DNA from: Verrucomicrobiia bacterium
GTDB lineage: Bacteria > Verrucomicrobiota > Verrucomicrobiia > Palsa-1439
Direction of reading: 5' to 3'
Assembly (NCBI GenBank): GCA_050008795.1
Contig: JBEKLX010000002.1
Span: 1 to 62,665 of the forward strand
DNA: 62,665 bases
The position numbers were made by a program, and so were the translations under genes. Shown here one piece after another: positions 1 to 62,665 of the stretch; the first letter of the stretch is position 1; the number at the start of each line of letters is the position of its first letter. The notes beneath the pieces were generated by a model. The model worked only from the letters and a program-made list of their open reading frames with translations. It was not told the origin of the DNA and made no database searches.

Positions 1-1
1 C

Positions 2-613
2 CGGATCGAGCGGACGCCGGAAGGCATCCGTTCCGCGAACCGGTTTAATCTTTTCGATTGCACGATCGCGTTGAATCTCGCGTTCCTCGTGAATGTTGCG
101 ATCCTTGTGATGGCGGCTGCGGTGTTTTATCGGAACGGGATCGTTGTCACGGAATTGAAGCAGGCGTATCAAACGCTGACTCCGCTGGTCGGGCACGCGG
201 CTGCCGGCGTGGTGTTTGCGGTGGGACTGATCTGTTCGGGACAGAGTTCGACTTTGACCGGTACGTTGGCCGGGCAGATCGTGATGGAAGGGTTTTTGCA
301 GATACGGTTGCAGCCGTGGCTGCGCCGAATGATTACACGGCTGGTGGCAATCGTGCCGGCGATAATCGTCATTGCCATCGCGGGCGAGGCGGGCAGCTAT
401 AAGCTGTTGATTCTGAGTCAGGTGATTCTCAGCCTGCAATTGCCGTTCGCCGTCGTGCCGTTGGTGCAGTTCACGTGCAGCCGCAGCAAGATGGGCGAGT
501 TCGTCAACCCGCCAATGGTAAAAGTGCTGGCATGGACCGTGGCGGCGGTCGTTGTCGGCTTGAACATATGGCTGTTGACGCAAACGATCGTTAACTGGTG
601 GGGGAACCGATGA
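2..613 (+). CDS. mntH: NRAMP-family divalent metal (Mn2+/Fe2+) transporter, C-terminal part; 5' end outside window
   Basis: Frame is open from the window edge. Multi-TM translation (LAFLVNVAILVMAAAVFY, GLICSGQSSTLTGTLAGQIVMEGFL, LSLQLPFAVVPLV) matches conserved Nramp/MntH blocks. Stop TGA at 611-613 overlaps the next start (ATGA). Confidence 0.85.
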   Translation, partial: RIERTPEGIRSANRFNLFDCTIALNLAFLVNVAILVMAAAVFYRNGIVVTELKQAYQTLTPLVGHAAAGVVFAVGLICSGQSSTLTGTLAGQIVMEGFLQIRLQPWLRRMITRLVAIVPAIIVIAIAGEAGSYKLLILSQVILSLQLPFAVVPLVQFTCSRSKMGEFVNPPMVKVLAWTVAAVVVGLNIWLLTQTIVNWWGNR

Positions 614-1050
614 AGAAAACATTTTATCATACGATTCTGGTGCCGGTGGAAAGCAGCGAGTACGACAAGGTGATACTCGATCACATCGTGCCACTTGCGC
701 AGCAATACGGCTCCAAACTCATCCTGATCCACGTGGCCGACGGTTGGGCGGCACGGTATTTCCGCGAGGAAGCAGATTCGCCAGAAGTGCGTGACGACCG
801 CCGGTACCTGCAGGAGTTGGCCGAAAAATTGCGCAAAGATGGGCTGGAGGTGGAGACGATTCTCGAATTCGGTGATCCCGGCGAAGAAATCATCAAACTG
901 GCCCAGGCGCGAAACTGTGACCTGATCGCGATGACGACACACGGTCATCGTTTCATCTCCGATGTGCTTTTCGGTAGCGCCGTCCGAAAAGTCCGGCACA
1001 GTGTGGATATCCCCATTCTCCTGCTGCGTGGACACCGTCCAAAACGCTGA
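610..1050 (+). CDS. universal stress protein (UspA family)
   Basis: About 146 aa. Typical Usp layout: HTILVPVESSE, LILIHV, DLIAMTTHGH, GSAVRKVRHSVDIPILLL. ATG at 610 overlaps the mntH stop. Confidence 0.85.
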   Translation: MKKTFYHTILVPVESSEYDKVILDHIVPLAQQYGSKLILIHVADGWAARYFREEADSPEVRDDRRYLQELAEKLRKDGLEVETILEFGDPGEEIIKLAQARNCDLIAMTTHGHRFISDVLFGSAVRKVRHSVDIPILLLRGHRPKR

Positions 1051-1215
1051 ATGACATGCCCCCCAGTTCCCGCACTTCGTCGTAATCGTATCCCTTGTCC
1101 AAACACAAACCTTGGGGCCGCCCGCCGCAAACGCCCATGCTATGCGATTCTCCCCATTGATGCCTCCTTGGCATCACCAGCATATTACATCCATCGGGGT
1201 TTTGGGATCTATTCT
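1051..1215 (-). pseudogene. remnant of an IS4/IS5-type DDE transposase (fragment only)
   Basis: Minus-strand translation contains RPQGLCLDKGYDYDEVRELGG, which resembles the DxGYD catalytic-region motif of IS4/IS5 transposases. No intact ORF, start or terminal inverted repeats. Confidence 0.5.
1143..1208. repeat. direct repeat copy 1 (transposase-remnant sequence) flanking the G1 peptidase gene
   Basis: tgcgattctccccattgatgcctccttggcatcaccagcatattacatccatcggggttttgggat recurs at 2349-2415 in the same orientation, at roughly 85% identity by eye. Confidence 0.8.
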
Positions 1216-1424
1216 TGAATGGAAACCGTCTGTGTGCCAGTGGCGCGAAAAAGAGAAAGTGGTAAACGCCCAACTGTTCGGGAAGCAGCGCAGCCCGAAA
1301 CGGCGCTGCTCGTTGAAGGTTGAGGAAGCAAAATTGCCCTTGCTTGCTCTTCCGGTTTCAGGCAACAATACCTGTCAGTGGGGTTTGTCGGCGGACAATT
1401 ACCATGAACCGAGGTCCTAACAAT

Positions 1425-2309
1425 ATGAAAAGAATAACGCGTTTCTTAGTAGCGGCTGCGCTTACTGCTGCGGCTGTCGAACTCCAAACAAATCCGACCG
1501 CAGCCGTTCAACCCAGCACGAGCCGCCCGTCTCAGACGGGCTATGTTTTGAAACAGATTCCATTCAGTGCCGTGCATCACCAGCAAGTTGGCGCCCCGCG
1601 TATCCGCCTTCGGGAATCCACCAGCGGTAACTGGAGCGGCTATGCAGTGCCGCTGGAAACGAGCGGCGTCACCGATACCTTCAGCGTCGTGCAAGGCACT
1701 TGGACGGTCCCCACCGTGACGGGTAGTAGGAGCGCCACGTATTCGTCCACCTGGGTAGGCCTTGATGGCTATGACAGCGGAACGGTCGAGCAGATTGGGA
1801 CCGAGCAGGACTGGATGGGACGCGGGCGGCAAAACTATGCTTGGTTTGAAATGTACCCAAGTGGTGCTTACGAGATCGAGGGTTTTCCGGTGAACCCAGG
1901 GGACTCGATAAGCGCGCAAGTGCATTACCTGGGACAGAGAAACGTGCAAGTAGGCAGGGGAAGGAGCGAGGTAGAGAGCGTTTTCCAGCTCACCATTGTG
2001 AACACCACAAGAAATGTATCTTATTCCGTACCCACCAGCTATACAACGGTCACCTCCGCGGCGCGGGCCTCAGCCGAATGGGTCGTGGAAGCGCCCTCGT
2101 CACGTAAGGTTTTACCACTGGCGGACTTTGGCACCGTCAATTTCTCCGGCTGCGAAGCAGCTTCCGTACATACCGGTGGGATACTCGCCCCAATCGGTTC
2201 ATGGACTCCCGATCCTCTGACCATGATTGACCCGAGTGGTGGGAGATCTGTGCCATCTTCCTTGTCCGCTAATGGCGAAGCTTTTTCCGTCTCTTGGTCC
2301 GCCAAATAG
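1425..2309 (+). CDS. secreted glutamic peptidase, family G1 (eqolisin / scytalidoglutamic-peptidase-like)
   Basis: Signal-like N-terminus MKRITRFLVAAALTAAAV. G1 hallmarks are present: NWSGYAV, YSSTWVGLDGY, VEQIGTEQ (catalytic Gln context), YAWFEMYP, AEWVVEAPS (catalytic Glu context), ADFGTVNFSGC. Confidence 0.75.
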   Translation: MKRITRFLVAAALTAAAVELQTNPTAAVQPSTSRPSQTGYVLKQIPFSAVHHQQVGAPRIRLRESTSGNWSGYAVPLETSGVTDTFSVVQGTWTVPTVTGSRSATYSSTWVGLDGYDSGTVEQIGTEQDWMGRGRQNYAWFEMYPSGAYEIEGFPVNPGDSISAQVHYLGQRNVQVGRGRSEVESVFQLTIVNTTRNVSYSVPTSYTTVTSAARASAEWVVEAPSSRKVLPLADFGTVNFSGCEAASVHTGGILAPIGSWTPDPLTMIDPSGGRSVPSSLSANGEAFSVSWSAK

Positions 2310-2348
2310 AGATACAAGCAGGCAAGATGTCTCCGTTCATCCTTGTGA

Positions 2349-2415
2349 TGCGATTTTCCCCATTGATGCCACCTTGGCATCACCATGCATATCACATCCA
2401 TCTGGGTTTTGGGAT
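2349..2415. repeat. direct repeat copy 2 (transposase-remnant sequence)
   Basis: tgcgattttccccattgatgccaccttggcatcaccatgcatatcacatccatctgggttttgggat pairs with 1143-1208. Confidence 0.8.
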
Positions 2416-2610
2416 AGGCTCTAAGCCGGGGCGACGCACTTGATACGGGGCAGCCCTTCACCTTGATCCCGCTCTGGGCGGGATTGATCCTTTGCCACAG
2501 ACGACAGCGGCGTCTCGCGGACTCGGCTACCCCGCAAGTCGGGGAGAGGAGACCGTTTTTCAAATTGCCCTTACCATTTGGTAAACGGCTCGCCATGTCA
2601 AAAACGTATC

Positions 2611-2637
2611 CCTTCTCCCCGTTCGACGGGGAGAAGG
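2611..2637. repeat. perfect 12-bp stem / 3-nt loop GC-rich hairpin (REP-like)
   Basis: ccttctccccgt-tcg-acggggagaagg. All 12 pairs are Watson-Crick. It lies in the non-coding stretch 2310-2779. Confidence 0.8.
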
Positions 2638-2779
2638 TCAGGTTGAGGGGCATTCGTTCTGAATCGCTCCGTCTAACCGTCTGGAGCGGAACGCAACACT
2701 TGCCGGGCAGAGACGAGCTTGGCGCTGTCGTCCGGGCGGATGTTCACGGCGCCCCCCCCCAGTTCCCGCTTGCTGGTGT

Positions 2780-3418
2780 ATGACGTTTTTGGATAGTGTC
2801 GCAGGCATGACGGTGGTTATTTGGATCGGTTGTGCGGTCGCGTCTTATCTGCTCGGCTCGATCCCGACGGGGTTCTTGTGGGCGAAGGCGCGCGGCATTG
2901 ATATTCGCACCATTGGCAGCGGCAACATCGGCGCGACCAACGTGATGCGCGCACTCGGCAAAGGCCCGGGTATCACGGTACTGTTGATCGATGCTGCCAA
3001 GGGTTTCGTGCCGGTTTTCGTCACACCCCTGTTTTTTCCGCGTCTCGACCGTGACACTCTGCAAATCCTGTGCTGCGTCTGTGCCATCGCGGGTCACAAC
3101 TGGACCTGCTGGCTCCGGTTCAAAGGCGGCAAAGGTGTCGCTACCAGCGCGGGCGCGTTGCTGGCGTTTCTGCCGCTGCCGCTGTTATGCGGATTGGCGG
3201 TGTGGGGCGTCCTGTTCGCCATTTGGAGGTATGTGTCGCTGGCATCCATCTGTTTGGCGGCAACGGTTCCATTGGCAACCTGGTTCATAACGAAGAACAT
3301 GTCGCTGACCGCCTTCACGACGGTGCTCAGCGTGGTGGTAATATGGAGACATAAACCGAACATTCAGCGGTTGCTGGCCGGAACGGAAAACCGCGTAGGT
3401 AGGGCGGCCTCTCACTAA
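2780..3418 (+). CDS. plsY: glycerol-3-phosphate acyltransferase PlsY
   Basis: LGSIPTGFL, GSGNIGATNVMRALG, DAAKG, AGHNWTCWLRFKGGKGVATSAG. The start could instead be the ATG at 2807. Confidence 0.9.
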   Translation: MTFLDSVAGMTVVIWIGCAVASYLLGSIPTGFLWAKARGIDIRTIGSGNIGATNVMRALGKGPGITVLLIDAAKGFVPVFVTPLFFPRLDRDTLQILCCVCAIAGHNWTCWLRFKGGKGVATSAGALLAFLPLPLLCGLAVWGVLFAIWRYVSLASICLAATVPLATWFITKNMSLTAFTTVLSVVVIWRHKPNIQRLLAGTENRVGRAASH

Positions 3419-3434
3419 ACGGCAAAAGGAACGC

Positions 3435-4427
3435 ATGAAGATTACAGTCATTGGTACGGGCGGCTGGGGCACGGCGTTGGCGGTGTTGCTGCATGGCAAC
3501 GGACATGCGGTGACGTTGTGGGGGCGGCTCGCCGAGGAAGTTGATCCGATCCTTGTTGACCGCGAGAACAAGGCGTTTTTGCCCGGCGTAAAGGTTCCCG
3601 ATACGATTTCCGTGACGCTCGACCCCGCAGTCGCGTTGCGCGGTGCGGAGTGCGTGGTGCTGGCGGTGCCGTCGCACGGTATGCGCCCCATCTGCCAGAA
3701 GATACGGGAACATGTGCCGCACAACGCGATGCTCGTCCACGTGGCAAAAGGGATTGAGAACGAAACGGGCGCACGGATGAGCGAAGTGATCGCCGAGACG
3801 CTTGGCCGCAAGGACGTTGTGGTGTTGTCTGGGCCGAGCCACGCCGAGGAAGTCGGCCGCGGCATTCCGACGGCGGTGGTGGTGGCCTCGCAGGATATGG
3901 CCTTGGCGACGAAGGCGCAGCAGTTGTTCATGAACGAGCGGTTCCGCGTTTACACGCATCACGACGTGGCCGGCGTCGAGTTGGGGGGCGCATTGAAGAA
4001 CGTGATCGCGCTTGCCGCAGGGATGTGCGACGGAATCGGTTTCGGCGACAACACGAAGGCGGCGCTCTGCACGCGCGGGTTGGCGGAGATGGCCCGACTT
4101 GGCGTGGCGTTGGGGGCGAAATCAGAGACGTTTTTTGGATTGAGCGGCGTGGGCGATCTCATCGTGACAGCGTTCAGCCGTCACAGTCGGAACCGGCGGT
4201 TCGGCGAGCGGCTCGGCCGGGGCGAGACACCCGATCAGATTACGGCAAGCACGCCGATGGTTGCCGAAGGCGTGAAAACGGCGAAGTCAGCCTGGCAACT
4301 AGCCCAGTCCCGTGGCGGGATCGAGGTGCCGATCACGCGTGAAGTTTACGCGATCATCTACGAAGGTAAACCGGCGAAGGAGGCGGTGCGCGCCTTGATG
4401 ATGCGTGAAGCGAAGCCGGAGTTTTAG
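3435..4427 (+). CDS. gpsA: NAD(P)H-dependent glycerol-3-phosphate dehydrogenase
   Basis: MKITVIGTGGWGTALA Rossmann N-terminus, GPSHAEEV, ALKNVIALAAG, GLAEMARLG. Sits next to plsY, as in many bacteria. Confidence 0.95.
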   Translation: MKITVIGTGGWGTALAVLLHGNGHAVTLWGRLAEEVDPILVDRENKAFLPGVKVPDTISVTLDPAVALRGAECVVLAVPSHGMRPICQKIREHVPHNAMLVHVAKGIENETGARMSEVIAETLGRKDVVVLSGPSHAEEVGRGIPTAVVVASQDMALATKAQQLFMNERFRVYTHHDVAGVELGGALKNVIALAAGMCDGIGFGDNTKAALCTRGLAEMARLGVALGAKSETFFGLSGVGDLIVTAFSRHSRNRRFGERLGRGETPDQITASTPMVAEGVKTAKSAWQLAQSRGGIEVPITREVYAIIYEGKPAKEAVRALMMREAKPEF

Positions 4428-4476
4428 CCCGCAGGGCCGACAATTCGGCGGAAGCTGCAGAATTGTCGGGGTTAAC
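4427..4476 (+). repeat. REP-like palindromic element, family A copy 1 (possible bidirectional terminator)
   Basis: 10-bp stem ccgacaattc / gaattgtcgg (4437-4468) between the convergent gpsA and TPR genes. 44 of 50 nt identical to the reverse complement of 17824-17873. Confidence 0.75.
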
Positions 4477-6169
4477 GATCCGTCAACTTTTTCAGCTTTT
4501 CGGCAATCTGCTTGTTCTGGGGTTCGACTTCCAGCGCCTGGCGCAACGTCGTCACCGCTTCATCGCGTTGGCCGAGACTTAACAGCACGTCGGCAAGGTG
4601 ATCGAGCACGGTGGCGTCGTCTTTTTCCGATTCGGCTGCCTGACGCAGAGGTTTGACCGCTTCTTCGATTCGTCCCAGTTTGAACAGCACCCAGCCGAGA
4701 CTGTCGAGATAGGCGCCGTTGTCAGGTTCGATCTCAACCGCTTTTTGAATGAGTGTTATCGCTTCATCGAGGTGAATCCCCTTATCCGCCCACATGTAGC
4801 CGAGGTAATTGAGCGCGGCATGGTTGTCAGGATTCAGCTCGATGGATTTACGGAACAAAGTCGCGGCGCGGTCGAGATCGCCTGCCCGCTCACAAGCTGC
4901 GCCGAAATAGAAATAGAATGCGCTATCGGGTTGGGCCTCTTCCGGCGACTGTTCGGCGAGGGACTGTGCAGTGGCGAACGATTCGACAGCCGGGACGTAT
5001 TCCTTCTTCTCGCTGTGCACCAGCCCGGTGAAGTATGGAATCTGGTAGGCCAATGGGAACCGTTCCTTCGCCGTGACAAGCACCCGTAGCGCGTCGTCGT
5101 ATTTCTCCTGCTTCATATCGATCACCGCGAGGCGCAGATAAGGCGTGGGTTGGTTCGTGTTGACGACCAGCGATTGCTGATACTGGATCACGGCCCGATC
5201 GTCCTGATCCATGTCTTCGTAGATCTCGCCGAGATAGTTGTAGATCTCGTAGCGCAGCGGTTCGTGACGGAGAATGTCCTCGAGCACCTTGACCGCCTTC
5301 TCCTTTTGGTCGGCTCTAATCCAGTTCAACGCCAGTCGCTCTCGGACCCGGGCTATGTCGGGCCGAAAGGTCAACAGTTGCTCGTAGGTTTCGGCGGCTT
5401 TGACGTAGTCGTCGTTGTCGGCATAAGCATCGGCCAGCAACAGCAGTATATCGGGATCATTGCCAGCCAGTGCGCGGGCTTTCTCATAACATTGCTGCGC
5501 GATCTTGGGCGAGACGCGCGGGCTCAGAGACGGTTTCTGTTTCAATGCTTCGGTGTAAATGCGGCCGAGCCATGCCCAGTGCCGTGGGTCATCGGAACGC
5601 TGGCGGAAGGCGGCGTCGAGCACCTTGGCCGCCTCCGCCGTCTGGTTCTTCTGCAACAAGAGATCCACCAGTGCGCGCGTTGCGCCGAGTTGCGACGGAT
5701 CGATCCTGAGCGTTCGCCGAAACGCAGTCATCGCTTTCGCCGGCTGGTCGTTCAACTGGTGCGCTATGCCCAGCCAGAGCCACGCGTCTGCAACGTTCGG
5801 ATTGGCCTTGGCGGTTGTCTCCAGGATCGTGATGGCTGTCGCCATTTCCTTGCGTGCGAGGTGGATGTTCGCCAAACGCAAGGCCAGCGTGACGTTCTGA
5901 GGATCAAGCTCGAGTGCCTGCTGATACTCGCCCAACGCGGCATCCACGCCCTCGTTCATCTCGATGGATGTCGCAGCGGCGAAGTGCGCCATTGCTGCCG
6001 CGCGGCGCTCTGCGGCGGCAGACAACTCCAGCGATTGCGCAACGGAGCCGCCCTCCGCCTGTGGCGGCGTAGCGCCGGGCTTGGGCACGGACTGGCAGCC
6101 CGCGGCGAGACACAACATGCCGCTGACCACGAAAGTCAATGCCCTCGCGTGTGTTACTGAGGGATGCAT
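4472..6169 (-). CDS. TPR-repeat lipoprotein
   Basis: Lipobox LCLAAGC near the N-terminus, followed by many 34-aa TPR-like repeats (A..Y..AL..P.N pattern). Confidence 0.8.
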   Translation of the reverse strand: MHPSVTHARALTFVVSGMLCLAAGCQSVPKPGATPPQAEGGSVAQSLELSAAAERRAAAMAHFAAATSIEMNEGVDAALGEYQQALELDPQNVTLALRLANIHLARKEMATAITILETTAKANPNVADAWLWLGIAHQLNDQPAKAMTAFRRTLRIDPSQLGATRALVDLLLQKNQTAEAAKVLDAAFRQRSDDPRHWAWLGRIYTEALKQKPSLSPRVSPKIAQQCYEKARALAGNDPDILLLLADAYADNDDYVKAAETYEQLLTFRPDIARVRERLALNWIRADQKEKAVKVLEDILRHEPLRYEIYNYLGEIYEDMDQDDRAVIQYQQSLVVNTNQPTPYLRLAVIDMKQEKYDDALRVLVTAKERFPLAYQIPYFTGLVHSEKKEYVPAVESFATAQSLAEQSPEEAQPDSAFYFYFGAACERAGDLDRAATLFRKSIELNPDNHAALNYLGYMWADKGIHLDEAITLIQKAVEIEPDNGAYLDSLGWVLFKLGRIEEAVKPLRQAAESEKDDATVLDHLADVLLSLGQRDEAVTTLRQALEVEPQNKQIAEKLKKLTDR

Positions 6170-6186
6170 TTAGCCCTCCGGATTGT

Positions 6187-6282
6187 TCAGCGCATCCGAT
6201 TCTTGTGCCGCATAGCCTTAAGACGTTTGCGCCGTTTATGGCGGTTGATCTTGGCTTTGCGTCGTTTCCTCAGTGAACCCAT
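6187..6282 (-). CDS. 31-aa highly basic mini-protein, bS22-like (AURKAIP1/COX24-type small ribosomal protein)
   Basis: Not in the ORF track. ATG at 6282-6280, TGA at 6189-6187. Translation is MGSLRKRRKAKINRHKRRKRLKAMRHKNRMR, the same MGS..K.RR..KH+K pattern as mycobacterial bS22. Confidence 0.65.
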   Translation of the reverse strand: MGSLRKRRKAKINRHKRRKRLKAMRHKNRMR

Positions 6283-6307
6283 GCGTCCTCCTGCTTGAAT
6301 CTGCGAT

Positions 6308-7195
6308 TCAGTAAATCACCTTGTTCAGCGGATACTCGATGATGCCTTCCGCGCCGGCGTCCTTCAGGGCGGGAATGATTTCGCGCACGATCCGCTCGTC
6401 GATTATCGTTTCCACGGCCACCCAACCTTCCTGCGACAACTGCGAGATGGTAGGGTTTCGCAATGACGGCAACTTCCGCAACAGGCTATCGAGTTTCTTG
6501 CGTTGCACGTTCATCTTCAGGCCGACCTTTTCGCCGGCGACCAAAGCGCCTCTGAGCATCAATGCCAGCGTTTCGATCTTCTTGCGCTTCCACTGGTCGG
6601 TCCATGCCGCCTTGTTTGCAATCAACTGTGGGAAGCTGGTGACCAGGGTGTCCACAATCCGCAGATTGTTCGCTTTCAGCGATGAACCGGTCTCGGTCAA
6701 CTCGACAATTGCGTCCACCAGTTCCGGTGCCTTGACTTCCGTGGCGCCCCATGAAAATTCGACTTCGGCGGTGACGCCATGTTTCTTCAGCCAGCGCTTC
6801 GTCATGCCGACCAATTCAGTTGCGACGCGTTTGCCCTGCAAATCTTTTACCGATTTGATCGGCGAATCATTCGGCACGGCCAAAACCCAGCGCGCGGGAC
6901 TGGTCGACTGTTTGCTGTAAGCCAGTTCGCAAATGGCCTTCACATCGCTGTCGTTCTCGGCAACCCAGTCGGCCCCGGTTATCCCGGCATCAAGATACCC
7001 ATGCTCGACGTACCGGCTGATTTCCTGTGCCCGGATCAAGCGCAACTCAAGTTCCGCATCGTCAGAACGCGGCACATAGCTGCGGCTGCCGGTAATGACT
7101 TTCCAGCCAGCCTTCGCCATCAAAGCGAACGTGGATTCCTGCAGGCTGCCTTTCGGCAACCCGAACCGCAACGTCTTCTGTGTTGTCTTCGCCAT
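6308..7195 (-). CDS. hisG: ATP phosphoribosyltransferase (long form)
   Basis: [19 protein letters not shown], and a C-terminal regulatory domain. An alternative GTG start at 7216 overlaps the purN stop (GTGA). Confidence 0.9.
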
Positions 7196-7212
7196 AATTT
7201 CGCGTTTGTCTT

Positions 7213-7836
7213 TCACTCCAAAATTCTAACGGCGCGGCCTTCGATTTTCAGTTTCCCATCGGCGAACAGCCGAACCGCCAGAGGATACAACTTGTGTTCC
7301 ACCACCTGAATCCGCTGGTGCAACGATTCCGCCGTATCGCCCGGCAATACCGGCACCGCTTCCTGCAGGATCATCGGGCCGGTGTCCACACCTTTATCCA
7401 CGAAATGCACCGTACACCCGGTCACCTTCGCGCCATAAGCCAGCGCCTGTTCCCACGCTTTCAATCCCGGAAACGCCGGCAGCAATGCTGGATGGATGTT
7501 TATAATCCGGCCAGCAAACGCCTCCAACAACGGCGCTTTCACGACGCGCATGTAACCAGCCAGCGCCACCAACTCGACGTCCGCGTCGCACAACGCCACC
7601 GCCATCTGCATTTCCAACTCGGGTTCCAGCTTCGTCTTGAACTGGCTCGGCCCGATGAACTTCGACGGAATGCCATGTTTGCGCGCTCGTGCGAGAATCT
7701 TCGCGTCGGCAATGTCGCTGAGTACGATGACCACCTGGCCCGGAATTTTGCCGCGTTCGCACGCTTCGATTATCGCTTCGCAGTTCGTTCCGCTGCCTGA
7801 TCCCAGCACACCAATGCGCAACTTGCTGCTGCTCAC
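7213..7836 (-). CDS. purN: phosphoribosylglycinamide formyltransferase
   Basis: [42 protein letters not shown]. Confidence 0.95.
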
Positions 7837-7882
7837 GCCAGTTATTTAACGGATGCCCGAGGAAAACACAAGCGCGCGTTCA

Positions 7883-8218
7883 TCACCAGTATGGATGGCC
7901 GTAATAGAAGCCCCACTGGGACCGAATCTCGTCCGAGTCGCGCTGGCGTTGCTCTTCCATGGCGGCGCGGGTATAGGTATCCAGCATATAAGTCACCACG
8001 CCGTTGCTGACCCCTTCGTTGCGGAGGCGGACAACGTCGTCCGAAGTCAGCTTGAAAACCGTGCGCGTGCCTTCCACACGTTGAATGATCTCCCCGTCGC
8101 TCAATCCCGCCTTGGACATCGACATGATATCCGCCAGACTCAGCGGCGCGGGGTGCGGTTTGGCGGTGGCGCATCCCACCAGCAACACGACAACCAGACA
8201 TGTTAGGAATTGTTTCAT
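7883..8218 (-). CDS. hypothetical lipoprotein
   Basis: Signal plus lipobox VVVLLVGCA. No recognised domain. Confidence 0.6.
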   Translation of the reverse strand: MKQFLTCLVVVLLVGCATAKPHPAPLSLADIMSMSKAGLSDGEIIQRVEGTRTVFKLTSDDVVRLRNEGVSNGVVTYMLDTYTRAAMEEQRQRDSDEIRSQWGFYYGHPYW

Positions 8219-8329
8219 TAATGGAAAAGCTTACCGCATCCGGCCGTAAACGCAACCGGGTCAGAATCAGAACTTGCGGTTTTAGGCGTACGAACGTCGC
8301 AATTTGTTAGGCGGCAAATCCTTCATAAG

Positions 8330-8599
8330 TCAATGCCGTCCGAATAGTGGAAGCAAAATCGGGACGGCAGCGCAAAGCCATACAAATGCGATCAGACAGA
8401 ATGCGGGTGTCAGCGAACCGCGCCGACTGCGGAAATGATGAGGGTGCAAGCAAAACGAAATAGTAAACAAAGCCGCTCCTGCAAAACCAATCAACGCCGC
8501 GCGATGTGAAAAAATGATGAAAAAGAAGAAAGCTAAAACAGCCGCCAACTGAATAATGATCTTCATTGGCTCCGACATTTGTGTCTCGTTTGTTTTCAT
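8330..8599 (-). CDS. hypothetical small membrane protein
   Basis: Two to three hydrophobic segments. Lower GC than the flanks. Start uncertain; internal ATGs are possible. Confidence 0.4.
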   Translation of the reverse strand: MKTNETQMSEPMKIIIQLAAVLAFFFFIIFSHRAALIGFAGAALFTISFCLHPHHFRSRRGSLTPAFCLIAFVWLCAAVPILLPLFGRH

Positions 8600-8658
8600 A
8601 CGCTTGTATTTTGTGGTGTGGTGCGCGATACCGCCTTAACATTATTAATGGGACAAAG

Positions 8659-9231
8659 TCAGAGTCCGCTCTTGCGAATTTGCCGCTTCACGACTAGCGG
8701 CGTCTTCGACTTTGCGATCAAACCCGTGGTCGAAAAACCGCGCACGAACGGTACGATGCGAATCCGTGCGCCCAGTCCTGTGAGCACCGCGCGCTCGCCT
8801 GCGTCAAGCGTCTTTGCAGTGTAATCTCCGGCCTTGACGTAAATGTCAGGGCGCACGGCGGCGAGAAAACGGTCTGCGCGAGGTTCATTGAAGATCACCA
8901 CCGCGTCCACGCACCCCAGTGCCGCGAGAACGGCGGCACGATGTTGTTGGCGAACCAGTGGACGCCCCGAACCTTTGAGTTGCCGGACCGAAGCGTCCGA
9001 GTTGAGGCCGACCACGAGCAGGTCGCCGAGTTTCCGGGCGCGTTGGAGATAATTCACATGGCCGTAGTGGAGAAGATCGAAACAGCCGTTCGTTGCGACG
9101 ATCCGTCGTCCATGACGATGCGCGGCTGCAGCCCATCGGGTCGCCTGCGCAAGTGTTAACACTTTGGCTGGCGGTGATTTGCGCGTGGGCGTTTTGTCTT
9201 GATTCATCGTCATGGTGCGCTGATACTTCAA
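8659..9231 (-). CDS. hldC: D-glycero-beta-D-manno-heptose-1-phosphate adenylyltransferase (RfaE/HldE domain II type cytidylyltransferase)
   Basis: TNGCFDLLHYGHVNYLQRARKLGDLLVVGLNSDASVRQLKG..RP and YVKAGDY closely follow the RfaE domain II pattern. Confidence 0.8.
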   Translation of the reverse strand: MKYQRTMTMNQDKTPTRKSPPAKVLTLAQATRWAAAAHRHGRRIVATNGCFDLLHYGHVNYLQRARKLGDLLVVGLNSDASVRQLKGSGRPLVRQQHRAAVLAALGCVDAVVIFNEPRADRFLAAVRPDIYVKAGDYTAKTLDAGERAVLTGLGARIRIVPFVRGFSTTGLIAKSKTPLVVKRQIRKSGL

Positions 9232-9324
9232 CTTCCAGCATGGCTTATAGGATTCGACGGGTCAAGGTCGTTTTGCCCATCTTTGCGGGGCTGCCAGTGT
9301 GAGGCTGGAGATCAAAAGAAGCAC

Positions 9325-10845
9325 ATGCAATATGTCCATTTAATCGGAACGATCATCTATTTTGCGTTGTTGATCACGTTGGCGTGCTACGGCCTGCATC
9401 GCTATTGGATGATCTATCTCTATTACAAACACCGCAAGGAGACACCGATGCCAGTAGGCCGGCTGGATCCACTCCCCAAGGTGACCGTTCAACTGCCGTT
9501 GTACAACGAAATGTATGTGGCTGAACGGTTGATCGATGCCGTAGCCGCATTGGATTATCCAAAAGATAAGCTCCAGGTCCAGATCCTCGACGATTCCACC
9601 GACGAAACCACAGATATCGTTGACCACAAGGCGGCGGAGCTGCGCGGTAAGGGTTTCGACGTCGTTTCCGTGAGGCGGCTCAACCGCCACGGTTTCAAAG
9701 CTGGGGCGCTGCAAGACGGGTTGCGGACGGCGACAGGCGATTTCATTGCGATTTTTGACGCCGATTTCGTGCCGCAGCCGAGCTTCCTGCTGCGGACGAT
9801 AGATTTCTTTTCCGATCCGAACGTCGGTATGGTGCAAACTCGCTGGGGCCACCTAAACGAATCCGATTCGCTGCTCACGCGCCTGCAATCCATGTTTCTA
9901 GACGGCCATTTCCTGATCGAGCAAAGCGCGCGCTCGCGGTCGGGGCGGTTCTTCAACTTCAACGGTACCGCCGGTATTTGGCGACGGAGTTGCATCGAGG
10001 AATCCGGTGGCTGGCAGCACGACACATTGGCTGAAGACTTGGACCTGAGCTACCGCGCGCAGATCAAGGGTTGGAGATTCTGGTTTCTACCCGACGTCGT
10101 CACGCCCGCAGAGTTGCCGGTTGAGATGAACGCCTTCAAAACGCAGCAACATCGCTGGGCAAAAGGCTCGATCCAGACCTGCAAGAAGATGCTTCCAGTC
10201 CTTTGGCGCAGCCATCTGCCCTGGAAGATCAAACTCGAAGGCACGGTGCATCTGACGAGCAACTTCGGACACTTGATGCTGCTAATGCTGTGCCTCCTAC
10301 TCCATTCCTCAGCCGCCACCAGCACCAATCAGGTCACGGGAGGCAATCCGTGGATGAGGCTGATGTTGGTTGACTTGCCGCTGTTTTTTGCGGCCTCGGT
10401 CTCGATCTCGGCATTTTACTTCTGCGCGCAGAAAGAACTCCACGCCCAGTGGTGGAAGCGACTCCTTTACGTCCCACTGCTCATATCGGTCGGGATCGGT
10501 TTGTCGGTGAACAACGCCCGGGCAGTGCTCGAAGCGATCTTCAACTACCGCAGTGATTTTGTGCGCACGCCGAAATACGGCGCGTTCTCTCGCGTCAATT
10601 TGGGATTCAAACGGGAGTATCTCGCGCTGCGCGGCCTTGTGCCATACGTCGAGTTCACGTTCGGTGTGTACTTCAGCTACCTGCTGTTTCAGGCGGTGCA
10701 TCGCAGTCAGTGGTCGATGATACCGTTCTTCCTGATCTTCCAAGTCGGTTTCCTCTACGTCGGCTTGATGTCGCTGGCACAGAGCAGTGTCCGTCTACTC
10801 TTCCGACAGGCACAGCAGGCGGGACTGTCTGTTGCAGGCGCCTAA
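9325..10845 (+). CDS. family-2 glycosyltransferase, processive cellulose-synthase-like type
   Basis: N-terminal TM, D/DxD motifs (QILDDSTD, FDADF), QTRWGHLN, and a Q..RW motif (QQHRWAKGS), followed by C-terminal TM helices. ATG at 9325 chosen over the upstream ORF-track start. Confidence 0.8.
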   Translation: MQYVHLIGTIIYFALLITLACYGLHRYWMIYLYYKHRKETPMPVGRLDPLPKVTVQLPLYNEMYVAERLIDAVAALDYPKDKLQVQILDDSTDETTDIVDHKAAELRGKGFDVVSVRRLNRHGFKAGALQDGLRTATGDFIAIFDADFVPQPSFLLRTIDFFSDPNVGMVQTRWGHLNESDSLLTRLQSMFLDGHFLIEQSARSRSGRFFNFNGTAGIWRRSCIEESGGWQHDTLAEDLDLSYRAQIKGWRFWFLPDVVTPAELPVEMNAFKTQQHRWAKGSIQTCKKMLPVLWRSHLPWKIKLEGTVHLTSNFGHLMLLMLCLLLHSSAATSTNQVTGGNPWMRLMLVDLPLFFAASVSISAFYFCAQKELHAQWWKRLLYVPLLISVGIGLSVNNARAVLEAIFNYRSDFVRTPKYGAFSRVNLGFKREYLALRGLVPYVEFTFGVYFSYLLFQAVHRSQWSMIPFFLIFQVGFLYVGLMSLAQSSVRLLFRQAQQAGLSVAGA

Positions 10846-12530
10846 AATCCTACATTGCCGCTGGCCTCAACTTGCCTGTGCCGCCCCGTCCGTCGTCGGA
10901 ACAATGCGGCCGCGATACCCAGCGCCGTTACCAGCACGCAACCTGCCACGAATACGTCGCCGAATCGTGTGTAGAACGTTTGCTGTTGCGCTCGTGGCAC
11001 CGACAGTTGCCAGTTCGCCGCGCCTTCCGTGAACGGCGCCAGCCGTTCCCGCACGATCCCGAACTCGTCCACGATGCACGTCACGCCGTGGTTCGTCACG
11101 CGCACCAACGGTCGATGGTTTTCTATGGCGCGAAACACCGCGTTGGCGAGATGCATTTCGGCGGCCGGTGACGTCTTGAACCAGGCATCGTTTGTCACGT
11201 TCACCATGAACTCCGCGCCGCTCTTGACGAACTGCCGGTACAATCCCGCCACCACGTCTTCGAAGCAAATGACCGCGCCGAACGACACGTCATGCACACG
11301 AAATAGCGTGTACCGCTGTCCTCGCTCGAAACTATCCGGAATCGGCGTCAGCCATTTCATGAATGGCAACACCTTGCGCAACGGCACGTATTCGCCGAAC
11401 GGCACGAGGTGGATCTTGTGATAAATGTCCTGCAACGTGCCATCGGTCAACACAAGCGTCGCTGCGTTGTAGTACACATCCCCGTTCGCGGTGGGATCCG
11501 CATCGATTGTCCCCGTGAATAGCGGCGCTTGCGCCTTCGCCACCAGAGTCGTTACCACTGCATATGATTCCGGGTCGTACCTCAACGCATCAGGCGTCGC
11601 TGTTTCCGGCCAGATAATCAGATCGGGGCGATTCATCGTCACCGCTTCCGTAAGCACGCGGTATCGCTCCAGAATCATCGGTTTCTGCGATGCCTCGAAC
11701 TTCAGGGTCTGCGGAATATTCCCCTGTACTACCGCCAGTCGCAATACCTCCCGCGATTCACCGCGCTGGATCTCGTGCCAGCCGTGTAGAAACGCCGCGC
11801 ACACCAGCGCCATCGCCACGTAAAACTCCCAGCTTGGCCGTTGCTTGATCTCCGGTTCACGCATCTGCCGCAAAAAACGCCGTAGCGTGAAGTACAGCAC
11901 AAAGTTGACGATGCATACCAAAGCCGACACCCCATACACGCCTGTCACGCTGGCAAATTGGATCAGCGGCGCCGATTGCCACAATGCAGCCCCAAGAAAG
12001 TTCAATGGGAACCCGCCAAGCGGGAATACACCGCGCATCCATTCCACCATTACCCACCCTGCCGCCGCCAGAATCGCCAGCATCAAGTTTCGCAAGGCCG
12101 AGTCCTTTTGGTCGTCAAACACCGCGCTCAACTTCGCCCACCCCGCCGCCGCCAAACCGAAGTACGACGCCATCAACGCTACCAGCGCCACTGTCCCCGC
12201 CAATGCCAGCAGCAGCGGTGTGCCAGCCACAGTTGTGTACACCGTCCACCAAGTCGTTGCGCCGAAAAAAACGAGCCCCGCCACATAACCGCGGCGAAAT
12301 GCGCATCCCACGGCGCAACCTTCCACCGCAAACAGCAGCGGCACGAGGGCCAGCCATGCTGATTGGCTGACATTGAATGGCGGGAACGCGCTGGAAAGCA
12401 GCAACCCTGTGACAATCGGCAGGACCCAACTTCTCATCACTTGGAGGGTTCGGCTCCAACCGAGCTGTTTCATCTCAGTTCCTGCGGTCGGGCTGGAGCC
12501 CAACCCTCCAACTGCGGGATCAAAGCTCAC
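10842..12530 (-). CDS. lnt: apolipoprotein N-acyltransferase
   Basis: N-terminal polytopic region plus a CN-hydrolase domain ([26 protein letters not shown]). The start may be the internal ATG at 12473. Confidence 0.9.
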
Positions 12531-15500
12531 GCGTTACGGCCACAGCAGTTCTTGTATTTCTTGCCGCTGCCGCAGGGGCACGGCTCGTTTCGTCCAATGC
12601 GCGGCGTGTCACGCCGTATCGGCGCTGTTGTTTCCTGAATAGCTTCTTCGACCACGCCTCCGTCATGCGCCGCGCCGGGTCCCGCCGTTGAACTTCGCCG
12701 GGACGCGGCTGACGCCGCTTCGCTGTAAGCACTGCCGGAACCCAGTTCCGGCGCGATGAACTGCTGTGGCAGTGCCCGCAGGAAATTCTCGAATGCCGCC
12801 AACGAGCTGGCCGAGCGAAACACATTGTTGGCGATCTCGTTCTTCACACTGCTCATCATCTCTTCGAACATGTCGAATGCCTCGGCCTTGTACTCGACAA
12901 GCGGATCGCGCTGGCCATAACCGCGCAGGCCGATGCCGGTGCGCAACTGGTCCATGTTATATAGATGTTCCTGCCAGAGACGATCGAGCGCGTTGAGAAC
13001 AATGAGCCGTTCGATCGCCTTCAACGTGTCGGGGTTCTCGTGCGACACCTTCGCCTCGTACGCCTTCGACACGCGCCCGGAGATGTGCTGGAGGATTTCC
13101 TCGGACGTCTTGTGATCCAACTGTTCGCGCCGCAGGCCGATGGGGAACGCATGGTTCGCCCATCGCAGCAGGCCGTCGTAGTCCCATTCATCCGGCAACT
13201 TGTCGGTCGGACATGAACTCGCCACGCGCGATTCAACGACTTCCTCGATGATATCGAAGATCGCCTGGCGTGGGTTGTCTCCATTGATGATTTCGTTGCG
13301 GAATCCGTAAAGCACCTCGCGCTGCTTGTTCATCACGTCGTCGTATTCCAACGTGTGTTTGCGGATGCTGAAATTGTGTTCCTCGACCCGGCGCTGGGCG
13401 GTCTCGATGGATTTGTTCAGCCACCGATGCTGTAAATCCTCGCCCTCCTTCATGCCGAGCTTTTCCATGATATTGCCAATGCGCGCGCTGCCAAACAGGC
13501 GCATCAAATCGTCTTCGAGCGACACGTAAAAACGCGAGCCGCCCGGGTCGCCCTGTCGCGCGCAACGACCGCGCAATTGCCGGTCGATGCGCCGTGCCTC
13601 GTGGCGTTCGCTGCCGATGACGTGCAACCCGCCCACTTCCGGCACGCCTGGGCCGAGTTTGATGTCCGTGCCGCGGCCGGCCATGTTAGTGGCAATGGTC
13701 ACCCCGCCGAACTGTCCCGCACGCGCTATGATCTCCGCCTCGCGCTGGTGGTATTTTGCATTGAGCACGTTGTGCGGAACGCCCCGTCGCTGCAACATGC
13801 GCGCCAGCACCTCGCTCGAATCGACGTTCACGGTGCCGACCAGCAACGGCTGGCCTTTTGCGTGCCGCTCTGCGATTTCGTCGATGATGGCATTGTATTT
13901 CTCGCGTCGCGTCTTATAGATGCGGTCGTTCTCATCCAACCGGACGCATGGTTTATTGGTCGGGACCACCACAACTCCCAGCTTGTAGATGTTCTGGAAC
14001 TCCGTCGCCTCGGTCTCCGCCGTGCCCGTCATGCCTGCCAGCTTCCTGTAAAGACGAAAATAGTTCTGGATGGTGATCGTCGCCAGCGTTTGCATCTCGC
14101 GTTCGATGGCAACGCCTTCCTTGGCCTCGACGGCTTGGTGCAGTCCGTCGCTCCAGCGCCGGCCCGGCATCAGCCGGCCTGTGAACTCGTCCACAATGAG
14201 GACCTTGTTCTCCTGGACGACGTATTCGACGTCCTTCTCATACAAGCAGTACGCGCGCAGCAATTGCGAGATGCTGTGGATTTTCTCGCTGCGCTCGTCG
14301 AAGGACTGTTGGACCTGCTGCTTGCGTTTTTCCTTCTCTGCATCGGGCAGCTCCTGCGCATCGATTTCCTGCAGCGCGACCACAAGATCGGGCATGACGA
14401 ACGCATCCGGGTCGTGCGGATTCAGGTGTGTGCGCCCCTTCTCGGTCAGATCGGAATCGTGCTGTTTCTCGTCGATTGTGAAGAACAAGTCCTCCTTCAG
14501 ATCGATCAATTCCTTCTTGCTGGAATCTTTGAGCACGTCCAACTCGGCGCGGTCGAGAATCTGGCGCGTCTCGGGATTCTCGAGCATCTTCATCAACTGC
14601 TTGTTCTTTGGAGTGCCGAGTTTGACCTGATACAGCAGCCGTCCTGCACGGGCTTCGCGGTCGCCGTCGCTGCCTGCTTCGCCTGACTTCTCGCCGTCCT
14701 GGCCTTCGATCAACTGCTTCGCCTCATTGATGAGCCTGTTGCATAACATCGTTTGCGCCCGCACCAGTTCCGCAATTTGAGGTTTCAGCCGGTCATAAAC
14801 CTGTGATTGCGTGGTTACCGTGGACGGCCCGCTGATGATCAAGGGCGTGCGCGCCTCGTCGATAAGAATCGAGTCTACTTCATCCACAATGGTGTAGAAA
14901 TGCCCGCGCTGGACTTGTGTATCTGCGCTGGTGGCCATGCCGTTGTCCCGCAGATAATCGAATCCGAACTCAGCATTCGTGCCGTACGTGATGTCGCAAG
15001 TGTATTGCTCGCGACGAATCTGCGGTGATTGGTCGTGCTGAATGATGCCCACGGTCAGCCCGAGGAACTTGTAAATCTCCCCCATCCATTCGGCGTCGCG
15101 CGCTGCAAGGTAATCGTTTACCGTGACCAGATGCACGTTGTAGCCGGTGAGCGCGTTTAGGTAGAGCGGCATGGTGGCAACCAACGTTTTGCCTTCGCCA
15201 GTTGCCATTTCCGCGATCGTGCCCTGGTGTAATACGATTCCGCCAAGCGCCTGCACGTCGAATGGCACCATGTCCCACTTGTACGGACGTCCGCGGACGA
15301 GCCATTCCTTGCCGAGTAGCCTACGACAAGTATTTTTTACGGCAGCGAACGCCTCGGGCAGCAACTCATTCAGAATCTCCAGCTCCAACTCGTGCGCCTT
15401 GCGCCGAATCGGCTTGGCCTCCTCGCTCTGTAACGCCGCTTCCAACCGGTGAGCCTCCGCCAGCAACGCGGTAATTCCGCGTTGTTCGCGGCCCTGCTCA

Positions 15501-15661
15501 ATGCGCGCCTTGAACTCTGCTGTCTTGGCCTGCAACTGCTCGTCAGTTAGCTTCTGGTACTCCTGCTCGATCTCGCCGACGCGGAGCGCCAGCGGCCAGA
15601 GCCGTTTCAGCTCGCGCTGGTTTTTGTTCCCCAGCATCTTTTTGAGAATCCAACCGACCAT
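12527..15661 (-). CDS. secA: preprotein translocase ATPase SecA
   Basis: 1044 aa. Walker [40 protein letters not shown], and a C-terminal zinc finger [14 protein letters not shown]. Confidence 0.98.
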
Positions 15662-15697
15662 AGAGATCCTTCACTACGCTCAGAATAACGTTTCGCG

Positions 15698-16279
15698 TCA
15701 GCTTCCCGGTTTCACCACGGGCGTCCCGGCCTGGCACATCGGGCACTGTGCGGGGTCGAACGTCTTGATGTGCAGCTTTAACAGACTCGCCAGCGGCGCG
15801 CCAAAATCCACCGGGCCGTCCGACCGATCCACCAGCGTGCCGACGCCGACCACCACTCCGCCAAGTCGCCGCACGATGTCAACCGTTTCCTGTACGCGTC
15901 CGCCTTTCGTGACGACATCCTCAACCACGATAAATTTCTCGCCGCGCCCGACCTGGAAACTCCGCCGCAACTCCAGCTTCCCCGCCGCGTTCTTTTCGGC
16001 AAAGATGTGACGTAGTCGCAACGCCCGTGCCACCTCGTGTCCGACAAACAGTCCGCCTAAAGCGGGCGATATCACCGTTTGCGCAGCTGTCGAGGGAAGT
16101 TTTGCGGCCAGTGCTGCACATAAACGCTCAGCATGATGCGGATACTGCAGGACCAGCGCGCACTGGAAATATTGGTTGCTGTGCAAGCCCGACCGCAGCA
16201 GGAAGTGTCCTTCCAAAAGGGCGTTCGTCTTGCGGAAAATCTGGAGAACTTCAGTGTCGGTCACGTTGTCACCACCCAC
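15698..16279 (-). CDS. pyrE: orotate phosphoribosyltransferase
   Basis: PRPP-binding motif FIVVEDVVTKGG. Length and layout fit short PyrE. Confidence 0.9.
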   Translation of the reverse strand: MGGDNVTDTEVLQIFRKTNALLEGHFLLRSGLHSNQYFQCALVLQYPHHAERLCAALAAKLPSTAAQTVISPALGGLFVGHEVARALRLRHIFAEKNAAGKLELRRSFQVGRGEKFIVVEDVVTKGGRVQETVDIVRRLGGVVVGVGTLVDRSDGPVDFGAPLASLLKLHIKTFDPAQCPMCQAGTPVVKPGS

Positions 16280-17655
16280 TTCGGATCCGGCTTGCTGGCG
16301 CGCTCAACTTCACGGCGCTTGGCTTCGTATCCTTTGCGGCCCATCAGCCCGTAGGTGAAAGTTTTTTCCAGTTCCACGCTGGGCTGATCGAACGCGTTAA
16401 TGTTATAAAGCTCGCCCGCATAGGCTGTCTGCATCTCCAGCAGATAAAGGAGCGCGCCGACGCTGCGTTCGCACACGTGCTTCAACCTAATCGCGCAGTT
16501 CGGCCTGCCGTTCCTCGTCAGCGCCAGCTCGGTCGCTTTCTGCTCGGCATTGAGCAACTCGTTCATCGTGTGCCCACCGAGATATTTTATCGCCTCATAC
16601 TCAGGGAATGCGGGCGGGATCGTCACCGTCGTGCCGAACTCGTCCACCGTCAGGAACGTGATGACTTTGTCGAACGGTCCTTCAATGTAAAGCTGCATCA
16701 CTGAGTGCTGATCGGTTGTACCGAGTGCCTTTTCAGGCGTCTGGCCCGTGCGCGCCAGTTTGCCCGCGCGATCCATCTGTTTACCGAGGCTCTCTGCCCA
16801 AAGTTGGCGGAACCAGTCGGCCACATCCCGCAACGCATGTGAGTAAGGCATCATCACCTGAATGTTCTTCCCTTTCGCCTTGTCCATCAAGTAATGCATC
16901 GCGGCGCCCGTCAACGCCGGATTCTCCCACAGCTTCTTCGACTTGCAGACCGCATCCATCTCCGCCGCGCCCGCCAGCAACTGGTGAATGTCAATCCTCG
17001 TCACCGCCGCGCTCAGCAACCCGACCGCGCTCAATACCGAGAACCGGCCGCCCACGTCCGTCGGAATCGGCAGCGACGCATAGGAAAACTTCTTCACTAT
17101 CTCGCGCAGTTCGCCTTTTTCGGGATCTGTGGTGATGACGATGTGGTCGATATGTTTTGTCCCTCCGAGTTTGCGAATTAACGCGTCGCGGAACACTAGG
17201 AATTCGCTCATTGTCTCCGCCGTGCCGCCAGACTTGGTAACAACGTTAAACACCGTCTTATCCAGATCGAGCACGTCGAGCATACCGGCGACTCGGTCAG
17301 GATCCACATTATCGAGCACGAACAATCGTGGTCCGCGCCGACTTGGTCGTTCCAGCAGATTATACTCGGGGTGATTCAGCGCCGACTGCAACGCGATGTT
17401 ACCGAGTGCCGAGCCGCCAATGCCAACCACCACAAAATTGTCGAACCGCTTATCGAGTTTCCGCGCCAACTCCGTGACCTCGTCCGCCAGTTTGGTGTTG
17501 TATGGCAGCTTACGAAATCCCAGCGGCGCTTTATCGATGGCGCTTGCAGCCGCTTCAACTTTTGGCCCCAATGCCTTCAACTCCGAGTCGGCGACACCGT
17601 GTTCGCCGATTCGCCAAGCCATCAAATTATTGAAATCGTATCGCAGATTCGGCAC
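16261..17655 (-). CDS. pgi: glucose-6-phosphate isomerase
   Basis: VVVGIGGSALG, GGRFSV, and PGI blocks in the C-terminal half. Start set to GTG at 17655, which is preceded by GGAGGA at 8-nt spacing. The 74-codon upstream extension in the ORF track runs through REP hairpins. Confidence 0.9.
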   Translation of the reverse strand: MPNLRYDFNNLMAWRIGEHGVADSELKALGPKVEAAASAIDKAPLGFRKLPYNTKLADEVTELARKLDKRFDNFVVVGIGGSALGNIALQSALNHPEYNLLERPSRRGPRLFVLDNVDPDRVAGMLDVLDLDKTVFNVVTKSGGTAETMSEFLVFRDALIRKLGGTKHIDHIVITTDPEKGELREIVKKFSYASLPIPTDVGGRFSVLSAVGLLSAAVTRIDIHQLLAGAAEMDAVCKSKKLWENPALTGAAMHYLMDKAKGKNIQVMMPYSHALRDVADWFRQLWAESLGKQMDRAGKLARTGQTPEKALGTTDQHSVMQLYIEGPFDKVITFLTVDEFGTTVTIPPAFPEYEAIKYLGGHTMNELLNAEQKATELALTRNGRPNCAIRLKHVCERSVGALLYLLEMQTAYAGELYNINAFDQPSVELEKTFTYGLMGRKGYEAKRREVERASKPDPKWVVTT

Positions 17656-17723
17656 TTCCCGTGTCCTCCATTCCTCAGATTGTATCGCAGATTTTCGAAC
17701 GCCCGACAACAACTTTAGCCTGA

Positions 17724-17904
17724 ATATTTCACACCTGCCAGAAGGTAGTCGTGAAATATCCACCTCGGGAGCGCCGCGCACGGGGGCGCGGCGCTCCCGA
17801 GGCCGACACACTCTGTGTGTCGGGCTAACCCCGACAATGCGACAGCTTCCGCCGTATTGTCGGCCCTGTGGGCGCATATTTCACATGGACGTGTGAAATA
17901 TGCG
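17724..17904. repeat. cluster of five consecutive stem-loops in the pgi 5' intergenic region
   Basis: H1 17724-17759 (9 bp). H2 17763-17802 (17 bp perfect, loop acgggg). H3 17803-17823 (9 bp). H4 17831-17863 (8 bp, REP family A). H5 17873-17904 (13 bp perfect, loop tggacg). Confidence 0.85.
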
Positions 17905-17980
17905 GGTTAGCGCTTCAAAGGATGCGGCAATAAGGTTGTCGGCAGGTTGTGCATGGCCAGCAGTGTGTCGGAGGCACTAA

Positions 17981-18757
17981 TTACTTTACTTCGACAGATT
18001 CCCCGAGCCGCAGACCGAGCGCGCGGGCGGCGTGACCGCCGTTGATGGCGATTTCAAGAAAACCGCTGGAGCCGATCACTGCCAACAGTTCGCCATTTGC
18101 GACTTCCTGATAGTAATTCTTAACGGCACACACTTCTTCGCTGCGTAGCAAAACCGACGGAGCATGTCGCGCAAGCTTGGCTAGATCGGCAGCAGCGATG
18201 TTGGTAATGGCGTTGCCAAAATGGTCGATGTAAACGACCTCGCCATGCACTGCACCATCGCGCATGGAGGCTTGCGGCCAGGGAAGCTGAACGTATTTGC
18301 CCAGCTCCACCCCCATATCTTTTAGCGGTACGCCGAGTGTCAGATGCGCCGCCACTGGCGCGAAAACGTCGCGCCCATGAAACGTGTGGCTCAGAGGTTT
18401 GTGAAAATACTGGCTGTGGTCGAGTCGCCGAATCTCCGACACCGGTTCCTGCGCCAACGCCAGCGACAAGATGCCATTGTCCGGGCCGATGAAGATGTAA
18501 TCATTTGTCCGCACCGCGATGGCCGCACGGCTGGTGCCTACGCCGGGATCTACCACGGCCACATGAATCGTGTCCTTTGGAAAACAGCGGTAACTTGCCA
18601 ACAACGCGAACGCCGCAGCGTGGATGTTGCCGCCGGGTACCTCGTGAGTGATGTCCACCACCACGGCCTGCGGGTTGATTCCAAGAATCACACCCTTCAT
18701 GCTGCCCACAAACCAGTCGTCCATGCCGAAATCGGTCGTCAATGTGATGATGTTCAT
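17981..18757 (-). CDS. SAM hydroxide adenosyltransferase family protein (DUF62; chlorinase/fluorinase-related)
   Basis: IITLTTDFG..D.FVG.MKGVI, VVVDPGVGT.R, GPDNG. Confidence 0.8.
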   Translation of the reverse strand: MNIITLTTDFGMDDWFVGSMKGVILGINPQAVVVDITHEVPGGNIHAAAFALLASYRCFPKDTIHVAVVDPGVGTSRAAIAVRTNDYIFIGPDNGILSLALAQEPVSEIRRLDHSQYFHKPLSHTFHGRDVFAPVAAHLTLGVPLKDMGVELGKYVQLPWPQASMRDGAVHGEVVYIDHFGNAITNIAAADLAKLARHAPSVLLRSEEVCAVKNYYQEVANGELLAVIGSSGFLEIAINGGHAARALGLRLGESVEVK

Positions 18758-19116
18758 TGTGTTAGGCTCTTGGATCCGGTTGACGCGCCAGCATACAGAA
18801 CGCGCAAACCTTTGGTCAAACAAACTTATTTCCTTGCCTGCGTCGCGGAGCGTGCGGTTAGAATGCATGGACAATCGTGGGAAGGATGAATCTTGGATAC
18901 CAATTGCCTGATGAACTGTTCCTCATCACAACCTGACGCGGTGTTGTCCCTCGGTTCGAGCCGCTTGGCGCGTAATGCCCTATGGAACCTGGCGGGACAG
19001 GCAATCGCTCCCTGTCAGGTCGCGTACACGACCGCGCACCGAACTACTCAGCAAACAGCCACCCAAGCGTTCGAAGGTCATCTAAAAACGGAATCCGCCT
19101 GACACTACCAATTCCC

Positions 19117-20154
19117 ATGCCCTGCCCCTCATTATCCGAACTTCCACCACCACTGACCGGCAAAACCGGTTGGCCGTGGACGCAAGCGGTCGAACCGCTG
19201 CCGGCGGGCACGTGGCCGAAGATCACCATCGTCACGCCTTCGTTCAATCAGGCACAGTTTCTTGAAGAAACGATTCGGTCCGTGTTGTTGCAAGGTTACC
19301 CCAACCTTGAATACATGGTCATTGACGGCGGCAGCACAGACGGCAGCGTGGATGTTATCCGCCGGTATGCACCGTGGCTTGCATTTTGGACGAGTGAACC
19401 TGACCGTGGCCAATCTGACGCGATCAACAAAGGCTGGCAGCGCGCCACGGGCGACGTCCTTGCCTACCTCAACTCCGACGACACGTATCTGCCGGGCGCG
19501 CTTCGCTGGGTCGCCGAAACGTTTGCGCAGAATCCGTCTCTCGGTCTCGTCTATGGCCGCGTCTGCGTGATCGATGAGCAGAGCCGCGTGCTGCGTGAAC
19601 GTCCTGTCCGACAGGCCAGTCTCGCCGAAGTCCTGCGATGGTCGCCGTCCATTCCGCAACCGAGTATCTTTGTGCGACGCACCGCTGTGGAATCGGTCGG
19701 CTTTTTCAACACCGACTTGCATTACACGATGGACTACGAGTTTTCGTTGCGGATTGGCCTGCGGAGCGAAATGCGATTCATTCCGTATCTGCTGGCCACG
19801 ATGCGCGACCACGCTGCCGCCAAGACCGCGCGCGACCCGTTGAAGCATGTCGAAGAAGGCATGGCAGTCGCGGAAAAATTCTTCACGCAAACGCTGCCTC
19901 CTAATCTTGCGACCCTTAAACAGCAAACCCTCGCCGTGTTCTGCCTTCGCAGGGCGCGGGTGCTCTCCCGACTTGGCCGCGGCGCGGAAGCACGAATCGC
20001 CATACATCAGGCGTTGCGTTTGCACACTGACACGGTCATTATCCGTCAAGCGGCGACGGTCTGGGCGATGAGCGTGCTTGGTTATGGAATTATTGCACAA
20101 CTGCGTCGGTTCAAACGTTGGTGGCTTCAACTTTGCATGGGGCGCCGCACATGA
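19117..20154 (+). CDS. family-2 glycosyltransferase
   Basis: ITIVTPSFNQAQFLEETIRSVL.Q.YPNLEYMVIDGGSTDGS and YLNSDD motifs. Confidence 0.85.
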   Translation: MPCPSLSELPPPLTGKTGWPWTQAVEPLPAGTWPKITIVTPSFNQAQFLEETIRSVLLQGYPNLEYMVIDGGSTDGSVDVIRRYAPWLAFWTSEPDRGQSDAINKGWQRATGDVLAYLNSDDTYLPGALRWVAETFAQNPSLGLVYGRVCVIDEQSRVLRERPVRQASLAEVLRWSPSIPQPSIFVRRTAVESVGFFNTDLHYTMDYEFSLRIGLRSEMRFIPYLLATMRDHAAAKTARDPLKHVEEGMAVAEKFFTQTLPPNLATLKQQTLAVFCLRRARVLSRLGRGAEARIAIHQALRLHTDTVIIRQAATVWAMSVLGYGIIAQLRRFKRWWLQLCMGRRT

Positions 20155-21218
20155 AACTCCTGTTTCTCACTCAAACAAGCGCACTCGGCCCATCGAGCCG
20201 CTACCGCGTGTACCAACTTCTTCCGTTGTTGGAGAAGTTGGGAATCCACTGCGAGGTCTCGCCCGCGATTGATGAACAACTTTACAGACAACTCTACTTG
20301 TTCACTAAAGAACGATCGTCCCGGCGCGCAGCCTTCCTCGCGGCTTGGCGCAAGCGTCGCGATGATCTGCGGCGAATTGACTCGTTCGACGCCGTGTTCG
20401 TCCAGAAGGGCGTCTTCCCCGGATTGTACTCAGGCTTCGAGTCCCGCATCGCGGGACGCAAACCACTCGTATTCGATTTTGACGACGCGATTTGGCTGCC
20501 GCGCGAGGGTGGCAATCCTCTGCTCCGTGCTCTGCACCGCGAACGCACGGTGCAGGACATTCTGCACTGCGCGACGGCGGTGATTGCTGGCAACGAGTTT
20601 CTTGCGGAGTACGCGCGGCGCTTCAATCGAAACGTCACGGTGATACCGAGTGCGATTGATCTTGATCGGTACCCGTCGCAGTTGAAACTCGCTTCCATGA
20701 ACGCCCGTGGCCAACCTGTTATTGGGTGGATCGGTAGTAGCACCACCCTGCCATACCTGAAGGCTTTGCGCCAAGTGTTTGAGAAGTTGCAGTTTGTTCC
20801 TCGTGTGATCGCTTCGGGTGACCCCACGGTTCTGGGCTTTCCCGTCGATTTTAGGCCATGGAGGCCAGAGAATGAATCGGCTGAGTTGGCGCAGTTTGAT
20901 ATTGGCATTGCTCCATTGCCTGACACGCCGTGGGAACAGGGTAAGTGCGGGGTGAAGGTTTTGCAGTACATGGCGTGCGGTATTCCTGTTGTCGCTTCCG
21001 CTGTTGGCGTGCACAAGCAAATCATCCAACACGGTGAGAACGGGTTCCTGGTGAGAACCGAGGCGGAGTGGATCGAGCGGCTCCAGGTGTTACTCGCCGA
21101 TGCCGCGCTGCGGGCGCGCCTTGGCGCGTCGAGCCGCCGGCGTGTCGGAGAGAAATTCGCGGTAACGAGTGCTGCGGCCCAGATTGCTGCTGTGCTGCGG
21201 CGTCTGGGTAGTGATTGA
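20151..21218 (+). CDS. family-4 (GT-B fold) glycosyltransferase
   Basis: C-terminal E..G.K.LQYMACGIPVVAS..G motif. ATG at 20151 overlaps the upstream stop (ATGA). Confidence 0.8.
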   Translation: MKLLFLTQTSALGPSSRYRVYQLLPLLEKLGIHCEVSPAIDEQLYRQLYLFTKERSSRRAAFLAAWRKRRDDLRRIDSFDAVFVQKGVFPGLYSGFESRIAGRKPLVFDFDDAIWLPREGGNPLLRALHRERTVQDILHCATAVIAGNEFLAEYARRFNRNVTVIPSAIDLDRYPSQLKLASMNARGQPVIGWIGSSTTLPYLKALRQVFEKLQFVPRVIASGDPTVLGFPVDFRPWRPENESAELAQFDIGIAPLPDTPWEQGKCGVKVLQYMACGIPVVASAVGVHKQIIQHGENGFLVRTEAEWIERLQVLLADAALRARLGASSRRRVGEKFAVTSAAAQIAAVLRRLGSD

Positions 21219-21296
21219 CTTTCCGCCGGTGGCTTCGTAGTTTTTATTTATAGGAAGGGTGCCGCACGGTCGCCCGAGGTTGAACTGGATAATAAT

Positions 21297-21869
21297 ATGT
21301 CTTTCACTTTCCAACAACTTGCCATTGCCGACGTGGTGCTCGTAGAAACGCCGGCGTTCCCCGACGAACGCGGCCAGTTCTGGGAGACTTACAAGCGTTC
21401 GGCGTTTGTTGCCTCCGGGATTATCGAGACGTTTATTCAGGACAACTTTTGCCGCTCCGTCCATGGTGTGTTGCGTGGACTCCACTTCCAGAAAGTTGCC
21501 GCCGCCCAAGGCAAGCTTGTTTTTACGGTGCGTGGCGAGGTATTTGATGTTGCCGTGGACATTCGTCGCGGTTCGCCCACCTTCGGCCGATACGTGAGTG
21601 CGAATCTCTCCGAGCAGAATCATCAGGCGCTCTACATTCCACCGGGGTTCGCTCATGGTTACTGTGTGCTCAGTGACGAGGCCATTGTCGGATACAAAAC
21701 CACGGCCGAGTACACCCCCGAGCTTGATCGTGGGATCGTGTGGAACGATCCCACGCTAAAGATCCCTTGGCCCATCCGCAACCCCATCCTCAGCGGGAAA
21801 GACCAGCGACTGCCACAATTGGCCAACGCAGAGAACAATTTCGTTTACACTGCGCGGCCGCAATCTTAA
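21297..21869 (+). CDS. rfbC: dTDP-4-dehydrorhamnose 3,5-epimerase
   Basis: F.DERG.F.E, RGLHFQ, and VAVDIRRGSPTFG cupin motifs. Confidence 0.9.
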   Translation: MSFTFQQLAIADVVLVETPAFPDERGQFWETYKRSAFVASGIIETFIQDNFCRSVHGVLRGLHFQKVAAAQGKLVFTVRGEVFDVAVDIRRGSPTFGRYVSANLSEQNHQALYIPPGFAHGYCVLSDEAIVGYKTTAEYTPELDRGIVWNDPTLKIPWPIRNPILSGKDQRLPQLANAENNFVYTARPQS

Positions 21870-23029
21870 TCGTCCGCGCCCACCGTTGTCTGTCGCCTTA
21901 TCCCGAATCGGCAGATTCCTGCGGCGGCAAACGCACACACGAACGGCATCACCGGCAGACTGAATCGCAGATCGGCGTAACTCAGCGCGTGGACCAGCAT
22001 CACGTAAACAACAAGAACCACCATTAGGGTTTGTGCGGCACCCCACGGCCGGCATCGCCATAATCCGATCATCGCCAGGGCCAACCATACTGCTTGAATC
22101 GCGATACTCACTGATTGCTCCCGTCGCGCCGCGCCCAGAAACCAGAACCGCCCACACTTGCGCACTATCAGTTCCACGGCGACCAGCGGGTTAACAGTCA
22201 TCTGTTTCCATGTTTCGTGATAAAACTGACGGTCAAGCGCCACCACCGATGCTCCCGCATTTTGTTGTTTAATCCGTTCGATCTCGCCCTGCCATCTGGT
22301 CTTGCCGTCTCCTTCCCATAGCCCGGCTGTCGGCTGGTAATTTCCAACGAACGTCGTTGATCCTCCCTGCTCGGTCGCGACGGGAAGAAACTCGCCGCCC
22401 GTCACGCGCCAATTCCGCGCCGTCCATGGCACGACGACAACCAGCATCGCCGCGAGCACCAGCAGACCGCGCCGTGGTCGCATGACCAGCACGACCAACG
22501 GTAACAGCAGAAATGTCGGCTTGCACAAATTTACCACGCCGAGCAACGCGCCCGCCGCGAGCCAGCGCCACGTCTTGTCGTCGCACCAAGCCGTCAACTG
22601 GACGCACACATATGCCACCAGCAGAAAAGTGAGCACGATTTCCTTATTGATGAACGCTATGCGCCAGATGGCCAAGGGATACAGTGCCCACAGCCAGGCG
22701 GCCCAGACAGGCACGTCAGACCTGAAGCGTGGAGCGTGGATCACGAGGCGGGCGAGCCAGAATATCAGTGCACACGTCAGCGTGTCCAGAAGCGCTTGCA
22801 CAACTTTCATCGCCAGCGGTGAACCTGCTACTGCAACGAAGAACGGATAAACGGGTCCGCGTGTGATGTCGTCGTAATGTCCTTCGCGGATGGTTTGCGC
22901 AATTGCGCCATAGCTATCGCCATCCTCGCGCAGGTGCCAGCGTTCCTGGAGACGCGGGAAACCAACGAAGATAAACCCCAGCCGCAAGACCAATGCGACC
23001 AGCAGGCAGAAAAAAAGCGGTCGCGTCAT
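21866..23029 (-). CDS. polytopic membrane protein, GT39/ArnT-like (GT-C) glycosyltransferase candidate
   Basis: About 10 predicted TM segments. The N-terminal loop with D..YG and PVYPF resembles PMT/ArnT-type enzymes. Confidence 0.5.
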   Translation of the reverse strand: MTRPLFFCLLVALVLRLGFIFVGFPRLQERWHLREDGDSYGAIAQTIREGHYDDITRGPVYPFFVAVAGSPLAMKVVQALLDTLTCALIFWLARLVIHAPRFRSDVPVWAAWLWALYPLAIWRIAFINKEIVLTFLLVAYVCVQLTAWCDDKTWRWLAAGALLGVVNLCKPTFLLLPLVVLVMRPRRGLLVLAAMLVVVVPWTARNWRVTGGEFLPVATEQGGSTTFVGNYQPTAGLWEGDGKTRWQGEIERIKQQNAGASVVALDRQFYHETWKQMTVNPLVAVELIVRKCGRFWFLGAARREQSVSIAIQAVWLALAMIGLWRCRPWGAAQTLMVVLVVYVMLVHALSYADLRFSLPVMPFVCAFAAAGICRFGIRRQTTVGADD

Positions 23030-23137
23030 TGTCAGAGCCTTTTCTTCGCGAAAGCCCGGCCAGATGCTGTTGACTGTAAATTTTCTGTCGGCTTTTCCAT
23101 GTGCTGGCTTGCCGAGCCGTAGCTCCGAACAGTAAAT

Positions 23138-23169
23138 GCCCGCCTTCGCCCTGCGTGCTTCGGCGCGGC
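23138..23169. repeat. REP-like element, family B (GCCCGCCTTCGCC...CGGCG)
   Basis: gcccgccttcgccctgcgtgcttcggcgcggc shares its 13-nt core and 3' arm with the reverse complement of 54660-54692, which lies inside pdxA. Confidence 0.6.
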
Positions 23170-23170
23170 A

Positions 23171-23190
23171 GCCCCGAAAGCTTTCGGGGC
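23171..23190 (-). terminator. perfect 20-nt palindrome immediately 3' of tRNA-Val
   Basis: gccccgaaag/ctttcggggc abuts the CCA end of the minus-strand tRNA. Confidence 0.6.
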
Positions 23191-23267
23191 TGGTGGGCGC
23201 GACAGGACTTGAACCTGTGACCTCGCGGGTGTGATCCGCGCGTTCTAGCCAACTGAACTACGCGCCC
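23191..23267 (-). tRNA. tRNA-Val (anticodon CAC), CCA encoded
   Basis: Hand-folded: GGGCGCG-TA-GTTC-AGTTGGCTA-GAAC-G-CGCGG-ATCACAC-CCGCG-AGGTC-ACAGG-TTCAAGT-CCTGT-CGCGCCC-A-CCA. Confidence 0.9.
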
Positions 23268-23354
23268 AACCGTTCGCTTTTCGAACGCGGTTGCAGACTA
23301 TCCGCCGGTCTGGAGATTTTCAAGCCTTGAACATCTCGCGTTTCAGTAGATATA

Positions 23355-25634
23355 GTGAAAATCGTGATCGCAGCTTCGGCAGTTCCGTTGAGCGTGGACA
23401 AACATCCGTTGCCGATCCGTCCGTGGCGGTTGATTCTCCTCATCATGGCCGCGGTCAACCTCGCTGCCTTCTGGTTCTTACTTCAGTACAACTATTTACC
23501 CGAGAACTACCACGCCCTACCCATCGGTCTCGACAGAGCGGAGCTTGCCTGGATCGGGATAAGCATCTGCGTAGCGATTGTTGCCATCGTTTTGTCATGG
23601 AGAAACGCGGACACAGCACGCCGGTTTGTCTGGGCTGGTCTGCTGGCCACAGTAATCTCCATGGTTGTACTGGTGAAGACGCTGGCCGGCGCCCCGCTTC
23701 GATGTCTTGACCCCATTCTATTCTCCGCCGCTTTGGGTTGGGGAACGGTTTTCTGGCTGCGCACCAATAAGGCGCTGGATCTTGACCGAACTCTTTCATT
23801 GCGGTTGGGCGACCGCTGTTGGCATCCCAAGATTGTGAACGTGCTTGCGGCGGTTGTTTGGATCTCGGCGATTGGTCTGTTCCTCTATTACATGGCGCAG
23901 CAGATCTATTACTTGAACAATCTTGCGCTCGGCTATGCCGACTGCGGCGAGAACGCGCGATTGATGTTCAACACAATGACGAATCCGCGAGAACTGTTCC
24001 TGCGGGTCAATCCGGACAAGCCACTGTTCTATGATCACTTTCATCCCGGTATCCTGCCGTTTATGCCGCTGTGGCTGGTGTGGCCCGATTTGAAACTGAC
24101 AATCGTGCTGCAACTCATCGCCGTACTCGGTGTAGTCGTGCCGCTGTATTACATCGGCCAACGCGTCTTCCAAGATGACACGCCGGCGCTGCTGCTTGTG
24201 CTTGCGTGGCTCGTGTATCCGTCAACATCGCAGTTTGTCTACAGTGCCTCCTATGGCTTTCGCTGGGGCAACATGTGTCTCCTGTTCTACTTTACTGCCC
24301 TCGCGTTCTGGCTGAATGGTCGTTCGGGCTGGGCCTTGCTAATGGTCTTATGGGCAATGCTAATCAAGGAAGAAGCCGCGATCATCGTCGGCATGTTCGG
24401 TGTTTATCTGGCACTTTTCGAGCGCCGACGTGCTGCTGGCATCGCACTCGCAGTGTTTGCATTCGGTTTTTTTCTGTTAGTCACTTCCATCCTTGTCCCT
24501 GACATCAGCGGCCGTGAGTATGGGATGACGCGGTTCTTCTACGATCTCGGGCACACGAAACTGGAGATACTGCTGTCGCCTATCACGAAGCCTGGAGTCT
24601 TTTGGGGGAAACTGTTCGAACCTTCGTCGCTTTACTTTGGAGCCGTGCTTATCGCGCCGCTGCTGTTCCTGCCAGTACGGAAACCATCGGTGCTATTCAT
24701 CGGGACGCTGACGTTCGTCTTCTGTTGCATGCATCCTATCCTAAAGAACATCTGCTTTCACTACCAGGCCGCCTTGTTGCCTGTCGTCTTCTGGGCGCTG
24801 GCTGCAGCCTTGCGGACCGATGACAGAGTGTGGCAACGCGCAGCCTTGTCGGGTGCCATCGTGTCCGGAATCCTGCTTTCCCTCTTCTTTGGAAACACTT
24901 TTTGGAGCAAAGATACCATTTTGGTCCCTTTGTCGCCCGGCCGATTGCAGCGCGTGCAGCGGATGGCGCGGCATATCGACCCGCACGGCTCGCTCTTTGC
25001 CACGCAGCGTGTTGCCGCTCATTTCATCACCCAAAAATATCTATATCTCGATCCGCCCTTGCCGTCGTCCATCGATTATGTCCTTCTGGATCTGCGCGAT
25101 ATATGGCGGGAAACTCGCGACGTGTCCTGGCTTAGAAAATTGTGCGCCCTCCAGCGACAAGTCGAGGCTCGGCCTGATCTGCATCTCGTGGATGCCGAAG
25201 ACGGGCTTTTGCTCTACGCGCAGCACGGCAACATGCTCGATCCCCGCACGGTCGTGGAAAGGGATTCACTACCGCCTGATGCCGTTCGTCAAGACCTACA
25301 CTTGGGTGGCGGCGTTGGAATGGTTGGTTATACCATTGTGGTGTCGTCCGATACGCAAGCCGATACCGAGTTCGTTCGCATCACCACCTTCAGCACGGTA
25401 GCTGCACCCACCAACACAGAATTGGCAGCCCGTTGTATCCTCGAATACAATCTCGACTCGGTGAAGACTGACGCTTATATCTCGAAACTTCAACCATTGG
25501 GCCAGGGCATTTTGCCGATTGCGCGATGGGAAGCGAATAAGTTCTACGCCGATGTTTTCCTATTCACTCTGCCCAGGGGATTATCGGACAAAATCACGCG
25601 TGTCCGCTTTGCGTGTGCACTGCTGACCAATTGA
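23355..25634 (+). CDS. large polytopic membrane protein, DUF2079-like (putative GT-C type envelope glycosyltransferase)
   Basis: 759 aa with more than 12 hydrophobic segments. The N-terminal region (YADCGENARLMFN, LFYDHFHPGILPFMPLW) recalls DUF2079. GTG start. Confidence 0.5.
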   Translation: MKIVIAASAVPLSVDKHPLPIRPWRLILLIMAAVNLAAFWFLLQYNYLPENYHALPIGLDRAELAWIGISICVAIVAIVLSWRNADTARRFVWAGLLATVISMVVLVKTLAGAPLRCLDPILFSAALGWGTVFWLRTNKALDLDRTLSLRLGDRCWHPKIVNVLAAVVWISAIGLFLYYMAQQIYYLNNLALGYADCGENARLMFNTMTNPRELFLRVNPDKPLFYDHFHPGILPFMPLWLVWPDLKLTIVLQLIAVLGVVVPLYYIGQRVFQDDTPALLLVLAWLVYPSTSQFVYSASYGFRWGNMCLLFYFTALAFWLNGRSGWALLMVLWAMLIKEEAAIIVGMFGVYLALFERRRAAGIALAVFAFGFFLLVTSILVPDISGREYGMTRFFYDLGHTKLEILLSPITKPGVFWGKLFEPSSLYFGAVLIAPLLFLPVRKPSVLFIGTLTFVFCCMHPILKNICFHYQAALLPVVFWALAAALRTDDRVWQRAALSGAIVSGILLSLFFGNTFWSKDTILVPLSPGRLQRVQRMARHIDPHGSLFATQRVAAHFITQKYLYLDPPLPSSIDYVLLDLRDIWRETRDVSWLRKLCALQRQVEARPDLHLVDAEDGLLLYAQHGNMLDPRTVVERDSLPPDAVRQDLHLGGGVGMVGYTIVVSSDTQADTEFVRITTFSTVAAPTNTELAARCILEYNLDSVKTDAYISKLQPLGQGILPIARWEANKFYADVFLFTLPRGLSDKITRVRFACALLTN

Positions 25635-25725
25635 GGACTGATGTTTTGGCGCTGTCTCCATAATCGGGAATGCAGGATCAACCCGGCTTCAATTGCCGTG
25701 CGGGTTCATATTGGCCGCCAGCCGG

Positions 25726-26958
25726 TCAATTCAGACGCAACTCGGCTACAGCTTCGCAATGAGCTGTTTGCGGAAACATGTCGAATGGCGTGACGCGTTC
25801 CAGTACGTAACCCGCCGCGATCAATTCCTTGATGTCACGCGCCAGCATCGGCGGCGCGCAGGACACGTAAATGATTTTGCGCGGCTTCTGTTCGCGTAGC
25901 GTCTTCAGTACGGCTTTGCCGCAGCCAGAGCGTGGCGGGTCGAGGATTAGACAAGTCTCGTCCAGCTTGCCCCGATCTTGGGATCGGGGCAGGCATTGGC
26001 GGAGGGTGTAGAATAGTAGACGATCCGTTTTGCCCACGTAAAAATCGCAGTTGGCCAGCCCTAACCGTTGCGCGTTGTCGTTTGCCGCCGCAATCGCTTT
26101 GGCATCGATTTCGATCCCGTAGCAGTGATGGGCGATGTCGGCCAGGATCAGCGCAAATAAACCGACGCCGCAATAGGCGTCCACGAGAACCTTGCAGCCG
26201 CTGGCGGTGAAAACCTTGCGCGTATGTTCGAGCGCCAACTCGATGACGCCTTGGTTGACCTGAAAAAACGAACCAAGCGGGACGCACAATGTCTTGCCGA
26301 GAACGACCTCCTCGATCTCCTCTGGTGATGTGTCTGACAGATGCGGCGCGGTGCCGCGGCCTTTAACCTCCGTATACGTCCACACCCTACCCTCAGAGTT
26401 GCAGCGAATGGTTAGATGCACGTTCTCCAGCGATTGCTGGCTGGCCTCCGCAAGCTTGGCGTTGATTTCGTCGCGGGCGATTGGACAGTGGTCAACTGCA
26501 ATAATGGAACGGCCGCGCATGGTCCAGAAACCAGGTTTGCCGGGGCCGTGCACAACGATCTTATTGCGATAACCGTATGGGCGCGGTGAACCAACAACCG
26601 GTTCGACAAGCGGGTCGGCAATCTTACCGATGCGCTGGAAGACGTCGCTGATCTGGTTGCGTTTGAGTTCGAGTTGGTGTGCATAATCAATATGCTGGTA
26701 CTGGCAACCCGCGCAGCGCATGTAATACGGGCATCTCGGCTCGACCCGGTGCGGCGACGGTTTGATCACGCGGACAAGATCGGCAGTAGCATAGCGTTTC
26801 TTGACTTCGACGATCTCCACCTCAACGCGTTCGCCTTCGATCACGAACGGCACGAACACGACAAAGTTATCGATGCGCCCAATCCCATCGCCGCCGAACG
26901 CGACAGTGGTGATGTCGAGTTCAATGCGCTGGCCGGGCTGAAGGCTGGGTGTAATCAC
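25726..26958 (-). CDS. TRAM-domain 23S rRNA (uracil-5-)-methyltransferase, RumA/RlmD family
   Basis: TRAM N-terminus, Fe-S cysteines CPYYMRCAGCQYQH, a SAM-binding fold (VDAYCGVGLF), and the catalytic region YVSCAP. Confidence 0.85.
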   Translation of the reverse strand: MITPSLQPGQRIELDITTVAFGGDGIGRIDNFVVFVPFVIEGERVEVEIVEVKKRYATADLVRVIKPSPHRVEPRCPYYMRCAGCQYQHIDYAHQLELKRNQISDVFQRIGKIADPLVEPVVGSPRPYGYRNKIVVHGPGKPGFWTMRGRSIIAVDHCPIARDEINAKLAEASQQSLENVHLTIRCNSEGRVWTYTEVKGRGTAPHLSDTSPEEIEEVVLGKTLCVPLGSFFQVNQGVIELALEHTRKVFTASGCKVLVDAYCGVGLFALILADIAHHCYGIEIDAKAIAAANDNAQRLGLANCDFYVGKTDRLLFYTLRQCLPRSQDRGKLDETCLILDPPRSGCGKAVLKTLREQKPRKIIYVSCAPPMLARDIKELIAAGYVLERVTPFDMFPQTAHCEAVAELRLN

Positions 26959-27308
26959 GGTTGGCTAGCCTTGGCTTGACGGAGGATGGCCAGGCCGGTG
27001 GCCAACGACCAGAACCATGAAGCGGTGAACAAGACCACGCCTGCCAAGCCGAGCAATAAATGCGGGCCGCCGTTTGTGGGAAAAGTTTCTGTCTGGAAGC
27101 AGGCGCCGACAAATGAGACAAGCCAAATAACTATGAGTCCGAATCCCGCAAATGCGAGCACCACCTGCAGAACGCCGGCAAGCCGTCGCCCGGCGAGCCA
27201 CGAACCCAACCCCGGCAATACCAGCAGATTGGTCAGGAGGTAGTTCCGTGCCGAGGTGCGGTCAAGTAGTTTGGGTGGTGCGTGGCCCGAAAATGTCTTC
27301 ATAGGCAT
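26955..27308 (-). CDS. hypothetical small membrane protein
   Basis: Three hydrophobic helices. Overlaps neighbours at both ends, which is operon-like. Confidence 0.5.
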   Translation of the reverse strand: MPMKTFSGHAPPKLLDRTSARNYLLTNLLVLPGLGSWLAGRRLAGVLQVVLAFAGFGLIVIWLVSFVGACFQTETFPTNGGPHLLLGLAGVVLFTASWFWSLATGLAILRQAKASQP

Positions 27309-28164
27309 ACATTAGAATGGCGTAGGTCAGTGGCACAGTGAAAAGTATACCGATACAGCAGACGACTATGCCAGCGGAGCCAACCAAACCGGCCAGCAAT
27401 GCAAGGGCAAACACCATCCACCAGTTCTTCTTCACAACTTTCCGACTCAATTCCATGGCATCCCAAAAACCCAATTTCTTATCGATCACCAAAGGAATGG
27501 CAAAGATCCAGGCAATGCACAGATAAATGCCGGGGATCAAGCAGAGGGCCAAACCCAGATACACCAGCAGCGTCACCACAATGTTGGTCGCGGTCAATGC
27601 CCCAAAAGCCTTCCTGAATCCTGCAAATGCGTCGGCAAAACTGGCGGGCTGGCCACGGATCAACTTCAGGTTGAAGGCAAACAAACCGCCCATCAAAGCT
27701 CCACCGAACACGAAACACCACAGCGTGTTTGCGCCAAAACCGGCCGCAAAACCAACTTTAGAGTGAAAACCGAGAGGCACACGGATGGCCATGCTGATTA
27801 GCGTTCCCACGCCGCCGAGGAGCAACCCGACTACCAGATTCACGGCAACCATCAAACCAAAGTTCGCCTTCCAAAGATTCCAAGCGCGCTTGATGCAGCC
27901 GCCGATATCGATCTGGTAATCGCGGGCAAGGATCTCCTCAGACCAGCGTTGTGCGTTGACGGTTTCCACTTGTGGTGGCGGTGGCTGGGTCGCCGCGAAA
28001 GCACCGGCGAATTCCGGCAGTGTCTCCAGAGATTTCCATTCGGTGCTGCCTTCGCTTTGCACCCGCGTCTGCGCGTTGGCACGGCCTTCGGCGATCCATT
28101 GGCGCAGTTGTTCAGTGGTAACGGGTCCGTACTCTTTGCCATCGGCTCCGATGATCTTGTACAT
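27262..28164 (-). CDS. GYF_2 (DUF4339)-head membrane protein, paralog 1 (polytopic DUF975-like anchor)
   Basis: N-terminus MYKIIGADGKEYGPVTTEQLRQWIAEGRANAQTRVQSEGSTEWKSL, followed by 5-6 TM helices. Confidence 0.75.
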   Translation of the reverse strand: MYKIIGADGKEYGPVTTEQLRQWIAEGRANAQTRVQSEGSTEWKSLETLPEFAGAFAATQPPPPQVETVNAQRWSEEILARDYQIDIGGCIKRAWNLWKANFGLMVAVNLVVGLLLGGVGTLISMAIRVPLGFHSKVGFAAGFGANTLWCFVFGGALMGGLFAFNLKLIRGQPASFADAFAGFRKAFGALTATNIVVTLLVYLGLALCLIPGIYLCIAWIFAIPLVIDKKLGFWDAMELSRKVVKKNWWMVFALALLAGLVGSAGIVVCCIGILFTVPLTYAILMYAYEDIFGPRTTQTT

Positions 28165-28239
28165 TGGGACGCTCCTTCCCCCTCGCTGGGTTTCAGTTCG
28201 ACGAAATGCTACGCCGCCAGCGCTAAGCAAAGCGAGATT

Positions 28240-28653
28240 TTATTTGCCGGTGGCTTCCGCGGGCGGCGCCAACAACGAAAACGGGCGACAAGGGATGTTG
28301 CGGGCAACGCCAAACGCCACGATCACCGCAATCAACAATCCAAACCATATTAACTTGGATCGTTGTTTCGCAACTGGCGGTTGGCGGCGGAACGCGCGCG
28401 CAAGAAGCAGTGCCCCGAGCAGTGGCAAAGCGAGGACCACCAGCGCATTGTCGTGCAGCGCCTCGCGGAATTCGCCATGCATCAAACAGTATAGCGCTCG
28501 TGTCGACCCGCAGCCGGGACAGTATAACCCGGTCATCTCGTGGAACAGGCATTTCGGATAGAACGCAGTGGTCACAGGATTAAAGAAGAAGAATACGGCT
28601 CCAACGACAATGATCGCCCCAACTAGAACAACGTCTTGGAGTGGTTTCCTCAT
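28240..28653 (-). CDS. DUF2752-family membrane protein
   Basis: CLFHEMTGLYCPGCGSTRAL signature. Start set to the ATG at 28653. Confidence 0.75.
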   Translation of the reverse strand: MRKPLQDVVLVGAIIVVGAVFFFFNPVTTAFYPKCLFHEMTGLYCPGCGSTRALYCLMHGEFREALHDNALVVLALPLLGALLLARAFRRQPPVAKQRSKLIWFGLLIAVIVAFGVARNIPCRPFSLLAPPAEATGK

Positions 28654-28688
28654 GGTCAGCGGATGCGCGCTCAATCCGGTTCCACCAT

Positions 28689-29177
28689 TCAGAAGCGCCA
28701 GGACCGGTGCGGGTACATCGAATGCCAGCCGTGCGTGTGCAATACCCCAAGCAGAATGCCGAGTGCCGACGACGCAATCAGTCCTAGGATCGACAGCAAC
28801 AACCCGGTCACTGCAATGCCTCTGCCGGTTTCGCGCGATGGATTGTGTTTGATTTGGGATAGACCAACACTGGAAAAGATAATGCCGAGGACGCTGAACA
28901 ACGGCCCGCAGCAACAGAGCCAACCGCCCATCAGTCCGAACAAGCTGAATAGAAGCCCGGCGACCGCCGAGCCGTTCGTTCTCGGCGCAGACAGAACTAT
29001 AGGTGGCGGAGTGACCTGGCTGAACTCTGAGAAATGCGCGGGTGATTTCCAGTCAGTGCTCCCGGCAGCCTGTATCAGCGTTTGCGCATTTACCCGGCCT
29101 TCCGCAATCCATTGGCGGATTTGCTCGACTGAAACCGGCCCGTACTCACGTCCGTCCGCTCCGATTATCTTATACAC
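28689..29177 (-). CDS. GYF_2 (DUF4339)-head membrane protein, paralog 2 (DUF4190-like two-TM anchor)
   Basis: (M)YKIIGADGREYGPVSVEQIRQWIAEGRVNAQTLIQAAGSTDWKS with a GTG start. C-terminal region: LFSLFGLMGGWLCCCGPLFSVLGIIFSSVGLSQI. Confidence 0.75.
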   Translation of the reverse strand: MYKIIGADGREYGPVSVEQIRQWIAEGRVNAQTLIQAAGSTDWKSPAHFSEFSQVTPPPIVLSAPRTNGSAVAGLLFSLFGLMGGWLCCCGPLFSVLGIIFSSVGLSQIKHNPSRETGRGIAVTGLLLSILGLIASSALGILLGVLHTHGWHSMYPHRSWRF

Positions 29178-29213
29178 GTTGCCACCTTCTCCCTTTAGCC
29201 TGCGCTTGGCGCG

Positions 29214-29696
29214 TCAGAACCAGCCCCTCTTGCTCAGGACATACGTCTGGACAAACTCCTCGTCAGACTTCGTCAGATAAATGATTCCCTCGATCAGGCT
29301 GATAATCCTCATGGGGATGGCGCCGATTCCACAAGTCAACACGGAAATCAGCAGCATGGCGACCCCTTCACCTGTGTAACCGAGGATGAACTTGTGGATA
29401 CCCAATGGGCCGAGCAGAATGGCGCAGATCCCCGCCGCGATCTTCTTGCCGGCACCGGGCAGTTGGCCACCCACCGCAGTCTGCGTGGGTGGCGGCACAG
29501 ACGGTGGAACACCAGCCGCAGCCGGTCCGCTTATCGGAGTCAACTCAGCGAATGCAGAGAGAGGTTTCCATTCATTGGTGCCTTCCGCTTTGACTCTGGT
29601 TTGCGTGTTGGCGCGGCCTTCGACGATCCATTGCCGCACTTGGTTCGCATCGACCGGCCCGTACTCGCGTCCATCTGCTCCGATGATTTTGTACAT
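29214..29696 (-). CDS. GYF_2 (DUF4339)-head membrane protein, paralog 3 (TM2-domain anchor)
   Basis: MYKIIGADGREYGPVDANQVRQWIVEGRANTQTRVKAEGTNEWKPL. C-terminal LGPLGIHKFILGY..G.. is TM2-like. Confidence 0.75.
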   Translation of the reverse strand: MYKIIGADGREYGPVDANQVRQWIVEGRANTQTRVKAEGTNEWKPLSAFAELTPISGPAAAGVPPSVPPPTQTAVGGQLPGAGKKIAAGICAILLGPLGIHKFILGYTGEGVAMLLISVLTCGIGAIPMRIISLIEGIIYLTKSDEEFVQTYVLSKRGWF

Positions 29697-29798
29697 GCTG
29701 ACCTCCATTCTTTCTCCGTTATAATTCAGAGGCATACCAACGAAAATGTTACACACTCTCGGGTTTATTTCTCTCGCTGGACTGGGAACCGATGCACC

Positions 29799-31070
29799 TT
29801 ACGCCAATGCCTTGTGCAAGGCGACTTTTAATTTGTCAAGGCCATCGCCCACAAGTGCGGAGATCTCAAAAATCTTCTTCGGCAGGACAGGCATATCACC
29901 TGTCCGCCGTGATCTGGAGGGATGGACGTGAGTCCCCGTTGGGGACAACGTCCCTCTCACGGGGGACGTCCGTCCCACTGCGCGCTTGAAGGCGATCAGG
30001 TTCTTTTTCGCGGCGGCCAAGTCCATTTTATTGGCAACAACCAAACGCGGTTTATCTAAGATGGCGGGGTTATGAAGTTTCAATTCTTCTAGCAACTGAC
30101 GGTAATCTTCCTGCGGTTTGTGGCCGTCCACGCCCGCCATGTCGAGTATGACAACGAGCAGCTTGCATCGCTCGATGTGCCGCAGGAAATCGTGGCCCAG
30201 CCCACGCCCCTCATGTGCGCCTTCAATCAATCCCGGAATGTCTGCAATCAGCGCGCGTCCGCCATCCTCGAAGATGATGACGCCGACGTTGGGCGTCAGT
30301 GTCGTGAATGGATAGGCGGCAACCTTCGGGTGCGCGTTGGAAATCTTCGAGATGAGCGTGGACTTACCGGCGTTTGGATAACCGACCAGACCGACGTCGG
30401 CCAGGGTCTTCAACTCCAACTCCACGCGCAGCTCTTCTCCCGCCTCGCCGTACTCAAACTCGCGCGGCACTTGGTGCGTCGCGCCCTTGAACGCAAAGTT
30501 GCCGCGCCCGCCCTTCCCGCCTTTGGCCAGCACGAACCGTTGTCCGTCGCTCACCAAATCGGCGATGAGTTCGCGGTCGCTCGGGTCGATCGTGGCATCG
30601 GTAGCGGCTTCGGTCGGCACTGATGCCAACCCTTCGACATTGTCCCAAGTGCCGCGTTCCTTCGCGCGCCGTTTGTCGAATCCAAACGGCTTGCCAACAG
30701 CCGCGTCGGCAGAGAAAACCTCCATGGCGGCGGCAGGATGGTAATGTGACGGCGCGCGTTCGCGGACGACAGGTGTGAGCCGATATACCTGTGTGCCAAC
30801 GGGCACTTTCACGACCACATCATCCGAATTGTGCCCATAACGGTTCTTGCCGCGTCCATGATCGCCGGGCTTGGCGACGAGGCGTGGACTGAAGAAGAGA
30901 TCAGACAAGTCAGTGATATTGCGGTCAGCGACCAACACAACATCGCCGCCCTTGCCGCCGTTGCCGCCATCTGGGCCGCCGCGTTCGATGAACTTCTCGC
31001 GACGGAACGACACACACCCGTTTCCGCCATCGCCAGCTTTGACATCCGTTTTGATTTTATCTACGAACAT
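29799..31070 (-). CDS. obg: GTPase Obg/CgtA, with two lineage-specific insertions
   Basis: MFVDKIKTDVKAGDGGNGCVSFRREKF, GGPDGGNGGKGGDV, GYPNAGKSTL, DIPGLIEGA, NKMD, EISA. Confidence 0.95.
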   Translation of the reverse strand: MFVDKIKTDVKAGDGGNGCVSFRREKFIERGGPDGGNGGKGGDVVLVADRNITDLSDLFFSPRLVAKPGDHGRGKNRYGHNSDDVVVKVPVGTQVYRLTPVVRERAPSHYHPAAAMEVFSADAAVGKPFGFDKRRAKERGTWDNVEGLASVPTEAATDATIDPSDRELIADLVSDGQRFVLAKGGKGGRGNFAFKGATHQVPREFEYGEAGEELRVELELKTLADVGLVGYPNAGKSTLISKISNAHPKVAAYPFTTLTPNVGVIIFEDGGRALIADIPGLIEGAHEGRGLGHDFLRHIERCKLLVVILDMAGVDGHKPQEDYRQLLEELKLHNPAILDKPRLVVANKMDLAAAKKNLIAFKRAVGRTSPVRGTLSPTGTHVHPSRSRRTGDMPVLPKKIFEISALVGDGLDKLKVALHKALA

Positions 31071-31124
31071 ACGGACAGAATAGCGGTAAAAGGCAACAGC
31101 GGAAAGCTGAAAGCGGGCCTGCGA

Positions 31125-31739
31125 CTAATTCTTCCTCTGTTCGACGTGACCGTCGTCGTACAAGAGAGTACGCTTTCCGCGATGGTTAGCCTCAATCTCG
31201 CGAAGAATGACGACGTCGGGAGCGCTTTGCCAGAGGTTGGTCGCCCCAGTGAACGCGAAGCTGTAGTGCGTTTTGTCTTTGGCTGACGGACAGATGAAAA
31301 TCTTGGTCGAGTGAATCACTTCTTTCAGATCATCAAAATTGCGTGGCAGCCTCCCATTATGCTGGTCGGCATACATGGCGCAGGCGACGCTGATTTGCTT
31401 GACGTTGTTCATACAGACGATTTCTCGCGCCTTTTCCTTCGCTTGAGCGATTGCTGGCAGCAGCAGCGCGGCTAGGAAAACAGGGGTCATCACCAGGCTG
31501 ATGGCACCGGTGATCAGCCCTGCGACAGCTTGACTATGGCCGATGATTTGTCCGCCGGACTTGCTGATCTCATTCAGCGCGATGATGCCAAAGATAATTG
31601 CAAGCAGCGAACCAATAATCGGCAGGATGCAAGTGACGCCGAGAATGCCGAACACCAAACTTAGGACGGCAAAGGTCGATGGTTTGTGTGACGGGATCGG
31701 TGCTGTAGTGGGCGGAACCTGTGGCGGTTGATCGTTCAT
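31125..31739 (-). CDS. DUF4190-like N-terminal membrane module fused to an H-X9-DG (DUF1559-type pseudopilin-like) domain
   Basis: Pro-rich N-terminus and two TMs (FAVLSLVFGILG..LAIIFGIIAL), then LLLPAIAQAKEKAREIVCMNNVKQI and a terminal HRGKRTLLYDDGHVE (H-X9-DG). Confidence 0.65.
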   Translation of the reverse strand: MNDQPPQVPPTTAPIPSHKPSTFAVLSLVFGILGVTCILPIIGSLLAIIFGIIALNEISKSGGQIIGHSQAVAGLITGAISLVMTPVFLAALLLPAIAQAKEKAREIVCMNNVKQISVACAMYADQHNGRLPRNFDDLKEVIHSTKIFICPSAKDKTHYSFAFTGATNLWQSAPDVVILREIEANHRGKRTLLYDDGHVEQRKN

Positions 31740-31824
31740 AGCAACTTCCTCCTCAAATGGTTCTCAGCAGCTCATATCAAACCTTATTCCGTTACACCAG
31801 CACTTTGGAGGCGCGTCAATAATA

Positions 31825-31849
31825 CTTGGCGTCCTTGCGTCTTTGCGCG
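31825..31849 (+). repeat. phased TTGCG-type 8-9-nt direct repeats just upstream of fumC
   Basis: cttggcgtc-cttgcgtc-tttgcgcg, ending 12 nt before the fumC ATG. Confidence 0.6.
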
Positions 31850-31861
31850 AGAATAACTGAT

Positions 31862-33271
31862 ATGGTAAAACGCACTGAGAAGGATTCCATTGGTTCACTG
31901 AAAGTGCCGGCGTCCGCTTATTACGGCGTGCAGACGCAACGGGCGATCATCAATTTCCCGATCAGCGGCTGGCCGATGCCGCCCCGGTTCATCTACGCGA
32001 TGAGCCGCATCAAACGCGCCGCCGCGCGAACGAATCTCGAACTCGGCTTGATCGATAAAAGGGTTGCCGGCGCCATTGTCGCCGCGGCCACGGAAGTGGT
32101 CGAGGGCAAGCTCGATGATCAATTCCCCGTGGATGTCTTCCAAACCGGCTCCGGGACTTCGACCAACATGAACGTTAACGAAGTTATCGCCAACCGTGCC
32201 AACGAAATCCTCGGCGGAAAACGCGGCAATAAGTCCCTTGTCCACCCCAACGATCACGTCAATCTTTGTCAGTCCAGCAACGACGTCTTCCCCACTGCGA
32301 TTCACATCAGCACGATTGAGGCGATTCAGGAGGAATTGGTTCCGTCGCTGGAGCATCTCAGCAAGGTTCTGGCCAGGAAAGCCCGCGACTTCGATAAAGT
32401 GATGAAAATTGGTCGCACACATTTGCAGGATGCCACCCCCATCCGACTGGGTCAGGAATTCTCCGGCTACGCCGCACAGGTGGAATACGGCCTCGGCCGA
32501 GCCTACGAAGCGGTGGAAGCACTTTCTGAACTCCCGCTCGGTGGCACGGCAGTTGGCACCGGGTTGAACGCGCATCCGGATTTTGCGAAAAAGACCATCG
32601 CGAGGCTGGCCGATGAACTCAAAGTCACGCTGACCGAGACGCGTAATCATTTCGAGGCGGCTGCCGCCCGCGATGCCTGCGTCGAAGCTAGCGGCCACCT
32701 AAAGACCGTCGCCGTCAGCCTCGCGAAGATCGCCAACGACATCCGCATGCTCGGCAGCGGCCCGCGGTGCGGTATCGGCGAACTGAAAATTCCCGCTGTC
32801 CAACCCGGCAGTTCGATCATGCCCGGCAAAGTGAACCCGGTAATTGCCGAAAGCATGATTCAGGTTTGCCTGTGGGTCATCAGCGCCGACCTAGCCGTCA
32901 CACTCGGCGGATTGCAGAGTTTCTTCGAGCTGAACGTTGGTATGCCGCTCATCGCCACGAAAATGCTGGAGAGCACGCACCTACTTGCCGCGTCCGCCCG
33001 CAACTTTGCAGACAAATGCGTCAAAGGCATCGAAGCCGACCGTGCTCGCTGCGAATCGCTGGTCGAACAGAGCCTAGCCATGTGCACGCCATTGGCACCC
33101 GTGATTGGATACGACAAAGCTTCTGCTATCGCCAAGAAAGCGTACAAGGAAGGTAAAACAGTCCGCGAAGTTGCGCGCGAAATGTCCGGCCTGAGCGAGA
33201 AACAACTCGACAAGATTTTTAATCTCCGCGGGCTTACCGAGCCGGGGATAAGAAGCAAAGACGGGAAGTAG
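31862..33271 (+). CDS. fumC: class II fumarate hydratase
   Basis: GSSIMPGKVNP signature. The N-terminal part, beginning EKDSIGSLKVPASAYYG, fits FumC. Confidence 0.97.
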   Translation: MVKRTEKDSIGSLKVPASAYYGVQTQRAIINFPISGWPMPPRFIYAMSRIKRAAARTNLELGLIDKRVAGAIVAAATEVVEGKLDDQFPVDVFQTGSGTSTNMNVNEVIANRANEILGGKRGNKSLVHPNDHVNLCQSSNDVFPTAIHISTIEAIQEELVPSLEHLSKVLARKARDFDKVMKIGRTHLQDATPIRLGQEFSGYAAQVEYGLGRAYEAVEALSELPLGGTAVGTGLNAHPDFAKKTIARLADELKVTLTETRNHFEAAAARDACVEASGHLKTVAVSLAKIANDIRMLGSGPRCGIGELKIPAVQPGSSIMPGKVNPVIAESMIQVCLWVISADLAVTLGGLQSFFELNVGMPLIATKMLESTHLLAASARNFADKCVKGIEADRARCESLVEQSLAMCTPLAPVIGYDKASAIAKKAYKEGKTVREVAREMSGLSEKQLDKIFNLRGLTEPGIRSKDGK

Positions 33272-33273
33272 AT

Positions 33274-33319
33274 CCACAGATTCACACGGATTCAATGGCC
33301 GCAAAGAGGCGCAAGAAGG
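33274..33319 (-). repeat. composite 9-mer repeat element (CACRGATT units plus TTGCG units)
   Basis: ccacagatt-cacacggatt followed by gccgcaaagaggcgcaagaagg. The same two unit types occur at 58813-58857, 31825-31849 and 53621-53648. Confidence 0.6.
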
Positions 33320-33401
33320 CACACCGCGAGATACGAAACTCGTATGATGTCAACGCGGTGGCGGCGAAAAAAGCGAGTTCGGTGAAAAGTGAGGTGATTG
33401 A

Positions 33402-33944
33402 ATGATTTCAACGATCGCATGGATTCTATGGGCGATTGTGGGACTTAATGCTCTATTGTTTCTCATAATTTCTATCTTGCCTACTGGCGGAGATCCCGGT
33501 GGACGCTGGGTGTTTCGAGTGCAAGGACTGATTTGGCTCGTCGGCCTCATACTGACGGCGACATTACCGTTCTCAAAGTTTCATCTACTTTGGATCTATC
33601 CGCTAGGCGCGATAATTCCATACGCAATTATGCAGTGGCGGATGCAACAACAGTTGGACATGGGAACGTCACCAGTCGCACTACTTATGAGGCGGCATTT
33701 GGAGGAACAGAGCGGCGGGGAAGTCTGGAGTTGGCCAGAGATGCTCCGTGTTTTTAAGGTCTATGAAGTAACATCACCACGTGAGTATGCAAAGATTATC
33801 CAGACGTCGGAATTTGCCGGATGGTGGGTGGCCCAAGAACCTGGAGTTGGAACGGTTAAGGTAATTCGACGTGCGGATAAGGTAAAAGGGACTTTGCACT
33901 ATAAAGATAGCCCGCGGTTTTATTTCTGTTGGAATCCAGACTGA
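33402..33944 (+). CDS. hypothetical membrane protein (orphan; low-GC islet)
   Basis: Strong SD (gaggtga) upstream of the ATG. Three to four N-terminal TM helices plus a soluble C-terminal region of about 80 aa. No recognised domain. Confidence 0.6.
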   Translation: MISTIAWILWAIVGLNALLFLIISILPTGGDPGGRWVFRVQGLIWLVGLILTATLPFSKFHLLWIYPLGAIIPYAIMQWRMQQQLDMGTSPVALLMRRHLEEQSGGEVWSWPEMLRVFKVYEVTSPREYAKIIQTSEFAGWWVAQEPGVGTVKVIRRADKVKGTLHYKDSPRFYFCWNPD

Positions 33945-34085
33945 TGAGCGGCAGAGCCTATTGCATAGGCGTGGAAGTCGAAGACTGAAATGTTCAAATA
34001 ACATGCTTGGGCTAGCAGCTTACCTTCCTTTCGGATGGAAATGCACTACCTCTTGGTCAAGATTGCAGAGAGGTTTGAGTAGAAT

Positions 34086-34454
34086 CTAGACATCGAAAGT
34101 TTTGCCATACTTTGGCTCGCTTTGCAGCGCTTGTGAGAGGCGTATTTGATTATAGAGATGTTTGCTTAGCAAACGCGACTCGGATGTTTTGCCGCTTTTG
34201 ATGGACTCCACGATCATGTCACCTGCGAGTTCTCTGGCAACAGCCTTTAGGACGCTAGGATCAAACTCCTTTTCTGTCTTCGGGCCACCGGTCCAGATGT
34301 CACTTGAGCAGCGAATCGTGATCTCGCCTTCGACGGGCTTCCCGTTTTCAGTCGCCACGGAAAACTTGAAAACATAGTTCTCGTCAGGGCCGCGGGAGCT
34401 TAGATCGGGAAAGATTCTTGGTTCGGTATCCAATGTCACTTTTGACTTGCTCAT
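34086..34454 (-). CDS. hypothetical soluble protein (orphan; low-GC islet)
   Basis: Strong SD (ggagga) upstream of the ATG. 122 aa with no recognised domain. Confidence 0.6.
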   Translation of the reverse strand: MSKSKVTLDTEPRIFPDLSSRGPDENYVFKFSVATENGKPVEGEITIRCSSDIWTGGPKTEKEFDPSVLKAVARELAGDMIVESIKSGKTSESRLLSKHLYNQIRLSQALQSEPKYGKTFDV

Positions 34455-34594
34455 TCTTTATTTCCTCCGTTTTTCTTACGTTGATTTCCAACACCGCTGG
34501 AATTGCTAACGCAAGTATCGTGCCAACTGCCGTAGGCCAGTAGACTGAGATGCTTCGACAAGCTCAGCATAACAGGTTTGCGGAGCATCGCACT

Positions 34595-34617
34595 GATATA
34601 TCGCATAGCGATATATC
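34595..34617. promoter_or_regulatory. perfect 10-bp inverted repeat with 3-nt spacer (candidate operator or terminator)
   Basis: gatatatcgc-ata-gcgatatatc, about 140 nt upstream of the 34454 start and 77 nt downstream of the 34694 stop. Confidence 0.4.
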
Positions 34618-34693
34618 CGCCAAAGGCTCTGCGACGATTTCCATTTCAAGAAGTTCTGAATCGACAGCGGATCAATGCGGACGCCGGTCGCCG

Positions 34694-35500
34694 CTACAAC
34701 AGATCGTTCTCGCGTGGTTCCGGGGCGACGCGATCCCGGCAGGCGTTGGTGGCGCTGATAAGGAAGACGGCGAAAGCGGCCAAGTAGACCAGCCCGAGGT
34801 TCATCCCCTGCAAGTCAGCCGCCCAATATACGGCGACGATGATGGACGCAGGCGTTGCGGCGTGGATGGCGATGTTGAGCAGTTGCAGAAAACGCAATCC
34901 GCCGGGCATGCCGCGTTCTAAAAATGACGCCAGACCACAAAAGATCACGGCTTGAGACAGCACCGCCAACATCGCGGTCAGTGTGGCCACCACGAACAGG
35001 AGTGGCAGTCCGAGTGGCAACAGCGACCAGACCATATTTTCGAGGTAATTGCCATTGACCGTGCCATTGGGGAAATCTCGCAGCTCTTGCCGTTGATTGA
35101 ACAGCGGCGCGTCCACGGTATTTGTCGCTTTCCTCCAAACAAGAAACGAATCGGCCATAACCAATACGCCGCGCATGGCGCTCGGGTCAGGCTTGGCGGT
35201 TTTCCCAGTCGTATCCAGCACGAACAGGAAATCCTCGTCGCCGGCACGGAACGGTTGCTTAACACTGGTGACCACGTGGCCGTTATTAATCTCGAACGGC
35301 GGCAGGTGGCAGTCAGCCCAGTCGGCATATTGGTTGAGTTGTTGCAGACCTCGCGGGATGAACCACGCCAGCAGCGCCAGCACGAGCAACGCCATTAGTT
35401 GCGCGAGGTAGCGCAGTGAGCTGAACAGCGGCACGTCGCGAATGGCGCGGTAACTCTTAAAGCTGGTGCAAACAGCGATGACGGTGTGGAAGAAGTTCAT
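34694..35500 (-). CDS. polytopic membrane protein, possibly DUF1189-like
   Basis: N-terminal TM, an extracytoplasmic segment of about 100 aa, then 4 TMs. The family call rests on weak recall only. Confidence 0.4.
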
Positions 35501-35527
35501 CAGTACGAGTGTGGAGTCAGCAGCAGG

Positions 35528-36196
35528 TCAACGCAAGGCCTGCCTCGAATCAGCATTCAAGGCCAGTCTCGAAGCAGAATTCGAGGTCAGTCTCGAAACA
35601 AGATTCGATGCCATTCGACGGCGCGGTTTGGCGGCTTTCCCCAGTTTGGCCTGTGTTTCCTTCTGCAGTTTCTTGATCTGGCCAGCGAAGCTGGCGCGGG
35701 TCGCGGCGTCCATGCGGTCAATAAACAGAATACCGTTGAGATGATCGACTTCATGTTGGACGGCGCGGGCGAGCAATCCCGTGCAGTCGAAAGTGATTTC
35801 CTCCCCGTCGAGGTTCTGCGCGCAGACGGTGATCCTAGCGGCGCGCCGGATATCGGCGGTCATGTCGGGCACGCTGAGACAACCTTCGGAGGCGATTTGT
35901 TCCCCTTCTGGATTGCTAAACACGGGATTGACGAGCACCAACGGCATCCACGCGGTCAAATTCTGTAGCTGGCCGTTAATGATAAGTTCTGAAGGCAGTT
36001 CGCTGGAGGTCGCGTCGATGACCGCGAGCATCAATGCGCGGCCGATTTGTTGTGCGGCGAGGCCGACCCCGTTGGCAACGCGCATGGTCTCGATCATGTC
36101 TGTGACCAATTGGCGCAGCTCTGGCGTAACGCAATCGATGCGCTGGCCTTTCTCGCGCAGGATTGGGTGACCGCATTTGACGATTTCCAGAATCAC
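35528..36196 (-). CDS. def: peptide deformylase with a C-terminal extension of about 50 aa
   Basis: GLAAQQIG, EGCLSVP, HEVDHLNG. GTG start. Confidence 0.95.
   Translation of the reverse strand: MILEIVKCGHPILREKGQRIDCVTPELRQLVTDMIETMRVANGVGLAAQQIGRALMLAVIDATSSELPSELIINGQLQNLTAWMPLVLVNPVFSNPEGEQIASEGCLSVPDMTADIRRAARITVCAQNLDGEEITFDCTGLLARAVQHEVDHLNGILFIDRMDAATRASFAGQIKKLQKETQAKLGKAAKPRRRMASNLVSRLTSNSASRLALNADSRQALR
35537..35608 (-). repeat. 3 x 24-nt tandem repeat forming the last 24 codons of def
   Basis: Coding-sense units are TCGAATCTTGTTTCGAGACTGACC / TCGAATTCTGCTTCGAGACTGGCC / TTGAATGCTGATTCGAGGCAGGCC, encoding SNLVSRLT / SNSASRLA / LNADSRQA. Confidence 0.8.
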
Positions 36197-36315
36197 AAAC
36201 GCACTATAGCGGCGAAGCGCGATAACCGCAAGCGGGGACGACTTGAGTCATTTGAGGCGAGCTTGCGCCGAGACGACCATTCTGCTACAGAATCGCGAAA
36301 AGGAGGACGGACGCA

Positions 36316-36834
36316 GTGCCGCTGGATGCTTATTTGGTCAGTCTCGTGCAACTGATTGTTGCGCCATTTCACAGATTCGGTGCGGTATGGCCGGGAATCG
36401 TGCCTCTTTACGTCTCGCTGGTTATTGGTGAGTTGTATAGGAGCAAAGTGTCGTTTGGCCACGCGGTCGGCAACGGATTCCTGATGCTGTGGGCCGGGTT
36501 GAACTGGGCGATGCACCTGTCGAATTTCGGCATGTTCGCCTACCTCGGTGACGCGGCCAAGCAACGGATGGTGCTCGCGTGGCTGGTGACGGCGTGTTGC
36601 ATCGGCTTGGGAATTTTCACCATCATTCTCGGCCTGCGGAAGAAAGACAAAACGCTCTGTGGGATTCTCGGTCACACCCGGTTCTCGGGGTATTTCATCA
36701 TTCTGTTGTACCCGATGCAGACAGGGCTGGTGACTTGGAACATGCAGTCGTTGGCAGCGATTCTGATCTTTGCGTTGCCGGCATGGTTTTTTATTTACCT
36801 CGTGGGGCGGCTAATGCGAACGTGCATGAAATGA
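36316..36834 (+). CDS. hypothetical polytopic membrane protein
   Basis: Five to six hydrophobic helices. Its stop overlaps the next start (ATGA). Confidence 0.55.
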   Translation: MPLDAYLVSLVQLIVAPFHRFGAVWPGIVPLYVSLVIGELYRSKVSFGHAVGNGFLMLWAGLNWAMHLSNFGMFAYLGDAAKQRMVLAWLVTACCIGLGIFTIILGLRKKDKTLCGILGHTRFSGYFIILLYPMQTGLVTWNMQSLAAILIFALPAWFFIYLVGRLMRTCMK

Positions 36835-37322
36835 GCGCGACCCTGCTCCCACACACCCGTGGCTGTTTCGTCTGCGGCGAGCACAACCCGCACGGACTTC
36901 ACCTTCGTTTCCACCGCGATGGTGCCTCGGTGGTGACCGAGTTTGTACCACAACCGCATCATGCCGGTTTCCGCGGCATCGTGCATGGCGGTGTTCTGGC
37001 GACGGTGCTTGATGAAGCGATGTTCTGGGCGGCGGCGTGCGCGACAAAGCGATTTTGTCTGGCAGCAGAACTCAACGTGCGGTTCTTGAAAAAAGTGGGC
37101 CTCGAACAGCGACTGTTATGCGTGGCCAATTTCGTAGCGGATCGTGGACGGCTCTGGGAATCGCGCGCTGAATTGCGCGACGAGTCGGGGACAGTTTATG
37201 TGCGAGCGACCTGCAAACAGGTACCGATAAGCGTTGCCGACATGCGTCACGCCGCCGAAGATTTCCTCTGCGACGAGCACACGATCCCGGCACGTGAATT
37301 GTTCCCAGACCTGATTACCTGA
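36831..37322 (+). CDS. PaaI-family hotdog-fold thioesterase
   Basis: CFVCGEHNPHGLHLRF and GIVHGGVLATVLDEAM motifs. ATG at 36831 chosen over the upstream in-frame extension. Confidence 0.8.
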   Translation: MSATLLPHTRGCFVCGEHNPHGLHLRFHRDGASVVTEFVPQPHHAGFRGIVHGGVLATVLDEAMFWAAACATKRFCLAAELNVRFLKKVGLEQRLLCVANFVADRGRLWESRAELRDESGTVYVRATCKQVPISVADMRHAAEDFLCDEHTIPARELFPDLIT

Positions 37323-38708
<1,386 letters not shown>

Positions 38709-38711
38709 GGA

Positions 38712-39074
38712 ATGAGTTGGGGGGAACGATTGTGGCAACGAATCCAGTCGTTGGGATTCTTTGTCTTCGTTCTCGTGGTGGCGTTCGGGCTTGGACTGTT
38801 GTTCCTTCCCCTACTCCACCGCAGCCATAGCATGCAACAGGACATGCGGCGGCTCGACAGCGAGATTGAGCGGCAGGAAGCAGTCGAACGACAGCAGCAT
38901 GCGGAGATTGATGCGCTGAAGACCGACCCCTCGTTTCTCGAACGCACTGCCCGCAGCAAACTGAACCTGGCCAAGCCGAACGAGACGGTCTTCAAGTTCG
39001 AGCCGCAACCGTCATCGGTTACTGCCAACTCGACGACTTCGCGTCCCGCCCGCGCGACATCACGGTCGCACTGA
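38712..39074 (+). CDS. ftsB: septum formation initiator (FtsB/DivIC family)
   Basis: One TM plus a coiled coil, then the conserved tail DPSFLERTARSKLNLAKPNETVF. The eno-ftsB neighbourhood is common. Confidence 0.8.
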   Translation: MSWGERLWQRIQSLGFFVFVLVVAFGLGLLFLPLLHRSHSMQQDMRRLDSEIERQEAVERQQHAEIDALKTDPSFLERTARSKLNLAKPNETVFKFEPQPSSVTANSTTSRPARATSRSH

Positions 39075-39077
39075 GCG

Positions 39078-39167
39078 AGGCGTAGCAGCCCGGTAGCTCG
39101 TCAGGCTCTCGTGGGTTCAATTCATGGAAGCCGCTGTTGTTTGCGGCAATCCCACCCCCAAGAACCG
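39078..39167 (+). pseudogene. tRNA-fMet-derived pseudo-tRNA (anticodon arm deleted, hairpin inserted in T-loop)
   Basis: agcagcccggtagctcgtcaggctc is identical to the D-arm and 5' anticodon stem of the tRNA at 39281. It joins directly to tcgtgggttcaa. A 28-nt insert carries the hairpin GCCGC/GCGGC, followed by atcccaccccc. Confidence 0.7.
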
Positions 39168-39246
39168 GTATTACTGCCCTCCAGCTTTACAGCTTCATAT
39201 TCTTCAGCAGTCGCGGGATTGCCATCGCGCTGGTTGGAAACGGGGC

Positions 39247-39275
39247 TTGACGGATGTTGTTCCCCACCATAGTCT
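39247..39275 (+). promoter_or_regulatory. sigma70-type promoter candidate for tRNA-fMet
   Basis: TTGACG, a 17-nt spacer, then TAGTCT, ending 5 nt before the mature tRNA 5' end. Confidence 0.55.
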
Positions 39276-39280
39276 CGCTT

Positions 39281-39357
<77 letters not shown>

Positions 39358-39361
39358 ATTT

Positions 39362-39390
39362 GAAGGCCCGGAGGATCGCTCTGGGTCTTT
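39362..39390 (+). terminator. hairpin after tRNA-fMet
   Basis: gaaggcccggag-gatcg-ctctgggtcttt gives a 12-bp stem if three G-U pairs are allowed, followed by a T-rich tract. Confidence 0.4.
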
Positions 39391-39410
39391 ATGTTTTCGA
39401 CATCAAGAAA

Positions 39411-39454
39411 GTGGGAAGCCACTGTCGTTTGTGGCAATCCCACCCCCGCAACCA
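39411..39454 (+). repeat. tRNA-fMet 3'-end mini-helix repeat, copy 2
   Basis: GTGGG-aaGCCACtgtcgtttGTGGCa-ATCCCACCCCCGCAACCA. The last 19 nt are identical to the tRNA 3' end. Confidence 0.8.
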
Positions 39455-39459
39455 TTTAA

Positions 39460-39493
39460 CGAAGGCTCGGATCCGCAACGGTCCGGGCCTTCG
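39460..39493 (+). terminator. 12-bp stem hairpin after mini-helix copy 2
   Basis: cgaaggctcgga-tccgcaacgg-tccgggccttcg, followed by tgttct. Confidence 0.45.
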
Positions 39494-39512
39494 TGTTCTA
39501 GACGGAGGAGAA

Positions 39513-39556
39513 GAGGGAAGCCGCTGTCGTTTGTGGCAATCCCACACCTGCAACCA
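39513..39556 (+). repeat. tRNA-fMet 3'-end mini-helix repeat, copy 3 (more diverged)
   Basis: GAGGG-aaGCCGCtgtcgtttGTGGCa-ATCCCACACCTGCAACCA, 102 nt after copy 2. Confidence 0.75.
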
Positions 39557-39615
39557 GTTTCCTTGAACCGTCAATCGAACTTTCGGAGCAAGAAAGAATT
39601 ATTGCCAACGGCACG

Positions 39616-40179
39616 TCAATCGCCAACTGGGATGATGATTCGCACACCTACATATGGCTTGCTGTCTTGCCACATGTTGAGATCGAGCTTCACGCGCGGG
39701 TTGTCCTGTGATCCTCCGAGAGGATTTTCCATTGTGCGACACAGGTGGCCTTGATCAAAGGTGAAGTCAGCGTGGTCCACGATACTTTTAAGGAAGTGAT
39801 CTACGGCAAACGTGGCTGTGTCTAGACCGTATTTGGCGATCTCGATCTCGCGATTAACGGGCGACGGACTCTCTTGCGCTGGTCGGAATTCCGATTCGAA
39901 TTTTTCCCACGCCTTAGTGTCTGTCGGCTTGTGGTGTGTCATTAGAATCCGCTGGCGGTCGCGCTCTGGGAGCGTATTACGGTCAATCTGTTCGTTGATG
40001 TTATTCCGGATGGACTCCATCGGAACCGTGGAAACTGACAGGAAGGCTACCAAGGATGGGGACTCGGTTTTTTGCGCAGCAGCAGACTGAACGATTGACC
40101 AGCAGGAAACACATGTGACCATCCCCGATATAATCGAGCGCCAGTGGCTGAAGATGCCATGTTTGCCATGGCGGCTCAC
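39616..40179 (-). CDS. hypothetical secreted protein
   Basis: N-terminal hydrophobic signal-like segment. No recognised domain. Confidence 0.5.
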   Translation of the reverse strand: MSRHGKHGIFSHWRSIISGMVTCVSCWSIVQSAAAQKTESPSLVAFLSVSTVPMESIRNNINEQIDRNTLPERDRQRILMTHHKPTDTKAWEKFESEFRPAQESPSPVNREIEIAKYGLDTATFAVDHFLKSIVDHADFTFDQGHLCRTMENPLGGSQDNPRVKLDLNMWQDSKPYVGVRIIIPVGD

Positions 40180-40207
40180 GACGACCTCCTATCTCCCACA
40201 CACTTGG

Positions 40208-40606
40208 CTAGAACCGAGTCTTCATCGTATCGTAAATCAGTTGTGCTCCCGCTCGGTTGGCCGATGTATCAAACGTTCCCACCGTGATCCTGATTTGAGT
40301 CACTTTCTCGGTTTTGCGCAGCAGGTCGATGTTCACAGGTTGCTCCTGTGCGTTGCGCGCCTCCAAATGGGCAGACAACGCGTCATTCTTCGAGGACGTC
40401 ACGGGTATCTGTAGTTCTTTCAACGCCGCGTTGGCTGCATCCCATGCTTTGTCCAGGGACACTTCGTGGGTCACTTGCAATGTATTGCCAGCGTACTCCA
40501 CAGCGCCGTAAGTAGCCCCTCCCACAAGCAGCAAGGCACACCCTTGAACCAAAGCCATTGTGGCCAAGACACACACCATTAAAATCGCTGCTTTGAATGC
40601 TTTCAT
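40208..40606 (-). CDS. DUF3568-like lipoprotein
   Basis: MKAFKAAILMVCVLATMALVQGC lipobox. The later motif TQIRITVGTFD is typical of this small lipoprotein family. SD aaaggag precedes the start. Confidence 0.65.
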   Translation of the reverse strand: MKAFKAAILMVCVLATMALVQGCALLLVGGATYGAVEYAGNTLQVTHEVSLDKAWDAANAALKELQIPVTSSKNDALSAHLEARNAQEQPVNIDLLRKTEKVTQIRITVGTFDTSANRAGAQLIYDTMKTRF

Positions 40607-40685
40607 GCCTGTTCTCCTTTCACATTGTTGCTTACATTGAAAGGTTTTCACGGAGGAACATAAGCCGGGAAACCGAACGAGCGCA

Positions 40686-40703
40686 ATGGGGTATTGACCC
40701 CAT
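40686..40703. promoter_or_regulatory. palindrome site 1 (ATGGGGTATTGACCCCAT) in a divergent intergenic region
   Basis: 7-bp arms. TAGGTT lies 23 nt to the right (40727-40732) and TATGTT lies 23 nt to the left on the minus strand (40657-40662). Confidence 0.6.
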
Positions 40704-40762
40704 AGAAAATGCGCTGGCTCTTGGCGTAGGTTACCGGTAGCGATAAAGAAAGGAACAACAGT

Positions 40763-40915
40763 ATGGGTTTAATCCTATTAATATTGGTAATTCTCTTCCT
40801 CGTGGGCGCATTGCCTACCTGGCCCCACAGCAGAAACTGGGGATACTATCCGAGCGGCGGGCTCGGACTTGTCCTCCTTATCCTGCTTATATTAGTTCTG
40901 ATGGGCCGGATTTGA
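40763..40915 (+). CDS. DUF3309-family small membrane protein (50 aa)
   Basis: Not in the ORF track. Translation is MGLILLILVILFLVGALPTWPHSRNWGYYPSGGLGLVLLILLILVLMGRI. SD aaggaa upstream. Confidence 0.8.
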   Translation: MGLILLILVILFLVGALPTWPHSRNWGYYPSGGLGLVLLILLILVLMGRI

Positions 40916-40973
40916 AGGACGAACGCGACGAGGAACGTCAGCGTATACAATACCGCAGGCGTACTGGGCATTC

Positions 40974-41534
40974 ATGAAGAGAGCGACTTGGATCTGTGGC
41001 ATACTGATCGTGTGTGCGCTGGCAGTGTCACGCTGTTCGACGGTGCAGAAAATTCTCCCGACCACTGCCTGGCGTCAGGCCCGCGTGCGTAACGAAGGCT
41101 ACAGCCTCCTCTACCAACTGCTGAGTCAGGAAAGTGACGCAGCCAAAATCCTCATTATTAAACACGCTGACCCTCCGATCGCCGACATCATCAAAGAGAT
41201 CGCGAGCACCTGTGACCAAGCCAGGAAGGAACTGGAGCAGTTTCATGAAAAGTATCGTGACCTCAGCTTGGAGATGACACACCTGCCGCAGATCGAACAG
41301 CAGACGCGCGCCGCGATAGAATCGACCGTGACCAAACAGTTGCTATTCTCCAGCGGCAAGAAGTTTGAAGTTCGCTTCCTCTTTACCCAAGCCGAGGCCA
41401 TGAACTACGCCGCACATCTGGCGCAGGTATTGCACGATCAGGAAGACAACCCGGTTCGCAAAGAGTTTCTGGCCACGCTCTCGGAACGCTGTACCACGCT
41501 CCGTGACCGCGTGATGGAGCTGCTGAAGTACTGA
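40974..41534 (+). CDS. hypothetical exported protein
   Basis: Signal-like N-terminus MKRATWICGILIVCALAVSRC, then a helical, charged body. No recognised domain. Confidence 0.55.
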   Translation: MKRATWICGILIVCALAVSRCSTVQKILPTTAWRQARVRNEGYSLLYQLLSQESDAAKILIIKHADPPIADIIKEIASTCDQARKELEQFHEKYRDLSLEMTHLPQIEQQTRAAIESTVTKQLLFSSGKKFEVRFLFTQAEAMNYAAHLAQVLHDQEDNPVRKEFLATLSERCTTLRDRVMELLKY

Positions 41535-41549
41535 TCGCGGCTGTCGGTT

Positions 41550-42101
41550 TTAGAAATGCCAGTTGACGATAATCATGCCGGGGGCCAACTCGCCGGGCAA
41601 CCCGGTAAACCATCGGTTCTCGGGCATAATGTTCACCAGCCCGATTTGTACTCCGCTGTCCGCCGCCGCCGCATAGTTGAGCAATCCGAGCTGCAATCCT
41701 GTCAGTCTGCCCGCGGAGTTCACCACGCCGGTCTGCAGACCCTTCATTGAGCCTTTCGTGTAGTTCACGAATCCGCTCTGCCATCCCAGGAAATCCATTT
41801 CATTGTAATTGATCAGCGCCCATTGTACTCCCTTGTAGCTGTCGGAGTAGTTGAGGATGAATGCCCAACTCAGGCCGGCACTTTGACCCGTGGATCCGTT
41901 GACAATCCCCAGGGCCAGCGCTTTCTGCGGGTTCTCGCTCCATATACCGATGGTCAACCCATCGATTTCCTCGGTCCGATCGAAGATGGCGATATCCGGA
42001 GTAAGGCTGAGTTGTATCGGTTTGCTTCCGGCCATCACTCCAGTCGCGACCAGAGCAACGCCCATGAATACCAGTATCCTCTTCATATAATTGTTTTTCA
42101 T
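41550..42101 (-). CDS. secreted repeat protein with G-[LV]-Q-x-G-x-x-N repeats (LA_2272-like surface repeat family)
   Basis: Repeats GLTIGIWS, ALGIVNGS, GVQWALINY, GWQSGFVNY, GLQTGVVNS, GLQLGLLNY, GVQIGLVNI. An alternative start lies at 42086. Confidence 0.6.
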   Translation of the reverse strand: MKNNYMKRILVFMGVALVATGVMAGSKPIQLSLTPDIAIFDRTEEIDGLTIGIWSENPQKALALGIVNGSTGQSAGLSWAFILNYSDSYKGVQWALINYNEMDFLGWQSGFVNYTKGSMKGLQTGVVNSAGRLTGLQLGLLNYAAAADSGVQIGLVNIMPENRWFTGLPGELAPGMIIVNWHF

Positions 42102-42136
42102 GGCATAAGCATATGCCGGGAAGTGGTGCGGATGCT

Positions 42137-42154
42137 ATGGGGTGTTCACCCCAT
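42137..42154. promoter_or_regulatory. palindrome site 2 (ATGGGGTGTTCACCCCAT; reads ATGGGGTGAACACCCCAT on the minus strand)
   Basis: TATGCT (minus strand, 42108-42113) lies 23 nt from the palindrome, just upstream of the 42101 start. Confidence 0.6.
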
Positions 42155-42205
42155 TGGAGATTTCCTGAATCCAGCCCCGACGCGGCATGTCGGTCTGGCC
42201 GTAGA

Positions 42206-42889
42206 CTAAACAATCGTTAACTGGACACTGCTTTCGATGACGCCAGCAGAAATGGCGTAACGGGTGAGACCGGCCACGTCGTGAATATTCAGCTTCTGCA
42301 TGAGACTCTGCCGGTGTTTCTCGACGGTTTTGATGCTGATGCCCAATTCCGCCGCGACTTGTTTGTTTGGCGCGCCTTCGGCAATCAGTTGGAGCACTTC
42401 AATCTCGCGCGAACTCAGGTGGGCGACCTTCTTCTTGAGCAGTCCTTCTCGATCAAGCGACTTCTGATTGCGATTGTTGAGGCGCTTGGCAATGGAGGGG
42501 CTGAAAAATGTGTTTCCTTTGTGGGCTTCCCTAATCGCCCGTGCCAGAACCTGGAGGGAGGTTTGTTTGATTAGGTATCCCGCTGCGCCCAGCGCGGTCG
42601 CCTGCTCAACATAAGCATCATCACTGTGTGCGGAAAGAATGACCACCTTGGTGGCGGGGACAACTTTGAGAATCTGCCGGGTGGCTTCCAAACCATTGAG
42701 CAATGGCATCGCGATATCCATCACGACCACGGTGGGACGAAGTTTCCTGGTCAGTTGCACCGCTTGGCGGCCGGTCTGCGCTTCGCCGACCACCTCAATA
42801 TCGCTTTCGTGCTCCAGTAACGACCGCAGCCCCTCGCGCACGATCATGTGATCTTCAGCCAATAGAACGGTGATGTGCTTCATGGACAC
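42206..42889 (-). CDS. NarL/FixJ-family response regulator (REC + LuxR-type HTH)
   Basis: VLLAEDH, VVVMDIAMP (phospho-Asp context), LSSREIEVLQLIAEG..NKQVAAELGISIKTVEKHR. Confidence 0.95.
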   Translation of the reverse strand: MSMKHITVLLAEDHMIVREGLRSLLEHESDIEVVGEAQTGRQAVQLTRKLRPTVVVMDIAMPLLNGLEATRQILKVVPATKVVILSAHSDDAYVEQATALGAAGYLIKQTSLQVLARAIREAHKGNTFFSPSIAKRLNNRNQKSLDREGLLKKKVAHLSSREIEVLQLIAEGAPNKQVAAELGISIKTVEKHRQSLMQKLNIHDVAGLTRYAISAGVIESSVQLTIV

Positions 42890-42925
42890 GGAAGATTCTG
42901 TCCAAAACAGAATCCATGAGCAAGT

Positions 42926-44065
42926 CTAAACCTTGGCGCCGTTGCCGAACGGAATCTGCGCCCGGATGGTAGTGCCTTTGCCTGGCGAGGATTCGACGGC
43001 AAAGCTGCCGCCGACCATCTCCACCCGCTCGCGCATGCCGAGCACTCCCAATCGCTTGTAGCGTTTGGCGAACAAGACGCGTTCCACCTGAAAGCCCTTG
43101 CCGTCGTCTTTGATTTCCATGCGAATCGCGCCGGGGAGTTTCCGGATGCTCACGTTCACCCGGCTGGCTTGCGCATGCTGGGCGGTATTGGTGAGCGCTG
43201 CCTGGGCGACGCGATAGAGCACCGTTCGCTTGGCGTTGTCCAATTGTTCAACCCTGGCAGCAGTAAAGGTCGTGAAGTGAATGTGGATCCCCGTCCGTTT
43301 CGTAAACTCTTTCATAAAAGAATGGAGGGCGGGAATCAGCCCAAGGTCATCCAACACCGTCGGGCGCAATTCACGGGCAAACCGATGCACGATGTCCACC
43401 GACTTTTCCACCAGCCGTTGCGTGCGTGCGATCTTTTTCGTGAGGCCCTTGGCGTTGACCGTGGCCTCATTGTTCAATGTCGCCAGATGGACGTTGATGC
43501 CCGTCAAGGTCTGGGCGATTTCATCATGCAACTCGCGGCTGATCTGCTTACGCTCTTCCTCCTGCGCTGATAGAAGCTTGTGGGCTAGACGCCGCAATTG
43601 TTCCTGTTGGTGGCGCGACTGCTCCAACAAGCCGCTGTAGTGTTGTTCGCTGTTCCGGAGGGATTCTTCCATAGCCTTGCGCCGGACGATTTCCCGTTGC
43701 AGCCGCCGGTTCGCGGCGGCCAGTTCCACGGTACGCTGGCGCAGCGTCTGGTTCACTTGACTCAAGTGGACGTTGGCCTTTCGCATGGCGTGGTGAGTTT
43801 CCTCGATTGGAGTGATTGCCTCAACAAAAAAAACTTCCGCACGCTTGATCATCCCGTCTCTGGTTCCGGCTGAGTAACTTGGCGACACCAGTGTCACCAG
43901 TGCTTGCTTGTGCATCCTGGCGATGTCCAACGTCTCCAGCCCAATAGCCATGGCCCGATGTCCCAGTCGATCTGCAGGTTGCAAGCCAGCCCGTGGCCCT
44001 TGGTTTAGGTGGTTCCGCAACGCCGCCACGTATTGTCCCGACAACTTGGTTAATTTTAGTTTCAT
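42926..44065 (-). CDS. cytoplasmic sensor histidine kinase (HisKA_3 + HATPase_c) with a soluble N-terminal sensory domain and coiled coil
   Basis: H-box ISRELHDEIAQTL. N/G boxes: ALTNTAQHA, DDGKGF, GVLGMRERV. No TM segment. Start set to the ATG at 44065, preceded by ggaga. Confidence 0.9.
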   Translation of the reverse strand: MKLKLTKLSGQYVAALRNHLNQGPRAGLQPADRLGHRAMAIGLETLDIARMHKQALVTLVSPSYSAGTRDGMIKRAEVFFVEAITPIEETHHAMRKANVHLSQVNQTLRQRTVELAAANRRLQREIVRRKAMEESLRNSEQHYSGLLEQSRHQQEQLRRLAHKLLSAQEEERKQISRELHDEIAQTLTGINVHLATLNNEATVNAKGLTKKIARTQRLVEKSVDIVHRFARELRPTVLDDLGLIPALHSFMKEFTKRTGIHIHFTTFTAARVEQLDNAKRTVLYRVAQAALTNTAQHAQASRVNVSIRKLPGAIRMEIKDDGKGFQVERVLFAKRYKRLGVLGMRERVEMVGGSFAVESSPGKGTTIRAQIPFGNGAKV

Positions 44066-44133
44066 AATATCTCCAGAATTCATGCGCCACTATTAACCCG
44101 CTGTCACTCTCTGACGATTGCCTCAAGCCGTCT

Positions 44134-44150
44134 ATGGGGTAAAACCCTAC
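44134..44150. promoter_or_regulatory. degenerate palindrome site 3 (minus-strand GTAGGGTTTTACCCCAT) upstream of the kinase-regulator operon
   Basis: Same variant form as site 6 (GTAGGGTTATACCCCAT). AATCG follows at similar spacing. No clean TAnnnT hexamer. Confidence 0.45.
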
Positions 44151-44220
44151 TCAGCCGACCCGCTGATTTACTCCGTGGCGATTGGATTAATTTTTCGGAG
44201 GAGGCCTCCAGTAATCCCAG

Positions 44221-44238
44221 ATGGGGTGAACACCCCAT
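44221..44238. promoter_or_regulatory. palindrome site 4 (ATGGGGTGAACACCCCAT)
   Basis: Perfect 8-2-8 inverted repeat. TAGTGT at 44261-44266, 22 nt downstream. Upstream of the DUF3494 gene. Confidence 0.65.
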
Positions 44239-44316
44239 AGCAAAGAATCAGCCCATCGCTTAGTGTTCGCTTCAAGCGGGAATTTGAAGACGCAACAACA
44301 GAAGGGGAAAAGTACA

Positions 44317-46770
44317 ATGAGAGCAATTAATCCAATGGCGTTGGTAGTGAATGGAACGAAACGGATCCTAACGGGTCTTGTTGTTGCGGGTGCAGCAATG
44401 TTCTTGTCGCATGACGCGCTTGCCATGCAAGCCGGAACCAGTATTCACTTTATATTCAATACAGCCATGACGAACACCATGGTCGATACCGATGCCCGTG
44501 GCACAATCCGCGGCAACCTAAACCGCCAAGGGAATGCGAACTACCTGAATCTCAAGATCTCGCTGGCCAAGCTGGCTCCCACCACGACGTATCAGTTGGT
44601 TGCCTACATCGGTAACGACACCAACTCAACAAGCGTGACGAATTTCACCACGACCTCAAAAGGCGCATTCTCGGTCACATATGTGAAAAGGGGCTGGAGT
44701 AGCGCGAGCCCGGGCGGGCAACCGTTACCGGATGCGCTGAGCCAGATCTGCACCGTCCGTGAGTTGGCTATCGTCAACGGCAGCACGCAGACAGTTCTGC
44801 GGGCGGACCTTACGGACCCGGACAAGCTACAGTACCACGTCAACAATTTCATGGCCAATACCGGATTCATTCCCGTCGCGGTCGGAGCGCTTCAGATCAA
44901 TGCCACCAAACAACGCACCCAGTTCCGGTTGCAGGCCTTGGGTCTGACGCCTAGCACGACCTACCTACTTGCGATCAATGGGAGCGTTGCTCAGACGAAT
45001 ACGGCGAACAGCGCGGGCAAGCTGAATCTGACGGTCCTGCCTGGTTCGACGGACGTGCTTGGTATTTACACGCTGGCACTGACAGATGGCAGCGGCAGCA
45101 ACGTCGTGCTTACCACAGGCGGACTCGGAGTCCCTTGCGACACCGTTGCGCCCACCGTAAGTTTCACTATTCCTGCGAATGCTGCCACGGGTGTGGCGCT
45201 CAACAGTCAGCTCGCTGTCATCTTCAGTGAGGCGATGAATCCTGCTACGATCACCAACACAACCTTTATCTTGAAGCAAGGGGGCGCGATGGTCACCGGC
45301 ACGGTGAGCTACGCTGGCGTCACGGCTATTTTTACGCCAACAACCGCTCTCAGGACGAATGCCATCTATACGGCCACGATTACCACCGGGGCAACGGACT
45401 TGGCCGGTAATGCACTGGCAAGCGACTTCGTATGGAGCTTTATGACGGGCGCGTCGGAAGACACCATCAGACCCACCGTCACCGCCACCAGCCCGACGAA
45501 TGGTACCACGGCTGTGGCGCTCAACAGCAAACTCACCGCCGCTTTCAGTAAGGCGATGAATCCTGTTACGATCACAAACACAACCTTTACACTGCAGCAA
45601 GGGAGCACGACGGTTACCGGCACGGTGAGCTATGTGGGCGTCACGGCGGTTTTTGCGCCCGTAAGCAATCTCACGAGCAATGTTCTATACACGGCCACGA
45701 TTACCACCGGGGCAATGGACTTGGCCAGTAATGCACTGGCAACTAACTATGTCTGGAGCTTCACGACAGGCGCGTCCACAGATACAAACCGACCCACCGT
45801 CACTGCCACTAGCCCGACGAATACTGCCACGGGTGTGGCCATCAATCAGACCATCAACGCCACCTTCAGTAAGGCGATGGATCCCTTAACAATCAGCACG
45901 GCATACTTCACGGTGACCGGGCCTGGCTCAACTGTGGTGACAGGAACAGTCCTCTATGCTGTCGCGAGCAAGACTGCGACCTTTACACCAAATAGCCTTC
46001 TTGCAACCAACACCACGTATACGAACACGATTACCACCGGGGCAACGGACCTGGCTGGCAATGCACTGGCTTCGTCAACTAACTGGAGCTTCACGACGGG
46101 CGCGTCCACAGATACAAACTTAATTACAAACCCATTGTCAATCAACCTCGGAAGGGCCTCCACCTTCGCGATTATGGCGACCGCGGCGACCAGTGGCGGC
46201 GGCGACAACATTACCGGAGACGTTGGGTTGTATCCGGGTAGTTCACAGGGAATCCCGCCGTCAGAAATCAGCGGGACGATCCATGTGGATGATCAGGCCA
46301 TAATTGATGCTCAAGCCGATTTGTTGGCCGCGTATAACGACGCCGTTAGCCGATCGGTCAACGCTCAAACGTTGGAAGGCAATCTGGGCGGGCTGACCAA
46401 GTACCCTGGCCTCTATGTGAACTCGAGCTCGACCGGAATATCTGGATCGGGAGCAAACGCGATTCTAACTCTCGATGCCCAGGGTGACCCGAATGCGGTC
46501 TTCATCTTCAAGATGGGGTCCACGCTTACCACGGGTCCTGGTACCAGTATTGTCCTGAGCGGCGGGGCACTGGCGAAAAACGTCTATTGGCAGGTCGGCA
46601 GTTCAGCGACCTTGGATACGACCACCATCTTCAAGGGAAACATACTGGCTGCTGTTACCATCACGGTGAATAACGGTGCCGCGGTGGAAGGCAGATTGTT
46701 TGCCGGCTCAGGCGGCGGAGCGGGCTCGGTGACTGTACAGTCCAGCACCATTACAGTGCCTGCACCATAA
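44317..46770 (+). CDS. large secreted protein: two N-terminal beta-sandwich-like repeats, three Ig-like (SbsA/Big_5-type) repeats, C-terminal DUF3494 ice-binding-like domain
   Basis: Signal peptide MRAINPMALVV...AMFLSHDALA. Three units of about 107 aa (PTV..T.P.N...V.....I.A.FS.AM.P.TI....F.......V.GTV.Y......F.P...L......YT.TITTGA.DLAGNAL). The C-terminus (FAIMA..ATS, ITGDVGLYPG, LTLDAQGDPNAVFIFKMGSTLTT, NVYWQVGSSATL, GNILA) fits DUF3494. Confidence 0.8.
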   Translation: MRAINPMALVVNGTKRILTGLVVAGAAMFLSHDALAMQAGTSIHFIFNTAMTNTMVDTDARGTIRGNLNRQGNANYLNLKISLAKLAPTTTYQLVAYIGNDTNSTSVTNFTTTSKGAFSVTYVKRGWSSASPGGQPLPDALSQICTVRELAIVNGSTQTVLRADLTDPDKLQYHVNNFMANTGFIPVAVGALQINATKQRTQFRLQALGLTPSTTYLLAINGSVAQTNTANSAGKLNLTVLPGSTDVLGIYTLALTDGSGSNVVLTTGGLGVPCDTVAPTVSFTIPANAATGVALNSQLAVIFSEAMNPATITNTTFILKQGGAMVTGTVSYAGVTAIFTPTTALRTNAIYTATITTGATDLAGNALASDFVWSFMTGASEDTIRPTVTATSPTNGTTAVALNSKLTAAFSKAMNPVTITNTTFTLQQGSTTVTGTVSYVGVTAVFAPVSNLTSNVLYTATITTGAMDLASNALATNYVWSFTTGASTDTNRPTVTATSPTNTATGVAINQTINATFSKAMDPLTISTAYFTVTGPGSTVVTGTVLYAVASKTATFTPNSLLATNTTYTNTITTGATDLAGNALASSTNWSFTTGASTDTNLITNPLSINLGRASTFAIMATAATSGGGDNITGDVGLYPGSSQGIPPSEISGTIHVDDQAIIDAQADLLAAYNDAVSRSVNAQTLEGNLGGLTKYPGLYVNSSSTGISGSGANAILTLDAQGDPNAVFIFKMGSTLTTGPGTSIVLSGGALAKNVYWQVGSSATLDTTTIFKGNILAAVTITVNNGAAVEGRLFAGSGGGAGSVTVQSSTITVPAP
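45139..46110 (+). repeat. three tandem coding repeats (321, 321, 330 nt) encoding the Ig-like domains
   Basis: Units start at 45139, 45460 and 45781. Long near-identical stretches such as acggccacgattaccaccggggcaa. Confidence 0.9.
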
Positions 46771-46817
46771 GACACGAGTGATTGGATCAGTTTTTAGAGG
46801 GGCACCAGTAATCCCAG

Positions 46818-46835
46818 ATGGGGTGAACACCCCAT
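46818..46835. promoter_or_regulatory. palindrome site 5 (ATGGGGTGAACACCCCAT)
   Basis: Perfect copy. TAGCCT at 46858-46863, 22 nt downstream. The ATG of the next ORF is at 46874. Confidence 0.65.
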
Positions 46836-46873
46836 AGCGAAGGGCCGGCCTATCGCATAGCCTGCATCGCCAA

Positions 46874-47995
46874 ATGGTGAACCCAAAGAAACGACACAAG
46901 GTCTTCAAGGTCATCTTGGCGGGTTTGGTGGGCGGATTATTGGCTGCAGCGTCGATCGCTACGGCGTCTAATCCTTTGGACGATGTGAAGGGCTTCAGTG
47001 ATTTTCCCGCAGCCGACCTTGGCCGCATGCTTGATGGTGACATTCTCGGTACGCGGGGTTCGCTGATGAATTTTCCCAATGGGCTCTCTGTGCAAACATG
47101 TTTCGTGACACCGGAGGCGGCAGAGGAAACGGCCAGGCAATTGCAGGATTGGGATCCATTGCCGCACGAAGCGCTGAAGGTGTTCGCGTATCAAGCGATG
47201 CGTGGGCCGTGCGAGGCATCGGATTTTCAAAGCCTGAACCTGAAGTCGAATCAGGGCGCCATCCGCTGGCTGCTGGACAAGACCCTGGCCACCACGGCCG
47301 ACAAATCGGATCTCAACCTGACACGCGCCGAGGCGCAACGACTGGCGAACTGTGCCAATAGCAATTCCGATACCCAGGATGTGAGTGCGTGCTGGGTGGA
47401 GTTGCTGCGTGAACGTGTCGCTGTGTTCCAGCGCGATGGGTTCGACGGCCTGCCGCCGTACGAAGCCAACGGTGTAACGGTGTCACCGCGGACGCAGCTT
47501 CGCGAGATGCTGCGTGAGCAACCAGCCGTGGCCAGTCAGTTTGCGACGCTGTTGCAGCAGAGCGGGCTGCTGGGCGGCCAGGGGGCAGAGTCGCTCACGC
47601 CAACGTTGTACTGGACTCTGTTCGAGGCCAACCACCGCGCCACGTTGAGCCTCGGGGCTATCTACCTGTTGCCGCAAGGTGATCACTACCAACTCTTGGA
47701 TGTGCAATATTACGTCAGCGGCAAGTACTACGCAGCTGCGACACTATGTGAGATCTGGCCGATACGCGTTGGCGATAAATCGGGCGCGCTTGTATGGCGG
47801 GGTGATTTCGTTGCGGCGCCGGCGCTGTCGTTCATCAGGGGAACCGACCGGATCGTCTACGGCGCGATCCTGCTTCAGGAGATCAAGAAGGTGGTCCGCT
47901 GCTTCCATGATGACTTAAAGGCAAAAACGCTAACCCGTCACAGCGCCTCGACCAGGATTTTCGCAAATCCAAGCATCTCATCGGTTGTCCGCTGA
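46874..47995 (+). CDS. hypothetical exported protein (373 aa)
   Basis: N-terminal TM/signal KVILAGLVGGLLAAASIATA. No recognised domain. The start coincides with the conserved ATGGTGAACC block. Confidence 0.55.
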   Translation: MVNPKKRHKVFKVILAGLVGGLLAAASIATASNPLDDVKGFSDFPAADLGRMLDGDILGTRGSLMNFPNGLSVQTCFVTPEAAEETARQLQDWDPLPHEALKVFAYQAMRGPCEASDFQSLNLKSNQGAIRWLLDKTLATTADKSDLNLTRAEAQRLANCANSNSDTQDVSACWVELLRERVAVFQRDGFDGLPPYEANGVTVSPRTQLREMLREQPAVASQFATLLQQSGLLGGQGAESLTPTLYWTLFEANHRATLSLGAIYLLPQGDHYQLLDVQYYVSGKYYAAATLCEIWPIRVGDKSGALVWRGDFVAAPALSFIRGTDRIVYGAILLQEIKKVVRCFHDDLKAKTLTRHSASTRIFANPSISSVVR

Positions 47996-48049
47996 ATTCG
48001 CCTATTTATGGCGAGATCAGCTTTTAGCGGGCACCTCCAATCACCAACG

Positions 48050-48066
48050 GTAGGGTTATACCCCAT
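48050..48066. promoter_or_regulatory. palindrome site 6, variant form (GTAGGGTTATACCCCAT)
   Basis: TAGCCT at 48089-48094, 22 nt downstream. Followed by the mini-ORF ATGGTGAACCTGAAGTAG (48100-48117) and then the lmo0937-type gene. Confidence 0.55.
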
Positions 48067-48134
48067 AGCAAATGGGCAGCCAATCGCGTAGCCTGTCTCA
48101 TGGTGAACCTGAAGTAGACCGAAAGGAAAATCAT

Positions 48135-48284
48135 ATGTTGTGGACAATTGCTATCATACTGATGGTTCTGTGGGCGCTGGGACTGGTGAGCAGTTACACG
48201 ATGGGAGGGTTTATTCACGTCCTGCTGGTGATTGCCATCATCGTGGTGTTGATCAGGATCATTCAGGGCCGACGAGTGGTGTAA
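48135..48284 (+). CDS. lmo0937-family small membrane protein (49 aa)
   Basis: MLWTIAIILMVLWALGLVSSYTMGGFIHVLLVIAIIVVLIRIIQGRRVV. SD aaaggaaaa. Start set to the internal ATG of the track ORF. Confidence 0.8.
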   Translation: MLWTIAIILMVLWALGLVSSYTMGGFIHVLLVIAIIVVLIRIIQGRRVV

Positions 48285-48322
48285 AAAACGGTTAATTAAA
48301 ACAAGAAAGCTGGAGGTTAGAG

Positions 48323-48538
48323 ATGAGTTCAAGAATGGTTGCAGTTATACTAATCGCTATCGGCATCGTGGTGCTCGCTTACTCTGGCGTCACCTTCAAG
48401 ACCCCGGGAAAATCCGTCGATTTCCTCGGAATGCACATCGAAACCACCCATAGCCACTTTATTCCCCCAGTCGCCGGTACGATCGCGCTGGTCGGCGGGA
48501 TCGTGTTGCTGCTCGTAATGAGCCCCAAAAGGGATTGA
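48323..48538 (+). CDS. hypothetical two-TM small membrane protein
   Basis: SD ggaggt upstream. Two hydrophobic helices flank a short loop. Confidence 0.6.
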   Translation: MSSRMVAVILIAIGIVVLAYSGVTFKTPGKSVDFLGMHIETTHSHFIPPVAGTIALVGGIVLLLVMSPKRD

Positions 48539-48722
48539 TAGGAATAGACTGGAGAGTCGCTTCCGTTTGCGGCAAGCCAACGCCTGTAAGCGAAGGCCAT
48601 GCCTGCCCGTTCCCGGTAAGAGACCTTGAATTTCAGCCATCGGGCGGGTACTATGTATGCGCTTTGCAGTGCTGGCCTGGCGCTGTACGAGTATTAACAC
48701 TGCAAGGCAAGGCTGAGCGTTG

Positions 48723-49097
48723 ATGACGACAAGAATCCTATTGTCCGCAAAAATTCACCGGGCCACGGTGACGCATTGCGATCTTCATTACGAGGGCAGT
48801 TGCGGAATCGGACCCGATTTGCTCAAGGCATCCGGCATCGTACCGTGCGAACGTGTTTCGGTGCTGAATGTCTCCACGGGTAGCCGCTTGGAGACGTATG
48901 CGATTCGCGGTAAGAAGAAAGGCGAACTGTCGCTCAACGGCGCCGCTGCGCGGCACGCAACCGCAGGCGATAAGGTCATCATCGTGGCCTATTGTCTTGT
49001 CCCAGAAGACCGGGTGGCGAAGCACAAAGCCCGCGTTGTTATCGTGGACGGAAAGAATCGCGTCATCTCCACACGCACTGTGGGTCCCCTCGACTAA
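48723..49097 (+). CDS. panD: aspartate 1-decarboxylase
   Basis: KIHRATVTHCDLHYEGSCGI (self-cleavage G-S site), NGAAAR, GD.VII. Confidence 0.95.
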   Translation: MTTRILLSAKIHRATVTHCDLHYEGSCGIGPDLLKASGIVPCERVSVLNVSTGSRLETYAIRGKKKGELSLNGAAARHATAGDKVIIVAYCLVPEDRVAKHKARVVIVDGKNRVISTRTVGPLD

Positions 49098-49148
49098 ATG
49101 CCGTTCTTCGCTTGCGGTCGCCATTCGCCTGCGGTAGAAGGACTCCTC

Positions 49149-49925
49149 ATGCAATCTGTTTTCACGGCGGCGCTTCTTGGATTGTCATTGGCCGCCGGCA
49201 CGTTGCAGGCCGACAGCGGAAATTTGACGAATGACGCACGCGCCATTCTCCATCGCGTCGTCGCCAATCGTCCCACGCAGGATTTTGTGCTTAAAGCGCG
49301 TCTCTTTCCCACACGCGAGAAAACCATTCCACTTGAGATCTTCGTTAAGAACTCGGCGGAAGACACACGCACGATTTACAGGACATCTGGGTTCGCTCTC
49401 CTCGTCATACAACCCGTGCAAGCAGAACCGCGGTTTTTTTTGGGTGGCACGAACGAGCTGACTGGATTGAGACGGATGGAAAAACTTCTCGGCTCGCATT
49501 TCACATACTACGATCTCGGCACACCGTTCCTGCACTGGCCTAACGAGAAGTTTCTCGGAGAGGAATTGATGCGTGGCCGCGACTGTTTCCTGCTGGAGAC
49601 TGCGACGACCAACGCGCCATACGCTCGCGTGAAAATGTGGATCGATGAGGAATTCTTTGCGCTGCTGCGGGCCGAGGCCTTCGACGACGGTGGCGCGCTG
49701 ATCAAACGATTCGCAATTGGCAGTTTCAAGAGAATCGGAGATGTATGGATCCCCCGCGGGGTGGAAATTGCCGATGTGCCGCCCGGCCAGGCACTGCCCG
49801 CCGAGGAGAAATCCCGGTTGGAGATCTACGATGGGAACTACGACAGCAAACTTCCTGCCGGGTGGTTTTTGCCTGAACGTTTCGCGGAACCTCAGGATGC
49901 CTCTGCTCAAACTCCTCCGCGCTGA
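49149..49925 (+). CDS. outer-membrane lipoprotein-sorting (LolA-like) family protein
   Basis: Signal peptide MQSVFTAALLGLSLAAGTLQA. The body (FTYYDLG, CFLLE, VKMWIDEEFFALLRAEAFD, G.VWIP) fits LolA-like fold proteins. Confidence 0.6.
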   Translation: MQSVFTAALLGLSLAAGTLQADSGNLTNDARAILHRVVANRPTQDFVLKARLFPTREKTIPLEIFVKNSAEDTRTIYRTSGFALLVIQPVQAEPRFFLGGTNELTGLRRMEKLLGSHFTYYDLGTPFLHWPNEKFLGEELMRGRDCFLLETATTNAPYARVKMWIDEEFFALLRAEAFDDGGALIKRFAIGSFKRIGDVWIPRGVEIADVPPGQALPAEEKSRLEIYDGNYDSKLPAGWFLPERFAEPQDASAQTPPR

Positions 49926-49927
49926 GA

Positions 49928-50917
49928 TTACGATGCCGGCAACCGAGTTGCGGAATCGCTGCCCGCCTCCCGATCATATCGTTCGGGTGAAAGCCCCAAT
50001 TCTGCCAGCAATGACAGGTCGGCATCTGCTTCTGGGTTCTCCGCCGTAAGCAGTCTTTCGCCGAAGAATATCGAGTTGGCACCGGCGAAGAAACACAGCG
50101 CCTGTGCCTCGCGCGAGAGACGGGAACGTCCTGCGGATAATCGCACTCTTGTGTGCCCCAACACGATCCGTGTTGTCGCCACAAGGCGTACCAGTGCGAA
50201 AACATCCACTGGCGGCAGGTTCTCAAGCGGTGTGCCGGCGATTGGCACCAGACAGTTGATCGGCACGCTCTCTGGCGGAGGGTTAAAACTGGCCAGCACC
50301 TCCAGCATCCGCAACCGGTCCATTTCACTTTCCCCCAGCCCTATGATTCCGCCGCAACAGACACCCAAACCCGCCTGCTGTACCGCGCGAATTGTCCGCA
50401 ACCGATCCTCGAAGCTGTGCGTGGTAATGATTTGCGGATAAAACTCCGGGCTGGTGTCTAGATTGTGGTTGTAGATCGCCGCGCCGGCTTCCTTCAGTTG
50501 CCGCGCGGCTGTCTCGCCGAGTTCACCCAACGTCACACAAACTTCCAGACCCAGCGCGTTTACCGCCTGTACGATGTCCAGTACCGATTTGAATTGTGCC
50601 GTGCCCTCGCGTGCGCCCCGCCACGCTGCACCCATGCAGAATCGCACAGCGCCATTCCGTTTGGCATTCTGCGCCGCCGCAACTACCTCCGCGATTGGCA
50701 ACATCTTCTCCGCCTTCACCTTGGTCGAGTAGCGCGCACTCTGGGCGCAATAAGAGCAATCCTCGCTACAGCCGCCCGTCTTGATGCTCAGCAATGCGCA
50801 AAGCTGCATTTCGTTGCTCTTCCAATTCTTCTTGTGGACGGCATGGGCTTGCTCGATCAACTCGAAGAACGGTTGATGATAGATCCGCTGCAGGTCTTCC
50901 AACATTGGCGAACTCAT
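49928..50917 (-). CDS. bioB: biotin synthase
   Basis: Radical-SAM CSEDCSYCAQS, followed by downstream BioB blocks. Confidence 0.95.
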   Translation of the reverse strand: MSSPMLEDLQRIYHQPFFELIEQAHAVHKKNWKSNEMQLCALLSIKTGGCSEDCSYCAQSARYSTKVKAEKMLPIAEVVAAAQNAKRNGAVRFCMGAAWRGAREGTAQFKSVLDIVQAVNALGLEVCVTLGELGETAARQLKEAGAAIYNHNLDTSPEFYPQIITTHSFEDRLRTIRAVQQAGLGVCCGGIIGLGESEMDRLRMLEVLASFNPPPESVPINCLVPIAGTPLENLPPVDVFALVRLVATTRIVLGHTRVRLSAGRSRLSREAQALCFFAGANSIFFGERLLTAENPEADADLSLLAELGLSPERYDREAGSDSATRLPAS

Positions 50918-51083
50918 CGTGAACGCATCGTAACAGGCGCCTTCTCACCACGCAAGAACCCGGTTCTGCAGCCCGCCGGCAACGGTGCAACACCCTGTCC
51001 TGTAGTAACTTGCATATTTTATACGTCCAACGCGATGTTAGGTTGCCTCACTGGGCTGGTTTCTGGTAGCTTACACGCCACTT

Positions 51084-52751
51084 ATGGACAAGACCATCCG
51101 CAGAATATGTGAGATGCTCCAAAGTCCCGACGGCATGCGGCGTTGCGCTGCCGCCATGGTCCTCACGGAACTCACCCCAAAAGATGCGGCTGTGATTCGC
51201 GCCCTCGGCGGCGCCCTCAAAGACGGCGGCAGCCAGTTGCTGACGCGTTATGTGCTCGAAGCGTTCGAGGCGATGGGTACGCGCGCCGTCGTGCCCTACG
51301 TCCTGCCACTGCTTGATGCTGAAGACACGGAAACGAAGCTGCGCGCGGCGGGTATTTTGGCGCGTGTCGGCGGCGACATTGTGGAAGAACTCCGTCGCCG
51401 GTTCGAGAAAGCCGACAGTCGCCAGAAACACGTCTTTGTTGACATCCTCGCCCGCATCCACAGCCGTGGCTCCATGCAGATAATTCTTGATTCGCTGTTT
51501 GATCCCGATTTCGAACTGGTCAAGGAAGCCTGCCAGGCCGTGCGCCGCCACATTGCGGACACCACACCGAAGGATCGCCTCGCGCTCCACAAGCAGGTTG
51601 TCAAGTTCATGAAAACGGCCCGTGTGAAGAAGAACGAACGGGTGCTGACCTCATGTCTGTTGCTGATCGGATACCTCGGAGCGCCCGAAGCTCGGGGGAT
51701 TCTTCTCAAACACACCGGCCGTCGGACCCCTACCTTCATCCGTCGCAATGCCCTCTTCGCCCTCAAGGGACTCGAGTTCACGGGCGCGGCGGTCAACCAG
51801 GTCGCCCGTCAGATGCTGAAATACCTGGCCGAACCTGATTTTCCGAACATCGGTCAACACGCGCTCGATATCATCGAACGATTGCCGCTTCCTGTCTCCT
51901 ACGTTGCGCAATGGCGCAAGTTGCTGAGCAGCAAGCATCCGAGTGTGCGTGCATTTGCAGCGCGCAAACTGGCGGCATACGACAAAATTCCTGTTAACCG
52001 GTTGCTGCTGCGTCTGCTCGATCATGCCGACAGGCAGATCGGCGAGATCGCCGCGGGAGCGTTGGCGCGGCACAAGGGCGCGGTCAAACTGTTGTTGCAG
52101 GCGCTGGCTCGGGAGCGGAAGGCCGAGCCGGCTTGGCGGCTTGCCAAGATTCTTAAACCGCATTCCGAAACCATCGATAAGAAGACCGCGAAGAAGTTCG
52201 CTGTGCTCACCGCCCGTGCCATGGAAGCCGGCAACCCGCGCCACGAAGCGCTTTTGTATTTCCTGAGGAACATCGATTTGAAACTGGCAGATGGTGTCTG
52301 GCGCGACGTTGGGGTGAAGCTGAGGAAGGCAAGAAAATGGGACAAAGCTGCGGCTTGTCTGCGGCAGCTCGCGCACCCGGAAGGTTTCGATAACGAAATT
52401 CGCTACGATCTGAGCGTCTGCAACCTCAAGCTCTCTCCGAAGGAACTCGCCGGCAACCTCCGAGCCGGGGACGCCGCGCTGCGCGGTTTCCAAACACTGC
52501 TTCAGGATAAGAAATTCAAACTCTTTGAACACTTAAAGAAAGACAAGGCGCTCGAACCGATCGATCTGTTCTACGTCGGGTTCCACTTCAGCGAGAGCAC
52601 CGGTTCGGAAGGACAATTGGGCCGGAACCTGCTTGACTACGTTGCTCGCCGTTGGCCGAAATCCAAGGAAGCCAAGGCTGCCCGCAACAAACTCAAAGTG
52701 GCGGGACAATCGTCTACGAACGTTGCCTCTGGAACAAGCCAGCGGGCTTGA
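51084..52751 (+). CDS. HEAT-repeat protein
   Basis: Repeated units of about 30-35 aa: R..A...L......A...L...L.D. Confidence 0.6.
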   Translation: MDKTIRRICEMLQSPDGMRRCAAAMVLTELTPKDAAVIRALGGALKDGGSQLLTRYVLEAFEAMGTRAVVPYVLPLLDAEDTETKLRAAGILARVGGDIVEELRRRFEKADSRQKHVFVDILARIHSRGSMQIILDSLFDPDFELVKEACQAVRRHIADTTPKDRLALHKQVVKFMKTARVKKNERVLTSCLLLIGYLGAPEARGILLKHTGRRTPTFIRRNALFALKGLEFTGAAVNQVARQMLKYLAEPDFPNIGQHALDIIERLPLPVSYVAQWRKLLSSKHPSVRAFAARKLAAYDKIPVNRLLLRLLDHADRQIGEIAAGALARHKGAVKLLLQALARERKAEPAWRLAKILKPHSETIDKKTAKKFAVLTARAMEAGNPRHEALLYFLRNIDLKLADGVWRDVGVKLRKARKWDKAAACLRQLAHPEGFDNEIRYDLSVCNLKLSPKELAGNLRAGDAALRGFQTLLQDKKFKLFEHLKKDKALEPIDLFYVGFHFSESTGSEGQLGRNLLDYVARRWPKSKEAKAARNKLKVAGQSSTNVASGTSQRA

Positions 52752-52769
52752 ATATAACCCTCGTCCCTC

Positions 52770-53606
52770 TCAGGATTTTGTGGAAGATCCCCGACACGGT
52801 TGTGTCGAGGCCAGTGCATTCGCCAGTGCGATCCACTGATCCAAGTCCAGTTCCTCGGCGCGCACTGTCGCTGAAATACCCAAGCGGGCAAACGCTTCTT
52901 CCACGTCGCTGAAACCCGTCAGTTGCTTCTTCAGCATCTTGCGCCGATGAGCGAACCCGGCTCGCACCGCGTCGGTAAACCGTGCGCCCGGCACCGGCGT
53001 TACGCGTGGGTCACGCCGCTCCAATACCACTACCGCACTCTCGACCCGTGGCGAAGGATAGAAACAACGCGGCGACACAACGTGCGCCACAGTCACGTGG
53101 TAATACACCTGCGTGAGCAACGACAACGCTCCGTACTCCTTGGTGCCCGGTCGCGCAGCCAATCGCGTTGCAACCTCCCGCTGCAAGGTAAGCACCATCG
53201 CCTGCGGTTTCCGTGGCGCCTCGACAAACCGCTCCAGAATCGGTGTCGAGATGCTGTACGGCAGATTCGCCACCACCTTGTACCCGTCAGGAAAAGGCAC
53301 GACGGTGCCGATCGCCTTGACCGCATCCCCCTCGACCAACTGCAAAAATGGGAATTGCTCGCGCAAGTAAGCGCACAAACGACGATCCTTTTCGATGGCT
53401 ATCACGCGCTCGGCACGCGCGATTAGTTCGGCGGTGAGAACGCCAAGCCCCGACCCGATTTCGATGACGGTTTCATCCGGTCTAATCCGCGCCTGCTCAA
53501 TGATGATCGCGAGAATGTTCGCGTCGATGAGGAAATTCTGTCCCATCGCCCTGCTGGGGCGTATGCCAAGCTCGGTGAGCAACCATCGTACTTCGGTCAG
53601 TGTCAT
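52770..53606 (-). CDS. rsmA: 16S rRNA (adenine1518/1519-N6)-dimethyltransferase
   Basis: MGQNFLID, VIEIGSGLGVLT, NLPYSISTPIL. Confidence 0.95.
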   Translation of the reverse strand: MTLTEVRWLLTELGIRPSRAMGQNFLIDANILAIIIEQARIRPDETVIEIGSGLGVLTAELIARAERVIAIEKDRRLCAYLREQFPFLQLVEGDAVKAIGTVVPFPDGYKVVANLPYSISTPILERFVEAPRKPQAMVLTLQREVATRLAARPGTKEYGALSLLTQVYYHVTVAHVVSPRCFYPSPRVESAVVVLERRDPRVTPVPGARFTDAVRAGFAHRRKMLKKQLTGFSDVEEAFARLGISATVRAEELDLDQWIALANALASTQPCRGSSTKS

Positions 53607-53620
53607 TGCGGGGATTGTCT

Positions 53621-53648
53621 CACGCAGAGACGCAAAGACGCAAAGAAC
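53621..53648 (-). repeat. phased TTGCG-type 9-nt repeats just upstream of rsmA
   Basis: Minus-strand gttctttgcgtctttgcgtctctgcgtg, ending 14 nt before the rsmA ATG. Confidence 0.6.
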
Positions 53649-53755
53649 TTCTCATTGGCTAACGACAGGCATGAAGTTCGCGCTCCGCGCCAGCCCAACG
53701 AAAAGGCTCAACCGCAGCGTGTCGTACGCGGTGTCGGCGCGAGGGTTAGGCACGT

Positions 53756-54043
53756 TCACTTATGTGCGATTGGCTTTTCGGTGAATAGGTAGTCTTTAAG
53801 TTCTTTGGAAAACTTCGGGTCTTTGCGCCGAATCCACTCCAGCAACATGGAAGCGTGTTCCTTTTCCTCATCGCGGTTGTGGGTAAGGATTGCCTTGAGT
53901 TCTTTGTCTTTGCATACATCAGCGCGCTGGTTGTACCAATCGACGGCTTCCAACTCTTCCACCAACGAAACGAGCGCTCTGTGCATGTCGCGCGTTTCGT
54001 CGGACAGCTCTTCAACGGGTTCGTGATAACCGACGCTTGCCAT
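53756..54043 (-). CDS. EncFtn-type (encapsulated-ferritin family) ferritin-like protein lacking a C-terminal targeting extension
   Basis: HEPVEELSDETRDMHRALVSLVEELEAVDWYNQRADVCKDKELKAILTHNRDEEKEHASMLLEWIRRKDPKF is nearly colinear with Rhodospirillum rubrum EncFtn as I recall it, including the E..E.H di-iron ligand contexts. Ends at YLFTEKPIAHK. Confidence 0.8.
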   Translation of the reverse strand: MASVGYHEPVEELSDETRDMHRALVSLVEELEAVDWYNQRADVCKDKELKAILTHNRDEEKEHASMLLEWIRRKDPKFSKELKDYLFTEKPIAHK

Positions 54044-54125
54044 TGCTTTCTCCTTTCTTCGTAGCTAGTAAGTTGTGATGGCGCCTAACAATATAGCAGA
54101 TCTCACCTCGACGCAATTAACTGCG

Positions 54126-55013
54126 TCAGTTCTTGGCGCCGGTACGCCTTTGCGTGAGTTTGGCTGCCAGGTTGATCGCGGCAATCATGCTGTCAGGATT
54201 TGCGATACCCTTCCCCGCGATGTCGAACGCCGTTCCGTGGTCGGGCGACGTGCGAACAAATGGCAAACCGAGTGTCAGGTTCACGCCCGAATCGAATGCA
54301 ATCATTTTTAACGGTGCGAGCCCTTGATCGTGGTACATCGCCACAACGGCGTCGAATTCGCCACGATACGCCTTGTGAAACAGAGTGTCGGCCGGCCACG
54401 GCCCGGTGACGTTCATACCTTTGCGTTTCGCGCTATGGATCGCCGGCGCGATGATGCGTTGCTCTTCGTCGCCGAGCAAACCACTTTCGCCTGCGTGCGG
54501 ATTCAACCCCGCCACGCCGATTCTTGGTCGTCGTATGCCAAACCGTTTACATGCATCATGGCTGAGTTCAATGACCTCGGCAATCCGCTTCGTCGAGAGC
54601 AATCGCGGCACTTTCGACAACGGCACATGAATTGTCACCAGAGCCACGCGAAGAGGACCGCTCGCCCGCCGTAACCTCGGCGAAGGCGGGCCAATAAGCA
54701 TCATGGCGAAACGTTTCGTATGCGCGATGTGCGCAAGCAGTTCTGTGTGTCCTTCGAATCGGTAACCGGCGTCGCGCAGAAGTTGTTTGCTGATGGGCGC
54801 GGTGACGAGTGCCGCCAATTCGCCCGACAGACAGCGGCGCGCGCCTTGTACGACCCAGTTGATGGCGTCGGACCGGCATTTTGTATGTGGGTCGCCGATG
54901 ACTTCGTAGTCGAATTTGCGGTCGAGCTTGCGCGAGGCAAGCGCCTTGGCGACGATTTCCGGGCCGATGCCCGTGACATCGCCCAGCGTGATGCCTATTC
55001 GCCTGCGGCTCAT
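54126..55013 (-). CDS. pdxA: 4-hydroxythreonine-4-phosphate dehydrogenase
   Basis: ITLGDVTGIGPEI, GHTE, VALVTIHVPL, NPHAGE, SPDHGTAFDIAGKG. Confidence 0.93.
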   Translation of the reverse strand: MSRRRIGITLGDVTGIGPEIVAKALASRKLDRKFDYEVIGDPHTKCRSDAINWVVQGARRCLSGELAALVTAPISKQLLRDAGYRFEGHTELLAHIAHTKRFAMMLIGPPSPRLRRASGPLRVALVTIHVPLSKVPRLLSTKRIAEVIELSHDACKRFGIRRPRIGVAGLNPHAGESGLLGDEEQRIIAPAIHSAKRKGMNVTGPWPADTLFHKAYRGEFDAVVAMYHDQGLAPLKMIAFDSGVNLTLGLPFVRTSPDHGTAFDIAGKGIANPDSMIAAINLAAKLTQRRTGAKN

Positions 55014-55116
55014 AAATTCCAAGAATCAAGCATCAAATCCCAAACAAAACTATCAGTCGCGTCGTTGCGCAATCGAGCCTGTTTGAGATTTGGAATTTTA
55101 TGCTTGGGATTTCCTC

Positions 55117-56154
55117 TTAGTAGATGTGGATGTACGCCTTGGCGCGGAGTTGTTTGACCCATTCCTCCTGGAGTTTGGCGCGCTTCTGTTGCAGGAGGAT
55201 GTTCTCAATCTGGTCACGCACCTCGGACAATGGTTTGACGTGAGCGGGCTGAACGTCATCGACCTGCAGAATGTAATAGCCGTCCGCGGTCTCGACAATC
55301 CCGCTGTGTTGGCCCGGTTTCAGTTGGAATGCTGCGTCGCGCAATTCGTCGCGCAGGTTATCGCGCGTGATCCAACCCCAATCGCCGCCGTCCTTCGCCT
55401 CTCTGGCCTCGGAGTACGTACGCGCCAGGCTGTCGAAACTCTCCTTGCCATCCAGCTTGGCGAGAATTTCCGTGGCGAGTTTGCGGTGCGGATCATCGGC
55501 TGCCACCGCTGGCGAATTCGTAGCGTCGATGCTGTTGGTGCAGACGCCATTGGTGCTGACAGTGTCGGCGTTGACGCTGGTGGTGCTTGGCGGTCGTCGA
55601 ACGACGATCATCCGCAGTTTGACCTGGTCGCCGACTTTATACTCGTCCAAATGGTCCTGGTAATACTTCTCCATCTTGGCGGGCGAGACCACGACCTCCT
55701 GTTGAACCTTCTTGTTTCGCATGGCCTGTACGACTATCCGTTCGTGGAGTTGTTCGCGATACTGTGCGAGCGTCATCTTCTGCGCTTCGAGCGTCTTGAT
55801 GAAGGATTCGCGGTTGCCGCCGAATTCGCTGGCTATGACTTCGCTCAGTTCCCGGTCGACGATGTTGTCGGGGATGTTGTAGCCCTTCTCCTTGAATTCC
55901 TGGAGGATCAGTGCGCGCTCGATCAATTGGTTCATCGCATCCACCTGCGCCTCGTGCACCTTCGCAAGCAGTTCGTCTCCGGTATATTGCTGGCGAATCC
56001 GCATGACCACCGGCATGGCCAGCATCCGCACTTCGCTGTAGGTGATTACGCGGTCGTTAACCACAGCCGCAACGCCATCCACGATTTCGGGCGGAGCTGT
56101 CGCTGCTCGCCCAGTCACCGCCAAAAACAGCAGCGGAACAAGAATTAGTTTCAT
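55117..56154 (-). CDS. SurA-like periplasmic chaperone / PPIC-type peptidyl-prolyl isomerase
   Basis: Signal peptide, a SurA_N-like region (VDGVAAVVNDRVITYSEV), and a parvulin domain (GGDWGWITR..L...L..A.F.L..G..S.IVET..GYYILQV). Confidence 0.8.
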   Translation of the reverse strand: MKLILVPLLFLAVTGRAATAPPEIVDGVAAVVNDRVITYSEVRMLAMPVVMRIRQQYTGDELLAKVHEAQVDAMNQLIERALILQEFKEKGYNIPDNIVDRELSEVIASEFGGNRESFIKTLEAQKMTLAQYREQLHERIVVQAMRNKKVQQEVVVSPAKMEKYYQDHLDEYKVGDQVKLRMIVVRRPPSTTSVNADTVSTNGVCTNSIDATNSPAVAADDPHRKLATEILAKLDGKESFDSLARTYSEAREAKDGGDWGWITRDNLRDELRDAAFQLKPGQHSGIVETADGYYILQVDDVQPAHVKPLSEVRDQIENILLQQKRAKLQEEWVKQLRAKAYIHIY

Positions 56155-56255
56155 GGTGAGTCTCGTACTAAGCGGGATTTCATGTCGGTTGCGCATCGGC
56201 GTGAAGAATACTGCGGTCGCTACGCCGACGCAAGCTGTTGCGCACCCCGCAGTGT

Positions 56256-57842
56256 TCAGTTCGCCTGCGGTCCCGCCGCAATAATCTCGGCGGGGACTCC
56301 ATTGAACTGCTCGAAGTTCTTCGCAAATTTTGCCGCCAAATCCTGCGACCTATGCTCGTAGTTGTGCGCGTCTTGCGCCGAGGCCCGCGGGTCAAGGACT
56401 TCCAGCGGCACGCCGGGCAACGCCTTTGGCACTTCAAATCCAAAAATCGGATCCTTGCGAAACTCGGCCTTGTCGAGTGTGCCTTCGAGGATCTGCGTGA
56501 CATTCTCGCGGTTGATGGTCAACCGAATCCGTGGCGCTTTGCCGAACGGGTTGCCCACCCATCCTGTATTCAGCAAGTAACAGTGTACCTTGTGCTTCTT
56601 CATTCGTTCCGCAAGCATCCGGGCATACGTTTGCGGCGGCAGCGGCAGGAATGGCGCGCCGAAACAGGTCGAGAATATCGGCGCGGGGTCCTTGCCATCG
56701 CTCGTTTCCGTCCCCGCCAGTTTCGCCGTGTAACCGCTCATGAAATGATACATCGCCTGCGCGGGACTCAGTCGCGCCACCGCCGGCAGCACGCCGAACG
56801 CGTCGCAGGCTAGGAAAATGACCGCCCGCGGATGTCCGCCCATGCCACTCAGTTCAATGTGCGGAATATATTCGAGCGGATAAGCGCACCGCGTGTTCTC
56901 CGTCACCGAATCATTGTTGTAATCCGGCTCGCGCGTCACCGGATCAACCACCACGTTCTCGATGACCGAACCAAACCGGATTGCCTCCCAGATCAACGGC
57001 TCGCGTTTCTTGGTCAATTTGATGCACTTTGCGTAGCAGCCGCCTTCGAAGTTGAACACGCCGGTGTCGCTCCATCCATGTTCGTCGTCGCCGATCAACG
57101 TGCGGTCGGGATCTGCTGACAAGGTCGTCTTGCCCGTGCCGCTGAGGCCGAAGAAGACCGCCACGTCGCCTTTTGTGCCGATGTTCGCCGAGCAATGCAT
57201 CGGCAGTACGTTCTTCGACGGCAGTATGTAGTTTAGCGCGGTAAAAATGCTCTTCTTCATTTCACCGGCATACTGCGTTCCGCCAATCAGCACCGTTCTC
57301 CGCGCGATATCGAGGATCACGAACGCCTCGCTGTTCAGCTTGTACTTCTTCGGATCGGCGAGAAATCGGCAGGCATTGATGACCGTCCACTCAGGAACGT
57401 GGTTGACCAGTTGGTCAGGCGCGGCTTTACGGAATAATTGTTTGACGAACAATGCATGCCACGCCAGCTCCGTGATGATCCGGATCGGTATCGTAAAGCG
57501 CGGGTCTGCGCCCGCGAATGCATCGACGACGAACAATTCGCGGTTCTGCAGGGAATTCATCACCTCTTGTCGCAATGACAGATAATCCGTCTCAACGATT
57601 GGTTGATTGACCTTGCTCCACCAAATCCGGTCGTGACTCGATGGTTCATCCACAATGAATTTGTCTCGAGGGGAACGTCCTGTCCGCGGGCCCGTCATCA
57701 CATTCAACGCACCGCTGACGGTCAATACGCCCTCGCCCCGCCGCACCGCCTCTTCCACTAATTGCGCGATGGACAGATTCCAATGCATCGTGCTGGATTG
57801 CGGTATACCAAGATCCTTTAAATGTTGGTGATGACTCATCAA
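56256..57842 (-). CDS. pckA: phosphoenolpyruvate carboxykinase (ATP)
   Basis: FFGLSGTGKTTLS, GDDEHGW, NFEGGCYAK. Confidence 0.97.
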   Translation of the reverse strand: MMSHHQHLKDLGIPQSSTMHWNLSIAQLVEEAVRRGEGVLTVSGALNVMTGPRTGRSPRDKFIVDEPSSHDRIWWSKVNQPIVETDYLSLRQEVMNSLQNRELFVVDAFAGADPRFTIPIRIITELAWHALFVKQLFRKAAPDQLVNHVPEWTVINACRFLADPKKYKLNSEAFVILDIARRTVLIGGTQYAGEMKKSIFTALNYILPSKNVLPMHCSANIGTKGDVAVFFGLSGTGKTTLSADPDRTLIGDDEHGWSDTGVFNFEGGCYAKCIKLTKKREPLIWEAIRFGSVIENVVVDPVTREPDYNNDSVTENTRCAYPLEYIPHIELSGMGGHPRAVIFLACDAFGVLPAVARLSPAQAMYHFMSGYTAKLAGTETSDGKDPAPIFSTCFGAPFLPLPPQTYARMLAERMKKHKVHCYLLNTGWVGNPFGKAPRIRLTINRENVTQILEGTLDKAEFRKDPIFGFEVPKALPGVPLEVLDPRASAQDAHNYEHRSQDLAAKFAKNFEQFNGVPAEIIAAGPQAN

Positions 57843-57925
57843 GCGCTCCTGCCACTTGCCCGCGGCATTTACATGGGTTGATCACACAATTGCAATATAA
57901 AACATCACCGGCCGTGCGCCTCGTC

Positions 57926-58798
57926 TCACATCCCGTAAAAACTCTCGACGTCCAGTCCGGTCTCCTCGCCAACACGGCGCGTGATGGCGTCCACTTCGGC
58001 GTCCGCCAGCGCCGTGACCGATTTCCATGCGGGATTGCCATCCACGATTGCCATTGGCTTTCTCGCCACCGTGCAAATCTGCACTCCATGGATACGACCA
58101 CCCGCATTAACGACGTCCCGAAGCCGGCTGCAATACGCGTCGATTTCGTCCGCCGATGGCCCGCGTCCATGCAGCTTAAGAAATAAACTCTGAATGAAGA
58201 TTGGCCGATCTTTCGCCGTCGCCGTGATGTTCTTCAAGATCCGCGCGAAGGGAATCTTCGCGCGGTTGATGAGTCGGAAATACTCCTCGGTCCCTGCATC
58301 GAGTTTCGCCCATACCTCGCCGTCGTTGGCGTCCATGATCGCCAATCCCCGTTTCACGTCGGCGCGAGCCAGCCCGACTGCGTTGGTGATCAACACGATC
58401 TTCACTCCGTGCGGTTTTATCTTCGCAATCGTCTTGATGACCGCTGAGAAATTCCGAAGAGTGGTTGGCTCTGCGTCGCCGCTTAGCGCGATGTCGTTGA
58501 GGCGAAGCAACCCGGGAGGCACGGCGTTGAACGGCGGAAGCTGCGTCAGCCCGCCCGACTGCACAATCTCAAGCGTGGCGCGCAGTTCTTTCTCGGCAAC
58601 GGCGATGTCGAACTTCTCCGCCGGTGCCGCAGCGCTACGGCCCACCTGACAATAGATGCAATCAAAGTTGCAGACTTTGTCAGGGTTGGTGTTGATGCCA
58701 ATGGAAATGCCGCGACTCCGGCGTGAAAGGACCGCATAGACAAACTTGAAGTTCTCAAGCTGCCGCCCATGTTGCCGATGTGCCGATAACATTGTCAT
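57926..58798 (-). CDS. radical SAM protein of unassigned function
   Basis: CNFDCIYCQV cluster motif, LSGDAEPT. Start set to the ATG at 58798, because the upstream extension runs through the 9-mer repeats. Confidence 0.7.
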   Translation of the reverse strand: MTMLSAHRQHGRQLENFKFVYAVLSRRSRGISIGINTNPDKVCNFDCIYCQVGRSAAAPAEKFDIAVAEKELRATLEIVQSGGLTQLPPFNAVPPGLLRLNDIALSGDAEPTTLRNFSAVIKTIAKIKPHGVKIVLITNAVGLARADVKRGLAIMDANDGEVWAKLDAGTEEYFRLINRAKIPFARILKNITATAKDRPIFIQSLFLKLHGRGPSADEIDAYCSRLRDVVNAGGRIHGVQICTVARKPMAIVDGNPAWKSVTALADAEVDAITRRVGEETGLDVESFYGM

Positions 58799-58812
58799 AA
58801 CGGAACAATATC

Positions 58813-58857
58813 CACAGATTTCACAGATTATCACGGATTAAATCCGTGTAATCCGTG
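58813..58857. repeat. five phased CACRGATT / AATCCGTG 8-mers (3 direct + 2 inverted, 9-10-nt period)
   Basis: CACAGATT 58813, CACAGATT 58822, CACGGATT 58832, AATCCGTG 58841, AATCCGTG 58850. Lies in the divergent radical-SAM / era intergenic region. Confidence 0.75.
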
Positions 58858-58882
58858 TTATTCATAGATAAAGTCAACTCTG

Positions 58883-59761
58883 ATGGAACCGCCGCCTAAT
58901 CTCAAATCCGGCCTTGCCGTGCTCCTCGGTCGCACCAACGTCGGCAAATCGACGCTGCTCAATGCGCTTGTCGGCACCAAGATCGCCATCGTCACGCCCA
59001 AGCCACAGACCACGCGCGACACCTATCACGGCATCGTCACGCGACCTGAAGGCCAGATCGTGTTTGTGGACACGCCCGGCATATTCAAGACCCAGCCGAG
59101 CCGGCTTGTCGCCAATCTTCACCACAAAGTCCGCGATGCCATGGAAGGCATCGACGTAATCGTCCATGTCGTTGATCCATCGCGGCCAATCGGTTCCGAA
59201 GACCAGCGCGTGACTGAGCTGGTCGAGCACGCAGCGCAGCCGAAGATTCTTTGCATGAACAAGATTGACCTTGGCGAGTTGCCATTCCGCTCGTCGTGGC
59301 TGGCGCGCGGTCCTAAGTACGCCTCTGTGGTGGAAGTCTCTGCGCTCAAGGAAAAGAATATCGAGCTTCTCATCAACGCCATCTTCCGTCATTTGCCAGT
59401 CGGCCCGGCGCAGTATCCAGATGGTCAGGTCACAAATGTCACCAACGAATTCTGGATCTCCGAACTTATCCGCGAAAAACTTTACCTGCAAACCTCGCAA
59501 GAAGTCCCCTATACCGCCACTATCCAGGTTGAATTGGTCGAAGACCGCAAGGACAGGCAAGGCAAGCCGGTTCTCTACATCAAGGCCGTCATCCTCACCA
59601 CCGACGACCGCCATCAACGCATGCTCATCGGTCAAGGCGCGAGAAAGATCAAGAACATCGGTAGCGCCGCCCGCCATGAGCTCGAAGTAGCCATGAACAA
59701 GAAAGTCTTCCTCGACCTTGATGTACTGGTGGATGAAGACTGGATGAATCGGTTGCAGTAA
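58883..59761 (+). CDS. era: GTPase Era
   Basis: GRTNVGKSTLLNALVG, DTPG, NKID, and a C-terminal KH domain. Confidence 0.95.
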   Translation: MEPPPNLKSGLAVLLGRTNVGKSTLLNALVGTKIAIVTPKPQTTRDTYHGIVTRPEGQIVFVDTPGIFKTQPSRLVANLHHKVRDAMEGIDVIVHVVDPSRPIGSEDQRVTELVEHAAQPKILCMNKIDLGELPFRSSWLARGPKYASVVEVSALKEKNIELLINAIFRHLPVGPAQYPDGQVTNVTNEFWISELIREKLYLQTSQEVPYTATIQVELVEDRKDRQGKPVLYIKAVILTTDDRHQRMLIGQGARKIKNIGSAARHELEVAMNKKVFLDLDVLVDEDWMNRLQ

Positions 59762-59780
59762 GCCACGAGGGTGCCGGGTG

Positions 59781-60173
59781 TCAAAACCGCTGGACGCGGA
59801 CATGGACGCGATCAGGGCGCAGGAACCAGTTCAGCATAAAACTGACGATGCTGATGACGATTGCGCCGCCGACGGCCGTCCAGAATCCTTCAACATGGAA
59901 CGCGGGGATAAGCCAGCTCACGAGTTTGAGCATCAGCCCGTTGACGACCAAGGTGAACAGGCCCAGAGTCAGGATGTTGAACGGCAGGGTCAGCACGAGA
60001 ACCAGTGGACGCAGATACGTGTTGACCAATGCCAACAGAATGGCGGCAGCGATGGTGGTGCGCACCGCAGCTTCTGGCTCGACCCAGATACCACGGAACA
60101 TGGCTTCCACGACCACCAACGCCAGAGCATTGATGGCCAGCTTAACAAACAAGAGTATCAAGCTGCGCGCCAT
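59781..60173 (-). CDS. four-TM membrane protein, phage-holin-4_2 (DUF360) family
   Basis: INALALVVV..., NTYLRPLVLVLTLPFNILTLGLFTLVVNGLML. Confidence 0.7.
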   Translation of the reverse strand: MARSLILLFVKLAINALALVVVEAMFRGIWVEPEAAVRTTIAAAILLALVNTYLRPLVLVLTLPFNILTLGLFTLVVNGLMLKLVSWLIPAFHVEGFWTAVGGAIVISIVSFMLNWFLRPDRVHVRVQRF

Positions 60174-60178
60174 CGGGT

Positions 60179-60715
60179 TCACAGTTTCCACTTGATGATC
60201 GAACCGATGGCGTGGGTGACGGGGTTCTCGACTTTCTTGTGCTCGAGGACAGCTTCGATGGCGTTGCGCAGGTCGTGACTCTTGACCTTCGCAGGATGTT
60301 GCCAGTTGTCATCAATGCGGCCGATGTAGCGAACCCGAAACTTGGAATTGAGGACGAACGCCTCCGGTGTGTACCTCGCGCCATACGCCTGCGCAACGCG
60401 CTGGGTCTCGTCGCGCAGGTAAGGGAAGTTGTAGTTCCTCCGGGTCGCCCGTCTGACCATGTTGTCAAAGGAATCTTCCGGATACCCGGCACTTTCGTTG
60501 GCGTTGATGGCGATGAATTGGACGCCCCGTGGAGCGAACATCCGCTGAAGACCAATCAAGCGGTCCTCGTACGCCTGGACGTATGGGCAATGATTGCACG
60601 TAAACACGACGACCACGACCCGCTTGTCCTTAAACTTTGAGAGCGAATGATCTTTGCCGTCCACTCCGGGAAGGGCAAAGTCAGGAGCTTGCTGATCAAT
60701 CTCAAGTTTCTTCAT
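60179..60715 (-). CDS. thioredoxin-fold thiol-disulfide oxidoreductase (redoxin/AhpC-TSA family)
   Basis: APDFALPGVDG, and VVVFTCNHCPYV with a CxxC-like centre. Confidence 0.8.
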   Translation of the reverse strand: MKKLEIDQQAPDFALPGVDGKDHSLSKFKDKRVVVVVFTCNHCPYVQAYEDRLIGLQRMFAPRGVQFIAINANESAGYPEDSFDNMVRRATRRNYNFPYLRDETQRVAQAYGARYTPEAFVLNSKFRVRYIGRIDDNWQHPAKVKSHDLRNAIEAVLEHKKVENPVTHAIGSIIKWKL

Positions 60716-60886
60716 CGAAAACCTATATCTTCGCCTTATATCTCGCTGATTCACTTCTAGGCTACCAGCGGCTGCGAAAACGTCAAGACCCAGTCGGTAC
60801 CCCGACGCAAATACATTGAGAGCGTCGGCAATATCTGTTACAGAAGACTCGGTTCACCAGCGCGAAACCGGACTTGGATAATTCTT

Positions 60887-61999
60887 ATGGGAAACACGAA
60901 TAGTTTTGCGCAACAAGCCGCGGCGACCATCAATGGCGCCGTCTCCTCTTTGCCAACCCACCGGGTGATGATCGGCCTCGACGGATTCGTGGACGAAATT
61001 ATCAGTGTGGTGGACAAACGCGAGTCGGTCGACAAGTTCACGCGTGTGCCGACCGTTACCGCCTTCGCACAGCGCATCGCAAGGGCGGCGGGACGAAGCT
61101 CCAACGCCGAGTTGGTGGTCGAACGCGTCAAGATGGGCGGCAATGGCCCGATCATGGCCAACGCACTGGCAACGTTCGGTATGCAGGTAACTTACATCGG
61201 CAATGTAGGTTACCCGACTGTGCATCCCGTATTTGCCGAGTTTGCAAAACGCGCCACCGTATACAGTATCGGCGAGCCGGGATGGACCGACGCATTGGAA
61301 TTCGATGACGGCAAACTGCTGCTCGGCAAACGTGCGGCGTTGTGCGATGTGACATGGGCGAATATCGTCGAACGCGTTGGCCGTGAGAAGCTGGCTGAGG
61401 TGTTCACGCAGGCGAGGCTTGTCGGACTTCAGAACTGGACGATGCTGCTGCATATGAGCGACATCTGGCAGCACATGTTGGACGAGTTGTGCCCACGGCT
61501 CACTTTGCGACGGACATTATTCCTTGATCTCGCCGATCCCGAGGAGCGCGATCCGGACGACATTCGGCGCGCACTCAAGTTGATCAGCCGGTTCGAAAAG
61601 CACTTCGATACGTACCTGGGCCTGAACGAGAAGGAAACGTTCGAGATCGGCAACGTGCTTGGCTACAAAGGCGCCCGAGACGGCGAAGCGGCGGTCAAAG
61701 GCGTCGCCCGGTTTATCTGGGAGGCGTTGAAAATCTCGGGAGTGATCGTTCATCCGCGCGCTTACGCAGTCGCGGCCTCTGCGCAGGGTGTTGTCAAGGT
61801 GGACGGTCCGTTCACGCCGAAACCAATGATCAGCACCGGCGGAGGCGACCACTTCAACGCGGGTTTTTGCCTCGGCAAACTTATCGGCGCTGACAACGAG
61901 ACTGCGCTACAGATCGGCGTCGGCGCCAGCGGTTACTACATCCGCACGGGCAAAAGTCCGTCGGCCAACGATCTCATCGATTTCCTACGCACGTTGTAG
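60887..61999 (+). CDS. PfkB-family carbohydrate kinase
   Basis: C-terminal TGGGDHFNAGF anion-hole motif. Overall a ribokinase-like layout. Confidence 0.65.
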   Translation: MGNTNSFAQQAAATINGAVSSLPTHRVMIGLDGFVDEIISVVDKRESVDKFTRVPTVTAFAQRIARAAGRSSNAELVVERVKMGGNGPIMANALATFGMQVTYIGNVGYPTVHPVFAEFAKRATVYSIGEPGWTDALEFDDGKLLLGKRAALCDVTWANIVERVGREKLAEVFTQARLVGLQNWTMLLHMSDIWQHMLDELCPRLTLRRTLFLDLADPEERDPDDIRRALKLISRFEKHFDTYLGLNEKETFEIGNVLGYKGARDGEAAVKGVARFIWEALKISGVIVHPRAYAVAASAQGVVKVDGPFTPKPMISTGGGDHFNAGFCLGKLIGADNETALQIGVGASGYYIRTGKSPSANDLIDFLRTL

Positions 62000-62006
62000 C
62001 CGCAGT

Positions 62007-62665
62007 TTATTCCCGTACACGGATCGGCAACACCACGGTCGCCAAGCCGCGCCACTGGAGACGGCGTTGGATGGCGTAGGCAGTTTCGTTGTGCAGGATG
62101 CGCTGATACCATTTCTCTCGCTCGAATATGAGTTTACCCGTGAAGAAGGTTGCCTTCGGGAATCGTTGCGCAAGCTCAACGCAGATTTTCTCCGCGCCTT
62201 CGACCGGCTCGATCCCAACGTCTATTGCGCTGGTTGCCGCCAACCCGTGGCTGCGGGCAAACGCGACGTACATGTCGAGGTCCTCGTGGACGTGCCACTT
62301 GAGCGCATACAGCGAGTGCAACCCCAGCCCACCGTAGCGGTTGACCAACAGCACGGCAGTGGGTTTGCTCGGGTCGAGGTCCTTCGGCGTCGTGTCGCCC
62401 TCGTTCCCAGTGGGGATATCCTCAAGCGTCTTTGAAAGGATATCCATTTTGGCGGCGACTGTCCGGTAATGATGCCGTATCGCCCAGCATAGTGCGACCA
62501 ATAGCGAGGTGACCACGAGCGTCATCCAACCGCCTTCGGTGAATTTCTCCGCGCCTTCGACCGGCTCGATCCCAACGTCTATTGCGCTGGTTGCCGCCAA
62601 CCCGTGGCTGCGGGCAAACGCGACGTACATGTCGAGGTCCTCGTGGACGTGCCACTTGAGCGCAT
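62007..62665 (-). CDS. C-terminal part of a transporter-like protein (possibly the cytoplasmic tail of an APC-family permease); 5' end outside window; contains an internal in-frame duplication
   Basis: A final TM (GWMTLVVTSLLVALCWAIRHHY), then a soluble tail ending KWYQRILHNETAYAIQRRL. Frame is open to the window edge. Confidence 0.4.
   Translation of the reverse strand, partial: ALKWHVHEDLDMYVAFARSHGLAATSAIDVGIEPVEGAEKFTEGGWMTLVVTSLLVALCWAIRHHYRTVAAKMDILSKTLEDIPTGNEGDTTPKDLDPSKPTAVLLVNRYGGLGLHSLYALKWHVHEDLDMYVAFARSHGLAATSAIDVGIEPVEGAEKICVELAQRFPKATFFTGKLIFEREKWYQRILHNETAYAIQRRLQWRGLATVVLPIRVRE
62187..62308. repeat. 122-bp perfect direct repeat, copy 1
   Basis: Identical to 62544-62665. The offset is 357 nt, which is in frame. 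Confidence 0.9.
62544..62665. repeat. 122-bp perfect direct repeat, copy 2 (runs into window end)
   Basis: Identical to 62187-62308. It may extend beyond the window. Confidence 0.9.

Follow-up and report, generated by a model that had tools for sequence, protein, structure and literature searches.

A two-component gene cluster with a recurrent palindrome

The window, a 62,665-bp stretch of a Verrucomicrobiia genome, contains a cluster of genes around a NarL/FixJ-type two-component system, among which lies a family of 17-18 bp inverted repeats, here called boxes. The kinase gene (42926..44068, minus strand) is 43 bp 5' of the regulator gene (42206..42883, minus strand) and in the same orientation. 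It encodes a soluble histidine kinase with a helical, RsbU_N-like N-terminal domain, a long coiled coil, and HisKA_3 (Pfam, 1.6e-13) and HATPase_c (1.5e-14) domains, and with neither a transmembrane segment nor a GAF domain. The regulator, the only DNA-binding protein of the cluster, joins a receiver (Response_reg, 5e-27) to a GerE/LuxR-type helix-turn-helix (GerE, 1e-19). The other genes encode a DUF3568 lipoprotein (40208..40606, minus strand; 1.3e-17), a DUF3309 unit (40763..41534, plus strand) made up of a small membrane protein (40763-40915; 3.7e-24) and a 186-aa lipoprotein-like ORF (40974-41534, plus strand), a 183-aa LA_2272-repeat surface lipoprotein (41550..42101, minus strand; LA_2272_repeat, 7e-17), an exported protein with three Big_5 domains and an Ice_binding-like domain (44317..46770, plus strand), a 373-aa exported protein for which the family search gave no match (46874..47995, plus strand), and a DUF5670 (lmo0937-type) unit (48135..48538, plus strand) with a small membrane protein (48135-48284; 3.2e-16) and a 71-aa ORF (48323-48538, plus strand). 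Pfam upheld the calls made for these genes in the initial annotation (DUF3568, DUF3309, receiver plus GerE, HisKA_3 plus HATPase_c, three Big_5 plus Ice_binding, and DUF5670).

The same annotation had described six palindromes, and all six are in place. S1 (40686-40703, no strand assigned) is a 7-4-7 palindrome, ATGGGGT-ATTG-ACCCCAT (ATGGGGTATTGACCCCAT), common to two divergent promoters, with the DUF3568 gene leftward and the DUF3309 gene rightward. S2 (42137-42154, minus strand), S3b (44221-44238, plus strand) and S4 (46818-46835, plus strand) all read ATGGGGTGAACACCCCAT on the strand of the downstream gene. S2, followed by AGC, lies directly 3' of the regulator stop codon and serves the LA_2272-repeat lipoprotein gene; S3b is 5' of the Big_5/Ice_binding gene and S4 is 5' of the gene for the 373-aa exported protein. 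The 7-3-7 boxes are S3a (44134-44150, minus strand; GTAGGGT-TTT-ACCCCAT-AGACGG), 5' of the kinase-regulator operon, and S5 (48050-48066, plus strand; GTAGGGT-TAT-ACCCCAT-AGC), 5' of the DUF5670 gene. These two had been described as variants; their positions stand, but they are 17-mers with a 3-nt spacer, a 1-bp contraction beyond mere base substitution, and form a second spacing class. A rigid dimer would not usually tolerate half-site spacings that differ by 1 bp, and this was counted against the explanation we favour below.

The boxes are far too frequent here to be accidental. The 18-mer with at most three mismatches matches 4 loci in the 62,665 bp, against 0.03 expected, and the relaxed pattern [GA]GGGT-N3/4-ACCC[CT] matches these six positions only, with a mean of 0.2 and a maximum of 2 matches in 300 dinucleotide shuffles. 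All six boxes are intergenic and fall within 7.5 kb around the cluster's only DNA-binding protein; the relaxed pattern finds none in the remaining 55 kb of the window.

The box stands at a fixed distance from a -10 hexamer

For six of seven transcription directions, a TAnnnT hexamer had been claimed 22-23 nt beyond the palindrome. Such hexamers are indeed present in six, and absent in the kinase-operon direction. They lie 23 nt from S1 in the DUF3309 direction (TAGGTT, 40727-40732) and in the DUF3568 direction (TATGTT, 40662-40657), 23 nt from S2 (TATGCT, 42113-42108), and 22 nt from S3b (TAGTGT, 44261-44266), S4 (TAGCCT, 46858-46863) and S5 (TAGCCT, 48089-48094). The same spacing recurs in other genomes: of 62 oriented boxes, 46 (74%) have TAnnnT starting at +22/+23, and in an independent, motif-selected metagenome set the start is at +21/22/23 for 107 of 175 boxes (61%), while other offsets score 0-5. 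The best-conserved portion of the box is the promoter-proximal heptamer with its extension, ACCCCAT(A/G)GC.

For ORFs of 40 aa or more, start codons cluster 35-36 nt past the box, that is 6-7 nt past the hexamer, which suggests leaderless mRNAs and provides an independent fix on the transcription start. The S2 transcript would be leaderless, since the ATG at 42101 stands 35 nt from the box, and the S4 gene, with its ATG at 46874, is nearly so. A start placed in this way indicates a box centre at about -44/-45. The class II activator geometry that had been proposed is thus borne out by comparative data, with the centre moved from near -42 to -44/-45.

No -35 element follows the box in the position matrix of oriented boxes, and no sigma-70 consensus promoter is predicted 5' of any box gene in the window. 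Unlike these, the tRNA-fMet promoter has a clear -35, with TTGACG, 17 nt and TAGTCT ending 5 nt 5' of the tRNA; this agrees with the earlier assignment of TAGnnT as its -10 and makes TAGnnT a plausible housekeeping -10 in this organism. Box promoters therefore look like class II promoters, with a site at a fixed distance from the -10 and no consensus -35. At class II promoters the dimer site abuts or replaces the -35 and keeps a fixed phasing to the -10, and one site can serve divergent promoters, as here; CRP/FNR sites are centred at -41.5 and the lux box at -42.5, whereas the centre here would lie 2-3 bp farther upstream, given the start inferred above. Each box promoter in the window has one box, and tandem or overlapping boxes are only occasional in relatives (L010, L042, L199).

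A fixed distance to a -10-like hexamer, with a directional extension sitting at the -35 location, is also what might be seen if the box were part of a promoter that an alternative sigma factor recognises by itself, unaided by an activator. We consider this very improbable, as the box is truly palindromic, with conservation in the distal arm too, S1 and 12 other sites each serve promoters in both directions, and the 22-23 nt between arm and hexamer are too long for a -35/-10 spacer. In addition, the -10 resembles the housekeeping type at tRNA-fMet, and there is no linked sigma or anti-sigma gene among the matches listed. It is scarcely credible that the box is a generic REP-like repeat, an RNA hairpin or a terminator that involves no regulatory protein, even though its GC-rich 5-bp stem and 4-nt loop could fold, S2 is 3' of a stop codon and the motif is abundant in metagenomes. 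Distance and orientation are fixed relative to -10 hexamers and start codons, which is not the behaviour of REP/BIME-type extragenic repeats; no T-run follows, no terminator prediction coincides with any box, and there is no Rfam match. Being upstream of the inferred start, the box would also not be transcribed in the productive orientation.

A conserved box precedes the kinase operon

Among 35 orthologous operons, about 30 have a box 61-131 nt 5' of the first gene, in genomes ranging from Pedosphaera-like to Opitutaceae. No other site is conserved so widely, and the remaining targets differ from genome to genome. The kinase-operon box belongs to a distinct subtype, ACCCCATA(T/G)ACA..., with differing geometry and without TAnnnT at 22-23 nt. 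Autoregulation had been suggested from what seemed a degenerate site; a box does precede the pair's operon in most relatives, but it is a conserved subtype of its own. We regard S3a as a candidate autoregulatory site, where the effect may be activation or something else. That the operon's own box does not keep the canonical -10 distance was counted against the favoured explanation. A box directly 3' of the regulator gene is also found in L001, L005, L009, L014, L038, L040 and L042.

The differing geometry at this operon, and the existence of LuxR-type proteins that repress, would be compatible with a regulator that binds the box as a repressor or anti-activator. This is quite improbable, because boxes lie upstream of the -10 and overlap neither it nor the transcription start, strict helical phasing is typical of activation, and promoters with no -35 should be weak unaided.

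Boxes in related genomes

About 50 Verrucomicrobiota-type loci were chosen by kinase homology only. Of the 50, 28 contain boxes, 90 in all and as many as 9 in 20 kb, compared with 1 box in 388 kb of loci that have distant HisKA_3 kinases only. The initial annotation had proposed looking in related genomes for box enrichment at promoters and for co-occurrence with orthologues of the pair; the former appears as the fixed TAnnnT distance in two independent sets, and the latter in the kinase-homology loci. Close homologues of the kinase and regulator candidates number thousands in metagenomes, the kinase-regulator pairing is retained in 42 loci, and the same box-promoter design occurs at hundreds of sites in related genomes, with box density highest beside the pair.

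The proposal of a self-contained regulon did not survive this comparison. Of 120 metagenome stretches selected by the motif, about 95 have no kinase or regulator, and several of these reach 10-14 kb, so linkage between box and pair is far from obligatory and the regulon appears dispersed in relatives; for this genome, the analysis covered the window's 62 kb. Boxes are bidirectional in 13 of 169 cases. Orthologous targets swap 7-4-7 and 7-3-7 boxes between genomes, which argues that one factor reads both spacings.

Target families across genomes include DUF3309, DUF5670, BON, CsbD, DUF948, PRC, DUF2934, receiver-only proteins and 6-phosphogluconate dehydrogenase, of which the receiver-only proteins (14/150 and 6/88 targets) are, with PAS kinases, the commonest targets. 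The window's own targets recur as well: boxes precede DUF3309 genes in two independent metagenome loci, genes for Ice_binding proteins in other loci and a gene for a DUF5670 homologue in L030, and an orthologue of the 373-aa exported protein (L001, 8706-9758) likewise has a box 5'. The cross-genome targets resemble a general-stress regulon, and the envelope or stress flavour first seen in the cargo is supported by this comparative evidence.

CRP/FNR-type proteins also use palindromes with 4-bp spacers at class II positions, and an unlinked global dimeric activator, for instance of this type, might bind the box, with the pair as one frequent regulon member. Most box-bearing contigs lack the pair, and other signalling genes, those for the receiver-only proteins and PAS kinases above, abound in the regulon; the kinase-regulator operon could simply be another of the signalling genes that an unlinked factor controls, which was counted against the favoured explanation. 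A paralogous kinase/regulator pair (31-33% identity) also flanks a box in L082. We nevertheless think an unlinked activator unlikely. GerE is the only DNA-binding domain recurring near boxes, with no second family doing so, the kinase-operon box is the most constant site among variable targets, boxes are densest beside the pair, and the G-triplet register and 7-4-7 layout fit GerE-type sites (PMC3177182, PMC2837388).

The regulator, the kinase and their closest known relatives

At full length, the regulator is closest to VraR (6e-40), with DevR sixth among solved structures, and the Asp of its VVVMDIAMP motif aligns with the VraR phospho-acceptor. Its DNA-binding domain is closest to EsrB/SsrB, EL222, StyR and FixJ. 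The label "NarL-type" therefore holds for the receiver-plus-GerE family but not for NarL itself, as the DNA-binding domain is nearest to the FixJ/SsrB/EL222 group. The recognition helix KTVEKHR is 90-98% invariant among 42 orthologues; a near-invariant helix matches an invariant ACCCCAT half-site, which was counted in favour of the regulator as the predicted binder.

The NarL heptamer TACYYMT resembles the (T)ACCCCAT of the box, and staphylococcal NreC is reported to bind the GC-rich palindrome TAGGG-N4-CCCTA; NreB is, like the kinase here, a soluble HisKA_3 kinase. However, NarL sites are 7-2-7 heptamers with the C-run first, the PAS/Fe-S sensor of NreB and the periplasmic sensor of NarX are both unlike the sensor here, and the nitrate-respiration genes that NarL and NreBC control are not seen among the targets.

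DosR/DevR of Mycobacterium tuberculosis, with its HisKA_3 kinases DosS/DosT, likewise combines a GerE-type regulator with soluble HisKA_3 kinases, controls small stress and dormancy proteins, and is autoregulated. Each DosR half-site contains a GGG triplet that the protein reads (PMC3177182), and when the consensus sequences are aligned, the G triplets here fall equally far from the dyad. For DosR, the box centre is at -43.5, beside a suboptimal -35 (PMC13486717), and the GGG-triplet palindrome here would be centred at about -44/-45. The inner half-site bases differ, GGGAC in DosR and GGGGT here, and a DosR promoter requires two or more tandem boxes, bound cooperatively, whereas single boxes are the rule here. 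Orthology to DosR was rejected, with DevR at 92.6 bits against 140 for VraR and no GAF-haem sensor of the DosS/DosT kind in the kinase.

In Salmonella SPI-2, SsrB binds a flexible 18-bp 7-4-7 palindrome, two copies of which lie 5' of ssrAB, and one strong heptamer is enough while the spacer can change (PMC2837388). The DNA-binding domains of EsrB (1e-12) and SsrB (2e-9) are among the closest solved relatives of the one here, and the 18-bp 7-4-7 operator and the palindromes 5' of the regulator's own operon are shared features. Unlike the box, the SsrB site is AT-rich and its distance from the transcription start is not fixed; the protein additionally counters H-NS, and SsrA is a membrane-bound hybrid kinase.

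The kinase H-box, LHDEIAQ, aligns to DesK, and residues 1-165 are modelled as three helices (pLDDT 82). RsbU_N scores 23.2 bits in the window protein, below the Pfam cut-off of 25.5 bits, but is recorded for most of 120 close kinase homologues, and some orthologues reach the threshold; a fold search was uninformative and did not confirm the assignment. RsbU_N-domain histidine kinases of Proteobacteria are described as linked to stressosome (RsbRST) genes in a summary of Heinz et al. 2022 (PMC12143880). As summarised there, these kinases share the RsbU_N-like helical domain (borderline in score here), coiled coil and HisKA_3, but are linked to rsbR/S/T. No STAS or RsbT-like genes (rsbR/S/T) are present in the window between 33.4 and 62.6 kb, or among the 25 commonest families listed for eight 20-kb orthologous loci.

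Proposed mechanism and meaning

Sites that occur non-randomly, are conserved, keep a fixed promoter geometry and are linked to the pair support the palindrome as a conserved promoter-associated operator; the binding protein, the sign of regulation and the signal are inferred. We put a probability of about 0.7 on the box being the operator of the adjacent two-component system, with a phosphorylated regulator dimer activating from a class II position, much like DosR and SsrB. The cytoplasmic kinase would sense an intracellular cue, possibly a binding partner, and phosphorylate the receiver/GerE-type regulator, a dimer of which would bind the inverted heptamers ATGGGGT-N4-ACCCCAT or (G)TAGGGT-N3-ACCCCAT. 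Ending 22-23 nt before the TAnnnT -10, the box would stand in for the -35 element, so that the bound regulator could recruit RNA polymerase. Six transcription units in the window would be switched on in this way, at least one probably as a leaderless transcript, yielding small membrane proteins (DUF3309, DUF5670), lipoproteins (DUF3568, LA_2272-repeat), the Ice_binding-like adhesin and the exported protein. The distinct box 5' of the kinase-regulator operon would give feedback on the system.

Our best reading is thus of an activator regulon of small stress- and envelope-type proteins that has not been described before but whose mechanism is ordinary. Soil, peat and freshwater harbour Verrucomicrobiota in abundance, and to our knowledge almost nothing is known of transcription regulation in these bacteria. 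The analysis yields a concrete operator and a promoter design in which 22-23 nt separate the box from TAnnnT and a leaderless start codon often follows. It also names a candidate regulator with its kinase and gives a first list of target families. With this list, several DUF membrane proteins can be assigned to one putative co-regulated stress module. The box could be used for regulon prediction in uncultured genomes, and the promoter design as an inducible-promoter template for the few cultivable Verrucomicrobiota.

More tentatively, and with some doubt on our part, the pair and its box may act as master switch for a general-stress or dormancy regulon that spans the phylum Verrucomicrobiota, with the RsbU_N-like kinase driven by a protein partner. 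If so, the switch would be a functional equivalent of sigma-B, EcfG, RpoS or DosR built on a two-component activator, and the kinase would respond not through a small-molecule sensor domain but to a partner, for example an RsbT-like protein or a catalytic-domain-less kinase paralogue. Such a paralogue is encoded upstream in many relatives.

Results

All six inverted repeats claimed by the initial annotation are present in the window. Four are 18-mer boxes of the form ATGGGGT-N4-ACCCCAT (S1, 40686-40703; S2, 42137-42154; S3b, 44221-44238; S4, 46818-46835), and two are 17-mers of the form GTAGGGT-N3-ACCCCAT (S3a, 44134-44150 on the minus strand; S5, 48050-48066). With up to three mismatches the 18-mer matches four loci, against 0.03 expected, and a relaxed pattern covering both forms finds the same six places and no others in the 62,665 bp; in shuffled window sequence this pattern has a mean of 0.2 matches and a maximum of 2. 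All six boxes are intergenic. The rightward promoters carrying S3b, S4 and S5 have an extended similarity of ~90 nt in common and are, judging from their sequence, duplicated whole promoter modules. Their likeness reaches well past the box (TTTTaGaGGG..CCAgtAATCcCAg-box-AGCaAA..ATCGCnTAGyyT; 44170-44270, 46770-46870, 48000-48100), and the upstream part of the S5 module is nearly identical to the promoter of a 351-aa gene at L001, a locus from a relative.

Pfam matches in the cluster identify a DUF3568 lipoprotein, a DUF3309 protein, a regulator combining receiver and GerE domains (42206-42883, minus strand), a HisKA_3/HATPase_c kinase that has no transmembrane segment and matches RsbU_N at a borderline level (42926-44068, minus strand), a protein in which three Big_5 domains accompany an Ice_binding domain, and a DUF5670 protein; a 183-aa protein bears LA_2272 surface repeats. 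The regulator is the lone DNA-binding protein of the cluster. The flanks consist of housekeeping genes, namely eno (enolase), tRNA-Met, panD, a LolA-like gene, bioB, ksgA, pdxA, surA and pckA. Although the cluster adjoins tRNA-Met, the base composition of the window has no island signature or anomaly, and Rfam finds two tRNAs in the window and nothing else. Neither Pfam nor NCBIfam gives a match for two further ORFs of 186-187 aa (39616-40179, minus strand, and 40974-41534), the former of which lies between tRNA-Met and the cluster without a box.

A genome scan based on the kinase returned 78 loci, about 50 of them from Verrucomicrobiota metagenome-assembled genomes (Pedosphaera-like, Opitutaceae and others; 41-82% identity); the remainder come from other phyla and hold distant HisKA_3 kinases only. 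Of the 50 related loci, 28 contain box-pattern matches, 90 in all and up to nine per 20 kb, versus a single match in 388 kb of unrelated loci, and the box is in all probability a conserved, functional promoter element. The anticipated co-occurrence with orthologues of the kinase/regulator pair is evident from this side but not from the other: a metagenome scan with ATGGGGTRWWYACCCCATRGC, a query carrying no -10 information, gave at least 120 stretches, and ~95 of 120 among the matches listed, several of them 10-14 kb, are without kinase or regulator. Since most motif-selected stretches lack the pair, the regulon is dispersed in relatives, and its earlier description as self-contained applies at most to the 62 kb seen here. 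Some genes in relatives are preceded by boxes that overlap or stand in tandem, lining up three consecutive half-sites (L010:11066-11095, L042:13343-13375, L199:8682-8715), recalling cooperative tandem Dev boxes. Contigs assigned to Fibrobacteria and Eisenbacteria bins also contain kinase orthologues that have boxes next to them (L037, L038), as a result either of mis-binning or of the regulator and its sites having been transferred horizontally together.

A -10-like TAnnnT hexamer had been noted 22 or 23 nt beyond the box edge, and this holds for six transcription directions, the kinase-operon direction being the exception. Among 62 oriented boxes from kinase-selected loci, the hexamer starts at +22 in 27 and at +23 in 19, with 0-2 at each other offset; in an independent metagenome set (175 oriented boxes among the matches listed) it peaks at +21, +22 and +23, with 12, 45 and 50 occurrences. 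For ORFs of 40 aa or more, the start codons in all sets taken together cluster 35-36 nt past the box, or 6-7 nt past the hexamer. Because this pile-up coincides with the expected transcription start, many box targets appear to be leaderless; in the window the LA_2272-repeat gene is such a case (ATG at 42101; region 42101-42154), and the 373-aa gene (46835-46874) is nearly leaderless. The pile-up would also fix the inferred start site independently, moving the predicted box centre from near -42, as first proposed, to about -44/-45.

On the side of the downstream gene, aligned boxes share the directional extension ACCCCAT(A/G)GC(G). Neither the position matrix of oriented boxes nor a sigma-70 scan reveals a -35-like element after the box, the sigma-70 consensus scan leaves every target gene without a predicted promoter, and none of the boxes coincides with a predicted terminator. 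Hexamers flank both sides of 13 of the 169 perfect-arm boxes, S1 included, which fits a symmetric dimer serving divergent promoters. In the position matrix an A-rich patch (AAAT/AATC) is also overrepresented 8-12 nt before the box, near -60, and is a candidate UP-like element or bend site. The -10 of tRNA-Met is of the TAGnnT type, as predicted, in a textbook promoter (TTGACG-17 nt-TAGTCT, 39247-39281) whose end lies 5 nt ahead of the mature 5' end and which is a useful housekeeping reference for this organism.

Discussion

We give a probability of about 70% to what we consider the best explanation of these data: the adjacent GerE-type regulator would act at the box in class II-type activation of the box promoters, and would feed back on the kinase/regulator operon. 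GerE is the sole DNA-binding family recurring near boxes, and ~30 of 35 orthologous kinase operons have a box 61-131 nt ahead of their first gene; in distant Opitutaceae operons it is kept with its distal arm decayed. The proposed site before the pair's own operon is thus well conserved, but it is of a separate subtype, ACCCCATA(T/G)ACA, without the hexamer at +22/23. The many boxes on stretches without the pair speak for the main rival reading, in which an unlinked global activator reads the box and the kinase/regulator operon is just one target; given the recurrence of GerE and the retention of the operon box, we consider that reading unlikely. A second box also recurs in relatives directly past the regulator stop codon.

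The recognition helix of the regulator, KTVEKHR, is 90-98% invariant among 42 orthologues (59-83% identity), and would match the invariant half-site, the near-invariance of both leaving a helix/half-site covariation test powerless. At the same orthologous targets (the receiver-only gene and the kinase operon) the box spacing differs between genomes, being either 7-4-7 or 7-3-7, from which we infer that one factor must accept both spacings. At L082, a locus in a relative, a perfect bidirectional box (1512-1535) separates the two genes of a divergent kinase/regulator pair whose identity to the window pair is only 31-33%; this paralogous two-component system either belongs to the box targets or reads the box as well.

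Over its full length the regulator most resembles VraR/LiaR, followed by NarL, DesR and DevR, and the closest relatives of its DNA-binding domain are EsrB/SsrB, EL222, StyR and FixJ; NCBIfam gives no equivalogue at cut-off, with best scores for MctR/MctS. SsrB uses an 18-bp palindrome of 7-4-7 layout in which the spacer may vary and one arm may be weak, and ssrAB is preceded by two copies (PMC2837388). At hspX the DosR box has its centre at -43.5 with a suboptimal -35 alongside (PMC13486717), and DosR reads GGGACT in each half-site (PMC3177182); in our alignment of the consensus sequences, its G triplet occupies the same positions as that of the box, counted from the dyad. Given these likenesses, the design of the box and promoter is, by analogy, typical of the regulator family. 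The mechanism itself would thus be unsurprising. A literature search found no paper linking Verrucomicrobia to such a box or regulon, and the box and its targets would give an understudied phylum its first defined operator and regulon.

The AlphaFold model of kinase residues 1-165 (pLDDT 82) has two short helices and a 100-residue helix running into the DHp domain, and a fold search with it gave no match at E<0.001. RsbU_N is on the Pfam record of most close kinase homologues and of eight of the kinase-type target proteins. Kinases with RsbU_N domains adjoin stressosome genes in Proteobacteria (PMC12143880); no stressosome genes were found in the window flanks (scanned over 33.4-62.6 kb), among the 25 commonest families listed for eight orthologous loci or in the short reading frames that precede the kinase at L199. 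The gene immediately before the full-length kinase in many relatives (L014:9318-10013, L004:9274-9984, L048:9274-9996 and others) encodes a 232-240-aa paralogue that has RsbU_N and HisKA_3 but lacks HATPase_c, and its stop codon often overlaps the kinase start codon. This truncated paralogue, absent from the window, may be a kinase modulator or decoy.

Crude ORF calling of box-downstream genes produced some spurious ORFs, so the family counts are lower bounds. Kinase-selected targets include at least 7 BON, 6 receiver-only, 3 DUF748, and 2 each of CsbD, DUF948, Ice_binding, AMPK1_CBM and OMP beta-barrel proteins. Metagenome targets include at least 14 receiver-only proteins, 5 PAS kinases, 4 DUF2934, 3 each of 6-phosphogluconate dehydrogenase and AMPK1_CBM, and 2 each of DUF3309, DUF3300, PRC-barrel, MlaA and Ice_binding. 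In other phyla, general-stress regulons characteristically include CsbD, BON/OsmY, PRC-barrel and similar small proteins. These families fit the envelope or stress module that had been suggested, though by association only. In Listeria, lmo0937 (DUF5670) responds to a sigma-B inhibitor (PMC3225968). One box-downstream gene in the target set from L001-L051 and the window encodes a KaiC-like ATPase (PF06745, 3e-105), a hint that the regulon may be connected with a Kai-type system for timing or stress.
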